Origin: Myxococcota bacterium | GTDB lineage: Bacteria > Myxococcota_A > SURF-8 > G963677705 | Length of the DNA stretch: 64,000 bases | Direction: 5' to 3' | Assembly: GCA_963677705.1 (NCBI GenBank) | Contig: OY782497.1 | Span: 276,285-340,284, forward strand | Part shown: piece after piece, positions 1 through 64,000 of the stretch | How the letters are laid out: the number at the start of each line of letters is the position of its first letter | Position numbering within the stretch: the stretch's first letter is position 1 | Program-made: the position numbers and the translations under genes | The notes under the pieces: generated by a model | The model's input: only the letters and a program-made list of their open reading frames with translations | Told to the model about the DNA's origin: nothing | Databases searched by the model: none

Positions 1-357
1 CGACAGGATGCCCACCGCTTGCGCCGCCTGAGTCAAGGTGTGATGATGCGGTAATCCTGCTGTTCCCTTTCAAAGAAAAGACTAAATTCTTCATTTCAAT
101 GGGTCGGTATTCTTTATCGGCCCATTGATTCTTTGTCTGTTGGTTTGTGATGGTCTCGTATCGGATGTTTCTCTCTTTTTTATAGAAAAGCGCTAACTAC
201 TTGTCATCTAGGAATAATCACTTCATTGTGAAATTCTGTTGACAAAGAAATGCTGTTTAGTGTAGTTGAATTGTATTCATTGTAACGGATTGTTTGTGTT
301 TCGCCTTGAGGAAAGGTGACTGGTGAGTCGTGTATTAATTTCTAAGGAGGGTTTGGT

Positions 358-765
358 ATGAAAAAGGGATTTTCTTGGCTGGTTCTCATTGCTCTCTTGC
401 TATTCGTCGCGTCTGCTGTGGTTCTTTCCGGCTGCGATGACGATGGAGATGATGATACCGAAAACGGTGACGATGATGACGATGATGACGATGATGACGA
501 TGATGAAGATTACCCACAGCTTTGCACTGAGCTTTTAGAAGATTTGTGTATGGTGTGGGAAGAGGATTGTTGTATTGCGGATTGTGATTGGGATGGTTGT
601 ATGTCAGAGTTGCGTAGTGAAATAAGTTGTAACGATGCAATGGGCATTGATGATAACTATTGGGTTTGTCTGGATGACTTGGATTACTTAGCAGAAGAAG
701 GTTGTGTTGCTGGTCGTGAGGAACTTCCTGCGTCTTGTACTGACGTGATCTTATTTGAAGAATAG
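358..765 (+). CDS. small secreted acidic Cys-rich lipoprotein (hypothetical)
   Basis: RBS AAGGAGG upstream of the ATG. Signal peptide with lipobox LSGC. A poly-Asp tract of about 25 residues (GAT/GAC run at 466-520) is followed by 10 Cys in about 90 aa. Confidence 0.6.
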   Translation: MKKGFSWLVLIALLLFVASAVVLSGCDDDGDDDTENGDDDDDDDDDDDDEDYPQLCTELLEDLCMVWEEDCCIADCDWDGCMSELRSEISCNDAMGIDDNYWVCLDDLDYLAEEGCVAGREELPASCTDVILFEE

Positions 766-990
766 CCATCTGCTCTGCTTCCGACTCCTTATCCCTCCGA
801 TTTTTCGGGGGGATTTTTGTTTCGGTTGATGTTGGAAGGTTGCAGGACTTGGTGGATCACGGTCTGTCACCGCCCCAAGGAAGAGGCATGACCCCAGCTG
901 GTCGGGTCATGCCTTCGTTCCAGGCAGACATCGTCAAAGGCTTGGTTCGCATTTTCAAACCGCTTGTGCTAGGAAGAGCGGGTTGTCTGT

Positions 991-1989
991 TTGAACCATC
1001 CGTTTTCAATGAGGGCGTGTGCCATGTCCAATCGGTGGAAAGATCGTTTGCCGGATGATTTTGAGGGAACGTGTTTGTCCCAGGTGCCGATGCGTAACTA
1101 CACCACCTTTCGTGTGGGCGGCCCGGCGGATGTGGTGGACGTGCGGCGCGTGGACGATGTCATTCACCTGATCCGTTTGTTCCAAACCGAGGGCCAGGGC
1201 TATCATCTGCTGGGTGGAGGAAGTAACCTGGTTATTGATGATGCCGGGTTGACCGAACCGGTGATTGTCTTTCGTGACTCCGAGGCCGAGATCCAGGTCG
1301 AGAACGAGATCCTTTCCGTCTCGGCGGCGATGCCGCTGGATCATCTCGCTCGTTGGTGCGCCGATCAGGGCTTGGAAGGCTTCTCGTTTGCGGTGGGAAT
1401 CCCCGGCACGGTGGGCGGAGCCATTGTCGGAAACGCCGGAGCCTTTGGCCGTCAGGTGGCCGATTGCCTGGAAAGCGTTGAGTTGTTGAATGAGGCGGGG
1501 CAGTGTGAACGCTGGGCTGCGTCACGGCTTGGCTTCGGGTATCGGCAAAGTCGGTTGAAGAGCCAGGCCAGGCCGGTGTTGTCGGCCCGCTTCCGGGTTG
1601 CCAAAGGGGATCGTTCCGCCTTGATGGATGAGATGGACAAAACCTTGGCCTTGCGCCATGAGAAACATCCTGATCTACAGACGGTGCCCAGCGCGGGATC
1701 GTTCTTTCAGAATATCGAGCCGAAATCCAGCGCCGAGCGGCGGCAGGCGGCAGGGTATTGGTTGGAAAAGGCCGGAGCCAAGTCCATGCGCGTGGGAGAT
1801 GCCGCTGTCTTTGAAAAACACGCCAACATGATTGTCAATCTGGGGCAGGCCACAGCCCAAGATATTCTTGCCTTAGCCAAGACCATGCGTGACGCTGTCC
1901 GGGAACAGTTTGGTGTATCCTTGTTGCGTGAAGTGCGCACCGTGCCGGATGCCCTGGGCGCAGGCTTGCCGACAACGCGAGATGCCTGA
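991..1989 (+). CDS. murB: UDP-N-acetylenolpyruvoylglucosamine reductase MurB
   Basis: FAD-binding motif RVGGPADVVDV...LLGGGSNLV and overall MurB-like length and composition. The exact start is ambiguous among M at 991, 1009 and 1024. Confidence 0.85.
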   Translation: MNHPFSMRACAMSNRWKDRLPDDFEGTCLSQVPMRNYTTFRVGGPADVVDVRRVDDVIHLIRLFQTEGQGYHLLGGGSNLVIDDAGLTEPVIVFRDSEAEIQVENEILSVSAAMPLDHLARWCADQGLEGFSFAVGIPGTVGGAIVGNAGAFGRQVADCLESVELLNEAGQCERWAASRLGFGYRQSRLKSQARPVLSARFRVAKGDRSALMDEMDKTLALRHEKHPDLQTVPSAGSFFQNIEPKSSAERRQAAGYWLEKAGAKSMRVGDAAVFEKHANMIVNLGQATAQDILALAKTMRDAVREQFGVSLLREVRTVPDALGAGLPTTRDA

Positions 1990-1999
1990 GGCCTGATTC

Positions 2000-2503
2000 T
2001 CAGGCCAGGCGCATACTCCAAAGAAAGGCGGGTAGGGTGTTCATTTTGAAATGAACCACGCCTTCACTGACCACCTGATTCGTATCCAGGTTGATGACTT
2101 CTCCATAGCAGGTGGTGTGGGTACGATGGAGGTTCCACGGGCGCAGATCACGTTTTTCACCACGGTATTCATAGGGCGTGCCTTGGGCATCCTGAAAGCG
2201 GAACTGATAGCGGATGCTGGCGTCTTGGAAATAACGCAAAGCTAGAATCCCCGTTACCGGAGCGTCATCGACCAGTCCATCCGCGCTCAGGCGCCCCCGT
2301 AGATCCGAAACCAGAAAATCCTTTCCCACCGGATTGAGAAATTTGGAGACATGCGGGCTGCCCCAGGTCACGGTAAAGGAAAAAGGCCGCTCCCTGCCGT
2401 TCACGTCATCCAGAAGGCGGTGGGTTCCGCTCATGGTTTCTTCTACCAGAAAACCGACACGCTGTGCCTGTACCATCGCTTGCAGTTCCGCCAAACGTCC
2501 CAT
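2000..2503 (-). CDS. hypothetical protein
   Basis: 167-aa ORF with coding-like composition, lying between murB and the HAD gene. I recognise no family. Confidence 0.4.
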   Translation of the reverse strand: MGRLAELQAMVQAQRVGFLVEETMSGTHRLLDDVNGRERPFSFTVTWGSPHVSKFLNPVGKDFLVSDLRGRLSADGLVDDAPVTGILALRYFQDASIRYQFRFQDAQGTPYEYRGEKRDLRPWNLHRTHTTCYGEVINLDTNQVVSEGVVHFKMNTLPAFLWSMRLA

Positions 2504-2646
2504 AAAGATACTCCTTCGTTAATGTCATCGTACTCATAACGCATCATGTCACGATTTCAGTTCCTGGGCAACCAAAACTTTGGGTTCTAATCCCCCAAGT
2601 GGGGGAAGCCTCCAAGGCCCACCATCAAGGATGGGGTTCCCCAGCT

Positions 2647-2774
2647 TGCTGACAACGTCATTTCCCCTCACTGGGATGCCTTTCGGCATCCTGTCTCTCC
2701 CAGAGGGAGAGACGACTTTTCCCTCTCCTGCGGGGAGAGGGAAGCGAACAGAGTGAGCGAGGGTGAGGGAAACC
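2647..2774 (+). repeat. MITE/REP-like intergenic repeat, copy 1 (three consecutive hairpins)
   Basis: About 90% identical to the reverse complement of 35304-35430. Internal palindromes: ggatgcctttcggcatcc, tctctccc-agag-ggagaga and ccctctcc-tgcg-gggagagg. Flanked by 22-bp direct repeats ggcccacc(a/c)tcaaggatggg at about 2618-2640 and 2793-2815. Confidence 0.65.
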
Positions 2775-3020
2775 GGGGTTTGTCAATAACCTCGGCCCAC
2801 CCTCAAGGATGGGAACGAGAGACGCCCTCCGTTTTGACAAACGCTGATCTTCCTGGAAATGGGATCAGAACTACAGGTTGTTCGAGGTCATCTGAGGCAC
2901 GACGGAGGCTCTTCGGAGATCTTCCATCTTCTTTTTCCATCGTCACCACGAATGCCTTCTGGGAAATCCGCTTCGTTTGTGATACAACTCGTGCCATGAT
3001 TTTCACCGTGAGGAGTTGGT

Positions 3021-3716
3021 ATGCGTAAGCTGCTCTTGTTCGACATTGATATGACCTTGGTTCGCCCCAAACCCGGTTCCAGCGCCATCGGCGCAATGTA
3101 TCAGGCGATGGAAGAACGCTTTCAGCGTCCCGCCCAGAGCTTCAAACCCATCCGTGTGGATGGCAAAACGGACCCGCTCATTGTTCAGGAATTGCATGAT
3201 GTCAACGGCATCCACTACAACCCGGACACAGACTACGAACCCTTTCTTGCCTGCTACCTGAAGCACCTGGATACCTTGTGCAAACAAGGAGAGCGGGAGG
3301 CGTTGCCCGGTGCGGTGGAGTTGGTAAGACTCCTTGAACAAGCCAACCGGTTTCATTTGGCAGTGGTGACGGGAAACGACCGGCGCGGCGCGGCGATGAA
3401 GTTGGCCGCCGTCGGCCTGGAAAAATCTTTCCCCGTCGGTGCCTATGGCTCCGATTCCGCCATTCGGGAAGACCTGGTTCCGCTGGCTTTGTCCAGAGCC
3501 AAAGAGCATTACCGTTATCCCATGTATTTGGAAAATACTGTGATCATCGGAGACAGCCACCGGGATGTGGAAGTCGCTTCGGCGCATGGAACCCGCTGCC
3601 TGGCCGTGGCCACGGGAAGTGCAACGGTTGACGAACTGGAGGCCGCCGGCCCGTGTTTGATCGTCGAGGATTTTTCGGACCCTGAAGCGGTTCTTTGGAT
3701 CTTGGATCGTATCTGA
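3021..3716 (+). CDS. HAD-superfamily hydrolase
   Basis: N-terminal DxDxT motif (LLFDIDMTLV). RBS GAGGAG upstream. 231 aa. Confidence 0.75.
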   Translation: MRKLLLFDIDMTLVRPKPGSSAIGAMYQAMEERFQRPAQSFKPIRVDGKTDPLIVQELHDVNGIHYNPDTDYEPFLACYLKHLDTLCKQGEREALPGAVELVRLLEQANRFHLAVVTGNDRRGAAMKLAAVGLEKSFPVGAYGSDSAIREDLVPLALSRAKEHYRYPMYLENTVIIGDSHRDVEVASAHGTRCLAVATGSATVDELEAAGPCLIVEDFSDPEAVLWILDRI

Positions 3717-3755
3717 CGGTTTGCAGAAACCATCCCATTTTCTGGAGGTTTTCCT

Positions 3756-4307
3756 ATGATCGCCTTGCTTGTCTTGCTTGTGTTGCTGCTTGCGTTATCC
3801 CTCTACGCCATGACGGCCTACAACCGATTGGTTCGGGCTCGTAACACGGTGAAGAATGCCTTTCATCAGGTGGATGTTCAACTGAAGCGCCGCCACGATC
3901 TGATTCCCAATCTGGTGGAAGTGGTGAAAGAGGCGATGAGCTATGAGAAGGAAACCTTGGAAAAGGTGATCCAGGCTCGGAACATGGCCGTCGGGGCGCA
4001 ATCCATGCGAGAAAAAGCCCAGCAGGAAAACATGTTGACCTCGGCCTTGAAAAGCCTCTTCGCCGTGGTGGAAAACTACCCGGAGTTGAAGGCCAATCAG
4101 AACGTGATGCAACTGCAGGGCGAACTTACGGGAACGGAGAACAAGCTGGCTCATGCTCGACGCTTTTACAATGATTGCGTGCTGGCCTTCAACAACCTTT
4201 GTGACGTGATTCCCACCAACATCATCGCCGGAATGTTCAATTTCAAAAAAGCCGATTACTTCGAGGCGCCCGACGAGGAAAAACAGGTGCCCAAGGTTTC
4301 GTTCTAG
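3756..4307 (+). CDS. lemA: LemA family protein
   Basis: N-terminal TM helix followed by the conserved YNRLVRARNTVKNAFHQVDVQLKRRHDLIPNLVE LemA signature. Confidence 0.85.
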   Translation: MIALLVLLVLLLALSLYAMTAYNRLVRARNTVKNAFHQVDVQLKRRHDLIPNLVEVVKEAMSYEKETLEKVIQARNMAVGAQSMREKAQQENMLTSALKSLFAVVENYPELKANQNVMQLQGELTGTENKLAHARRFYNDCVLAFNNLCDVIPTNIIAGMFNFKKADYFEAPDEEKQVPKVSF

Positions 4308-4374
4308 CTGCGCTATAGGCGCGGCATGGATGCCGTGTGATACGCCTTGTTATTCTCCCTCTACAATCAACGAA

Positions 4375-4399
4375 GGGACTCCGTGAGGGAGTCCCTTTC
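4375..4399. terminator. intrinsic terminator hairpin between convergent lemA and tatD
   Basis: gggactcc-gtgag-ggagtccc, an 8-bp GC-rich stem, followed by tttcgagcgtttt. Confidence 0.45.
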
Positions 4400-4422
4400 G
4401 AGCGTTTTCCGGTGTTACCTCT

Positions 4423-5238
4423 CTAGGCTTCATTCAAGCCCAGGCCGAAGAGATCCACCGCGTTTTTGCCGGTTTCCCGGATCACCTCATCGACCGCGAT
4501 GTCTTTATGCTTGGCAATGGCTTCTGCGACGTAGCGGATCATCCACGGTTCGTTCCGTTTTCCCCGATAAGGCACCGGCGTAAGAAAAGGCCCGTCTGTT
4601 TCCAAAAGAAGGTGGGAAAGAGGGATTTCTCGTGCGACTTCATGAAGGTTGGTTGCTTTCTTGAATGTGACAATGCCACCCAGCGCCAGATAGAAACCAA
4701 GCTCATCAATCACCTTTCTTCCAAACTCGGCATCTGCCGAGAAGCAGTGGAATACGCCGGGAATCTCTGCTGCGCCTTCCTCCTTCAAAATGGAAAGAAT
4801 CTCCTCGTGGGCGTCGCGGTCATGGATAATCAGTGGAACGTGCAGGCTTTTGGCCAGAGATACGTGGGCTCGAAGATTCTGCCGCTGCTCATCCGGTGTG
4901 GAGCGGTTGTAAAAGAAGTCCAGGCCGGTTTCACCCAAGGCCAGACACTTGGCTTCACGTTCAAGCATCTCTGCGTAGCGGTCCAGCAAGGCCGGTGAGG
5001 AAAGATGGGCATCGTGAGGATGTAAGCCGACGGTGCTGTACAATTCGTCATGGCGATTGGCCAAGGCCACGGCCTGTTTCGCGCTGGTTTCACCGTAGCC
5101 GGAGCCGATGACCAGAACCCGTTGAATCCGGTTCTCGCGGCAGCGTTCCAGAACCTCCGGCAAGTCTTCGTTGTAATCTTCGGCGTACAAATGGCAGTGT
5201 GTATCAATCAACATGGTGCGTTCTTCTCGTTGGGTCAT
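4423..5238 (-). CDS. tatD: TatD family metal-dependent hydrolase/DNase
   Basis: N-terminal LIDTHCHL motif and TatD-like His/Asp/Glu pattern. 271 aa. Confidence 0.85.
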   Translation of the reverse strand: MTQREERTMLIDTHCHLYAEDYNEDLPEVLERCRENRIQRVLVIGSGYGETSAKQAVALANRHDELYSTVGLHPHDAHLSSPALLDRYAEMLEREAKCLALGETGLDFFYNRSTPDEQRQNLRAHVSLAKSLHVPLIIHDRDAHEEILSILKEEGAAEIPGVFHCFSADAEFGRKVIDELGFYLALGGIVTFKKATNLHEVAREIPLSHLLLETDGPFLTPVPYRGKRNEPWMIRYVAEAIAKHKDIAVDEVIRETGKNAVDLFGLGLNEA

Positions 5239-5475
5239 GGGGTTCCATTTTCAGCATCAGGAGATCGTTCTCCGATTTGGGGACCATACTTGAAAGAGCC
5301 TGGAGCATCAAGTCGGAAACGTCAGAGGATGTCATGAAAAAGAAAATACTCCATTGAAAAGACGGAAAGATTGCATTCCCTGGGCAAATTCCTTATACTG
5401 GCTCATGTTATACGATTCACGACGGGACATGTCGATCATCGGGCAACCAGCCCGGTACCAACCAGGGAGTTCCCT

Positions 5476-6196
5476 TATGGAAGAACGGCATCGGGATATG
5501 TTGGCCCAGGGAAAGAAGCTTTTTGCCCAGGAAAACTGGCACGGAGCCTTGAAATACCTTACGGATTTCGTTGATGAGGTGGAAGGTTTCGCTGACGTGT
5601 ACAACATGATCGGGGTTTCCTTTTTGCAGCTTTCCAATCCGGAGGCGGCCAAGCAGGCTCTGAAGCGCTCGCTGGAAATCAACCCTGGTTTTCGTGAAGC
5701 ACGGATGAACATGCTCTTGTGCTGCAACGAATTGGGGGAAGACCCCATGCCCTGGATGATTACTCCGTCACCGACGGAATCCGAAGAGATGGTCAGTGAA
5801 GACCTGGCGAACAAAGTCGCCAATATGTATAAGGATATCGGGAGCCTGTTTTTACAGACCAACCGCCCGGCGTTGGCTGTCGAAGAGTTTCGTCGTGCCT
5901 TGCAGTGGCGTGATGGGTTTCATGATATCCGTATGCTCCTGGCTCAAGCGCTGCGTGAGCAGAACCTTTACGAAGAGGCCCAAACCGAGTACGAAAGCAT
6001 TCTGGAAGCCAAGCCCAACTACGTACAAGCCTTTGTTCAGCGCGGTTTGTGCTATTATTACGCCGGGGAACTGGACAAAGCCCGCCTTTCGTGGGAAAAA
6101 GCGAAAGAGATAGATCCGGAAAGCCGCCTTGTTGCGGTGTACTTGTCCAAGTTGGAGAGCCACTCCAAGGAACCGATTGAGGAAACACCGACATGA
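5476..6196 (+). CDS. TPR-repeat protein
   Basis: Repeated 34-aa helical TPR-like units (AxxxYxxAL patterns). The start is chosen at MEERHRD, which has a GGGAG RBS; the ORF is open from 5354. The stop overlaps the next gene's ATG (ATGA). Confidence 0.6.
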
Positions 6197-8601
6197 CCTC
6201 GTCACGACTTCGTATTCTTCTTCCCGCCATGTTGTTTCTGGCGGGTTTCTTGTCTTCATTCTGCCTTTGGGCCGACGAAATCCGAGACGCCAACGAGCGG
6301 CAGTTGTATACCATCCGCCTTTTGCCGATCGACGAAAACCGGACCCTCCAATTTGATGGGTTGCGCCTGCGGGATCGCTATGGGGACAGGCTTCTTCTGG
6401 AAGCCAATGACAAGGCGTTTTCCCGCTTGCTGGACCTGGGCTATGATCCCCAGGCCGTGCCGCGTGACCCGGCCTTGCCCGGTGAGCAATCCCTGAAGGT
6501 TGATACCTTTCACAAGCATGAAGACGTGGAAGCCATTCTGGCCGATCGTGCCCTACGCTATCCCAACCTGGTGCGCCTGATTCATCTTGGGCAGAGTGGG
6601 GAAGGGCGCAGTATCGACATGCTGAAGATCAGTGACAACCCCGGCCAGGATGAGGAAGAGCCGGAATTGCGGGTTTTAGGCTGCCATCACGGCAACGAGC
6701 TGATGAGCGTGGAAATTCCCCTGGTGATTATCGACACCTTGCTGGAAGGCTATGGTTCGGATGATCGCATTACCAGTCTGGTCAACGATACGGAGTTGTA
6801 CATTGCTCCTTTGGTCAACCCTGATGGTCGTGAGCGGCAGCGGCGGGAAAATGCCTCGGACATCGACCTGAACCGCAATTATGGTTACCAATGGCACTTG
6901 ACCAGTGGTTCCAGCGACCAGCCTTTCACGGAGTCGGAAGTCCGTTCCGTGGTCGATCAGATGTTGAACCGCCACTACCTGATGAGCCTGAGTTTTCATA
7001 CCACGGCAGCGTATATCAACTACGTCTGGAATTACAGCCCCAGAGACACGCCGGATGAAGACCTGATATACGACCTGAGTGAAATCTATGAAGGACCAAC
7101 GGGCTATGAAGTGACCAACGGTTATGACTGGTATCAGACCTATGGTGATACCAACGACTTCAGCTACGGCTCGATGGGTGTCCTGGACTGGACCATTGAA
7201 ACCGATAACGAAGACATTCCCGCCGTGACCCAGATGAACCTGGAAGCCACCTTGGATCTCTTTGATGAAGCCCGTGGCGGGATTGCCGGAACGGTGACCG
7301 ATGCGGACAACGGAGCGCCCTTGCAAGCCCTGGTCATTGCCGATCCGGCGACCTGGCCCGTGTATTCCGATCCGGCCAACGGTTACTTTCATCGCTTGGT
7401 CAAGCCTGCCGACGAGCCGCAAAACCTATGGGTCTTCGCCAACGGCTACGAACCGAAGATTGTGTCCAACGTGATGCCCGGTGCGCTTAATGCCACAATG
7501 ACCGATGTCGTGTTGGAACCCAGTGAAGACCAAGCCACGTATGCAATGCGGGTGATGGCGGTGACCATGCACTATCGGCATACGGAAGTTCCCTGGTACA
7601 GTCTTGGGCCTGCCGACGGAGAAGCCTTCGCGATGGATCAACAAGGCGTGCTGGTTTTGGATCTCGGCCAGGAAGTGAGCTTGGATGATCAAAGCGTGCT
7701 GAAGATTCACTGCTCCCGTGAAGAAGGGGAGCAGGTGAAGGTCTACCTCTCTGATTCCTATTGGAAAGACTGGGCCTATATCGGTGATGTCAGTGGAACG
7801 CAGGATCTTGACCTCAGTACCCTTCAGGGAATGAATGTCCGCTATGTGCGTCTTGAAGATCAGGGCAACGCTTCGGGAACCCAGACCGATGGCTTTGATC
7901 TGGATGCCGTTTCGCTTCTGTTGGGTGAGCCCTCACGCCCGGATGGAGATGAAGATGGTGATGTGACGGATGGGGATGAGCCCGCCGACGGCGATGAACC
8001 TTTCTCCTGCGTAGAGAACTCCTGCTATCGCTTGACCCAGGTCATGAGTGAAGGGGATGCGACGACGGCCACCGGCCCGTGGACCTTCCTGGACGAGTCC
8101 ATCTGTTTGGCCCGCATTCATGTCTGTGCCGTGCCGGACAACGGCGTCGCCTATGATCTGACCCTCCGCTATGACTCCCAGGAAGAGCGCTGGCAAGGTC
8201 CGACGGGTTGTACGTTCAATGCCGCTTCTGAAGGGGAGTGGGAATCCGAGGGGCAGGGTTGCGGCGTGGATGCCTTGGTCACATCGTTGAGTTTGCGCAG
8301 TGTGGAAAGCTCAGGCTGTGAGGACGCCGTGGTTTGCTCTGACGGGATGCCCACTGATGACGACGATGATACCACCAGGGATGATGATGACGATGATACA
8401 TCGGACGATGATGATGACAGCATCCGTGATGACGATGATGAAACGGTGGATGATGACGATGACAATAGCGGTTCCGCAGCCTTGGTGAGCCAGAGTTCCT
8501 CTGGTTGCGCCCAACAAGCGGTAACCTCCTGGCTGGCCTTGGGCTTGCTGCTTCTGCTTGGTGGTCTGCATCGCCGTCGGGTGATGGACAGCCCTCGTTA
8601 A
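6193..8601 (+). CDS. secreted M14-family zinc carboxypeptidase with a C-terminal poly-Asp region and a MYXO-CTERM-like sorting tail
   Basis: Signal peptide. HHGNELMS (HxxE zinc ligands) and the NPDGRE motif of M14 peptidases. C-terminal DDDDD tracts. The tail ends in GC + hydrophobic helix + RRR (SSGCAQQAVTSWLALGLLLLLGGLHRRR). Confidence 0.7.
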   Translation: MTSSRLRILLPAMLFLAGFLSSFCLWADEIRDANERQLYTIRLLPIDENRTLQFDGLRLRDRYGDRLLLEANDKAFSRLLDLGYDPQAVPRDPALPGEQSLKVDTFHKHEDVEAILADRALRYPNLVRLIHLGQSGEGRSIDMLKISDNPGQDEEEPELRVLGCHHGNELMSVEIPLVIIDTLLEGYGSDDRITSLVNDTELYIAPLVNPDGRERQRRENASDIDLNRNYGYQWHLTSGSSDQPFTESEVRSVVDQMLNRHYLMSLSFHTTAAYINYVWNYSPRDTPDEDLIYDLSEIYEGPTGYEVTNGYDWYQTYGDTNDFSYGSMGVLDWTIETDNEDIPAVTQMNLEATLDLFDEARGGIAGTVTDADNGAPLQALVIADPATWPVYSDPANGYFHRLVKPADEPQNLWVFANGYEPKIVSNVMPGALNATMTDVVLEPSEDQATYAMRVMAVTMHYRHTEVPWYSLGPADGEAFAMDQQGVLVLDLGQEVSLDDQSVLKIHCSREEGEQVKVYLSDSYWKDWAYIGDVSGTQDLDLSTLQGMNVRYVRLEDQGNASGTQTDGFDLDAVSLLLGEPSRPDGDEDGDVTDGDEPADGDEPFSCVENSCYRLTQVMSEGDATTATGPWTFLDESICLARIHVCAVPDNGVAYDLTLRYDSQEERWQGPTGCTFNAASEGEWESEGQGCGVDALVTSLSLRSVESSGCEDAVVCSDGMPTDDDDDTTRDDDDDDTSDDDDDSIRDDDDETVDDDDDNSGSAALVSQSSSGCAQQAVTSWLALGLLLLLGGLHRRRVMDSPR

Positions 8602-8629
8602 CGAGCAGACGATCCAATGCAGATGGGTT

Positions 8630-8935
8630 CTAATCCTTGTTGACAAGCGTCGCCGGGCCGGCGTTCCCGGCGATGCGTTCGTATTCTCCCTTGCCGGCAC
8701 GCTTGTAGGTGGTGAAGCCTTTTTTCGCAGCCTTGTCGTAATCGACTTTCCCCAGAGCCATATCACGGGACTTGGTCGCTAACGCAGGCGAACTGACATG
8801 CAAAACCAGTTCTCCGTCTCCTGCGAAATCGTCGGCGACGCAGTCGTCTTCACAATGGCTGCGGCTCTCATGGATACCGTGAAGCAATTCCAGTTTCTTT
8901 CCGCATTTTTGACAGGTGTATTCGTAAATCGGCAT
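8630..8935 (-). CDS. FmdB-family zinc-ribbon protein
   Basis: Starts MPIYEYTCQKCGK with CxxC...CxxxC. The start is set at the internal Met typical of FmdB proteins; the ORF is open to 8998. Confidence 0.6.
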   Translation of the reverse strand: MPIYEYTCQKCGKKLELLHGIHESRSHCEDDCVADDFAGDGELVLHVSSPALATKSRDMALGKVDYDKAAKKGFTTYKRAGKGEYERIAGNAGPATLVNKD

Positions 8936-9027
8936 GGATGAGACTCCGTCTGGTTTCACAAGGTCACGGGGTACAAGGTAAGCAGGATGTCGCCACACGC
9001 AAGGCGTAGGATGCCTGATGGGTCGCC

Positions 9028-9519
9028 TTAAGATTTTTCATGAAAGCGATCGTCCGCTTCGTTCCGTCCCTTCGGTTGGCGTTGATCCAACCACCCGGCG
9101 CGGGCTTCAGGATAGGCATCAAACATCGGCACGTAGGGTTTGATGTCCAGCAAAGGTGTCTGATCCAGAATATCCACTTCGGAAAGAATCAGCCGGTTGC
9201 CTTGAATGCCTTCCAGGCGCACGCAAGAGATGCCGATGCCGTTGGGGCGTTTCGGGGCGCGGGTGGCGAAAAGCCCCCGTTCCACGGTGTCGCGAAAGGG
9301 GATCACCTTGGCTTTCCACTGCGTGGCGCGGTCGAAGTGATAAAAAAGCCAGATCCGTTCAAAGCCGTCCAGGTCCGCCAAGGCATCCAGATATTCTGGA
9401 TCAAGATCCACATAGCCCCGGTAAGCTTCCGCGAAGCGCGGCTGAATGGGGGTGCCTTGGGCCTGCTGGTGGTCGGAATGAATCACCCCGATGGGTTGAA
9501 AACAAATGGTTGATCTCAT
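9028..9519 (-). CDS. trmO: tRNA (adenine37-N6)-methyltransferase TrmO/TsaA (YaeB family)
   Basis: YaeB-like motifs (IGVIHSD, RPNGIGIS, LLDIKPYVP). About 163 aa from M at 9519. Confidence 0.8.
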   Translation of the reverse strand: MRSTICFQPIGVIHSDHQQAQGTPIQPRFAEAYRGYVDLDPEYLDALADLDGFERIWLFYHFDRATQWKAKVIPFRDTVERGLFATRAPKRPNGIGISCVRLEGIQGNRLILSEVDILDQTPLLDIKPYVPMFDAYPEARAGWLDQRQPKGRNEADDRFHEKS

Positions 9520-9578
9520 GGTCTGCTCGATTCCTGAATCGTCGGCCCTCTGGTCCATAAGGAAAGAGGGTGGATGAT

Positions 9579-11438
9579 TTATCGGCCCTTGGCCAGATAA
9601 ATGGCTAGAATACTCACCGCTGCCGGAGTGACCCCGCTGACCCGCGCAGCCTGGCCCAAGGTCATCGGTCGAACGGTCTTCAGTTTTTCCTTCACCTCGT
9701 TGGAAAGCCCACCCACGGCATCGTAATCAAAATCGTCGGCGATGGGTTCTTCTTCCATGCGTGCCTGTTTGGCGGCCAAGTCCCGTTGACGTCCAATGTA
9801 TCCGGCGTATTTGCTTTCAATACAGACCTGTTGAGCGATGAAAGGGGTAACGCGGATCTCCGGGGCAAGCCAGTCGATGTCTTTGGCATCAAGCTCCGGT
9901 CGTTTGAGCAGGTGCTCCAGGCTTTGAGCCTGAGTCAAAGAAGGCGTGTTTCGCGTGGCAAGCTCTTGGTTGATGGCGTCTGTCGGCTTGATGGAATGAT
10001 GTTTCCAGGCTTCCAGGGTATCGGTGATTTCCTGTTTTTGGCTCTGAATCTCCTCGCCGTGGCTTGGGTTCACCAAACCGGCCTTGACGCCTTCCTCCAC
10101 CAGACGCAGCCTGGCGTTGTCTTCCCTGACCAGCAGCCGATGCTCGCAACGGCTGGTAAACATGCGGTACGGTTCCTCGGTGCCCAAGGTGACAAGATCG
10201 TCGATCAACACCGCCATGTAGGCTTGATCCCGCCGCAGAATAAACGGAGCTTTTCCGTATTCATCATTCAAGACGTTGATTCCGGCCCACAGGCCTTGAG
10301 CTGCAGCTTCTTCATAGCCGCTGGTTCCGTTGATCTGCCCCGCACAATACAAGCCGGGAACAGCCTTCGTTTCAAGAGTCGGCTTCAATTGGGTCGGTGG
10401 GATGAAATCGTAATCCACCGCGTAGCCGTACACCAAAATTTTCGCATCTTGCATACCTGGAAGTGTTTTCAGCATTTCGTGCTGCACGTCTTTGGGTAGC
10501 GAGGTGGAGAAGCCGTTGATGTACATCGTCTCGCGGTCCAGCCCTTCCGGTTCCAGGAACAGTTGATGGCGGGTGCGATCGGCGAAGCGGACGACCTTGT
10601 CTTCGATCGACGGGCAATAACGCGGCCCTTTTCCCTTGATGATTCCCGTGAACAGTGGAGAGCGGTCCAGGCCGCTGCGGATGATCTGATGGGTTTCCTC
10701 GTTGGTGTGTAGAATATGACAGGAAACCTGGGGTAGCGTGTAGCCTGTGGTCAACGGGCTGAAATAGAAGGGATCGCTGTCTCCCGGCTGTTCGGTGAGT
10801 TGGCTGAAGTCCACGGTGTCACGATGCACGCGGGCGCAGGTGCCGGTTTTCAAGCGTCCCAAGGTCAAGCCCAGGCGCAGCAGGGCGTCACTCAGCGTTT
10901 CTGCGCTGGGTTCATCCACACGCCCGCCGGGGCTTTGTTCCAGTCCGATGTGTAAGCGCCCCTTCAAGAAGGTTCCGCTGGTCAGAATGACCTTGCTCGT
11001 CACCAGGTCTTCGCCATGCTCCAGCACGACACCGGAAAGCCTGCCTTGGGCATCGGTGGTCAGATCGACCGCCATGTCTTCTACCAGGGTCAGATTCTCC
11101 TGCTGTTCCAGCACGGCAAGCATGGCTTGGGGATAGCGGTCCATGTCGCTCTGAACGCGGCTGGCCTGCACGGCAGGGCCGCGAGAACTGTTCAATCGAC
11201 GAAACTGAATGGCTGTCTGGTCGGCGATACGGCCCATTTCCCCACCGAGAGCGTCCACCTCCCGCACCAGAGCGCCTTTGGCCAACCCCCCGATGGAGGG
11301 GTTGCAACTGAGCCAGCCGATTTTAGCCTTATCCGGACTGACCAGGGCGCAACGCATTCCGCCGCGAGCCAGGGCCAGAGCCGCTTCGATACCTGCATGA
11401 CCGCCGCCGATGACCACGGCTTGAAACTGTCGGCTCAT
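9579..11438 (-). CDS. mnmG: tRNA uridine 5-carboxymethylaminomethyl modification enzyme MnmG (GidA)
   Basis: N-terminal FAD motif [12 protein letters not shown] and full-length GidA-like sequence of 619 aa. Confidence 0.95.
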
Positions 11439-11510
11439 TGGGCTTCCTTCACATCGGTTGACCGGTGTCGGTCGGATCTTTGTCTCGCGTGGTCATCCAT
11501 CCGGTTTCCT

Positions 11511-12866
11511 CTACTTTCCAATGCAAAAACGTTCAAACACGCGGTTCATTACGTCTGCGGGAGTCATTACTCCGGCGACATCACCCACGGCGTCCAGGGC
11601 TTGGCGCAGGTCTGCGGCGATCAATTCCCATTCGGCGTTGCAAGACAGATTGTTTCGGGCTTGGAGCAGGCAGGATGCAGCCAAGGCCAAGGCGCGTCGA
11701 TGCTCCTCGGTCACGGCGAAGGCTGCCGCCGCTCCGTCATCCAACAAGAGGGATTTCGCCCGCTCACGAAGTGCCTCGATACCCACGTTCTGCTTGGCGC
11801 TGACCTCCATCACCGGCCAGCCTTCGGGAAGGCCGGGGTGTAGAGCCTCCATCGTCCATGCGGCGGGGAGATCCGTTTTATTCACCACCACAAGTCCCGC
11901 TGCCGTATGGTGTGGGGTTTGATAGGCTTGTTGCTCGTCCAAGGGGCGGGCGCGATCCAGAACCCAGATAAGTAGATCGGCCTTGGTGATGGACTGCCGG
12001 GCGCGTTCCACACCTTGAGCTTCCACGCCGCTGGCCTGACGCAAGCCCGCCGTATCAATCAACACCAGGGGAATACCATCCAGCAGCAGGCGGCTTTCTA
12101 CGGTGTCTCGCGTGGTGCCGGGTTCATCACTGACCAGGGCGCGTTCCGTTCCGCACAGCGCATTGAGCAGGCTGCTTTTTCCGGCGTTCACCGCACCGAA
12201 GAGTACGACTTTCGCCCCTTCGTGTACCAGGCGTCCTCGTTCGCAACCCGCTTGGGCTTGTTCTAACTGCGTTTGCAAGGAACCCAACTGAGTCAGATAT
12301 TCCTTGCGGTCGGCATCGGGCAGGTCTTCTTCGGCGAAGTCCAGAAAGGCTTCCAGGTGGCCCAGCATATCGCCAAGTCGTTCACGAAGGGTAGCCAGCA
12401 AAGTGCCTAGATCCCCATCCAGTTGACGCAAGGCGGCGGCACGGGCCCGTTCGCTCTGGGCACCGATCAACGCTGCGACGGCCTGGGCACGGGGAAGGTC
12501 CAAGCGACCATGCTCCACGGCGCGACGGGTGAATTCCCCCGGCTCGGCCAGAGATGCCCCGTTGCGAAGGCAGAGATCCAAGACCGCCTGAACCTGTCTC
12601 CACCCGCCATGAACCTGTAGCTCGGCACTCTCTTCACCGGTATAACTGCGCCCGTGGTCGAAAAGAACCGCCATACACTCATCCTGAAACGAGTCACCTT
12701 CAGTAAGCCGACCGGGAAGCAGCAGGTTAGCCGAAAGCGTCCGCGTACCATATGGCTTGAAATGGTGACAAAGCAGTTCGTGGCTTCCCGGCCCGGATAG
12801 CCGCACGATCCCGATTCCGGCGGAACCCGGTGCGGTGGAGATGGCGGCGATGAGCGAAGCGTTCAT
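11511..12866 (-). CDS. mnmE: tRNA modification GTPase MnmE (TrmE)
   Basis: G-domain motifs (GAVNAGKSSLLNAL, DTAGLR, NKTD) and the C-terminal CIGK tetrapeptide typical of MnmE. Lies directly upstream of mnmG. Confidence 0.9.
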   Translation of the reverse strand: MNASLIAAISTAPGSAGIGIVRLSGPGSHELLCHHFKPYGTRTLSANLLLPGRLTEGDSFQDECMAVLFDHGRSYTGEESAELQVHGGWRQVQAVLDLCLRNGASLAEPGEFTRRAVEHGRLDLPRAQAVAALIGAQSERARAAALRQLDGDLGTLLATLRERLGDMLGHLEAFLDFAEEDLPDADRKEYLTQLGSLQTQLEQAQAGCERGRLVHEGAKVVLFGAVNAGKSSLLNALCGTERALVSDEPGTTRDTVESRLLLDGIPLVLIDTAGLRQASGVEAQGVERARQSITKADLLIWVLDRARPLDEQQAYQTPHHTAAGLVVVNKTDLPAAWTMEALHPGLPEGWPVMEVSAKQNVGIEALRERAKSLLLDDGAAAAFAVTEEHRRALALAASCLLQARNNLSCNAEWELIAADLRQALDAVGDVAGVMTPADVMNRVFERFCIGK

Positions 12867-12870
12867 GACC

Positions 12871-13089
12871 TCAGAACCCTTTGTTTTTGATGGCTTCCAA
12901 CACTTCGTCGTGGTGTTGTTTCAGATAGGTCCGGATCTGCTCATCGGTTTTCTTGTGGTCTTTCAAGCTCTGCCGATACACCATTTCAAAACCCATGCGT
13001 TTGGTCGGGTTGGTTTCCCGATCCAGGTTGCAGAGGATCATCGCCAGGCCAAGCTCAATGTTTCGACGATCATTCGCTTTTTCAGTCAT
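12871..13089 (-). CDS. small hypothetical protein
   Basis: 72 aa from MTEKAND, with a perfect AGGAGG RBS 8 nt upstream. Lies immediately upstream of mnmE; no family recognised. Confidence 0.35.
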   Translation of the reverse strand: MTEKANDRRNIELGLAMILCNLDRETNPTKRMGFEMVYRQSLKDHKKTDEQIRTYLKQHHDEVLEAIKNKGF

Positions 13090-13488
13090 CGCTCCGTTTT
13101 CCTCCTTGTTCTTTGCACGGTCTTGGAACCAAGGGCGCAAAAGTCTACCCAACTTTGTCCCATGATAAAAGAGAAAAGTGCAAGGCTTCGCATCACCATG
13201 CGTGATATTGAATCTGGGGAGTTGGAATGATGGAGGGGACAGAACAGATGGTTTTCAAACCAGCGGCACCTCACCTGAACTCGGACAAGGTACGCTCATG
13301 GCGAGTGATTCATCGACGATGAATCGGTTCGAGCCATCCTTCGAACCACCGCCCTCCGGGCGGCACTCAGGATGAGCGGAGAGAAACCTCCATGACAAAG
13401 TCAATCTCCCCAGATTGAAATTCACACCCCGCATCACCGGGCGTGAAAGGTGCTTGTTTGTGGATGACCATCCGAACAGAGGCTTGCA

Positions 13489-13517
13489 CGCGGAAAGATT
13501 GACCGACTTCGTGGAAT
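13489..13517 (+). promoter_or_regulatory. candidate sigma70-type promoter for gltX
   Basis: TTGACC, a 17-bp spacer, then TACAAC, about 45 nt upstream of the gltX ATG. Confidence 0.3.
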
Positions 13518-13562
13518 TTGCTACAACGCGCCGGATGAAAACCGGGCAACCGTCTTGAAGTC

Positions 13563-15029
13563 TTGAAGGAAGGAAAAACCATGACATATCGAGTTCGCTT
13601 CGCTCCCTCGCCCACGGGCTATCTGCATATCGGTGGTGCCCGCACGGCCTTGTACAATTACCTGCTGGCTAAAAAGCACCAGGGTACGTTTGTGCTGCGC
13701 ATTGAAGATACCGACCTGGAGCGCTCCACGCCGGAAAGCGTTCAAGCGATTTTCGACGGCCTGCGTTGGTTGGGGCTGGATTGGGACGAAGGTCCGGAAA
13801 AGGAAGGGGACTGCGGCCCGTATTTTCAGACCAAACGCTTTGATTTGTATAAGCAATACCTTGAGCGCCTGATTGAGCAGAACAAGGTTTATCGCTGCTA
13901 CACCACCAAGGAAGAACTGGACGCCTACCGTGCCGAATACCAGGCCAAAGGTCAGGAAGGCGTTCGCTTTCATAGCCCCTGGCGGGACAAAACCGAGGCC
14001 GATTGGCTGGCGGATCGAAGCTTTGTCTGGCGTTTCCGTGCGCCCCAGGATGGTCAGACCGTGGTGAAGGATGTGATCAAAGGCGAGGTGGTGTTCGAGA
14101 ACACGATGCACGTCGATGATTTTGTTGTCGCCCGTCAGGATGGTACGCCGACCTACAACTTTACCGTGGTGGTGGATGATCTGACGATGAAAATCAGCCA
14201 TGTGATTCGTGGGGATGACCATCTGAACAACACGGCCAAGCAGATTCTCCTTTACCAGGCTTTGGGAGAGGAACTGCCGGTGTTCGGTCACTTACCGATG
14301 ATTCTTGGTAGCGATAAAAAACGACTTTCCAAACGCCACGGCGCAACCAGTGTAATGCAGTACAAGGAGATGGGTTTCAAACCCCACGCCGTGGTCAACT
14401 ACCTGGCTCGCCTGGGTTGGAGTCATGGGGACGATGAATTGTTTACCATGCCGGAACTGATAGAGAAATTCTCTCTGGAAGGCGTGGGCAAAAGCTCCGG
14501 TGTCTTCGATCAGGAAAAAATGCTCTGGGTCAACCATCAGTACATCCAACACGATGACCTCAAGCAGACCGCCACCTTGTATGCGGAGTACCTGAAAGAA
14601 CTTGAAGGGCTTGAGGTGCCGGTGGATGATCGTCTGGTGGGGATTGTGGAACAACTCGCTCCCCGTGCCAACACGATGGTGGAAATGGTGCGTATCGGTC
14701 GCTATTTCTTCAAAGATGATTTTGACTATGACGAGAAACCGGCGAAGAAATTCCTCAAAGTCGGGGCGCTTCCCTTGTTGGAAGAACTGACCGCCAGGCT
14801 TTCCGCCCTGGATACATGGACCTTGGAAAGCATCCAAGGTGTGTTTGAAGCCATTCTGGCCGAGAAGGAACTCAAGCTGTTGAAGTTGGCCCAGCCGGTG
14901 CGTGTGGCGATGACCGGAACCAGCGTCAGCCCTGGCATTTATGAAACCCTGAGCCTGATCGACCAGGCCACGGTGTTGGAACGCCTGGAGCGTGCAACGG
15001 AATTTGTCCGTCAAAAAACGCAGGCTTAA
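13563..15029 (+). CDS. gltX: glutamate--tRNA ligase
   Basis: Class I HIGH motif (PSPTGYLHIGGARTAL) and KMSKS-like KLSKR. 488 aa. Confidence 0.95.
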   Translation: MKEGKTMTYRVRFAPSPTGYLHIGGARTALYNYLLAKKHQGTFVLRIEDTDLERSTPESVQAIFDGLRWLGLDWDEGPEKEGDCGPYFQTKRFDLYKQYLERLIEQNKVYRCYTTKEELDAYRAEYQAKGQEGVRFHSPWRDKTEADWLADRSFVWRFRAPQDGQTVVKDVIKGEVVFENTMHVDDFVVARQDGTPTYNFTVVVDDLTMKISHVIRGDDHLNNTAKQILLYQALGEELPVFGHLPMILGSDKKRLSKRHGATSVMQYKEMGFKPHAVVNYLARLGWSHGDDELFTMPELIEKFSLEGVGKSSGVFDQEKMLWVNHQYIQHDDLKQTATLYAEYLKELEGLEVPVDDRLVGIVEQLAPRANTMVEMVRIGRYFFKDDFDYDEKPAKKFLKVGALPLLEELTARLSALDTWTLESIQGVFEAILAEKELKLLKLAQPVRVAMTGTSVSPGIYETLSLIDQATVLERLERATEFVRQKTQA

Positions 15030-15233
15030 CGGCTGGTATACATGAAGCACGGAAAAACTGGGGACGGACCGTTGCTTTTTTAGCCAAACATGCGAAGATA
15101 CCCCTTCACGGCGGCGACTTGCCGCCGTGGGGGAAGTGATACCGGCAGGCTTCACAAGGTTGCGCTTGAATCGTAGAATGGATGATCGCTCATTCGTGAG
15201 GGGTGACGAATCTCTCGAATGATCGGGTAAGGA

Positions 15234-16367
15234 ATGATAATGGGACAGCTTTTTCTATGGGTCAACCGTGTCGAAGATTTCCAGGTGGAAGCATTCAAAG
15301 AACGCTTCGGCTTTGAAGTCCCTCGCCGTCTGTTGGATCTTTACGAGTCCCTTCCTACCGAATTGATTGAATACATGGGGTATTTCTCCCTCGATGAAAT
15401 CGTGGAGGAAACTCACCGACACCAGGAAATGCTTCCGGGGCTGATTCCTTTCGCCCAGGAAAAAAGCGGGGATCTGTTCTGCTTCTATCCTCCCTGGCAG
15501 GCTGCCAATGGAGATGTTCCCTGCGGTGTCTGGATGAAGGAAACCTGCCATTTTCTTCCCCTGGCCGGTAGCTTCACCACCTTTGTCTATTGGTGGTTCA
15601 AGAAGGAAATGATTAACAATGCCGCCGATGAAGACTACGACGAAACCCTGAAAATGCTGGATCTGATGCAGTCGGCGGTGGGGTTGGATGACCTGGGTCA
15701 TGAGATCCTTCCGCCGGACAGCAGCCTGGGGTGGCACCAGGATATGGCCCAGATCGACCCGGAAAATGTCTATTCGCTTTGCTTTCTGGCCATCTACCAA
15801 AGCGGTGTGATCGGTCTGCAACGGACCCTGGAAGACCTTCGTCAAGCCCGTCTGCTGCAACCCCGCTTCGGTGCATCCCATTTCTGGGAAGCGCGTTTTC
15901 TGGCCATGCAGGGGCGGATCCACGAAGCGCATCAAGCCTACTGGCGCCACCTGCAATGCCCGCAGTTCATCAACGGCTTTCATTCCTGGTATCACCTGGG
16001 AGATCTGATGATCCCTGAAGCCAGCGAACGGGAAGCCTTGACCTTCCTGCTCAATGCAGACATCCCCGCGCCGGAAGAGATCCGCCACCATCCGCGCACG
16101 GAACTATTGACCAGCAGCGATCCGCACAATTACCGTACCCGCTTGGAACTGGCCTCCATTTTCATGGCTCGTGGTGAACCGGCCCAGGCGATCCTGGAGC
16201 TGGAAAACGCCTATTTCCTGGAAAGCTGGAATACGGAAGCCGCGCAGGAGATTTTGCCGAAGATGGTGGAAGTCTATGACATCTTGAACCTTCGTCACCG
16301 GCGGGAGTCGGCCAAGCGGATTATCCATGTGATTCGCCTGCAGCAGGGAAGCTTGGGGCGCGACTGA
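15234..16367 (+). CDS. SMI1/KNR4 (SUKH-1) family domain protein with a C-terminal helical/TPR-like region
   Basis: N-terminal pattern (LPxxL..Y..F...IPFAQEKSGDLFCF) matches the SUKH-1 immunity-protein fold. C-terminal helical repeats. Confidence 0.5.
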   Translation: MIMGQLFLWVNRVEDFQVEAFKERFGFEVPRRLLDLYESLPTELIEYMGYFSLDEIVEETHRHQEMLPGLIPFAQEKSGDLFCFYPPWQAANGDVPCGVWMKETCHFLPLAGSFTTFVYWWFKKEMINNAADEDYDETLKMLDLMQSAVGLDDLGHEILPPDSSLGWHQDMAQIDPENVYSLCFLAIYQSGVIGLQRTLEDLRQARLLQPRFGASHFWEARFLAMQGRIHEAHQAYWRHLQCPQFINGFHSWYHLGDLMIPEASEREALTFLLNADIPAPEEIRHHPRTELLTSSDPHNYRTRLELASIFMARGEPAQAILELENAYFLESWNTEAAQEILPKMVEVYDILNLRHRRESAKRIIHVIRLQQGSLGRD

Positions 16368-16411
16368 TCCGTAAGCACCGTTCGTCTGGATAAAAACATG
16401 GAGGAGATCCG

Positions 16412-17113
16412 ATGACTTCGTCTCCAACCTATTGGCCCATTTACCTTGAAAGCGTGCCTCTGGTGCGAGAAATTCTTGCCTGCCTGGTAGCTGCCGAGAA
16501 TCAATCGCTTCCATTGAAGGATTTCTGTACCCGCCTGCAAGACGAGTCCGGGGATAGCCTGGCAGAAGGTCTGGAAGCCTTGGAACGCCACTTGGATACC
16601 TGGACGCCGATGGGAGACATGGAACGTCCCGTGTTGTCCATTGAGCAAGGTGTCGTTCACCTGACACCCTTGGCGGGCGAGGAAGAGCGTACCTTGTTTC
16701 AAGAGCAATACGCCCGCCGTCGCATGGAACGCAATCAGATTGATCTGGCCCAAGAGGTTTTGTACCGCTTGTTGAAGCAACATCAGGAATCCGGAGACAA
16801 AGCCCGTCAGGCCTTGGACCTGGGCAATCTGGCTACCTTGTTTTTAGCCGGTGGAAACGCGGATACCGCCGAGCAACTATTGCGTGAGGCGATGCTTTTG
16901 CATGAGCCGACAGAAGATGCCTTCGGGCTGGCGCTGGACCAGGCCAATCTGGCCTTGGTGTATGTTCAGCAGGGGCGACTTGAGGAGGCCAGACAAGGGC
17001 TCGAAACCGCGTTGGATGCCTTTGAGCGGCAGAACCGAAACGAGGAAGCGGAGAAAACCCGGCAGAACCTGGAACGTCTTGCGTCTATGACTGGCCCCAA
17101 CAACGTGCATTAG
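16412..17113 (+). CDS. hypothetical helical (TPR-like) protein
   Basis: 233-aa ORF with a GGAGGAG RBS and Ala/Leu-rich helical repeats. Confidence 0.5.
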   Translation: MTSSPTYWPIYLESVPLVREILACLVAAENQSLPLKDFCTRLQDESGDSLAEGLEALERHLDTWTPMGDMERPVLSIEQGVVHLTPLAGEEERTLFQEQYARRRMERNQIDLAQEVLYRLLKQHQESGDKARQALDLGNLATLFLAGGNADTAEQLLREAMLLHEPTEDAFGLALDQANLALVYVQQGRLEEARQGLETALDAFERQNRNEEAEKTRQNLERLASMTGPNNVH

Positions 17114-17167
17114 TCGCCCATGTGGAGAAGCGGCCCACCGCTTGCTTCAAGGTGGAAGGAGGAATCC

Positions 17168-18217
17168 ATGCCCAATAGACCTCAGTATCTTGGTGTCGAT
17201 GCCCATCATTACGAAGTCTGGTATCTGACCTTCAACCACCAGGAAAGCCAAACGGGGTTCTGGTTGCGTTACACGCTGCTCAACCCGGATGACCCCACGT
17301 CTCAGGAAGTGGGAGGGCTTTGGTTCGCCCGCTTCAATCCCCATAAGCGGGAAGAGAATCTTGCCCTTCGTGCCTTTTACCCGCGTGACGAGGTACATTT
17401 TACGCCCAACCGTTTGAACCTTTCCATCGGGCCGGGCTCTTACGAAGAAGGCCACATGACGGCATCCTTCCAGGCGGAGGGCCACGAAATATCCTGGGAT
17501 CTGCACTACGAACCCAACGCGGTTCCTCTGCTCCCCGTTCATCCGATCATCGAGCATCTTCCCATGAAAACCGGCAAGGTCACGGTTCCCAACGTGGATC
17601 TTCATCTTCATGGAACGATACGGGTTGATGGTCAGGAATACACCTGCCATGCCGAGCCGGGAGGCCAGGCCCATCATTGGGGAGATCACTACCCGAAGGG
17701 CTGGATCTGGGCTCACGGAAACGCCTTTGAAGACAGGCCGGGAAGCTACCTGGAGTGGCTTACGGTGCGCCTGCAACGGGGTAGGGTGACCCTGCCTCCA
17801 ATGACCATGCTGACCTTCCACGATGCGCAACACGGACGTACCCTCCAGGCGCGTCGCCCCTGGGATCTACCCCGCGTCCAGGTTCGCTACCACGAGGGCC
17901 GTTGGCTGGCCAATTACCAGCAGAAAGAATTCCGCCTGGAAGCCGAGTGGCGCTGTGACATGAACGACATGGTGACATTCCCCTATACCTCGCCAACCCT
18001 GGAACCGTACTTCTGTCACAATAGCTGTGTCTGTGATGCCTTGGTGCGGGTGTACCGCAAAAGCCGTCATCCGGGAGCCAATGAGGAAAAAATTGATGAG
18101 TTGATCTGCCGTAACATGGCGGCTGCCGAGCTTTGTTTACCCGGCGAAGCCGACGTTCAGGGGCTTACGTTTCAAGGCTCCAGCCTGCCGTTTCAGCTTG
18201 AACCCAGCTCTCTTTGA
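17168..18217 (+). CDS. hypothetical protein
   Basis: 349-aa ORF from MPNRPQY with a GGAGGAAT RBS. His/Trp-rich; no family confidently recognised. Confidence 0.5.
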   Translation: MPNRPQYLGVDAHHYEVWYLTFNHQESQTGFWLRYTLLNPDDPTSQEVGGLWFARFNPHKREENLALRAFYPRDEVHFTPNRLNLSIGPGSYEEGHMTASFQAEGHEISWDLHYEPNAVPLLPVHPIIEHLPMKTGKVTVPNVDLHLHGTIRVDGQEYTCHAEPGGQAHHWGDHYPKGWIWAHGNAFEDRPGSYLEWLTVRLQRGRVTLPPMTMLTFHDAQHGRTLQARRPWDLPRVQVRYHEGRWLANYQQKEFRLEAEWRCDMNDMVTFPYTSPTLEPYFCHNSCVCDALVRVYRKSRHPGANEEKIDELICRNMAAAELCLPGEADVQGLTFQGSSLPFQLEPSSL

Positions 18218-18421
18218 GGGATTGTTGTAAAAGTTCATACACATAGAATAATGGAAATAAAACGAGTGGCTTGAAATTTCGTAACCCAATGAAAATACAA
18301 GTATTGTTTATAGATATGAACGAGAGGAAGTCACTTTTTTTTGTGGGTTTCCCATGTGATAAGCGTGTGATATTCCCTTTTGTCTAATCCATTCAAGGGG
18401 TTTCATGCTCTGAGCCTCGAA

Positions 18422-18450
18422 TTTGACATTTTGTCTACATTGGAGTATAA
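18422..18450 (+). promoter_or_regulatory. near-consensus sigma70 promoter (TTGACA-17-TATAAG)
   Basis: TTGACA at 18422-18427, an exact 17-bp spacer, and TATAAG at 18445-18450, inside an AT-rich island. Confidence 0.5.
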
Positions 18451-18456
18451 GGTGAC

Positions 18457-18582
18457 CGGAGCTTGGGCTTAGACATGTTGATCGGCTTTCGGTTCGGGTT
18501 TGCTGGGTTCCTGACTGAAAGTTCTTTGTCTTTGCCATGTTTCACAAAAGGGGCGCGGTTTCGCGCCCCTCTCCTTTTGCTT
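18457..18582 (+). ncRNA. candidate ~125-nt sRNA or terminated 5' leader between the promoter and an intrinsic terminator
   Basis: The predicted TSS lies about 7 nt past the -10 element. The transcript ends at hairpin ggggcgcg-gttt-cgcgcccc (18550-18569) followed by a U-rich tract (CUCCUUUUGCUUC). No credible ORF on this strand. Confidence 0.3.
18550..18582 (+). terminator. intrinsic terminator
   Basis: Perfect 8-bp GC stem with a 4-nt loop, then a T-rich tract. Confidence 0.55.
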
Positions 18583-18632
18583 CATGGACTACCAATCCGC
18601 GTTCAACCGCCAACCATCCCCGGTGAAACATC

Positions 18633-19454
18633 ATGACTATGCGCCGCCCTACCACAGAACTCCGTCCGGAACTGGAAAACATCGTCTTCGTGCTGGTTCA
18701 CCCGCAAACGCCGGGGAATATCGGCTCGGCAGCCAGAGCGATGAAAAACATGGGGCTGCGCAATCTGCGCTTGGTGCATCCTCCTCTGGATCGTGGCGGC
18801 GAAGCCTACAACATGGCACATGGGGCACGGGATGTTTTGAAGGAGGCCCAGGTCTTTTTCGACCTGGATGAGGCGCTCGCCGATTGCCAGATGGTGATTG
18901 CCACCACGGCCCGCCTGGGTGGCTGGCGCTTTCCACCTCAGAATCCGCGCCAGGCCGCGCCGGAAATCCTCGCCTTGGCGGAAAACAGCCGTATCGCCAT
19001 TCTGTTCGGTGCGGAGGATCGCGGTTTGACCAACGATCAGGTGATGTACGCCCAGCGTTTCTTGACCATTCCTACCGGTAGTGAAATGACATCGCTGAAT
19101 CTCAGCCAGGCGGTGTTGGCCATTGCCTATGAATTGTTCTGCGGCAAACCGGACCCCGGTCCGGCCAAGCGCCCGGCTTTGGCCGATCAACCTCAGGTTC
19201 ATGCGATGTTGGATGACTTGCGTGATGCCTTGCAACGTATCGACTTCATCCGACCCGGCAACCCGGATTACTGGATGGCCGCGTTTCGGCGGATGTTTGG
19301 TCGCACCGGGCTTGAAGCGCGTGAGGTGAACCTCTATCGTGGAATCGCCAGACAAATCCGCTGGATGCACGAAAAGAACCGGCAATTGCTTGAAAAGCTC
19401 GGTGAGAATAGCAAGGACTCCGCAGAGCCGTCGGATCGTCAGGAAAACAGATAG
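18633..19454 (+). CDS. trmJ: tRNA (cytidine/uridine-2'-O)-methyltransferase TrmJ (SpoU/TrmH family)
   Basis: N-terminus IVFVLVHPQTPGNIGSAARAMKNMGLRNLRLVHP closely matches the TrmJ SPOUT signature. 273 aa. Confidence 0.8.
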   Translation: MTMRRPTTELRPELENIVFVLVHPQTPGNIGSAARAMKNMGLRNLRLVHPPLDRGGEAYNMAHGARDVLKEAQVFFDLDEALADCQMVIATTARLGGWRFPPQNPRQAAPEILALAENSRIAILFGAEDRGLTNDQVMYAQRFLTIPTGSEMTSLNLSQAVLAIAYELFCGKPDPGPAKRPALADQPQVHAMLDDLRDALQRIDFIRPGNPDYWMAAFRRMFGRTGLEAREVNLYRGIARQIRWMHEKNRQLLEKLGENSKDSAEPSDRQENR

Positions 19455-19478
19455 GCTGTTGTTTCAACGACTTCGGAC

Positions 19479-20885
19479 TCAGGGAGTCAGTTCCATTGTA
19501 AGCCGATAAATCATCGTTTCAGCAAATTGCCCATCCTGCCAACCGGGGTCTTCTTCTGTGTCCCAGGGCGAGGAATAGTTGTAGATTTCGTAAAGGCCAC
19601 CCTGGTACGTTACCATATCTGCAAAACAGGTGTCTCCAGCGCTGGGTAGGTCCATGATGTAGCGTACAGACAAGGTTTGAGGATCGACTTCCCACAAACT
19701 GCAACGTTTGGGGCTCTTCCAGTAATCAAGCTGGTACTGCATGGCTTGGTCTTCAAACGAGAGATCCTCTCGACCGAGGTCATAGTTGCCGCTTTCGGTT
19801 ACGTTGCGGCGACCAATGAGCCAAACCCGTCCACCGTGGTAGAAGAGCAGGGGACTATCGTATTTCTTTGGGTCTGTCGCACAGGACCAGGTTCCCAAGT
19901 CGGATGCTTCCGCCCGGCAGATTTTGCTGCCGAATCCGATGTCAGGTTCGCCAGCCTCATTGCGAGACACAGCGACAAGGTCGCCATTGTCAAGAAAAAC
20001 GAAATCGGTTTCACTGATTCCGCCGGAAAGAACAACTTCATGATCTTCCACCACGGCTTGCCATGTTTCGCCATCGGTACTTTTCAGCCAATGAACGTAA
20101 ATCGATTCACCATCCATATCGTAGATGTTCTCACCACCGGTATAAGCGGTCATGTAGGCCGTTTCCCCAATGACTTTGATGCGCCAAGGAATGAAATTGC
20201 CGTCCAGGAAAGGATGGGGCTCGCTCCATTCACCTGGAGCAATGTACTCGATAACCTCGGTTCCCTGGGGATCAAATTCCCACATCTCTGTTCCCAGAAT
20301 AGCATAGTATAGGTAGAGGCGACCTTTGAAGGACAGAAAGCGAGGCTCTCGAACATCCGTTCCTAATCGGATTTCTCCTTCGTAACGCCAGGCGACTTGG
20401 TCCTCACTGGACACGATATACATCACAGTTTCCTCACTCGCGAAATGCCAAGGCCCTGTGCGGAAAGCCAGGAAAACACGGCAGTCATGGACGACCACAC
20501 CGATGTTGTTGTTGGCTTCCTGGGGATTGACATCACGGGGAAGGGCGGAACTAGGGACAAGAATATTCGGGGAACTGAGGCAGGCATCATCAGAGCAGGT
20601 GGCATCTGCAAAGCGATCTTGCAAGGCTTGAGCATTCTTCAATAACGCAGTCTGAAAGGGGCAGGTTTCGATCTGGTTTTCTTCTTCCTGCTCCGATGTC
20701 TCCTGCTCTTGCTCATCACCATCCATCCAATCGCCATCTTCCGAAGAGGAAGTATTATCCGAGTCACTGCAAGCCGTGAACAGCAATACCATCGCCAGAA
20801 GCATGGATAGGGTCAAAGATGGATCGGGTTCCACGATAAGCTCTGATCGCGGCGCTCCCTGTTTTCTGGTAAAAGTCTTACCCAT
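19479..20885 (-). CDS. secreted lipoprotein with an acidic linker (hypothetical; possibly beta-propeller-like)
   Basis: Signal peptide with lipobox LFTAC, then an S/D/E-rich linker and a 400-aa domain rich in aromatic and Gly residues. The ORF is open to 20963. Divergent from the GH5 gene. Confidence 0.55.
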   Translation of the reverse strand: MGKTFTRKQGAPRSELIVEPDPSLTLSMLLAMVLLFTACSDSDNTSSSEDGDWMDGDEQEQETSEQEEENQIETCPFQTALLKNAQALQDRFADATCSDDACLSSPNILVPSSALPRDVNPQEANNNIGVVVHDCRVFLAFRTGPWHFASEETVMYIVSSEDQVAWRYEGEIRLGTDVREPRFLSFKGRLYLYYAILGTEMWEFDPQGTEVIEYIAPGEWSEPHPFLDGNFIPWRIKVIGETAYMTAYTGGENIYDMDGESIYVHWLKSTDGETWQAVVEDHEVVLSGGISETDFVFLDNGDLVAVSRNEAGEPDIGFGSKICRAEASDLGTWSCATDPKKYDSPLLFYHGGRVWLIGRRNVTESGNYDLGREDLSFEDQAMQYQLDYWKSPKRCSLWEVDPQTLSVRYIMDLPSAGDTCFADMVTYQGGLYEIYNYSSPWDTEEDPGWQDGQFAETMIYRLTMELTP

Positions 20886-21236
20886 GTTTACCCCCAAGGT
20901 TTGCCAAGAATAGATTTGTAAGAATATTGTTAAATGATACTGCGTAATACCACGGCTTGGCAAGTTAGAATCTCGTTAAGGCATGGCGCGTTGTGTCGTT
21001 TTACAAGTTGTTGAAAATTCAGGACAATATCCCCGCCTCATTTCATGCTTGCTTTCAGCAAACAGTGGACAAACAGGATTGTTTTGCGCTAAGCTTCTCC
21101 CTGCGTTCGAAATCACACGGACTCGATAGGGCCAGCCTGGTCTTGTGGTTTTGTGCCGCGTCGCTTCTGGTTCCGGTGCTGAAAAAATCGTGTTGTTCTG
21201 ATTCGTGTCGTTTCATGTCCAAAGGAGGGCAATGCA

Positions 21237-23738
21237 ATGAAACACGTCGCCATGCTTTGGCTTGTCGTCTTGGTCCTGAGCATTTCGCTTCTGGGTTGTG
21301 ATGAGCAAGCGCAGACCTTTGAAAGCCAACTCTCGCGGACCCGTGTGGATCTGACCCATTTCCGTGATGAACAAGGGCGTTACGTCCATTTTCGTGGAAC
21401 CAACCTCGGTGGTAGTACCAAGGTGCCCTACGAGGTCAACGCCGATGACCCCCATGATTTCACCTACGTTGGAAGACCTTTCCCTTTGGAAGAGGCCGAT
21501 GCCCGCTTTGAAGCGATGCGTCAGCAGGGCTTCAACTCCATCCGCTTGTTGTTCATGTGGGAATCGGTGACACCGGATAGCCCCGATGACGTGGATGAAG
21601 AGTTCCTGGATTACTTCGAGCAGATCATTGCCAAAGCCAACGAATACGGCATTTACGTGCTGATCAACATGCACGAGAACATGTGGAGCCGCTTCCTGTA
21701 CTCCTATTACAATGAAGATGCCAAAGGAGAGAAGGGCGGCCTGGAAAACATGCTCTGGTCGATGTTCCCCAAAGGGGACTGGCCGGAGACGGTGACCACC
21801 AAGCGGCAGGTTGACGAGATTTATACCGACCGTGTCAAGGGTGATGGAGCGCCTTTCTGGGCGACCAAAGCCTGTCTGCCGGAAAAGAACTTTGATAGTC
21901 CTTACTGGGGGGTTCATCGCTTCGTGGGACGTCTGAAAGGTGACAAGCCGGAAGGCTCGACGGATGCCGACTGGACCTGGTTGGAAAAAGACTTCCTGCG
22001 TATCACCTGGACGGCCTTGCTTGGCTACATGGAAATTGAGGAACAAACCGCCGAGCAGATTGAATCCATGCTGCGGGAAATCAATACCAAATTGCCACCC
22101 GATGGTTTTGAACTGAAAGACACCACGGACTTCCTGCCCTGGACCTTCTGGGGAACGAATGTCGCCTTGAGTCTGGATGTGGAACGCTGCTACGCGGCTT
22201 TCTTCGCCGGGGAGGATGTCTATCCGGGGATGATGGTCGATGATGCCGGAGCGGTAAGCTTTGTTGATCCTGCCGATGATGCCGCCAAACAGGGCAAAGA
22301 GAGCGTAGAAGAATACCTGCAAAAAGGGTACGAGCGCGCCTGGGTGGAAGTCGCCAAGCGGGCGGCCAAGTATCCCAACGTGATCGGCTACGACATCATG
22401 AACGAACCGACCAGCGTGTTTATCGTGCTGGCGGTCAGTGCGGCTTATTTCCAATTGCTGGAAGGCAGCGTGCAGGGGATCTTGGAAGGTCTTCTTGGCT
22501 CCGATCCCATCATCGGCGAGACAACCGTCGGGCGCTATGCCTTGGATATTCTCAAAGCGATGCAGATCCTCCCACCGACCAAAGACCAACTCATTCCCAA
22601 GGATCTTGCCGAAGAGGATGATGAGGGCAACACCGTCTGTAGCTCGGATGAATGCAAGGCGGAGTGGGACGCCATCTGGGAGCAGACCCAGAAAGACTGG
22701 GGCTTCTATGGGGCTGACTTGATGAAGATGGTGGGCCTGAACAGCGGTTTCGGGAAAAATTACCTCAAACCCTTGTATGAGCGTGTCGGCGCGGCGATCA
22801 TGAATGTAGACCCTAACGCCGTGATCTGGCTGGAACCGGCCTTCAGCCCGGATATGCTGCTTGGTGGCGAAGGGGGAGGCTTGGGTGGCATGTGGCAGAA
22901 TTACATGCCGCTGCCGGACTTGGATGTGCCGATGGTCTATAGCCCGCACTGGTATCCGGACATCTACCCCAACCTTGGCTTCAATCAACCCCCCAGAATT
23001 TACCGACCTGATGAATTCAGCTACCGTGATTATTCCGAGAACCTGGCCGAGAAGGCCGATTACTCGGTCTTCGCGCTGGAAAACGTTCCCGTAGTCTTTG
23101 GCGAGTTCGGCACCTACTGGAATTACCGCTACACGACGGAAGAGGATCAGACCAAACCCGGTTATCAGCAGAGCCGTGAAAATAACTACAAGATCAGCGC
23201 GGAGATTCTGGATAACTACTACGAAGCGTTTGAATCGCTGTTCATGAGTAACATGGTCTGGTGCTATACCACGGACAACGATCCGAAATACGGCGACCTG
23301 TGGAACCACGAGGACTTCAGTATCGTCGATGAAAACGTGCAGCCCCGCGGGGCCGAAGCCTGGATGCGGCCTTATCCCAAGGCTCTCTCCGGAAAACCGA
23401 TCAGCACCCATTTCTATGGCCCCTTGCATTACTTCGATCCGGACAAAGGCAAACCCAACGCCCTGCGGGAATTCGACCTGGTCTTTGCCAGCAAGGAAAC
23501 CGACGCTCCGACCATCATCTATGTGCCGGATCTTCAATACCCTGACGGGTTCTACGTCTGGTTGTCCGATGGCTGGGCGGCCTGGGACGGTGAACATCAG
23601 GAACTGTATTACCATCCAACCAACGACGACCCGGATTGCGAACACCACGTAACCATCCGTCCGCCCATTGATGGGCAGGAGATTGAAGGCTGGAAGTATT
23701 TCATCGACAACAACGACATGGTGCTGACGGGCCGTTGA
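21237..23738 (+). CDS. glycoside hydrolase family 5 (cellulase-superfamily) lipoprotein
   Basis: Lipobox SLLGC. GH5 catalytic acid motif IMNEP and nucleophile motif FGEFG. 833 aa. Confidence 0.75.
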   Translation: MKHVAMLWLVVLVLSISLLGCDEQAQTFESQLSRTRVDLTHFRDEQGRYVHFRGTNLGGSTKVPYEVNADDPHDFTYVGRPFPLEEADARFEAMRQQGFNSIRLLFMWESVTPDSPDDVDEEFLDYFEQIIAKANEYGIYVLINMHENMWSRFLYSYYNEDAKGEKGGLENMLWSMFPKGDWPETVTTKRQVDEIYTDRVKGDGAPFWATKACLPEKNFDSPYWGVHRFVGRLKGDKPEGSTDADWTWLEKDFLRITWTALLGYMEIEEQTAEQIESMLREINTKLPPDGFELKDTTDFLPWTFWGTNVALSLDVERCYAAFFAGEDVYPGMMVDDAGAVSFVDPADDAAKQGKESVEEYLQKGYERAWVEVAKRAAKYPNVIGYDIMNEPTSVFIVLAVSAAYFQLLEGSVQGILEGLLGSDPIIGETTVGRYALDILKAMQILPPTKDQLIPKDLAEEDDEGNTVCSSDECKAEWDAIWEQTQKDWGFYGADLMKMVGLNSGFGKNYLKPLYERVGAAIMNVDPNAVIWLEPAFSPDMLLGGEGGGLGGMWQNYMPLPDLDVPMVYSPHWYPDIYPNLGFNQPPRIYRPDEFSYRDYSENLAEKADYSVFALENVPVVFGEFGTYWNYRYTTEEDQTKPGYQQSRENNYKISAEILDNYYEAFESLFMSNMVWCYTTDNDPKYGDLWNHEDFSIVDENVQPRGAEAWMRPYPKALSGKPISTHFYGPLHYFDPDKGKPNALREFDLVFASKETDAPTIIYVPDLQYPDGFYVWLSDGWAAWDGEHQELYYHPTNDDPDCEHHVTIRPPIDGQEIEGWKYFIDNNDMVLTGR

Positions 23739-23772
23739 TCGGCGCGACAGGTCACGATAAGGAGGTTACCTC

Positions 23773-25335
23773 ATGAAACCCATGATTACCTTGCTCGCTT
23801 CGCTCGTGCTGTCGCTTGTCGTCGTTGCACCGGCGTTTGCCCAAGAAACTGCGGCTCCCGTTTCTGACGAAGAGCCCACAAACGATGTTAACCCCGCGGA
23901 ACCGATGGCGCAGCCTACGGTGGCTCCGGCTGCCGACGTGGCTCCGGCTCAACCATCCCAACCGGTGGCTCCTTCGCAGCCTGAAGCGGCAGCGAAGCAA
24001 GGAGAGTTGCGTCTGGAAGCAAGCCTCGGCGAGAGCGAGCCGCCTGCCGAAGCGGCTACATCGCTGGAGGAACCCAAGGAAGGAACGCTTCAGGCCAGCC
24101 TTGAGTTTCATGCCAAACTGCAAACCATCATGGTGCTGAAAAACGACAACGACTTTGATAGCACCCGTCCCTACTACAATAAGAACGGACAGACCGTCGG
24201 CAATCTGGGTACCTTCTTCCAACCTCGCCTGGTCTTGAGCCCTATGAAGAACCTGCGCCTGGTCTGGGAGATGGAACTGGGCTTGAATCTGTGGAGTCGC
24301 AACAACCCCGACCGTTACGAAACGGGGAACTTCGATTCCTTTCTACTCGCTCAGCGGGAACTCTACACCGAAGGTTCTTTTGTGGATGGATTGGTCGGGT
24401 TCAAAGTGGGCTATCAGGAATTCCGTGATCCCACCGGACTGTTCCTCGGTCATTGGATCGGTGCGGCCAGTTTCATCAGTGATGCCACATGGGCCAAGTT
24501 TACCCTCAGTGGAGGACAGCTCCCCGATCAGACCGCTGAAGGCGTGGGCTTGGAAGCCAACAATTTCCGACGGGATACTTTTTTCTACGGCTTCCGCGTG
24601 GACGTGCCTATGGCCGAATGGATGCTCTCCGTTGGTCTTTACGGCCTGCATGATACGCAGATTGTGGACCAGACTTTGCAGCTTTACACCCCCAGTTTGC
24701 GTGTGAGCGGTGATTACCAGTGGATCAAGTTCGGTTTGGATCTCGCCTTTCAGGGAGGTACCGCCGATGACAGCGCCAACGAAGACGATGAGAGCATCAC
24801 CGCCTGGGCCAGTCAGGCCTTTGTGGAATTCGATGAATACGACTTCGCCGGAGGCTTTAATCTTTTGATGCTCAGCGCCGATGACGCTACGGACCGCAAC
24901 CCCTCGAACCACGGCTTTTTCTATAGCGGAAAATCCCGCAGCCGGACGATTATGCTCACCGAGGATGAAATCCGCGATCGTGGTGCGAATCTTGATGAAG
25001 CCATTGGCGAGGAACGAGGCGCGTTCAAGGTGATACGCCCCGGTTTGGTTGTGGTGGATGGCTGGATGTCCTATGACGTGGCGGATGTCTTCCGACCGGC
25101 CTTGATTGTCGGTGCCGGAATGGTGCTGGAACCGGAAAACGCGCTGGATGGAACGATGATTGGAATCGAAGCGGATCTTGATCTGGAACTGTACTACAAA
25201 GAAATGCTTTCCTTCCATCTGATCGGTGGCTTGTTGATTCCGGGAAGTGCCGGAGCAGCCTTTGTCAACCTGAGCGATCGTGAGGCGACCAACACGCAAT
25301 ACATGCTGGAAACCTCGCTGTCGGTGATGTTCTAA
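23773..25335 (+). CDS. outer-membrane beta-barrel protein (porin-like)
   Basis: Signal peptide ending AFAQE. A Pro/Ala-rich linker is followed by alternating hydrophobic beta-strand patterns, and the protein ends with a C-terminal Phe (SLSVMF). Tightly linked to the GH5 and symporter genes. Confidence 0.55.
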   Translation: MKPMITLLASLVLSLVVVAPAFAQETAAPVSDEEPTNDVNPAEPMAQPTVAPAADVAPAQPSQPVAPSQPEAAAKQGELRLEASLGESEPPAEAATSLEEPKEGTLQASLEFHAKLQTIMVLKNDNDFDSTRPYYNKNGQTVGNLGTFFQPRLVLSPMKNLRLVWEMELGLNLWSRNNPDRYETGNFDSFLLAQRELYTEGSFVDGLVGFKVGYQEFRDPTGLFLGHWIGAASFISDATWAKFTLSGGQLPDQTAEGVGLEANNFRRDTFFYGFRVDVPMAEWMLSVGLYGLHDTQIVDQTLQLYTPSLRVSGDYQWIKFGLDLAFQGGTADDSANEDDESITAWASQAFVEFDEYDFAGGFNLLMLSADDATDRNPSNHGFFYSGKSRSRTIMLTEDEIRDRGANLDEAIGEERGAFKVIRPGLVVVDGWMSYDVADVFRPALIVGAGMVLEPENALDGTMIGIEADLDLELYYKEMLSFHLIGGLLIPGSAGAAFVNLSDREATNTQYMLETSLSVMF

Positions 25336-25390
25336 TGGGCCGGGGCGACCAGGATCGCCCCGTTGTTGTTCTCTTGAAGGAGTTGTTTCG

Positions 25391-27049
25391 ATGACCCACG
25401 CTATTTCGCTTTCCTTCATTGACTGGTTGGTCATTGCTCTGTATTTCGGGGCAATCATCGGCATCGGTTTTTATCTCAAACGCTTTGCGGGCAGCAGCGA
25501 GGATTTCTTCATCGCCGGGCGTCGCAACAGTGCCTGGGTTGCCGGACTGGCCTTCGTTTCCGCCAACCTCGGCGCCCTGGAAATTCTGGGCTGGACCGGA
25601 GGGACCGTCAAATACGGGATGTTTGTCTCCCATTTCTACTGGATCGGTGCCATCCCTGCAATGATCTTCCTCGGCCTGTATATGATGCCGTTTTACTATT
25701 CGAGCAAGATCCACTCCATACCGGGCTACCTGCTCTTACGATTCGATGAGAAAAACAGGTTGCTTAACGCCGCCAGTTTCGCGGTGATGACCGTATTGAT
25801 GAGCGGCATCAACCTCTACCTGATGGCGGTGGTCTTTCACATCGTCTTGGGGTGGAACATGCACCTGTCCATCTGGGTTTCGGCAGCGGCAGTGGCTGCT
25901 TACATTACCTTGGGCGGCTTGCTTTCGGCCATTTTGACCGAGATCGTTCAGTTCTTCCTTATCTGGTTCGGCCTGTTCCTGGTCGCCATTCTCGGTCTGG
26001 TGGAAGTGGGTGGTTTGGACCAATTGCTTTCCAGTGTGCCGCAGCAGATGAGCAGCCTCTGGGCTACGGCGGGAGATCCTACGGCCAACGGCATGGGGGT
26101 TACCTGGTTGGGAATCGTCCTGGGCTTGGGCTTCGTGTTGAGCTTCGGTTATTGGACCACGGACTTTCTCATCGTTCAGCGAGCCTTTTCGGCCAAAGAC
26201 CTGCAAGCCGCACGCAACACCCCAATCATTGCCAGCTTCTTCAAAATGGCCCTGCCTTTCATCGTTGTGATTGCCGGTCTTGTTGCCTGGAAGCTCTCTC
26301 AGCAAGGGGATCTGGTGTTCATGGAGAAGGACGGAAAAATCTGGTATGACTCCGCCCTGCCGATGCTCATTGCCCGCTACTATCCTCATGGTCTGATTGG
26401 TCTGGGGATCACCGCGCTTCTTGCCGGGTTCATGGCCGGACAGGCGGGAAACGTCAGTGCTTTCAACACCGTATGGACCTATGACATCTACCGTGCGGTG
26501 ATCAACAAAGATGCCAGCGATGAACATCTGGTGTGGATGGGTCGCGTGACCACCATCGTCGGGATTTTCCTCAGTATCATCACCGCCTATTGGGCGATGA
26601 AGTTTGAATCCATCATGGATTACATCCAAGCCATTTTCAGTTGGGTCAACGCGCCCTTGTTCGCCACCATGCTGTTGGGTATGTTCTGGAAGCGGACCAC
26701 CAGCGCCGGTGCGTTCTGGGGCTTGTTGACGGGTATGGGAACCAGCTTCTTCCTCTTCTTGGCCCTGCGCTTCAAGTGGATTCCCGCTGCCGTCGTGACG
26801 CTGTCCGATCACCCCTCGGATATGGCGGAAAACCTCTGGCGTGCCTGGTGGGCCTGGATTGTGACCTTGATTCTAACCATCGCGATCAGTTTGGTGACCA
26901 AACCCAAGCCTGATGCGGAACTGCAAGGCCTGGTCAAAGGCTTGACGCCCAAGGCGGATTTGTCTTCGGTACCGATGATCCGTCGTCCTGAACTTTGGGC
27001 GGCGATCAGCCTTGCAGTCGCCATCGCGTTGAACATCTATTTCTGGTAA
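25391..27049 (+). CDS. sodium:solute symporter (SSS family)
   Basis: About 13 TM helices and SSS signature regions (GRRNSAWVAG, the typical N-terminal layout). 552 aa. Confidence 0.85.
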   Translation: MTHAISLSFIDWLVIALYFGAIIGIGFYLKRFAGSSEDFFIAGRRNSAWVAGLAFVSANLGALEILGWTGGTVKYGMFVSHFYWIGAIPAMIFLGLYMMPFYYSSKIHSIPGYLLLRFDEKNRLLNAASFAVMTVLMSGINLYLMAVVFHIVLGWNMHLSIWVSAAAVAAYITLGGLLSAILTEIVQFFLIWFGLFLVAILGLVEVGGLDQLLSSVPQQMSSLWATAGDPTANGMGVTWLGIVLGLGFVLSFGYWTTDFLIVQRAFSAKDLQAARNTPIIASFFKMALPFIVVIAGLVAWKLSQQGDLVFMEKDGKIWYDSALPMLIARYYPHGLIGLGITALLAGFMAGQAGNVSAFNTVWTYDIYRAVINKDASDEHLVWMGRVTTIVGIFLSIITAYWAMKFESIMDYIQAIFSWVNAPLFATMLLGMFWKRTTSAGAFWGLLTGMGTSFFLFLALRFKWIPAAVVTLSDHPSDMAENLWRAWWAWIVTLILTIAISLVTKPKPDAELQGLVKGLTPKADLSSVPMIRRPELWAAISLAVAIALNIYFW

Positions 27050-27060
27050 GGAGGCAAGCG

Positions 27061-27318
27061 ATGAACAAACCCCAAGAGCCTGCGGCTGTTGAAAAAAAAG
27101 AAGAGATGATTTCCATTTGGTTTTGGGTGGCCGTGGTCTTGCTCACCTACGGTCTGATCCTCGTCGGTTATGGAATCTACTATGCAATCCATCCGGAAAC
27201 CGTGACGGCAACCCATGAGTTGAACCCCAACCTCTGGTGGGGAGCAATCATGGTCGTGGCGGGAGGATTTTTCTTTGTTGCGGCTCGGAAGGAGAAACAA
27301 GGTAAGGCGAAAACCTAA
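27061..27318 (+). CDS. small two-TM membrane protein (symporter-associated small subunit-like)
   Basis: 85 aa with two hydrophobic helices, lying 12 nt downstream of the SSS gene. AGGAGG RBS. Confidence 0.45.
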   Translation: MNKPQEPAAVEKKEEMISIWFWVAVVLLTYGLILVGYGIYYAIHPETVTATHELNPNLWWGAIMVVAGGFFFVAARKEKQGKAKT

Positions 27319-27951
27319 GCAACTATTGCCCTCGACTTGAGTTGGGCAACCGACCGAGCCCCCGATCCGTCGTCAGGCGGGCCATGAATTTCATGGTCCG
27401 CTTTTCTACGTTTTACGACTCTGCGTGTCAGGTGCTGGAGAGCTTGTTTTATCTGGCCCGCTGACGACGCCTTGCCCACGCGACCCGCGAGGGATGACCA
27501 TCCCTCGCGGACCCACCTTGCCCGCGCCTTGGAAACCCGAAGGGGTTTCAAAGGCGTTTCGGCGAGCCTGGGGATGAACGGAGCGAGTGAGGGGAACGTC
27601 TGCGTTGTGTTGTCGTGCGTGCATGGAACGTTGCAAAAAGGCCCGCCGAAACCATGCCGTCCACTGGGAAGGCCTTGATAGTTTCATCATCGCAGCAAGA
27701 CGGCATGGCGGGCAAGATGGGTGGGCTCCCGCCGGAGCCCGTCGCGTGGGCAAGGGGAGGGTTCCCCTCCGATCGGGGGCGGTGGGGGATCGTCCCCCGC
27801 CGGTGGCATTGCTTCGAGATCGTGTGGCAACACCTCGCTTGCATACAATGGCAATGGCGTGAAGGCCGGGGAACCCCTGCGTGTCCCTTGTGCATCCAGG
27901 GAAATGGAGGAAGTGCCGAAACGGAAGCCGTTTTGATCGTGCAGGACTCGC

Positions 27952-29625
27952 TTACTTTTCCTTGTCTAACCTGACCACCGAGTACAAGGGAACGCCCCAG
28001 ACTTTGCGGGTGAACAAACCCGGATAACTCCGGTACTCGTTATAGAGTTTCGGGTAATGGTCCCAGCGCCGTTCATGGGTCAGCACGAGGAAATCGGCCT
28101 TTTTCATGGAGCGGATTTCAATGTCGCGGCGCAAGGTTCCATCACGGTGATACCAGCCCCAGGTGCGCCGATATTCCACCACATTGGGTTCAAACCACAC
28201 CTTGCGGTTGGGTTCCATCTGCTCGTTGAAAAAGTCGATGGTCGGACGATAGGCCATGTCGTAGTATTGGCGCTCAAAGCCTTTCTCCGTCGCACCGGGA
28301 AGGTTTCCGGCAAGCTCCCCGTAATAGCTGAGCAGGAAGGGGTAGGTCCGTACCATGCCGATGGTTCCTGGAAGGAGCAAAAAGAAGGCGAGGATCAAAG
28401 CTACGGAAGGTTTGAACCAAAGCTCTTTCTGGGTCAGAAGGGCCAACTGCTTGAGAAAGAAGGTGAAGCCGACTCCGACAAGAATGGCGATGAAGGGGAA
28501 GGCCGGTTGCCAAAGTTTGACGCCGCCGTATTTGGGAACATGATTGAAGGCAACAACGCTGATCGCAAACAGGGCGTTGACCGCCACCAGCATCAGTTTA
28601 TCGTTGCGTTCGTTGATCGCGTGGGGATGCAGGATATTTTTCGGGCGAAGTGGCCAGCATCCGGCAATGAACCCGGCAAGGCAGAGAAGGAGCAAGACCA
28701 GAGGCAGGCAGAAGGCGGTCATCACGAAAGGCTCGTGCCAGGGGGCGAAGTTATTGTTGTAAATATCCCCGAAGTAGAGCAGGCGGATACCGTAGTGATA
28801 AAAGTGGAATTTGAAGTAGAAAACCAGCCTATCCAGAGTTTCAAACCAGATCCAGGGCCAGATGATCACGAAAACCGGAAAGCTGAGCAAGGCCATGCTC
28901 AGACCGGTGGTCACCATCTTGCGGATGGGAATCTGTTTCGGTTTGTTCAATCGAATCCACTGGTTGAGTTTGTAAAACCAATAGACCAGTAAAGGAAGTA
29001 CCACGAAGGGGGCGTTGAGTTTGGTGCCCATCGCCAACCCGTAGATGATACCGGCCAGCACCACCCAAAGGCGGCTTGTTTCGGCTCGCCAGACGGCATA
29101 GACGACAAAGAAGGTCATCGCCGATACGGCAAGATCCAGAGTCGGAACGTGCATGTGAAAGAAGGTTCGGGGGAACAAGAGCAGGGCGGCAGCCGCCATA
29201 TGGGCCGCAGGGAAGCCCCAGATAGTGGCGGTAAAATGAAAGACCAGGAAAACGAGCAAGGCCGCAAGGGCAAAGATTCCCGTGCGTCCTGCGTCAATCT
29301 GGCCTAAAAGCCCGGTCCATTTGTGAAAGACCAGCCATCCGGCACCGATCATCCATTTGGCCAGGGGGGGATGCTCATGGTTGGCGCGAAAGCCACGCTT
29401 GATGCCTTGGGCGCTAAACTCTTTGAAGTCCCCTTTGACCACGCCCTGGACGGCTCGCTCGGCCCAACTGGCATATTGAACCCCGGCAGGGACATAGAAA
29501 TCGTCGTCATCGGTCATGCCCATATCATCCAGGGTCATACCGAGCAGGAAGAGGGTGATCCCCGCCCAGACCAAAGCCCAGCAGAAGCGTTGGTGTTCCT
29601 TCACCCAGGTAGAAAGTACCTTCAT
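27952..29625 (-). CDS. GT-C fold membrane glycosyltransferase (ArnT/PMT-like, GT39/GT83-type)
   Basis: 557 aa with more than 11 TM helices. An acidic DDDD/DE motif sits in the first periplasmic loop after TM1, and the overall architecture resembles PMT/ArnT. Confidence 0.5.
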   Translation of the reverse strand: MKVLSTWVKEHQRFCWALVWAGITLFLLGMTLDDMGMTDDDDFYVPAGVQYASWAERAVQGVVKGDFKEFSAQGIKRGFRANHEHPPLAKWMIGAGWLVFHKWTGLLGQIDAGRTGIFALAALLVFLVFHFTATIWGFPAAHMAAAALLLFPRTFFHMHVPTLDLAVSAMTFFVVYAVWRAETSRLWVVLAGIIYGLAMGTKLNAPFVVLPLLVYWFYKLNQWIRLNKPKQIPIRKMVTTGLSMALLSFPVFVIIWPWIWFETLDRLVFYFKFHFYHYGIRLLYFGDIYNNNFAPWHEPFVMTAFCLPLVLLLLCLAGFIAGCWPLRPKNILHPHAINERNDKLMLVAVNALFAISVVAFNHVPKYGGVKLWQPAFPFIAILVGVGFTFFLKQLALLTQKELWFKPSVALILAFFLLLPGTIGMVRTYPFLLSYYGELAGNLPGATEKGFERQYYDMAYRPTIDFFNEQMEPNRKVWFEPNVVEYRRTWGWYHRDGTLRRDIEIRSMKKADFLVLTHERRWDHYPKLYNEYRSYPGLFTRKVWGVPLYSVVRLDKEK

Positions 29626-38435: not shown

Positions 38436-39569
38436 TTAGCGCTTGCCGCGTCGGCGTTTGGGGACATCCCCCAGAAGGGCTTTGAAATCGCCTTTGCTGA
38501 TCACGTTTTCGTTGACCTCGTCATCCTTGGAACCCCGTTTGGGATGGCTGGATGCTGGAGCTTTCCCCGAAGGCTTGGAGCCTCGCTTGCTGAAGGCTGC
38601 TCTGGCCGGTTCTGCCGCGCTTCGTTTGCGACTTGGGCTGCTCGCCTTTTCCGTGTGCGGCCCTTTTCCGGCGTTCCGTCCCCCAAAGCGACCACGAGCT
38701 TTCGGCTTGGCGGAATCATCGGAGGAGTCCGTTTTTACCCCACGACGCGGAGAGTTCCAAGCCGGGGCTGGGGCTTCGTCGTCTTCATAGGCCAGCACCG
38801 CACTGGAGAGAGGGTCCCAGTCTACCTTTTCATTTTCCAGGGGATCAAGGCCCACCTTGTGTTGCAGGTCAAAGACCTCGCGGGAAGACAGAGCCCGTAC
38901 ATCACCTTCTCTAAGATTGTCGATCTGGATCCCTGCAAAACTGATGCGACGAAGTTTCATTACAAACCCGCCGACGGCTTCCACCATGCGGCGAATCTGC
39001 CGGTTACGGCCTTCGTTGATGATGAACTGGTACCAGGCGTTGGTTTCCGTGCGGCGAATCAGTTCAATGGAACAGGGATTGGTTTTGCGACCATCCAGGT
39101 CCACCCCTTCGGAAATGCGGAAAATCTGCTCGTCCGTCAGGCCTTTTTGCACCTTGACTTCATATTCCTTGACAATGCCGAAGGAGGGGTGGGTCAGGCG
39201 GTGGGAAAGATCACCGTCATTGGTTAAAAGCAGTAAGCCTTCGCTGTCTACATCCAAACGACCGACGCTGAATACGTGGCGTTTTTCCTTCACGATGTTG
39301 TAAATGGTCGGGCGGCCTTCCGGGTCGTTACGGGTGCAGATCACCCCTACCGGCTTGTACATGGCCAGATAGATTTTGCGGCGTTCCTGAAGCGTGGTGC
39401 CACGTACACGGACGCGGTCCCGGTCCGGGTCAATGACCATTCCCTGTTCACGAACCACCTTGCCATTGACGAAGACTTCGCCACGGGCAATCAGATCCTC
39501 GGCCTTACGGCGAGAGCAATAGCCCATCTCTGAGATGGCTTTTTGCAGCCGTATCTGTTTTTTCGTCAC
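38436..39569 (-). CDS. rluB: pseudouridine synthase RluB (S4 domain + RsuA/RluB catalytic domain) with a long Lys/Arg-rich C-terminal tail
   Basis: N-terminal S4 (LQKAISEMGYCSRRKAEDLI). Catalytic Asp motif VGRLDVDSEGLLLLTNDG. About 130-aa basic low-complexity C-terminus. Confidence 0.8.
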   Translation of the reverse strand: MTKKQIRLQKAISEMGYCSRRKAEDLIARGEVFVNGKVVREQGMVIDPDRDRVRVRGTTLQERRKIYLAMYKPVGVICTRNDPEGRPTIYNIVKEKRHVFSVGRLDVDSEGLLLLTNDGDLSHRLTHPSFGIVKEYEVKVQKGLTDEQIFRISEGVDLDGRKTNPCSIELIRRTETNAWYQFIINEGRNRQIRRMVEAVGGFVMKLRRISFAGIQIDNLREGDVRALSSREVFDLQHKVGLDPLENEKVDWDPLSSAVLAYEDDEAPAPAWNSPRRGVKTDSSDDSAKPKARGRFGGRNAGKGPHTEKASSPSRKRSAAEPARAAFSKRGSKPSGKAPASSHPKRGSKDDEVNENVISKGDFKALLGDVPKRRRGKR

Positions 39570-39586
39570 GATCGTACCTTGTTTCC

Positions 39587-41731
39587 TTATTTCTTGTCCT
39601 TGTCGGAGCCGTCTCCATCCACAAACCAGTCGTCCACGGTGTAGCTGGAGGGCTCAGAGCGTTCCGCCTGTTCTTGGGGGGCGGCTTGCTCTTCTGTTGG
39701 TGAATCGGTGTTGTTGGCCATTTCTTGGGCCTGGTTCATTGATTCCGATTCGCTGGGTTCTTCGGCTTCGCTTACGGGCGTTTCCTCGGAGACGTCGTCG
39801 GAAGGCTCTTCGGGCATCTCTTCAACGATCGGAATGGTGCCTGTCTGACTGTTGGACGCGAAGGGGTCGGACTTGTGTTCCGTCTCTTGCCAAGTCTCTT
39901 CATCCGACAGTGAGTCATCCTTGCCGTCCAAACTCGCCTCGCTTCGTCCCGATTCGTCATCCTTGCCGTCCAAGGTTTCTTCGTCCGAGGGGACGGGCTC
40001 CGTCTCGGAGTCCTGCTCTTGTTCATCATTCAGGAGGGCAGGTTCGTCGTCTTGTTCGTCGAGGTCACTCTCATCCTCATCTTCCTCGTCGTCAAGCTCG
40101 CTGTCCTCGTCTTCCTCCTTACGGTCTTCGTCGTCTTCGTTCTCCTCTTCGTCCTCGTCATCCAATTCCTCGGAGTCCAGCCCGTAGCGTTCGCTGTCGG
40201 GGCTGTCTTCCTCCTCCTCGGAGTTGCTGTCGTTTTCCTCATGGTCAAGGCCGTCTTCGTCGTTTTCCTCATCCTCCGGGAATTTGCGATTCATCACCTC
40301 GTCCATTGTCGTTTCCGCTTCATGCAACGCCTGATCCAGATCCTCCGCGGCTTTTTCCAGTTTCTGCGCAGACTCCAAACGCTCCGGATGGATTTCCGGT
40401 GCGTCCAGCTCATCTTCTTCCGTGGGGACATCTCCCACCACACGGCGGATTTTCTCCTGCACGCGGCTACGGTCTTCTTGGGTCAACTCCTGGAATTCAT
40501 GAACCGGCGGCAGGTCTTTCAAGGTGGTCAGGCCGAAGAAATTGAGAAACTCTTTGGTGGTTCCATAGAGTAGGGGCCGCCCGATGATTTCCTTTTTACC
40601 GACGATTTTGACCAGTCGCCGTTCCAGAAGACGGCGCAGCATGGAACCGGAATCCGCGCCGCGGATGTCGTCAATCTCTGCACGGGTGATCGGTTGACGG
40701 TAGGCGACAATGGCCAGGGTAACCAGGGTTTCCGGGCTGAGTTTCTCTGGTTTCACTTGCAGCAGTCGACGGACCCACTCGGCATTTTCCCGATTGGATC
40801 GGGCCGCGAAGCCGCCGGAAACGGGGACGATACGCCAACCACCCTTGTATTCACGGTAGCGTTCGATGATGCTGGCCAAGGCCTGGCGGATTTCTTTCTT
40901 GCTGCTTTCGGTGACAATGGTTCCCAGGGTGTTGACCGTCATCGGCTTCCCGGAAACGAAGAGGATGCTTTCCAGAATGCTGACCAGACGGGAAAGTGGA
41001 ATCTGCCAGGGTTCGCGTTTGATGCCCTGGCTATCCTGTTCGTCGTCCTCCTCGTTTTCATCCTCCAGTTTCACCGCTTCCAGGGTTTCATAGCTGATGT
41101 TTTCCGCCGAGACATCGGCAGGCCAGCTATCCGCCTCAGCTTCAGCCAAGGGAATGAGCTGTCCTTCGGCTTCATCCTGGATTTCGTTGGAGCCGGAAAA
41201 GAGCAGGCCGGGGTCCAGTAAGGGGTTGTCTACAACCTTGGTGTCTTCGTCGTTCTCGTCTCGTTCATCCGGATCATCCGCTAGGTTTTCCGGGCTGGGA
41301 TCGCTACCATTCAGGGCACTTTCTTCCTGCGAAGAGGGGCGATCCTCCGGCTCCGTGTTTGGGTTCTGATGTTGATTCTCCGCCGCCGAAAGAATCTCGG
41401 TATCGGATGCCGTGGCCGCCGGAAGCCCTTCTTGGGTGTCCTGCTTCACTTCGGCGGGTTCCACCTCCAGAGGAAGTTGGTCACCGATCTTCGCTTCCCA
41501 GTCCTGGGGCTGATCGTCAGGGATGACGGAATACCGGCTGGTGTCGGGTTTCTTCGGCTTCTGGGTTTCATCATGGATGACGAAGCGGAAGGGCTGGGTG
41601 TCCGAAGGCCTTGGCTCCGGGGTGAACTCCTCCGGCGGTGGTGTCGCCTGTTGCCCATCGTCGGTAGCGGGCACAAAGGTTTTAATCAGATCCGGCGGCG
41701 GGGCCAAGGTGTTTTTTTTGTTATCCGTCAT
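39587..41731 (-). CDS. scpB: segregation and condensation protein B (ScpB) with very long acidic N- and C-terminal extensions
   Basis: Central winged-helix ScpB core (VSILESILFVSGKPMTVNTLG...AIVAYRQPITRAEIDDIRG) flanked by several hundred residues of D/E-rich low complexity. 714 aa, versus about 200 aa typical. Confidence 0.75.
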   Translation of the reverse strand: MTDNKKNTLAPPPDLIKTFVPATDDGQQATPPPEEFTPEPRPSDTQPFRFVIHDETQKPKKPDTSRYSVIPDDQPQDWEAKIGDQLPLEVEPAEVKQDTQEGLPAATASDTEILSAAENQHQNPNTEPEDRPSSQEESALNGSDPSPENLADDPDERDENDEDTKVVDNPLLDPGLLFSGSNEIQDEAEGQLIPLAEAEADSWPADVSAENISYETLEAVKLEDENEEDDEQDSQGIKREPWQIPLSRLVSILESILFVSGKPMTVNTLGTIVTESSKKEIRQALASIIERYREYKGGWRIVPVSGGFAARSNRENAEWVRRLLQVKPEKLSPETLVTLAIVAYRQPITRAEIDDIRGADSGSMLRRLLERRLVKIVGKKEIIGRPLLYGTTKEFLNFFGLTTLKDLPPVHEFQELTQEDRSRVQEKIRRVVGDVPTEEDELDAPEIHPERLESAQKLEKAAEDLDQALHEAETTMDEVMNRKFPEDEENDEDGLDHEENDSNSEEEEDSPDSERYGLDSEELDDEDEEENEDDEDRKEEDEDSELDDEEDEDESDLDEQDDEPALLNDEQEQDSETEPVPSDEETLDGKDDESGRSEASLDGKDDSLSDEETWQETEHKSDPFASNSQTGTIPIVEEMPEEPSDDVSEETPVSEAEEPSESESMNQAQEMANNTDSPTEEQAAPQEQAERSEPSSYTVDDWFVDGDGSDKDKK

Positions 41732-41794
41732 GGTATTTTACATCAAAAGCGTGACAGGGTTAGCGTGTAACGAACGGTTCATTAGGAAACGAAA

Positions 41795-42760
41795 CTAGCT
41801 GGAGGATTCATCCTCCGGCTTGTCGGCGGTAATCATGCGCACCACATCTTCGGCCTGTACCTTGTCCATGACATCGTCACGGGCTTGACAGTAGATTTCA
41901 CCGCCCAGACCACTTTGGTAGACGAGAAGAATCCGTAATTTGGTCAGTTCCAGCAGGGCCAAAAAGGTGGTGACAATGTCCTCTCGAACCAGCGCCTGGG
42001 TGAGCAGGTCACGAAACAAAACCCGCTTGGAAGCACGGAGAATACTGAAAATCTCATGGATTTTCTCATCCAGGGTCACCGTTTCACGGTCCAGGGTGTG
42101 AACGTATTGCTTCTGCTCTTCGTCCTCACGCTGGGAGAGGATCTCCGCAAAAGCTTTGACCAGCGTGAACACGCTGACTTCTTCCAGGTTCAGGTCTGCG
42201 TCATCTTCCTTTTTCACCGAGCGTTCACCCGGCGTAGGGAAGACATCCCGGCCTAACAGCGGCAGGCTGTCCAGCTTGCGTGCCGCGTCGATATACTTCT
42301 TTTTCTGAAGCAGGCAATCCATCAAAAACGCGGTCATTTCCTCAATGTCAATGGCATCTTCCTCGTCGTCTTCTCCGGTGTCGGGAAGCAGACTGCGGCT
42401 CTTCATGTGAATCAGCAACGCCGCATACCAGAGGAAATCCGCAGCGACATCCAGGTTCAGCTCCTGCATTTTCTCAATCTGACCCAGGTAGCCATCAGTG
42501 ATGTCGGAAAGCGAGATATTGAAGATGTCCATCTCTTTTTCTTGAATCAGGTAGAGCAGCAGATCCAGTGGACCCGCCCATTCGCCAGCCTGCACCTGGA
42601 AGCTTTGCTCCCTGGCATAAGGGCTTTCCGGCAAGGGTTTCTTGCGCTCGTTTGTCTCTGGACTGGCTTTGTTCTCGCTCACCGGAAAACTCCAAGAATC
42701 CTGGGGATTGGACAGGGCTAACCACGCTAATTCTCTAGCGCAATGGTCTTCGTTTGGCAA
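41795..42760 (-). CDS. scpA: segregation and condensation protein A (ScpA)
   Basis: ScpA signature WAGPLDLLLYLIQEKEMDIFNISLSDITDGYL. Start uncertain because of N-terminal overlap with the upstream gene. Confidence 0.8.
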   Translation of the reverse strand: MPNEDHCARELAWLALSNPQDSWSFPVSENKASPETNERKKPLPESPYAREQSFQVQAGEWAGPLDLLLYLIQEKEMDIFNISLSDITDGYLGQIEKMQELNLDVAADFLWYAALLIHMKSRSLLPDTGEDDEEDAIDIEEMTAFLMDCLLQKKKYIDAARKLDSLPLLGRDVFPTPGERSVKKEDDADLNLEEVSVFTLVKAFAEILSQREDEEQKQYVHTLDRETVTLDEKIHEIFSILRASKRVLFRDLLTQALVREDIVTTFLALLELTKLRILLVYQSGLGGEIYCQARDDVMDKVQAEDVVRMITADKPEDESSS

Positions 42761-43962
42761 GGCATTTGTAGCCCTTGGGAGAGCAAAAAGTAAAAGCAGA
42801 GGGCAAGTTCACCGTCAAACCAACTGTTGTGTACCAGGCCCGTCAGAGCGAAAACCAGCACCACGGCCCGAAGCCAGAGGGAAGAGCCTTTGGCATCCAG
42901 CCAAAGGGTGGACAGGAGCCAGAGGTAAGCCACGGCTCCCAAAACACCGCTTTCCAGCCAAAACCCTAAGAAATCCATGTGGGTTCCACTGCGGATAAGG
43001 CTTTGTGGGTGCAGCACGGAAAAGAGGGGATCAAGGCTCAGGAAGCTTCGACCATAGCCCAGACCAAGGGGAAAGCCCGATGAGAGCCCCTGTTCACTGA
43101 CTCCCCAAATGGCCAGGCGGTTGGACCACCCCTCCAGGCTTTGCATCTCCTGCCAGCGAGGAAGAAAGGCCAGCACAACCAGGGCGCAAATCAGGCCGCC
43201 GAGGAAAATTAAACGGGATTTCCCTCGTTTTTCAGGAAGTGATTGCCAGAAAAGATACCCTTGGCTCAGCAGCAGGGCCAGCAAGGCTGCACGACTTTGA
43301 CTGGCCAGGACGCAGAGGCTTAGGGCGATCAAGGCCAGGCGACGAGGCCAGACCGAGGCGTTTTCCTGCCCAGGCCAGCCGCTTACCCAGGCTGCCAGCA
43401 GGGCGCAGAGCGTCCCAAAGGTGTGATGCCGATTGAAAAAGCCGATGGCGGCAAAGGAGTTCCCATCCAGACGGAGAATCTTCGCCTGTTTCCAGTGGGC
43501 AAGGTCTAGGCCCGTCAGGTTTTGCAGGATGGCATATATAGCGAGTAGGAGAGCCAACCCGGCGAAAGCTTGTTGCCGCTGGGGTGAAAAAAACAGATGG
43601 CTTGTCCTCAATTCGTTTTGTGGGCTTGAGCGAAGGCTGGAGAACACGGGAAGCATCAGCCAGACCCACAGGCCGCCCATGCGTGGGCCATCCCAACCAA
43701 GAGCAGAGCCATGAAGCCAGGATGTCAGGATGCTACCCAAAAGCAAGGTCAGGGGAAGATACACCGAAAAGCGGGGGCTTGTTTTGAATGCCCCGGAAAG
43801 AAGCCAGAACACAAAGCCCAGAACCAGCAAGGCTTGCGTCAGCCAAAGGCTGGTCGCCAGCGCAAAAGGCATCGCCAGGGTAACCACGGCTAACACGTGA
43901 GAAGCCTTTGAATGCGGCGATGATGGGAAGGCTGGCTTGGTCATCGTCTCCTCACACCTCAC
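42727..43962 (-). CDS. polytopic membrane protein, O-antigen ligase/polymerase (Wzy_C)-like
   Basis: About 11 TM helices with a large periplasmic loop, the topology typical of O-antigen ligase family members. Weak family assignment. Confidence 0.45.
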   Translation of the reverse strand: MRCEETMTKPAFPSSPHSKASHVLAVVTLAMPFALATSLWLTQALLVLGFVFWLLSGAFKTSPRFSVYLPLTLLLGSILTSWLHGSALGWDGPRMGGLWVWLMLPVFSSLRSSPQNELRTSHLFFSPQRQQAFAGLALLLAIYAILQNLTGLDLAHWKQAKILRLDGNSFAAIGFFNRHHTFGTLCALLAAWVSGWPGQENASVWPRRLALIALSLCVLASQSRAALLALLLSQGYLFWQSLPEKRGKSRLIFLGGLICALVVLAFLPRWQEMQSLEGWSNRLAIWGVSEQGLSSGFPLGLGYGRSFLSLDPLFSVLHPQSLIRSGTHMDFLGFWLESGVLGAVAYLWLLSTLWLDAKGSSLWLRAVVLVFALTGLVHNSWFDGELALCFYFLLSQGLQMPCQTKTIALEN

Positions 43963-44230
43963 CGGGACGCCTTTCGGCTGTTCATTGAGCGTATGGGTAC
44001 CAGTATGGACCGGCCAGATAGGTATCAGATTTTCCGGGTCGGGTCAATGGGCCCGACCTGCGGTTTCAGGGCCGTCCAATCGTGAAAGGGGGCTCTCGTG
44101 TTGAACCGAGCCCACCCCCCGTTTGAATGAAGAACATTCTACAAAATGAAGAGCGTTCTACAATGAGGTGTGCCTTGGGGTGAATCGTTTCAGTTCAGCT
44201 TTATCGCTTCGCCTATTCCGGTCGTGCCCT

Positions 44231-45037
44231 CTAGGGAGCAGACGCGATGGAGGGTAGGGTGACAATGATTCCCGTGCTGATGCCTGCGGAGAGCTTTTCG
44301 CCGGATTGGGGGAGATCCACATTGACTTGGTTGATCATCTCAACGGCATCGCCCAGGGTTACATTGTACCCCAAAGCCAGGCCGCCAATCTCTACCGTCT
44401 GTTCTCCATCATCATGATTATGGGCAAAGGCCATATCGTATTCCAGCAGGAGTTGATGGGCTTCCGTGATCGTCCAGTACGTTCCCCAGGTCATTTCCGT
44501 CACGGGAGCCAGTTCAAACCGGGTTTCGCTTTCGTCGATGCGTAGGGTCTCCGGATCATCCTCTACGCTGGTATCTCGTCCGGTAAGTACTTCACCCAAA
44601 CGTAGGTAGATCCCCCACAGGGAGCGCTCCGGTCTCAGATCGACATTCAATTCCAGGGAGGGGGTCAGGGCAAACTCGCCGCTTGCGATGGAATTGTCTA
44701 AAAAGAGATCAAGATCAACATGATCGGTATCCAAAGGCGTTCCGTAGATCCCAAATCCCAGACTGCCGGAACCGTCACCCAGGGCTTCATTGCTTTGCGC
44801 ACTGACACCGAAATAGGCAGAGAAATTGTCCATCAGGCCATAACCAAGCACCATCTCGGAAAACAAGGTTTTTTCATAATCACCTTTGCCGAGCCCCTCC
44901 GCTCCCAGGTAAAATTCAACATCCGTTGCTCCGACATCAAAGGGTTCGGTGGTGTCGACTGCTTGGGCGAAATGGGGATATACAAGGGTGAACGCAGCCA
45001 AGAGAAGGGAAAAGATGAAGGATATAGAATGTTTCAT
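44231..45037 (-). CDS. secreted protein, probably a small outer-membrane beta-barrel (hypothetical)
   Basis: Signal peptide (AFTLVYPHFAQA) and alternating hydrophobic patterns. 268 aa. Confidence 0.5.
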   Translation of the reverse strand: MKHSISFIFSLLLAAFTLVYPHFAQAVDTTEPFDVGATDVEFYLGAEGLGKGDYEKTLFSEMVLGYGLMDNFSAYFGVSAQSNEALGDGSGSLGFGIYGTPLDTDHVDLDLFLDNSIASGEFALTPSLELNVDLRPERSLWGIYLRLGEVLTGRDTSVEDDPETLRIDESETRFELAPVTEMTWGTYWTITEAHQLLLEYDMAFAHNHDDGEQTVEIGGLALGYNVTLGDAVEMINQVNVDLPQSGEKLSAGISTGIIVTLPSIASAP

Positions 45038-45294
45038 GATCTGTCTCTAAGGTTAACGACTTGCTAAAGTAGAGCTGTCTAACAACAAGGATGCAGACTA
45101 ATATCTTAAGGCTTATCAAAATGTCAAGCCTTTTCTTGAGTCCTTGGGGGATGACTTGATCTTGTTATTCCACGGTGCGGAATTGTCTTGACAAGAAAAC
45201 GTTTTCAGGTACTCTGATACCATTGCTACTGCCTCAAAACGATGAACGGAATTGCTTCAAACTGCGTGGATTCGCTATCCAGGGAGTGGAACGG

Positions 45295-46197
45295 ATGAGC
45301 CAACATCGTCTGACATTCACCGGAACGGGAAATGCGTTACGGTTTCGGTCCTATTACGGCCTGGAGCGTTTATTCAACAATAACCTGTTGATTGAAACAA
45401 CGGACCAGCACGGTCACGAACGCAAACTGATGGTCGATTGCGGACGGAATCTCCCGGAGGCTTTGGAAGCGCTCAGCCAGAAGCGCCAGAAGCTAGGGGC
45501 CGAACCGCTGGATTTCATGTCCATCACGGATATTTTTATTACTCATCTACATGCCGACCATGTGGGAAGTCTGGAAGACAAGGCCTTTATGGACATGTTT
45601 GTCTCCGGGTTCATTTATGGTCAGCGCAGGCGGACGAAGCTTTATGGAAAGCTCCTGTTTTTGCGGGAGTTGTGGGACCGCTGCCTCGCCGGTGGTTTGA
45701 CCAGCATCGAAGGAATACGCAACACGCTGGATACCTACTTTGATGTGATCGAACTCCGAAACAAAGAAGGCGTGGAGCCGGAGTTTTCCATTGGCAAGCT
45801 TCGTTTCCAACTGGTTGCGACGGACCATGTCCGGGTGGATCATCCTCAGGATTACCCTAGTTGGGGCGTGGTGGTTCGAGACGAACAAGACCGTTCTTTC
45901 TTCTTTACCGGAGATACCAAAGCCAGGCTGGATCTCTACGAGCCGATCTTCGACTCGGTTGATCTGGTTTTCCATGATTGCGAACTGGCTGATTTCCCTG
46001 GAAGCATTCACGCACAGTTCCATGAGTTGGCCCAGTTCCCGGAAGAGTACCGGCGTAAGATGTATCTGGTTCACTACAGTCCGTACTACACCAAGCCGGA
46101 TTGGAAAACCAAGGTGGAGGAGAACGGCTTTCTCGGTTTTTGGGAACAGCAGCAGACGGTGGACTTCGATCAGCTTTTCAACGCTGTAGGAACGTGA
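45295..46197 (+). CDS. metallo-beta-lactamase-fold hydrolase
   Basis: HxHxDH motif (THLHADHVGS). GGGAG RBS. The ORF is open from 45175. Confidence 0.7.
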   Translation: MSQHRLTFTGTGNALRFRSYYGLERLFNNNLLIETTDQHGHERKLMVDCGRNLPEALEALSQKRQKLGAEPLDFMSITDIFITHLHADHVGSLEDKAFMDMFVSGFIYGQRRRTKLYGKLLFLRELWDRCLAGGLTSIEGIRNTLDTYFDVIELRNKEGVEPEFSIGKLRFQLVATDHVRVDHPQDYPSWGVVVRDEQDRSFFFTGDTKARLDLYEPIFDSVDLVFHDCELADFPGSIHAQFHELAQFPEEYRRKMYLVHYSPYYTKPDWKTKVEENGFLGFWEQQQTVDFDQLFNAVGT

Positions 46198-46232
46198 ACC
46201 GAGGCCAACGCAATCTATTTTCACTTCGCAAC

Positions 46233-46262
46233 AAAAACGGGGCTTTTGCCCCGTTTTTTCGT
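46233..46262. terminator. bidirectional intrinsic terminator
   Basis: aaacggggc-tttt-gccccgttt, flanked by an A-run on one side and a T-run on the other, between the convergent MBL-fold gene and the glp operon. Confidence 0.65.
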
Positions 46263-46311
46263 CCCGTTTCTAGTGTTTCTTCAATTCAGAATCCGAAACA
46301 CTTCCTGCGGA

Positions 46312-46761
46312 TTATGCCGCGTTGGTTTTTGCCGCATGACGCTGGATCAGTTTCACGAGAGGCTCGATCTTTACGCCGGTAGGGCATACCGAAAGGCAAT
46401 CATGGCAGGAGGTACAGGCTCGGATGTGGTCGGCCAGGGGGAGCGCCTGCACGCTTCTGGAAAGATCGCGGGATTGCCCATGAGCCAGGTGGGAAGGGCC
46501 GCACATCGCAGGAATCAAGGAGGCCGGTTCGCAAAGACTGTCGCATAGACCGCAACGGATGCAGCGGTTGAGTTGGGAAATCCACAAGGTTTCCTCATCG
46601 CTCAGCGTGGCGATGTGATCTTCGCGGAAATTCCGGTCGAAAGCTTCCAGCGGAGAAAGCCCTTGTTTGCCTCGCAATGACTGCAAGGCTCGATACCCTT
46701 TACGGATGAAGTGGGCGATCAGATACAGACCCACCACGAATTTTGCCCAGAGTTGTTTCAT
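46312..46761 (-). CDS. small membrane-anchored 2x[4Fe-4S] ferredoxin-like subunit (short GlpC-like)
   Basis: N-terminal TM helix. Two Cys clusters, CIRCGLCDSLCEP and CTSCHDCLSVCP. A 4-nt overlap with glpB indicates a shared operon. Confidence 0.6.
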   Translation of the reverse strand: MKQLWAKFVVGLYLIAHFIRKGYRALQSLRGKQGLSPLEAFDRNFREDHIATLSDEETLWISQLNRCIRCGLCDSLCEPASLIPAMCGPSHLAHGQSRDLSRSVQALPLADHIRACTSCHDCLSVCPTGVKIEPLVKLIQRHAAKTNAA

Positions 46762-48047
46762 GATGCCTTCTCCTGCGTGCTGTTTGGACGAGAGGAATGG
46801 CTTCCAAGTTTCGCCGCTCTGGCTGCTGTCGCCAGGTCTACGCCATCGGCTTCACCGCTGGTGAAGGGATCGAAGCCGCCCAGCAGATGGCCACAGGCGA
46901 ACAGGTTGCTGTAAACGGTTTCGTTCCGCTCGTTCCGTACCCGGCAGGCGTTGTCGATCCGTAGCCCCAAGGTGTTGAGAAGTTGGCTGTGACGGAAGTC
47001 TTTATGGGTCAGTCGTCCCGGATAGACATCCGTGACCCGCTGGTCTTGCACGAAAAGGGGGAGGTTCAACAGGGATTCGCGGAATCGACTTCCCGTAACC
47101 TGAATGCCTCCGCCCAGAGTTTTTCCGCTTGCCAGAATCAGTGAATCCACCGGTAAGAGGCTTTGACCATCCGGTCCGTGCAGAGCCACGCTTTTAATCA
47201 AACCGCCTTTGGTGTGAATCTGGCGGACATCACCCCGGCGAAGGGGGATCTCCCGTTGTTCCAGGCCGCGTTCCAGTGCTTTTTGCAAGCGAAGGCCCAA
47301 GACGCTGTCCAGGGAAGCGGCCAGTTCATACACCGGTTGTTCCAGGATCTGGCTCAGCTTGAAAGCAAGGTCGATTTTCTCCAGGCCCAGGATGGGAGGC
47401 AGGAAGAGAGTCGCCTCTTCGCGGTAGTGTTCAGATTGGCGGATGGCATCGGCCAGGGCTTCCAGGTTTTCGTCTTGGTCCAGCAAGCGGGCCAGATGGG
47501 CCGGTTTCTCGACATAGGCCCGTTTGATGAAGGCACAGTCAACCGCCAGCAAGTCCGGGGAAGGGCGATCCTGCCGTTGCAGGTTCTTGCCTCGGAACGT
47601 GGGGAGTTGGCGGGGGCAGACAAGCTGGGCGTTTTCTGCAAGCAGAGCTTCGGCCCCCATGCTGGAAGGCTTGACGTAGACCAGAGGTCTACTGCCATTG
47701 TCTGCAACGGTGCGAAAAGGCATTCCCTCAAGATTCAGGGAGGAAGGCCAGAAGCCATCCAGCACGCTGGTGACGGCGGCGTAACCTTGGGAGAGATCCG
47801 CTGCGGCATCGGCAAGGGCTGCGTAGGGATGATGCGTTGAAGCCATCGCACTGTGATGGATCGCCTGCTTCAAGCCTGGACGTTCGGAGCCGGCATGGTG
47901 TGGATTCCCTAGAAACAGAGCGCCGCTGGAAAGGGCGGTTCGTCCATAGCTGCGGGCCACCACGCTTACCTCATGCCCGGCTTCATGGGCACAGAGTGCC
48001 GCCGTGGTTCCGGCCAGCCCATTGCCAAGTACCAGTACGCGAGCCAT
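46758..48047 (-). CDS. glpB: anaerobic glycerol-3-phosphate dehydrogenase subunit B-like flavoprotein
   Basis: N-terminal FAD fold VLVLGNGLAGTTAAL. 429 aa. Its start overlaps the glpA stop. Confidence 0.7.
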   Translation of the reverse strand: MARVLVLGNGLAGTTAALCAHEAGHEVSVVARSYGRTALSSGALFLGNPHHAGSERPGLKQAIHHSAMASTHHPYAALADAAADLSQGYAAVTSVLDGFWPSSLNLEGMPFRTVADNGSRPLVYVKPSSMGAEALLAENAQLVCPRQLPTFRGKNLQRQDRPSPDLLAVDCAFIKRAYVEKPAHLARLLDQDENLEALADAIRQSEHYREEATLFLPPILGLEKIDLAFKLSQILEQPVYELAASLDSVLGLRLQKALERGLEQREIPLRRGDVRQIHTKGGLIKSVALHGPDGQSLLPVDSLILASGKTLGGGIQVTGSRFRESLLNLPLFVQDQRVTDVYPGRLTHKDFRHSQLLNTLGLRIDNACRVRNERNETVYSNLFACGHLLGGFDPFTSGEADGVDLATAARAAKLGSHSSRPNSTQEKAS

Positions 48048-49732
48048 CAGAACACCTCCGTTTCGTTGGATGCGCCATGCTCGGCGGTTTGCAGGGCTTG
48101 ATGAACCATGCGGTACAACTCTTCACCGGCCAGTTGCACGCCGGAAAGCACCGGCCTGCGCCAGCGCCATTTCTCTTGAAGCAATGAGGTCAATTCCCGG
48201 CTGATGCGCTCACGGTCGTAACCCAACTCGTCCCCGACGATCCAGGCAGCCTGGGCCAGACAACCCAAGCCCTGACAAGGGCCTTCACCCAGGTGGGAGC
48301 GGGATAGCAGATCCAGCGGGCGACGTACCAGTTCATGCCGCGCACAGTAGCGTAGTTCCGCCTCGCAGATCGGTTCGCAACTGCAAACCATGTGACCCCA
48401 TTCGGGGTGATCGCCAAGTTGATCGAGGATGCGTTCGGCCCGTGAGCCGTGACGGGAGATCATCCGGCTGACCAGGTAGGGTGAAAGCTTCCAGCGTTCG
48501 GCCAAGGCCTCGGCATCGGGTAGCCGGTCTCCTCCGGGGAGCGGTCTGGAATGGGTACTGCATCGGGAGGGTTTCCCCAATTTATGGCAGACCAGATCCG
48601 CCGTTTCTTCCGCCATGACCCGGTACGCGGCCAGTTTTCCGCCAGCCAGGCTGATGATACCCGCCGGTCCGTTTCGCAGCGCGTGGTCATAGATGCGATG
48701 GTCGCGGGTCAGGTCGTCTTCATACTTCGCCCGTTCATACAGGGTGGGGCGGACCCCGGCGATGGTCTTCATGATCCGTGCCTCGCGCACGCTGGGAATC
48801 ACCGATTCCAGGGCGTCCAGCAGATACTCGATCTCGTCTTCGGTCACGCTGAGGTCATCGGGGTCGCCGTAGTAGTCGTCATCCGTGGTGCCGATCATCG
48901 AGGTGTTTTCATGGGGAATCATGAACACATCGCGACCATCCACCGCCGTGGCAATCACACCGATGTTGGATAATCTGCGGTCCAGAATCAGATGAACGCC
49001 CTTGCCGGGACGAAGCTTCACGCTGGTATCCGCCATGTTCGCCACCAAAGGGGACCACGGCCCGGTACAGTTGACTACCAGATCACATCGGATCGTTTCT
49101 TCCTCGCCAGTGATGTCATCATGGGTCGTGACACCCTGAATGCGCCCATGCTCTTTGATGAACCCGGTCACACGGGTCCAGGTGCGTACCGTGGCACCAT
49201 GCTCGGCGGCATCCAAGGCATTGGCAATGCACAGCCGAGGGACATCAATGCCCCATTCATCCATTAACAGGGAGCCGCGAATATCCCGACGGATCAGCGG
49301 TTCCAGCTTCTGGGTTTCCTCCGGGCTGAGCCGCAGGTGAGGCTTACCGCCTTTTAAGGGTTGGTAGCGATCGTACAATTGAAAGAAGGCGTCACCACCT
49401 TCCAGATTGATGAAGCCTTTGATTCCATCGGAAACGGGAACCGGCATCAGCATCGGGATGCGGAAGATCAGATGAGGCGCGATTTTCTGAATATAGCCGG
49501 AATCTTTGCAAGATTTCTTTGTGGTGGCGATGTCGTGCAGCAGATAGCGGATTCCGCCGTGGATCATTCCGGAACTGGCCCAACTGGTTCCCATGCCCAG
49601 ATCGCCTTTTTCCAGCAGAAGAATCTTCAAGCCACGAAGAGCCAGGTCGCGGGCCACGCCGCAGCCGTTGATACCACCGCCGATAACGATGGCATCGTAA
49701 TGAGTTGCCGAGGGCGTTGATGTTGCATTCAT
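48047..49732 (-). CDS. glpA: anaerobic glycerol-3-phosphate dehydrogenase subunit A (FAD-dependent, C-terminal BFD-like [2Fe-2S] domain)
   Basis: DAIVIGGGINGCGVARDLALRGLKILLLEKGDLGMGTSWASSGMIHGGIRYL. C-terminal Cys cluster CSCEPICEAELRYC. Start at MNATST; the ORF is open to 49813. Confidence 0.85.
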   Translation of the reverse strand: MNATSTPSATHYDAIVIGGGINGCGVARDLALRGLKILLLEKGDLGMGTSWASSGMIHGGIRYLLHDIATTKKSCKDSGYIQKIAPHLIFRIPMLMPVPVSDGIKGFINLEGGDAFFQLYDRYQPLKGGKPHLRLSPEETQKLEPLIRRDIRGSLLMDEWGIDVPRLCIANALDAAEHGATVRTWTRVTGFIKEHGRIQGVTTHDDITGEEETIRCDLVVNCTGPWSPLVANMADTSVKLRPGKGVHLILDRRLSNIGVIATAVDGRDVFMIPHENTSMIGTTDDDYYGDPDDLSVTEDEIEYLLDALESVIPSVREARIMKTIAGVRPTLYERAKYEDDLTRDHRIYDHALRNGPAGIISLAGGKLAAYRVMAEETADLVCHKLGKPSRCSTHSRPLPGGDRLPDAEALAERWKLSPYLVSRMISRHGSRAERILDQLGDHPEWGHMVCSCEPICEAELRYCARHELVRRPLDLLSRSHLGEGPCQGLGCLAQAAWIVGDELGYDRERISRELTSLLQEKWRWRRPVLSGVQLAGEELYRMVHQALQTAEHGASNETEVF

Positions 49733-50013
49733 TGAAGTCCCCTCAATCGTCTTGGGTTGGAACCGATGCCTCCAAGCAGGGATGGAATGGATGATTCGAT
49801 GTTCCCATAGCATCTTTTGACGCTCTGCGCAATAGAGCCCGAAGCCGTGAACAATGATTTCATAGAATGATCGCCAAGGTCAAGAACTCCACCTGGCAAG
49901 CCCGAACCTTCCGGAAGAATTTCTTGGAAAAACAGTCCATTTTTTCCTTGCATCCTGAACGCTCATGCAGTAGAAGTATCGTCCTGTGTTCGACCGGTAT
50001 ACGGTCCCTTTGC

Positions 50014-50101
50014 GGAGAGCTGTCCGAGAGGCCGAAGGAGCACGATTGGAAATCGTGTGTACCGCAAGGTACCCAGGGTTCGAATCCCTGGCTCTCCGCC
50101 A
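50014..50101 (+). tRNA. tRNA-Ser (anticodon GGA)
   Basis: 88 nt. GGAGAGC/GCTCTCC acceptor stem. Anticodon loop TTGGAAA between CACGA and TCGTG. Long variable arm (type II). TTCGAAT T-loop. Encoded CCA. Confidence 0.9.
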
Positions 50102-50118
50102 TTTCCTGGTTCCCTATA

Positions 50119-50142
50119 CCCTCGCCCACGCGAGGGTTTCTT
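50119..50142 (+). terminator. intrinsic terminator after tRNA-Ser
   Basis: ccctcgc-ccac-gcgaggg followed by tttctt. Confidence 0.5.
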
Positions 50143-50573
50143 ATGGTGGCCGGGCCCTGTGCGACGAGACCCGCGAACCCCGTCAGATCCGAAAGGAAGC
50201 AGCGGTAGCGGTAAGTCTGGTGTGCTGCGGGTGTCCCGGCTGCCGCCTTTTATGCACGGATCCCATTCTATTCAGCTTGGTAGGAAGCCGTTTTTTGGCG
50301 AGGAATTCCATTCGTTTGGGATTCGGCATTCTGAATGTCCGATGTTCGGACTCTCTTTTTAATGTAAGATGCTTCAAAGTTGTATGAAATTGAATAAAAT
50401 GTTGCGTTCTTGGAGGGTGAAGGAGGATTTCTCCGCGTCTTTTCTGGCGATCCACTCAAGATCATTCCTGCCTGGTCGATACCTAAACTGGGAGATATTG
50501 CAGACTAACCCGGTGATCCGAGTCTGGATTCCGGAGAAAAAGCCACGGTAAGGTAGAGACGAGAACGGGAGAG

Positions 50574-50681
50574 ATGATGATGAAATCTGAAAAGAATGAT
50601 GATCTGATGATGGGGACGGTGGTTTTGACTCTGCTGGTCACGGCGGCCTCTTACTTCGCACTGACGGGAATGTTCGGCTAG
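50574..50681 (+). CDS. possible 35-aa single-TM micro-protein
   Basis: MMMKSEKNDDLMMGTVVLTLLVTAASYFALTGMFG with a GGGAGAG RBS. Below the ORF-track length cutoff; weak. Confidence 0.25.
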   Translation: MMMKSEKNDDLMMGTVVLTLLVTAASYFALTGMFG

Positions 50682-50864
50682 CCTGGGCTTGGCGACCCTC
50701 AAGGCCGGAGGCATCCGGGGTATCGCCTTGTCTATTCCATCCACTTAGGCCGCGCACGATTCAAGCAAGGTGCCGGTTTGCTACGGAAACCATCGCCCGG
50801 AGGTTCGGGACGATGGTTCGTCTGATTTTACACCTTACCCATAAAGACAAAGAATGACAAACGC

Positions 50865-51254
50865 TTACCCGTTCGCGGGCTCTTGACTGGGCGTCGTCGG
50901 GGTACTCTCGCTTTTTGCTCCAATGGCCTGCTGGTTGTGCAGCAAGGTGATGGGGTAGAGGTCTTTGCCTTCAAGCAGGGTGCCGCGGACATCGGCATCG
51001 TTGAAGGCCGCGTAGTTGAGGTTGGCACCGTCTAGTTTGGCGCCCCGTAAATTGCTTCGTTGGAAATTGACGCAGATCAGGTTGCAGTTGGAAAGATCCG
51101 CTCCGGCCAGATTGGTTTCGCTGAGGTCGGCACCACGCAAGTTTTCACCGGACAGATCAACGCCTTGAAGGTTTTCAGAGGACAGGTCTACACCCATGCT
51201 GATTTTGTAAAGAATCTGGTCTTTGGTTAAACGGGGTTGGTTCATGATTTCCAA
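50865..51254 (-). CDS. pentapeptide-repeat protein
   Basis: Tandem A(D/N)LxG pentapeptides (GADLSGENLRGADLSETNLAGADLSNCNL...). 129 aa. Confidence 0.75.
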   Translation of the reverse strand: MEIMNQPRLTKDQILYKISMGVDLSSENLQGVDLSGENLRGADLSETNLAGADLSNCNLICVNFQRSNLRGAKLDGANLNYAAFNDADVRGTLLEGKDLYPITLLHNQQAIGAKSESTPTTPSQEPANG

Positions 51255-51672
51255 TCTCCTGGGTTGATCCCCTTACCATGTCAATTCCGGCGTATAGGTT
51301 GGAATCGAGGGCATGAGGAAAACGAGAGCCTGTAAAGTCGATAACCGTGAAAAGTCCGTCTCTATTCCCGCCGGAGATCATGCTTTTTCTGATCGATAGC
51401 GGGTGTTGAAAAGATAGAAAAACACCAACAAATCATACTCTTATAATGTTGTGACAAATTGTCGTGGTCCATCCCTTGGGATCGGTGGTTTTGACAAAAT
51501 GTCATGCCATACCCGTTAAATATAGGTCGCAACGACAAAAGCACAAGAAGGTGCTGAAAAGAAAAATTGTGAAATTTCTAAGTTTTTGAAATAATAACGG
51601 AAAATCGCAAGTTGTGGTCGGTATGGAATTTGCATCTAGCTTTGCCGGACTCATAGGTGAGGAGGTTAGGCT

Positions 51673-52584
51673 TTGCTTGATCTGTTTTTTAAGAAATACT
51701 TCTGGTCGTTCAATCTCTTGTCCATCATGGCCTGTGCCTATCTGGTTGCCGGTGCGGGGAACAAGTTCGTCGCCCAGGCTATCGCTCCGGATCTGGAGCT
51801 TCCTGCGTCTGTGGCGACTGAAGGCAAAGGCAAGGAAAAAGAGGAACAGTGGACAAAGAAGGCTCAGTATAATCCGGTAACCGGAGAGAAGATGACTCCG
51901 GTGATCGTTGAAGATGTGGTTGCGCCGGACCCGACCTTGGGCAATCTGGATACATCGGATGGTTTTTCGGAGAATACCCCGTGTTCCAAGACGACGCTTC
52001 CCTTGGAATTACTCGGTACGATGGCCTCGACGACACCGGAAGACAGCTTTGCAATCATCAAAACCCAGGACAAGAAAACCACGATCGTTGAGCCGGGGAT
52101 CAAGATCACCGACGCTGTTGTCGTGGGGATTTTCCGCCATCGTGTGTTGTTCAAGCGGGATGGCGGTCGGATGGAATGCCTGGTTTACGGCGAACTGCCC
52201 GAAGCGAAAAAAGAAGAAAAGAAGGAAGTTGCCGAAGACGGTGAGGGCATTCGTTGCACCAGTGATACCGAATGTCTGATTGCCCAAAGCGAGATTGATC
52301 GTGCGATGGCCAATTTGAACAGTTTGATGACCCAGGCGAAAATGGTGCCCAGCTATAAGAACGGCAAGCACCAGGGTTTTCGGATCTACAGCATCAAGCC
52401 CAAGTCTCTGTATCAGAAGCTCGGTCTGAAAAATGGGGATATTTTGCAGGCGATCAACAAAATGTCGTTGGACAGCCCGGAAAAAGGGCTTGAGATTTAT
52501 TCCAAGTTGAAAACGGAAAAGAACCTCTCCGTGGATTTGGTCCGTCGTGGGCGGAACATGACGATGGAGTATACCATTCAATAG
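51673..52584 (+). CDS. gspC: type II secretion system protein C (TM anchor + C-terminal PDZ)
   Basis: N-terminal TM helix. C-terminal PDZ (GLKNGDILQAINKMSL...). Immediately upstream of the secretin gene. Confidence 0.7.
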   Translation: MLDLFFKKYFWSFNLLSIMACAYLVAGAGNKFVAQAIAPDLELPASVATEGKGKEKEEQWTKKAQYNPVTGEKMTPVIVEDVVAPDPTLGNLDTSDGFSENTPCSKTTLPLELLGTMASTTPEDSFAIIKTQDKKTTIVEPGIKITDAVVVGIFRHRVLFKRDGGRMECLVYGELPEAKKEEKKEVAEDGEGIRCTSDTECLIAQSEIDRAMANLNSLMTQAKMVPSYKNGKHQGFRIYSIKPKSLYQKLGLKNGDILQAINKMSLDSPEKGLEIYSKLKTEKNLSVDLVRRGRNMTMEYTIQ

Positions 52585-52591
52585 GTGTGAC

Positions 52592-55378
52592 GTGAGCATG
52601 AGTGGACGCGGAAAAGCAATGGCACGTTTCTTGGTGATGATGCTCCTGGCTGGCTTGGCCTTGGTCTGTCTGCCGGTGACAGGGGTATCTTGGGCGAATG
52701 AATTGCAGCCGGATAGTTTGGATGGGCATTTGTTTGCAGGTCCGACCCCGGAGCAAATGGAAGAGCTGAAAGACCGTGGGCTCCCTGTGGACAAGTCGGG
52801 ACTGGAGGCTCTGGAAAAATCCAAGAAAGAAGAAGAGCGAAAGAAGAATGCTCCTGTCCGAAAAGGGCCGCCCAAGCGCTTCAAAGCCATTGGTGGTCCC
52901 GGCGGTGGGTTGCCTGGAAGGCCGGGGCTGCTTCCTGTGGGGCAGACGCCCGGCGGGAAAGATGCCCAAGGGGAGCGGGGCGCGAAGGGACGCAAAGAGG
53001 ATGGCTCAAAGGATCGCGGCTCTAGCTCGTTGAAGAAGGGTGGTCCTGGAGATAGAGGCTCTGCGGATGTTGGTGCGGCGTTGGGATTGCCGGCGAAGAA
53101 AGCGGATGAAGGCGATAGTCTTCCGGTTCGTGAGCTTCCTCAGAATGACAGCAACAAGCCGACGAAAGAAGGCCAGCGTGAGGGCTTTAGCGAATTTCAG
53201 GAAGGTGAACGCTACCACCTGGATTACTATGACGCCGAGCTGGTGGACTTCATCAAGCAGATGTCTGAAAAGTTCAAGGTGAACTTCATCCTTTCAGACA
53301 AAGTCAAAGGGGGAAAGATTACCATTGTTTCTCCCAATCCGGTGACTCGTGAGGAAGCCTGGCAGGCCTTCTTGTCCGTGTTGGAAGGAAAAAATCTGAC
53401 CTTGGTGAAAATCGGTCAGTTCTACAAGATTCTTCCGCGCAACGAAGCAGGGCGTTCTCCGATCAAAACCTACCTCAATGGCGGTCGGGTGGACCCTACC
53501 GATGAGATGATTACCTATCTGTTGAAAGTGCAGAACATCGGCCTGAAAGAGATGGAAAGCATCTTGAAAGAGATGAAAAGCAAGGAAGGCCAGATCGTTA
53601 CTTTCGAGCCGACCAACACGATGATTATCACGGACAGTTCGGTGAATATTCGCCGTATGGCCAAAATCGTTCGAGAACTGGATGTCCCCAGCGGAACGGA
53701 TGTAATTCACGTTATCGACATCTATTATGCTGCGGCCAGCGACGTGGCCTCCTCCTTGCAGGAAATCTTTGGTGACAAAGGGAAGGGTGGGGCGAAAGCC
53801 AAAAGCAGCAAGAAGGGCTCAGGAAAGAAGGATGATGATGCTGAGGCGGTCAGCCTGACCAACGTCATTTCCGACGAGCGCACCAACCAGCTTATCATCG
53901 TGGCGCCGCGCACGGCGATGCCGAAAATCCTTGACCTGATCAATCGTTTGGACGTTCCCATTCCCGGAGATGGGCAGGTTCATGTTTATTATTGTGAAAA
54001 CGCCAACGCCGAGGAACTGGCTCAGACCTTGACCGGCTTGGCATCGGGCCGTGGGCGATCCACGACCAAGGGGAAGGGAAAGGCCGGAACGAACAGTGCG
54101 GAACTGTTTGAAGGGGAAGTCAAGGTTACGGCGGATAAGTCCACCAACAGCTTAGTCGTTGTAGCTTCCACCAAGGATTACAACGCGCTGAAGAAGGTGA
54201 TTCAACAGTTGGATATCCGCCGCCGTCAGGTGTTTGTGGAAGCGGTGATTATGGAAGTGACGCTGTCCAAAAACCGGACCTTGGGTATGGCGATCAATGG
54301 CGGCTACTCTATGAATATCGGTGGGGAAACCGTGCCGATCTACGCCGCGACGACTCTCGGTTCGCAGTCCAGCATCATCATGGACCCAACCACCCTGTCC
54401 GGTCTGGCCGTCGGTCTGCAAGGTCCGGAACTGGAAGGCACGGAAGGGATGATTTCCGGCATGGACGGTGGGATTCCCGCCTTTGGCGTGTTGTTGCAGA
54501 TGATCCAAACCGACAGTGACGCCAACGTGCTTTCCACACCGCACATTCTGACAATGGATAACGAAGAGGCGGAAATCATCGTCGGTTCCAACGTGCCGTT
54601 CATTACCGGATCGGCCCGTGACTCCAACAACCAGCCGGTCTTGTCCATTCAGCGTCAAGATGTGGCGTTGTCGATGAAAATTAAACCGCAGATCAATGAA
54701 AGTGATTACGTCCGCTTGGAAGTCAACCAGGAAATCACCGAGTTGGTTTCCATTTCCGAAACACTCGGACCCACCACCACCAAGCGTGCTGCGAAAAGCG
54801 TGGTCGTGGTCAAAGACAACCAGACCATCGTCATCGGTGGTTTGCTGCGTGACCGGGAAACCTCGGATGCGGAAAAAGTACCCTTCCTGGGTGATCTGCC
54901 CGTTTTGGGGCGTCTGTTCCGCCGGGATAAGGAAGGTAAGGAAAAAACCAACCTGCTGATTTTCCTTACCTGCCACATCATCAAGGATGACGAGGACTTC
55001 AAGCGGATCTTCAAACGCAAAATGGAAGAGCGGAACGAGTTCCTGCGCCGTTTCTATGGTGAAGATGACGACTACGAATTTGAGACGGACTTCACCCAGA
55101 AGGTGGGCCTGGTGGAAACCATCCGCGCCACGGTGGAGCAAGAGAAAGTTCGCACGCAGAAAGAAGATGAGCAGCGTCAGCGGGAATTGGTCATCACGCC
55201 CGATGAGGGACACAACGTGTATGAGATCGGGATGCCGCGTGGAAAATACCAGGAAAATTCTTCGGATTCGTCGAAGACTTCCGGCCACGCCGCCGAACCG
55301 AAAAGCACGGAGGTCACTCCGGATGAATTGATGCGGCAACTGACCAGCCGTCCGGGCAAGGATCGTGACGAGCAGTAA
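52592..55378 (+). CDS. gspD: type II secretion system secretin GspD with an N-terminal Pro/Gly/Lys-rich extension
   Basis: Signal peptide. N0-N3 domains. C-terminal secretin motif VVVVKDNQTIVIGGLLRD...VPFLGDLPVLGRLF. 928 aa. Confidence 0.9.
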   Translation: MSMSGRGKAMARFLVMMLLAGLALVCLPVTGVSWANELQPDSLDGHLFAGPTPEQMEELKDRGLPVDKSGLEALEKSKKEEERKKNAPVRKGPPKRFKAIGGPGGGLPGRPGLLPVGQTPGGKDAQGERGAKGRKEDGSKDRGSSSLKKGGPGDRGSADVGAALGLPAKKADEGDSLPVRELPQNDSNKPTKEGQREGFSEFQEGERYHLDYYDAELVDFIKQMSEKFKVNFILSDKVKGGKITIVSPNPVTREEAWQAFLSVLEGKNLTLVKIGQFYKILPRNEAGRSPIKTYLNGGRVDPTDEMITYLLKVQNIGLKEMESILKEMKSKEGQIVTFEPTNTMIITDSSVNIRRMAKIVRELDVPSGTDVIHVIDIYYAAASDVASSLQEIFGDKGKGGAKAKSSKKGSGKKDDDAEAVSLTNVISDERTNQLIIVAPRTAMPKILDLINRLDVPIPGDGQVHVYYCENANAEELAQTLTGLASGRGRSTTKGKGKAGTNSAELFEGEVKVTADKSTNSLVVVASTKDYNALKKVIQQLDIRRRQVFVEAVIMEVTLSKNRTLGMAINGGYSMNIGGETVPIYAATTLGSQSSIIMDPTTLSGLAVGLQGPELEGTEGMISGMDGGIPAFGVLLQMIQTDSDANVLSTPHILTMDNEEAEIIVGSNVPFITGSARDSNNQPVLSIQRQDVALSMKIKPQINESDYVRLEVNQEITELVSISETLGPTTTKRAAKSVVVVKDNQTIVIGGLLRDRETSDAEKVPFLGDLPVLGRLFRRDKEGKEKTNLLIFLTCHIIKDDEDFKRIFKRKMEERNEFLRRFYGEDDDYEFETDFTQKVGLVETIRATVEQEKVRTQKEDEQRQRELVITPDEGHNVYEIGMPRGKYQENSSDSSKTSGHAAEPKSTEVTPDELMRQLTSRPGKDRDEQ

Positions 55379-55401
55379 CCCGTCAGAAGTAAGGAAACAC
55401 C

Positions 55402-57102
55402 ATGCGTTTGGGTGAGGTACTCATCAAACACAAAGCCTTGACCGAGGATCAGCTTCAACTGGCCTTGGATCAGCAGTCCGACCGAGGGGGACGTATCGGC
55501 GAAGTGGCCATCGCCCAAGGGTATGTTACCCCGGCTCAGGTGGCGAAAGCTCTGGCCGAGCAGCTTGGTCTGGATTATATGGAAGAGCTGCCCAAAGAAC
55601 GGGATATGGCTCTGTTGCAGAACATTCCATTGAGTTTTGCCAAGCAGTATAAGTTCCTGCCTCTGGGTGTGGAAAACGGAGTGGTTCGCGTGGCTACCTC
55701 CGATCCTCTGGAACTGATGGCCCTGGATGACTTGCGTATCGTGTTGGGGATGCGTTACGACCTGTTTCTTGTTCCCTACGATATTCTGATTAAAGAAATC
55801 AATCAGGTTTATTCGGACCTTGGTTTCATGGGCGCCGATCTGGGTGAGGAAGACCAACAGAAAGAGGAATCGGACGAGGAAGAAGACATCGTTGACCTTC
55901 TGGATGCCGGTTTGGATGATGAAGCCTTTGCCATCCGCTTTGTCAACCAGCTTCTCTTCCGCGCCTTGAAGCAGCGGGCCAGTGATATTCACGTCGAGCC
56001 GATGGAAAACGATGTGGCCGTGCGCTACCGTATTGATGGCGTGCTGCATGAAATCGTTCGTCTGAAAAAGCGCTGGCAGAATTCCGTGACCAGCCGTATC
56101 AAGATCATGGGCAACCTGAACATTGCCGAAAAACGCTTGCCCCAGGATGGCCGTATCCGCTTGAAGGTGGCAGGAAAAGACATTGACATTCGTTTGAGTA
56201 CGCTGCCTACCAGCTATGGCGAACGAAGCGTGATGCGTCTGCTGGATCGCTCCGCCGTGCTGTTGAGCATGGATAGCCTGGGCTTTATGAACCGGCAGTT
56301 CAAGCAGTTCGAGCAACTGATTGCTCAACCCCACGGCATCATTCTTGTCACCGGGCCAACCGGTAGTGGTAAAACCACTACGCTGTATTCGGCGCTGTCG
56401 GCAATCAACACTCCGGACAAGAACATCATTACGGTTGAAGATCCGGTGGAATATCAGCTCCCCGGTATCGGGCAGGTTCCGGTCAACCATAAGATCAATA
56501 TGACCTTTGCCTCGGCCTTGCGCTCCATCTTGCGTCAGGATCCCGATGTCATCATGATCGGTGAAATTCGTGACTTGGAAACGGCGGAGATCGCCGTGCA
56601 GAGTTCCTTGACCGGTCACCTGGTCTTGTCCACCATCCATACCAACGATTCCGCCAGCACGGTAACCCGTCTGGTGGATATGGGCGTGGAAAGCTTCCTG
56701 GTTGCGACCTCCGTGATCGGCATCATGGCCCAGCGCTTGATTCGTACTCTGTGTACCTGCAAGGAAACCTACGTTCCCACCGAAACGGAACTGCGCAGCA
56801 TTGATGCCGGCTTCGTGGAGAGCCTGCTCAGTGGGCCGCCCATCTACAAGGCCAACGGTTGCGATGAATGCGGTGGAACGGGCTATCGGGGACGAAAAGG
56901 TATTTACGAATTGCTGATGGTGGACGAAGGCATTCAGGACTTGATTCTGCGTAAAGCCGACGCCGCCCAGATCAAGAAGCAGGCTCTGGAAAAGGGAATG
57001 CTCAACCTCCGTCAAGATGGACTGACCAAAGTTCAGCTTGGCTGGACCACCCTGGATGAAGTCATGCGCGTCACCCAGGATGAAATCGTATCAACGGATT
57101 AA
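55402..57102 (+). CDS. gspE: type II secretion ATPase GspE
   Basis: N1E domain. Walker A GPTGSGKTTT. Tetracysteine CDECGGTGYRGR. 566 aa. Confidence 0.95.
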   Translation: MRLGEVLIKHKALTEDQLQLALDQQSDRGGRIGEVAIAQGYVTPAQVAKALAEQLGLDYMEELPKERDMALLQNIPLSFAKQYKFLPLGVENGVVRVATSDPLELMALDDLRIVLGMRYDLFLVPYDILIKEINQVYSDLGFMGADLGEEDQQKEESDEEEDIVDLLDAGLDDEAFAIRFVNQLLFRALKQRASDIHVEPMENDVAVRYRIDGVLHEIVRLKKRWQNSVTSRIKIMGNLNIAEKRLPQDGRIRLKVAGKDIDIRLSTLPTSYGERSVMRLLDRSAVLLSMDSLGFMNRQFKQFEQLIAQPHGIILVTGPTGSGKTTTLYSALSAINTPDKNIITVEDPVEYQLPGIGQVPVNHKINMTFASALRSILRQDPDVIMIGEIRDLETAEIAVQSSLTGHLVLSTIHTNDSASTVTRLVDMGVESFLVATSVIGIMAQRLIRTLCTCKETYVPTETELRSIDAGFVESLLSGPPIYKANGCDECGGTGYRGRKGIYELLMVDEGIQDLILRKADAAQIKKQALEKGMLNLRQDGLTKVQLGWTTLDEVMRVTQDEIVSTD

Positions 57103-57105
57103 ACC

Positions 57106-58359
57106 ATGCCGGTATTTGAATGGAAAGGCTTGGACAAAGCGGGCAAAGCCCGCAAAGGGCTCTTGGATGCCGAGAGCGAACGTGTCGCCAAAGCGAAGCT
57201 GAAGGCGGACGGCGTATTCCTGACCGGGATTGCCGAGACGAAGAGTTCCGGCGGTGGGGCGATCCGCAAGCCTGAAGGCGGCTCGCTGCTCTCGATGGAA
57301 GTGGATTTCTCCAAGTACTTCCAGACCGTCAGCCAACAGGAAGTGATGGTTATGACCCGGCTGATGAGTAACCTGGTCAAAGCCAACATTCCCATTGTCG
57401 ATGCCTTGACGGCGATCATCGAACAGGAAGAAAACGAAAAATTCAAGCGCGTACTCAGTGACATTCGCGAGCGGGTCAACGAAGGAAGCAGCCTCTCCGA
57501 TGGCTTGGCCGAACATCCTAAGCTGTTCAGTGCGATGTACATCAACATGGTTCGCGCCGGGGAGACTTCCGGAGCCTTGGACATCGTCATGAGCCGTCTG
57601 GCGGATTTTACGGAAAGCCAGATGGGGTTGCGTTCCAAGGTGAAAAGCGCCATGACCTATCCTGTGTTGATGGCGGTGTTTGCCGTGCTGGTTGTGGCCT
57701 TGCTGTTTACCGTGGTGATTCCGAAAATCGTAACCATCTTCCAGGATCTGAAAATCACCTTGCCCCTTTCCACCCGGATTCTGATCTGGCTCAGTGAATT
57801 CGTTTCCGGCTATTGGTGGTTGCTTGGCTTGATGATGGGCTTGACCGTCTGGGGATTCACCCGCTGGAAGAATTCCAAGAAGGGAAGCATCACCTGGGAT
57901 CGCTTCAAGCTGAACAGCCCCTTGTTCGGCTCCTTGATTCGTAGTATCGCGGTCAGCCGCTTTGCAACGACACTGGCCACGTTGATGACCAGCGGCGTGC
58001 CGCTTTTGACCAGCATCGAGATTGTCAAAAACGTTCTGAATAATCAGATTTTGCAGAAAGTGCTTGAAAAAGCGCGGGAAGACATCCGTGAGGGTGAAAG
58101 CATCGCCAAGCCCTTGCAGGCCAGTGGAGAATTTCCCAGCATCGTGACGCACATGATCGCCATCGGCGAGCGCACCGGCCAGTTGGAGGAAATGCTGGAA
58201 CATGTCTCCCGCCAGTATGACCGACAAGTTGAAGACAAACTAACCAGCATGACCGCCCTGATGGAACCGGCGATGATTCTCATTATGGCCGGGGTTGTGT
58301 TGTTTATCGTTCTGTCCATTTTGTTACCGATTATGCAAATCAATCAATCCCTGCGTTAA
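57106..58359 (+). CDS. gspF: type II secretion inner-membrane platform protein GspF
   Basis: Duplicated GspF/PilC domain architecture with 3 TM helices. 417 aa. Confidence 0.9.
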   Translation: MPVFEWKGLDKAGKARKGLLDAESERVAKAKLKADGVFLTGIAETKSSGGGAIRKPEGGSLLSMEVDFSKYFQTVSQQEVMVMTRLMSNLVKANIPIVDALTAIIEQEENEKFKRVLSDIRERVNEGSSLSDGLAEHPKLFSAMYINMVRAGETSGALDIVMSRLADFTESQMGLRSKVKSAMTYPVLMAVFAVLVVALLFTVVIPKIVTIFQDLKITLPLSTRILIWLSEFVSGYWWLLGLMMGLTVWGFTRWKNSKKGSITWDRFKLNSPLFGSLIRSIAVSRFATTLATLMTSGVPLLTSIEIVKNVLNNQILQKVLEKAREDIREGESIAKPLQASGEFPSIVTHMIAIGERTGQLEEMLEHVSRQYDRQVEDKLTSMTALMEPAMILIMAGVVLFIVLSILLPIMQINQSLR

Positions 58360-58398
58360 GCGCCTGGGAGCGTAACCCCCCTTTGTTGCTAGGAGGAA

Positions 58399-64000: not shown

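Follow-up and report, generated by a model that had tools for sequence, protein, structure and literature searches.

A probable MITE-type element of about 150 bp, with a predicted four-way junction, in a Myxococcota bacterium

What is the hairpin-rich repeat that lies near the start of this stretch of a Myxococcota genome, and how did it come to lie where it does? A preliminary description of the window (by which we mean the whole stretch of 64,000 nucleotides that was analysed) had taken it for a MITE- or REP-like unit of about 125 bp with three tandem hairpins, present in at least two inverted copies and perhaps stabilising or terminating transcripts. We consider it probable, at roughly 70%, that the repeat is a MITE-type element, a DNA transposon that is non-autonomous; as a MITE family it is new and of an ordinary selfish-element kind.

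The two copies of the window lie on opposite strands and are about as similar as first described: blastn aligned copy 1 at 2646-2775 (+) with copy 2 at 35304-35431 (-) at 89.2% identity over 130 nt, close to the 90% proposed. A block of 36 nt, CCTCACTGGGATGCCTTTCGGCATCCTGTCTCTCCC, is identical in both and had 0 matches in 100 shuffles of the window. The conserved motif reported earlier, GCTGACAA(C/A)GTCAT, is indeed present in copies 1 and 2, and in the window the 5' motif TTGCTGACAA(C/A)GTCAT occurs in these copies only. Alignment with the flanks showed that the shared unit is longer than 125 bp, namely about 150 bp from TTG(C)TGACAA to TTG(T/G)CA, with a core of 135-140 nt. Copy 1 as a whole inserted segment, bounded by 20-bp direct repeats, comprises 158 bp at 2636..2793 (+), while copy 2 occupies 35282..35434 (-), its core TGACAA..TTGGCA running from 35427 down to 35288. 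Moreover, a diverged and truncated 5' fragment of the element is found at 43927..43980 (+). The remnant noted before is real as a match (20/22), but it stands at 43957-43978 and not at 43966-43995; weaker similarity reaches back to about 43927. No shuffle contained a third match of this kind, and 0.05 partial matches were expected when all 24-mers of the element were considered in the window. The fragment (43927..43980) overlaps the start of a Wzy_C-type gene at 42727-43962 (-).

A third full copy was discovered through its translation. The concatenated six-frame translation of copies 1 and 2, compared with a protein collection, returned one protein, P0001, whose called N-terminus reads through copy 3 of the element on contig ctg97373l (1.08 Mb; locus L124). 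This copy occupies L124 10060-10210 (-) and shows 86% identity with copy 1. A protein 339/340 identical to P0001 is encoded by the window's own strain, which places copy 3 in both strains. Contig ctg97373l belongs to the same sample and assembly as ctg97512l (ENA ERZ21831104, 4.08 Mb; locus L003), which, in the intergenic region of copy 1, matches the window at about 98% identity and also encodes the HAD-hydrolase protein adjoining copy 1; the L003 contig is that of a sister strain of the window's strain. No presence/absence polymorphism was seen between the two strains, copies 1 and 3 being in both. With a third full copy on another contig, the repeat is, as the preliminary description had supposed, a family rather than a local duplication.

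We built a covariance model from four sequences, on which copy 1 scored 170.6 bits, its ortholog in L003 180.4 bits, copy 2 149.2 bits and copy 3 163.3 bits. Searched with this model, the window, L003 and L124 yielded nothing else of significance, whether intact or decayed; a match of 14 bits, within a coding sequence of L124, was rejected as chance. The three full copies stand at unrelated loci and in varying orientation, with inserts of 149-158 bp (less than 500 bp), and the counts cover about 106 kb of a genome of about 5.2 Mb. That only three copies and a fragment are documented is a point against a MITE, and so is the lack of a presence/absence difference between the strains.

In copy 1, the element begins with a 5' terminal inverted-repeat arm, TGACAAcgtcaTTTCCCCTCACT (2650..2672, +), which supplies the 5' strands of helices P0 and P1 and is kept in all copies. 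The arm is followed by hairpin P2 (2673..2692, +), GGGATGCC-TTTC-GGCATCCT, which has the same letters in all four sequences and a GAAA loop on the other strand. Two further hairpins are predicted from pairing, P3 at 2693..2713 (+), GTCTCTCCC-AGA-GGGAGAGAC, followed by CTTTT, and P4 at 2719..2743 (+), TTCCCTCTCC-TGCGG-GGAGAGGGAA. A purine-rich unpaired segment (2744..2761, +), the most variable part of the element, then precedes the 3' strand of P1, and the 3' terminal inverted-repeat arm GGTGAGGGAAAccggggTTTGTCA (2762..2785, +), assigned by sequence and predicted pairing, closes the unit. The three hairpins described before are thus present in both window copies but are not simply tandem. They are enclosed by helix P1, CCCTCACT/GGTGAGGG (CCCTCAC/GTGAGGG), and by the outer helix P0, TGACAA/TTGTCA, so that every copy is predicted to form a closed four-way junction. 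At the DNA level, P0 and P1 together serve as a terminal inverted repeat, imperfect and about 23 bp long, in which 17 of 24 columns match when TGACAAcgtcaTTTCCCCTCAC is aligned with the reverse complement of GTGAGGGAAAccggggTTTGTCA. All copies keep these repeats, and copy 2 retains a longer 3' arm, whose ATGCTTA pairs with AAGTCAT.

The predicted folds have minimum free energies of -71.7 kcal/mol (z -4.1) for copy 1, -74.8 kcal/mol (z -6.05) for copy 2 and -72.6 kcal/mol (z -4.4) for copy 3. Since the reverse strand of copy 1 folds equally well (-71.0 kcal/mol, z -5.3), folding gives no choice of strand. In fact, the element is quasi-palindromic, its own covariance model scoring the reverse strand at 31.7-40.9 bits; its G+C content is 0.55-0.57.

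Taking the majority consensus of the independent copies as reference, we further counted the changes. Paired positions of the core carry 4 changes in 72 and unpaired positions 13 in 33 (Fisher's exact p = 4e-5, or 1e-3 once adjacent changes are merged), the helices changing about 7-fold more slowly than the unpaired parts. Two of the 4 changes break a pair, both in copy 3 (P3 and P4), and no compensatory changes were seen in the core in the alignment of copies. This shows that the helices are under selection or recently of common descent, and is no proof of an RNA structure.

The insertion sites of copies 1 and 3 can be reconstructed unusually cleanly. Copy 1 has split a member of another intergenic repeat, 'family 2', whose left half lies at 2585..2635 (+) and right half at 2794..2872 (+), both of them host context outside the element. 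The direct repeats reported around copy 1 exist, with one mismatch in the window, at 2616..2635 (GGCCCACCATCAAGGATGGG, +) and 2794..2813 (GGCCCACCCTCAAGGATGGG, +), but measure 20 bp instead of 22; their consensus is GGCCCACC(A/C)TCAAGGATGGG, and in the sister strain L003 they are identical at 20/20 positions. The 20-mer is present once, at L124 16010-16029, in an uninterrupted paralog, and the 20-bp repeats are therefore a target duplication. When the 158 bp and one repeat are taken out, the site of copy 1 aligns contiguously across the junction with L124 15985-16090 (78% identity across 74 nt at E 1e-11, and about 110 nt when aligned by MAFFT).

Copy 3 lies antisense in the 5' part of the coding sequence of a YkuD-type gene. 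It has CAAGCTTYGG on either side (10 bp, 9/10 identical), the two occurrences being 159 bp apart, a multiple of three. The insertion amounts to 53 codons in the signal-peptide region, and the reading frame is open in both strains. Copy 3 alone has GTTTT instead of GTCAT, and so loses the stop codon found in that frame in copies 1 and 2. Deletion of the 159 bp, one CAAGCTTYGG included, keeps the frame and gives the N-terminus MKGWFSRIERRKIQSSFGGLLVFLGVMLLSVPSALA|DD, in which the n-region is positively charged and both a hydrophobic core and an AxA cleavage site are present. The deletion restores a canonical signal peptide, as expected of a periplasmic L,D-transpeptidase; the host protein matches Pfam YkuD. 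The 10-bp repeat taken alone has a chance expectation of about once in ten tries; it carries weight because of its position and the restored signal peptide. At copy 2 the flanking repeat is only 8 bp with one mismatch, and the 'restored' C-terminus is uninformative.

Between the duplication and the inverted repeat there are 14 and 8 unshared bases at copy 1, and 2 and 12 at copy 3. At copy 1, the 5' filler GTTCCCCAGCTTG is similar to GTTCCCGAAGCTTG, host DNA that flanks copy 3. Such junctions (unequal duplications, filler) do not fit a textbook cut-and-paste event. Duplications of unequal length (20 vs 10 bp) and 2-14 unshared bases before the inverted repeats are unusual for a single DDE transposase, a point against the MITE reading.

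The surroundings of the copies bear on the role first suggested, that of a 3' terminator or transcript stabiliser. The genes on either side of copy 1, 2000-2503 (-) and 3021-3716 (+), are divergent. Those around copy 2 are convergent, and the 3' end of copy 2 overlaps the final four codons of the ORF 32873-35299 together with its stop (35297-35299). The statement that the copies sit downstream of genes is accordingly right for copy 2, which is 3' of genes, but not for copy 1. Adjoining copy 2 is a hairpin that is absent from the other copies, GGGCACC-ACAA-GGTGCCC at 35439..35456, with T-rich flanks on both strands; it was unflagged by a consensus terminator scan, and is likely the bidirectional terminator of the convergent genes, outside the repeat. 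A scan of the window copies made one terminator-like call among the element's own hairpins, P3 of copy 1. Because copy 1 is divergent, copy 3 intragenic and only copy 2 located 3' of genes, the proposed role is unsupported by position: two of the three copies (1 and 3) are at no gene's 3' end, and copy 2 lies beyond the terminator-like hairpin.

The element is non-coding. No gene was called at copy 1, the six frames are only about 40 codons long, and P0001, the one called gene to traverse a copy, is the YkuD-family host gene and no element protein. The window itself is ordinary chromosome, with MurB, MnmG/MnmE, ScpA/B, a type II secretion operon, SRP RNA and tRNA-Ser, and its approximately 45 ORFs include no transposase, integrase or Y1 domain, which counts against a MITE. 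Several other candidates were rejected. Neither a scan nor inspection by eye matched the conserved 5' motif to a sigma-70 or sigma-54 promoter; a riboswitch or cis-regulator was set aside as the downstream gene is inconsistent; and for an integron attC, a retron ncRNA or a CRISPR, the matching motifs or neighbouring genes are absent.

We then compared the element with known mobile repeats. Prokaryotic MITEs are defined as shorter than 500 bp, with terminal inverted repeats of 4-30 bp, flanking direct repeats and a stable fold, and QMITE2 of Coxiella has direct repeats of 7-9 bp, terminal inverted repeats of 23-29 bp and a core of 113-145 bp (PMC10969869). Like such elements, among them Correia/NEMIS of Neisseria, ERIC of enterobacteria and QMITE2, the present one is about 150 bp long and non-coding, with terminal inverted repeats of about 23 bp and flanking target duplications, and it is dispersed in both orientations, mostly intergenic and very stable in its predicted fold. 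The MITE label of the preliminary description, in the sense of a dispersed mobile repeat, is thereby upheld by the third copy, the terminal inverted repeats, the target duplications and two empty sites. Unlike known MITEs, however, the element resembles no entry of the searched collections in sequence, is G+C-rich where typical MITEs are A+T-rich, and makes long and unequal duplications (20 and 10 bp). Moreover, its interior consists of three separate hairpins in a four-way junction and not of one long hairpin.

As a MITE, the element has a core of roughly 136 bp with imperfect inverted repeats of 23 bp at its ends (TGACAA..TTTCCCCTCAC / GTGAGGGAAA..TTGTCA), which enclose three short G+C-rich hairpins and the purine-rich stretch. 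A transposase from elsewhere in the genome may recognise the inverted-repeat ends and/or the hairpins and move the element in trans, and the constraint on the helices may reflect this recognition or the stability of the structure. The effects on the host would be by-products of the landing site: copy 3 may add 53 residues to a signal peptide, copy 2 may give an ORF its last four codons and stop, and copy 1 would lie in a divergent promoter region.

We found no copy outside this organism among species genomes, metagenome contigs, viral contigs, plasmids and phages. The core pattern occurred at two loci in 185,579 species genomes, both unrelated, one on a Deinococcus plasmid and the other in a Chlorobiota MAG with hairpin repeats of its own. 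A looser pattern gave at least 120 chance matches in metagenome contigs, the scan being too permissive, and among the matches listed none had the rest of the element. Four viral scans returned nothing or chance 16-18-mers, BLAST against plasmids and phages gave no match, and an exhaustive profile search in frame +2 returned only two repeat proteins, both unrelated. Two related genomes have a homologous pair of a radical-SAM and a Cys-rich gene, and the element is absent from them at that locus. The homologs of the neighbouring proteins belong to Myxococcota or Deltaproteobacteria MAGs. The nearest ortholog of a neighbouring protein of 167 aa is just 54% identical, which indicates a poorly sampled lineage without close relatives. 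With its two cleanly reconstructed empty sites, the element would be a G+C-rich addition to the MITE families, from Myxococcota-like lineages that have been little sampled.

Another reading takes the copies as paralogous genes of a structured RNA module or small-RNA family related to whalefall-1 (RF01762), in which each half of the element (CU-rich hairpin, variable hairpin and purine-rich tail) would be a functional RNA. No Rfam family matched the element copies at its own threshold. At relaxed thresholds, the best Rfam match was whalefall-1, on the reverse strand of the element's left half, with 22.7, 24.8 and 17.8 bits for copies 1, 2 and 3 against a gathering threshold of 37 (E-values of 1e-4 to 2e-2 when the element is searched by itself, and of 0.04 and 0.18 at the scale of the window). 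The right half matched more weakly on the forward strand, with 16.6-18 bits, and the whole window had no whalefall-1 matches beyond the element's. In the left half, read on the reverse strand, the parts follow the order of whalefall-1: first the CU-rich hairpin (UCUCUCC..GGAGAGA), then CAG, another hairpin closed by a stable tetraloop, and a purine-rich tail, (A)GGGUGAGG. The right half differs in having the first hairpin and the tail without the second hairpin.

Whalefall-1 was described as single small-RNA candidates with two hairpins and a purine-rich tail, and pairing or mobility is unmentioned in that original description (Weinberg et al. 2010, PMC2864571). In its seed, we found that 12 of the 16 RNAs form six inverted pairs, 33-57 nt apart and on different contigs, with a spacer that carries a promoter-like TTGACA-N17-TATAT; one such pair folds as a closed multibranch structure similar to that of the element. 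This likeness, the GAAA tetraloop of P2 on the reverse strand and the constraint on the helices all favour an RNA. Against it, every score is far below 37 bits, and the centre of the element is 8 nt without a promoter, compared with 33-57 nt and a promoter in the whale-fall pairs; the scan found no sigma-70-type promoter at copy 1 or copy 2. The whale-fall contigs are also A+T-rich and from another organism. In addition, compensatory changes are lacking, copy 3 has its two broken pairs (P3 and P4), and the location of copy 3 antisense in a coding region, of copy 1 within another repeat, and the target duplications are the behaviour of an insertion. We therefore regard a family of small-RNA genes as quite unlikely, and the resemblance to whalefall-1 as a lead to a possible relationship, not as membership.

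A connection of a different kind, in which the element and the whalefall-1 inverted pairs belong to one superfamily of mobile quasi-palindromic elements, is a doubtful but testable idea for whalefall-1, a function-orphan Rfam family whose seed members stand in inverted pairs on many contigs. If it were true, the whalefall-1 'sRNA', known only from a whale-fall metagenome, would be an arm of a MITE-like element, and the long unequal duplications and filler would point to an integration unlike that of standard DDE-transposase MITEs.

The same junctions suit a reading without any dedicated transposase, in which a hairpin-rich fragment was captured through double-strand-break repair, template switching or reverse transcription. 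Such capture would account for the long and variable duplications (20 and 10 bp) and for the unshared filler (14/8 at copy 1, 2/12 at copy 3), and the filler GTTCCCCAGCTTG of copy 1, being like the flank GTTCCCGAAGCTTG of copy 3, looks like a carried-over donor flank. It agrees less well with inverted-repeat ends that are well defined and kept in all copies, or with one unit copied at least three times. Moreover, variable or long target duplications are known from some IS families. We consider capture very improbable.

The element also has the inverted-symmetric layout, the many hairpins with conserved stems, and the mostly intergenic location of REP/REPIN sequences, short inverted palindromes that are replicated by a single-copy RAYT (Y1/HUH) acting on single-stranded hairpins, and it is quasi-palindromic (31.7-40.9 bits for the reverse strand on its own model). 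However, REP and REPIN sequences are a palindrome of 20-40 nt or an inverted pair forming one long hairpin, while the element is a unit of about 150 bp with five distinct helices, P0 included; four different helices take the place of two inverted REPs of 20-25 nt. The Y1-transposase mechanism is not known to make target duplications and REP/REPIN elements are strictly extragenic, whereas duplications flank copies 1 and 3 and copy 3 is intragenic. Such families are also marked by a RAYT gene with the repeats on its flanks and by tens to hundreds of copies; here three full copies and a fragment are documented in about 106 kb of the genome, and neither a RAYT gene nor a Y1 transposase is among the window ORFs. 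By unit size, target duplications and the intragenic copy, an element of REP/REPIN type is scarcely credible, and the REP-like part of the first label has to be given up.

For the MITE-type reading, a last comparison concerns the host genes. Rickettsia palindromic elements (RPEs) are palindromic repeats of about 150 bp that lie in-frame in protein genes and are translated with the host protein (PMC10969869). Copy 3 is like them in being in-frame and intragenic (159 bp, 53 codons), but only one of the three copies is intragenic, the sequence is unrelated and the lineage is another one. The element explains three oddities of the neighbouring genes, namely the odd 66-residue N-terminal extension of the YkuD-family protein, the C-terminal codons of the large cysteine-rich ORF, and the 20-bp direct repeats near the HAD-hydrolase gene.

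The strain comparison of copy 1 of the element, a MITE-type insertion of about 150 bp, covered window positions 2500–3025 and the orthologous positions 9480–10005 of the sister-strain locus L003. Seven positions of copy 1 differ between the two, of which six are unpaired and one lies in the outer helix P0. At these differences the sister strain has the states common to copies 2 and 3, so the derived changes are those of the window's copy 1. Besides the MITE, a second intergenic repeat of about 110 nt (family 2) was observed, whose layout is a CCCCnAAnnGGGG hairpin followed by GGCCCACCMTCAAGGATGGG and then by AAC..GA..CGCC.TCCGTT..ACAAACGC. Family 2 is present in at least two unrelated loci, namely at 2585–2635 plus 2794–2872 of the window, where copy 1 is nested inside it, and at 15985–16090 of L124, a locus on the same-sample contig ctg97373l. 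The same L124 locus holds copy 3, in a gene for a YkuD-family L,D-transpeptidase (L124 10001–11023; protein P0001, or P0057 in the window's strain). Here the element is a 53-codon in-frame insertion in the predicted signal-peptide region, and the ORF is uninterrupted in both strains.

The seed of whalefall-1, the closest but below-threshold Rfam family, was examined in RF01762 and in supplementary files 53 and 175 of PMC2864571. In the RF01762 seed, 12 of the 16 RNAs form six divergent inverted pairs, spaced 33–57 nt and located on different contigs, with a TTGACA-N17-TATAT-like promoter in the spacer; neither this pairing nor the promoter is mentioned in the text of PMC2864571. A Chlorobiota MAG (JBGAKH010000003.1) contains tandem repeats of about 80 nt at L002 2380–2620 and 6160–6400; every unit combines a hairpin of the form GGGATGCC-loop-GGCATCC with the palindrome CCTAGGGTC..GACCCTAGG. 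They have the hairpin alone in common with the element and constitute a different REP-like array.

In the window, a radical SAM/SPASM-type gene is immediately followed downstream by the gene for a secreted cysteine-rich-repeat protein (35542–38166, −). Two related genomes keep this pair (L130 8850–11404 and L131 8846–11356), which suggests a putative maturase and its substrate. Several further D/E-rich, Cys-rich secreted ORFs are present in the window (358–765, 32873–35299), none of which matches a Pfam family.

A tRNA-Ser(GGA) gene and, directly after it, a small SRP RNA occupy 50014–50244 (+). The antisense 'Plastid-psbl-rps4' match at 50049–50098 (−) falls inside this tRNA gene, which probably gives rise to it artefactually. 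The metallo-beta-lactamase-fold protein encoded at 45175–46197 (+) scores 68 bits for the Pfam Anti-Pycsar Apyc1 family, above the cut-off of 50, and its surroundings are ordinary chromosomal.
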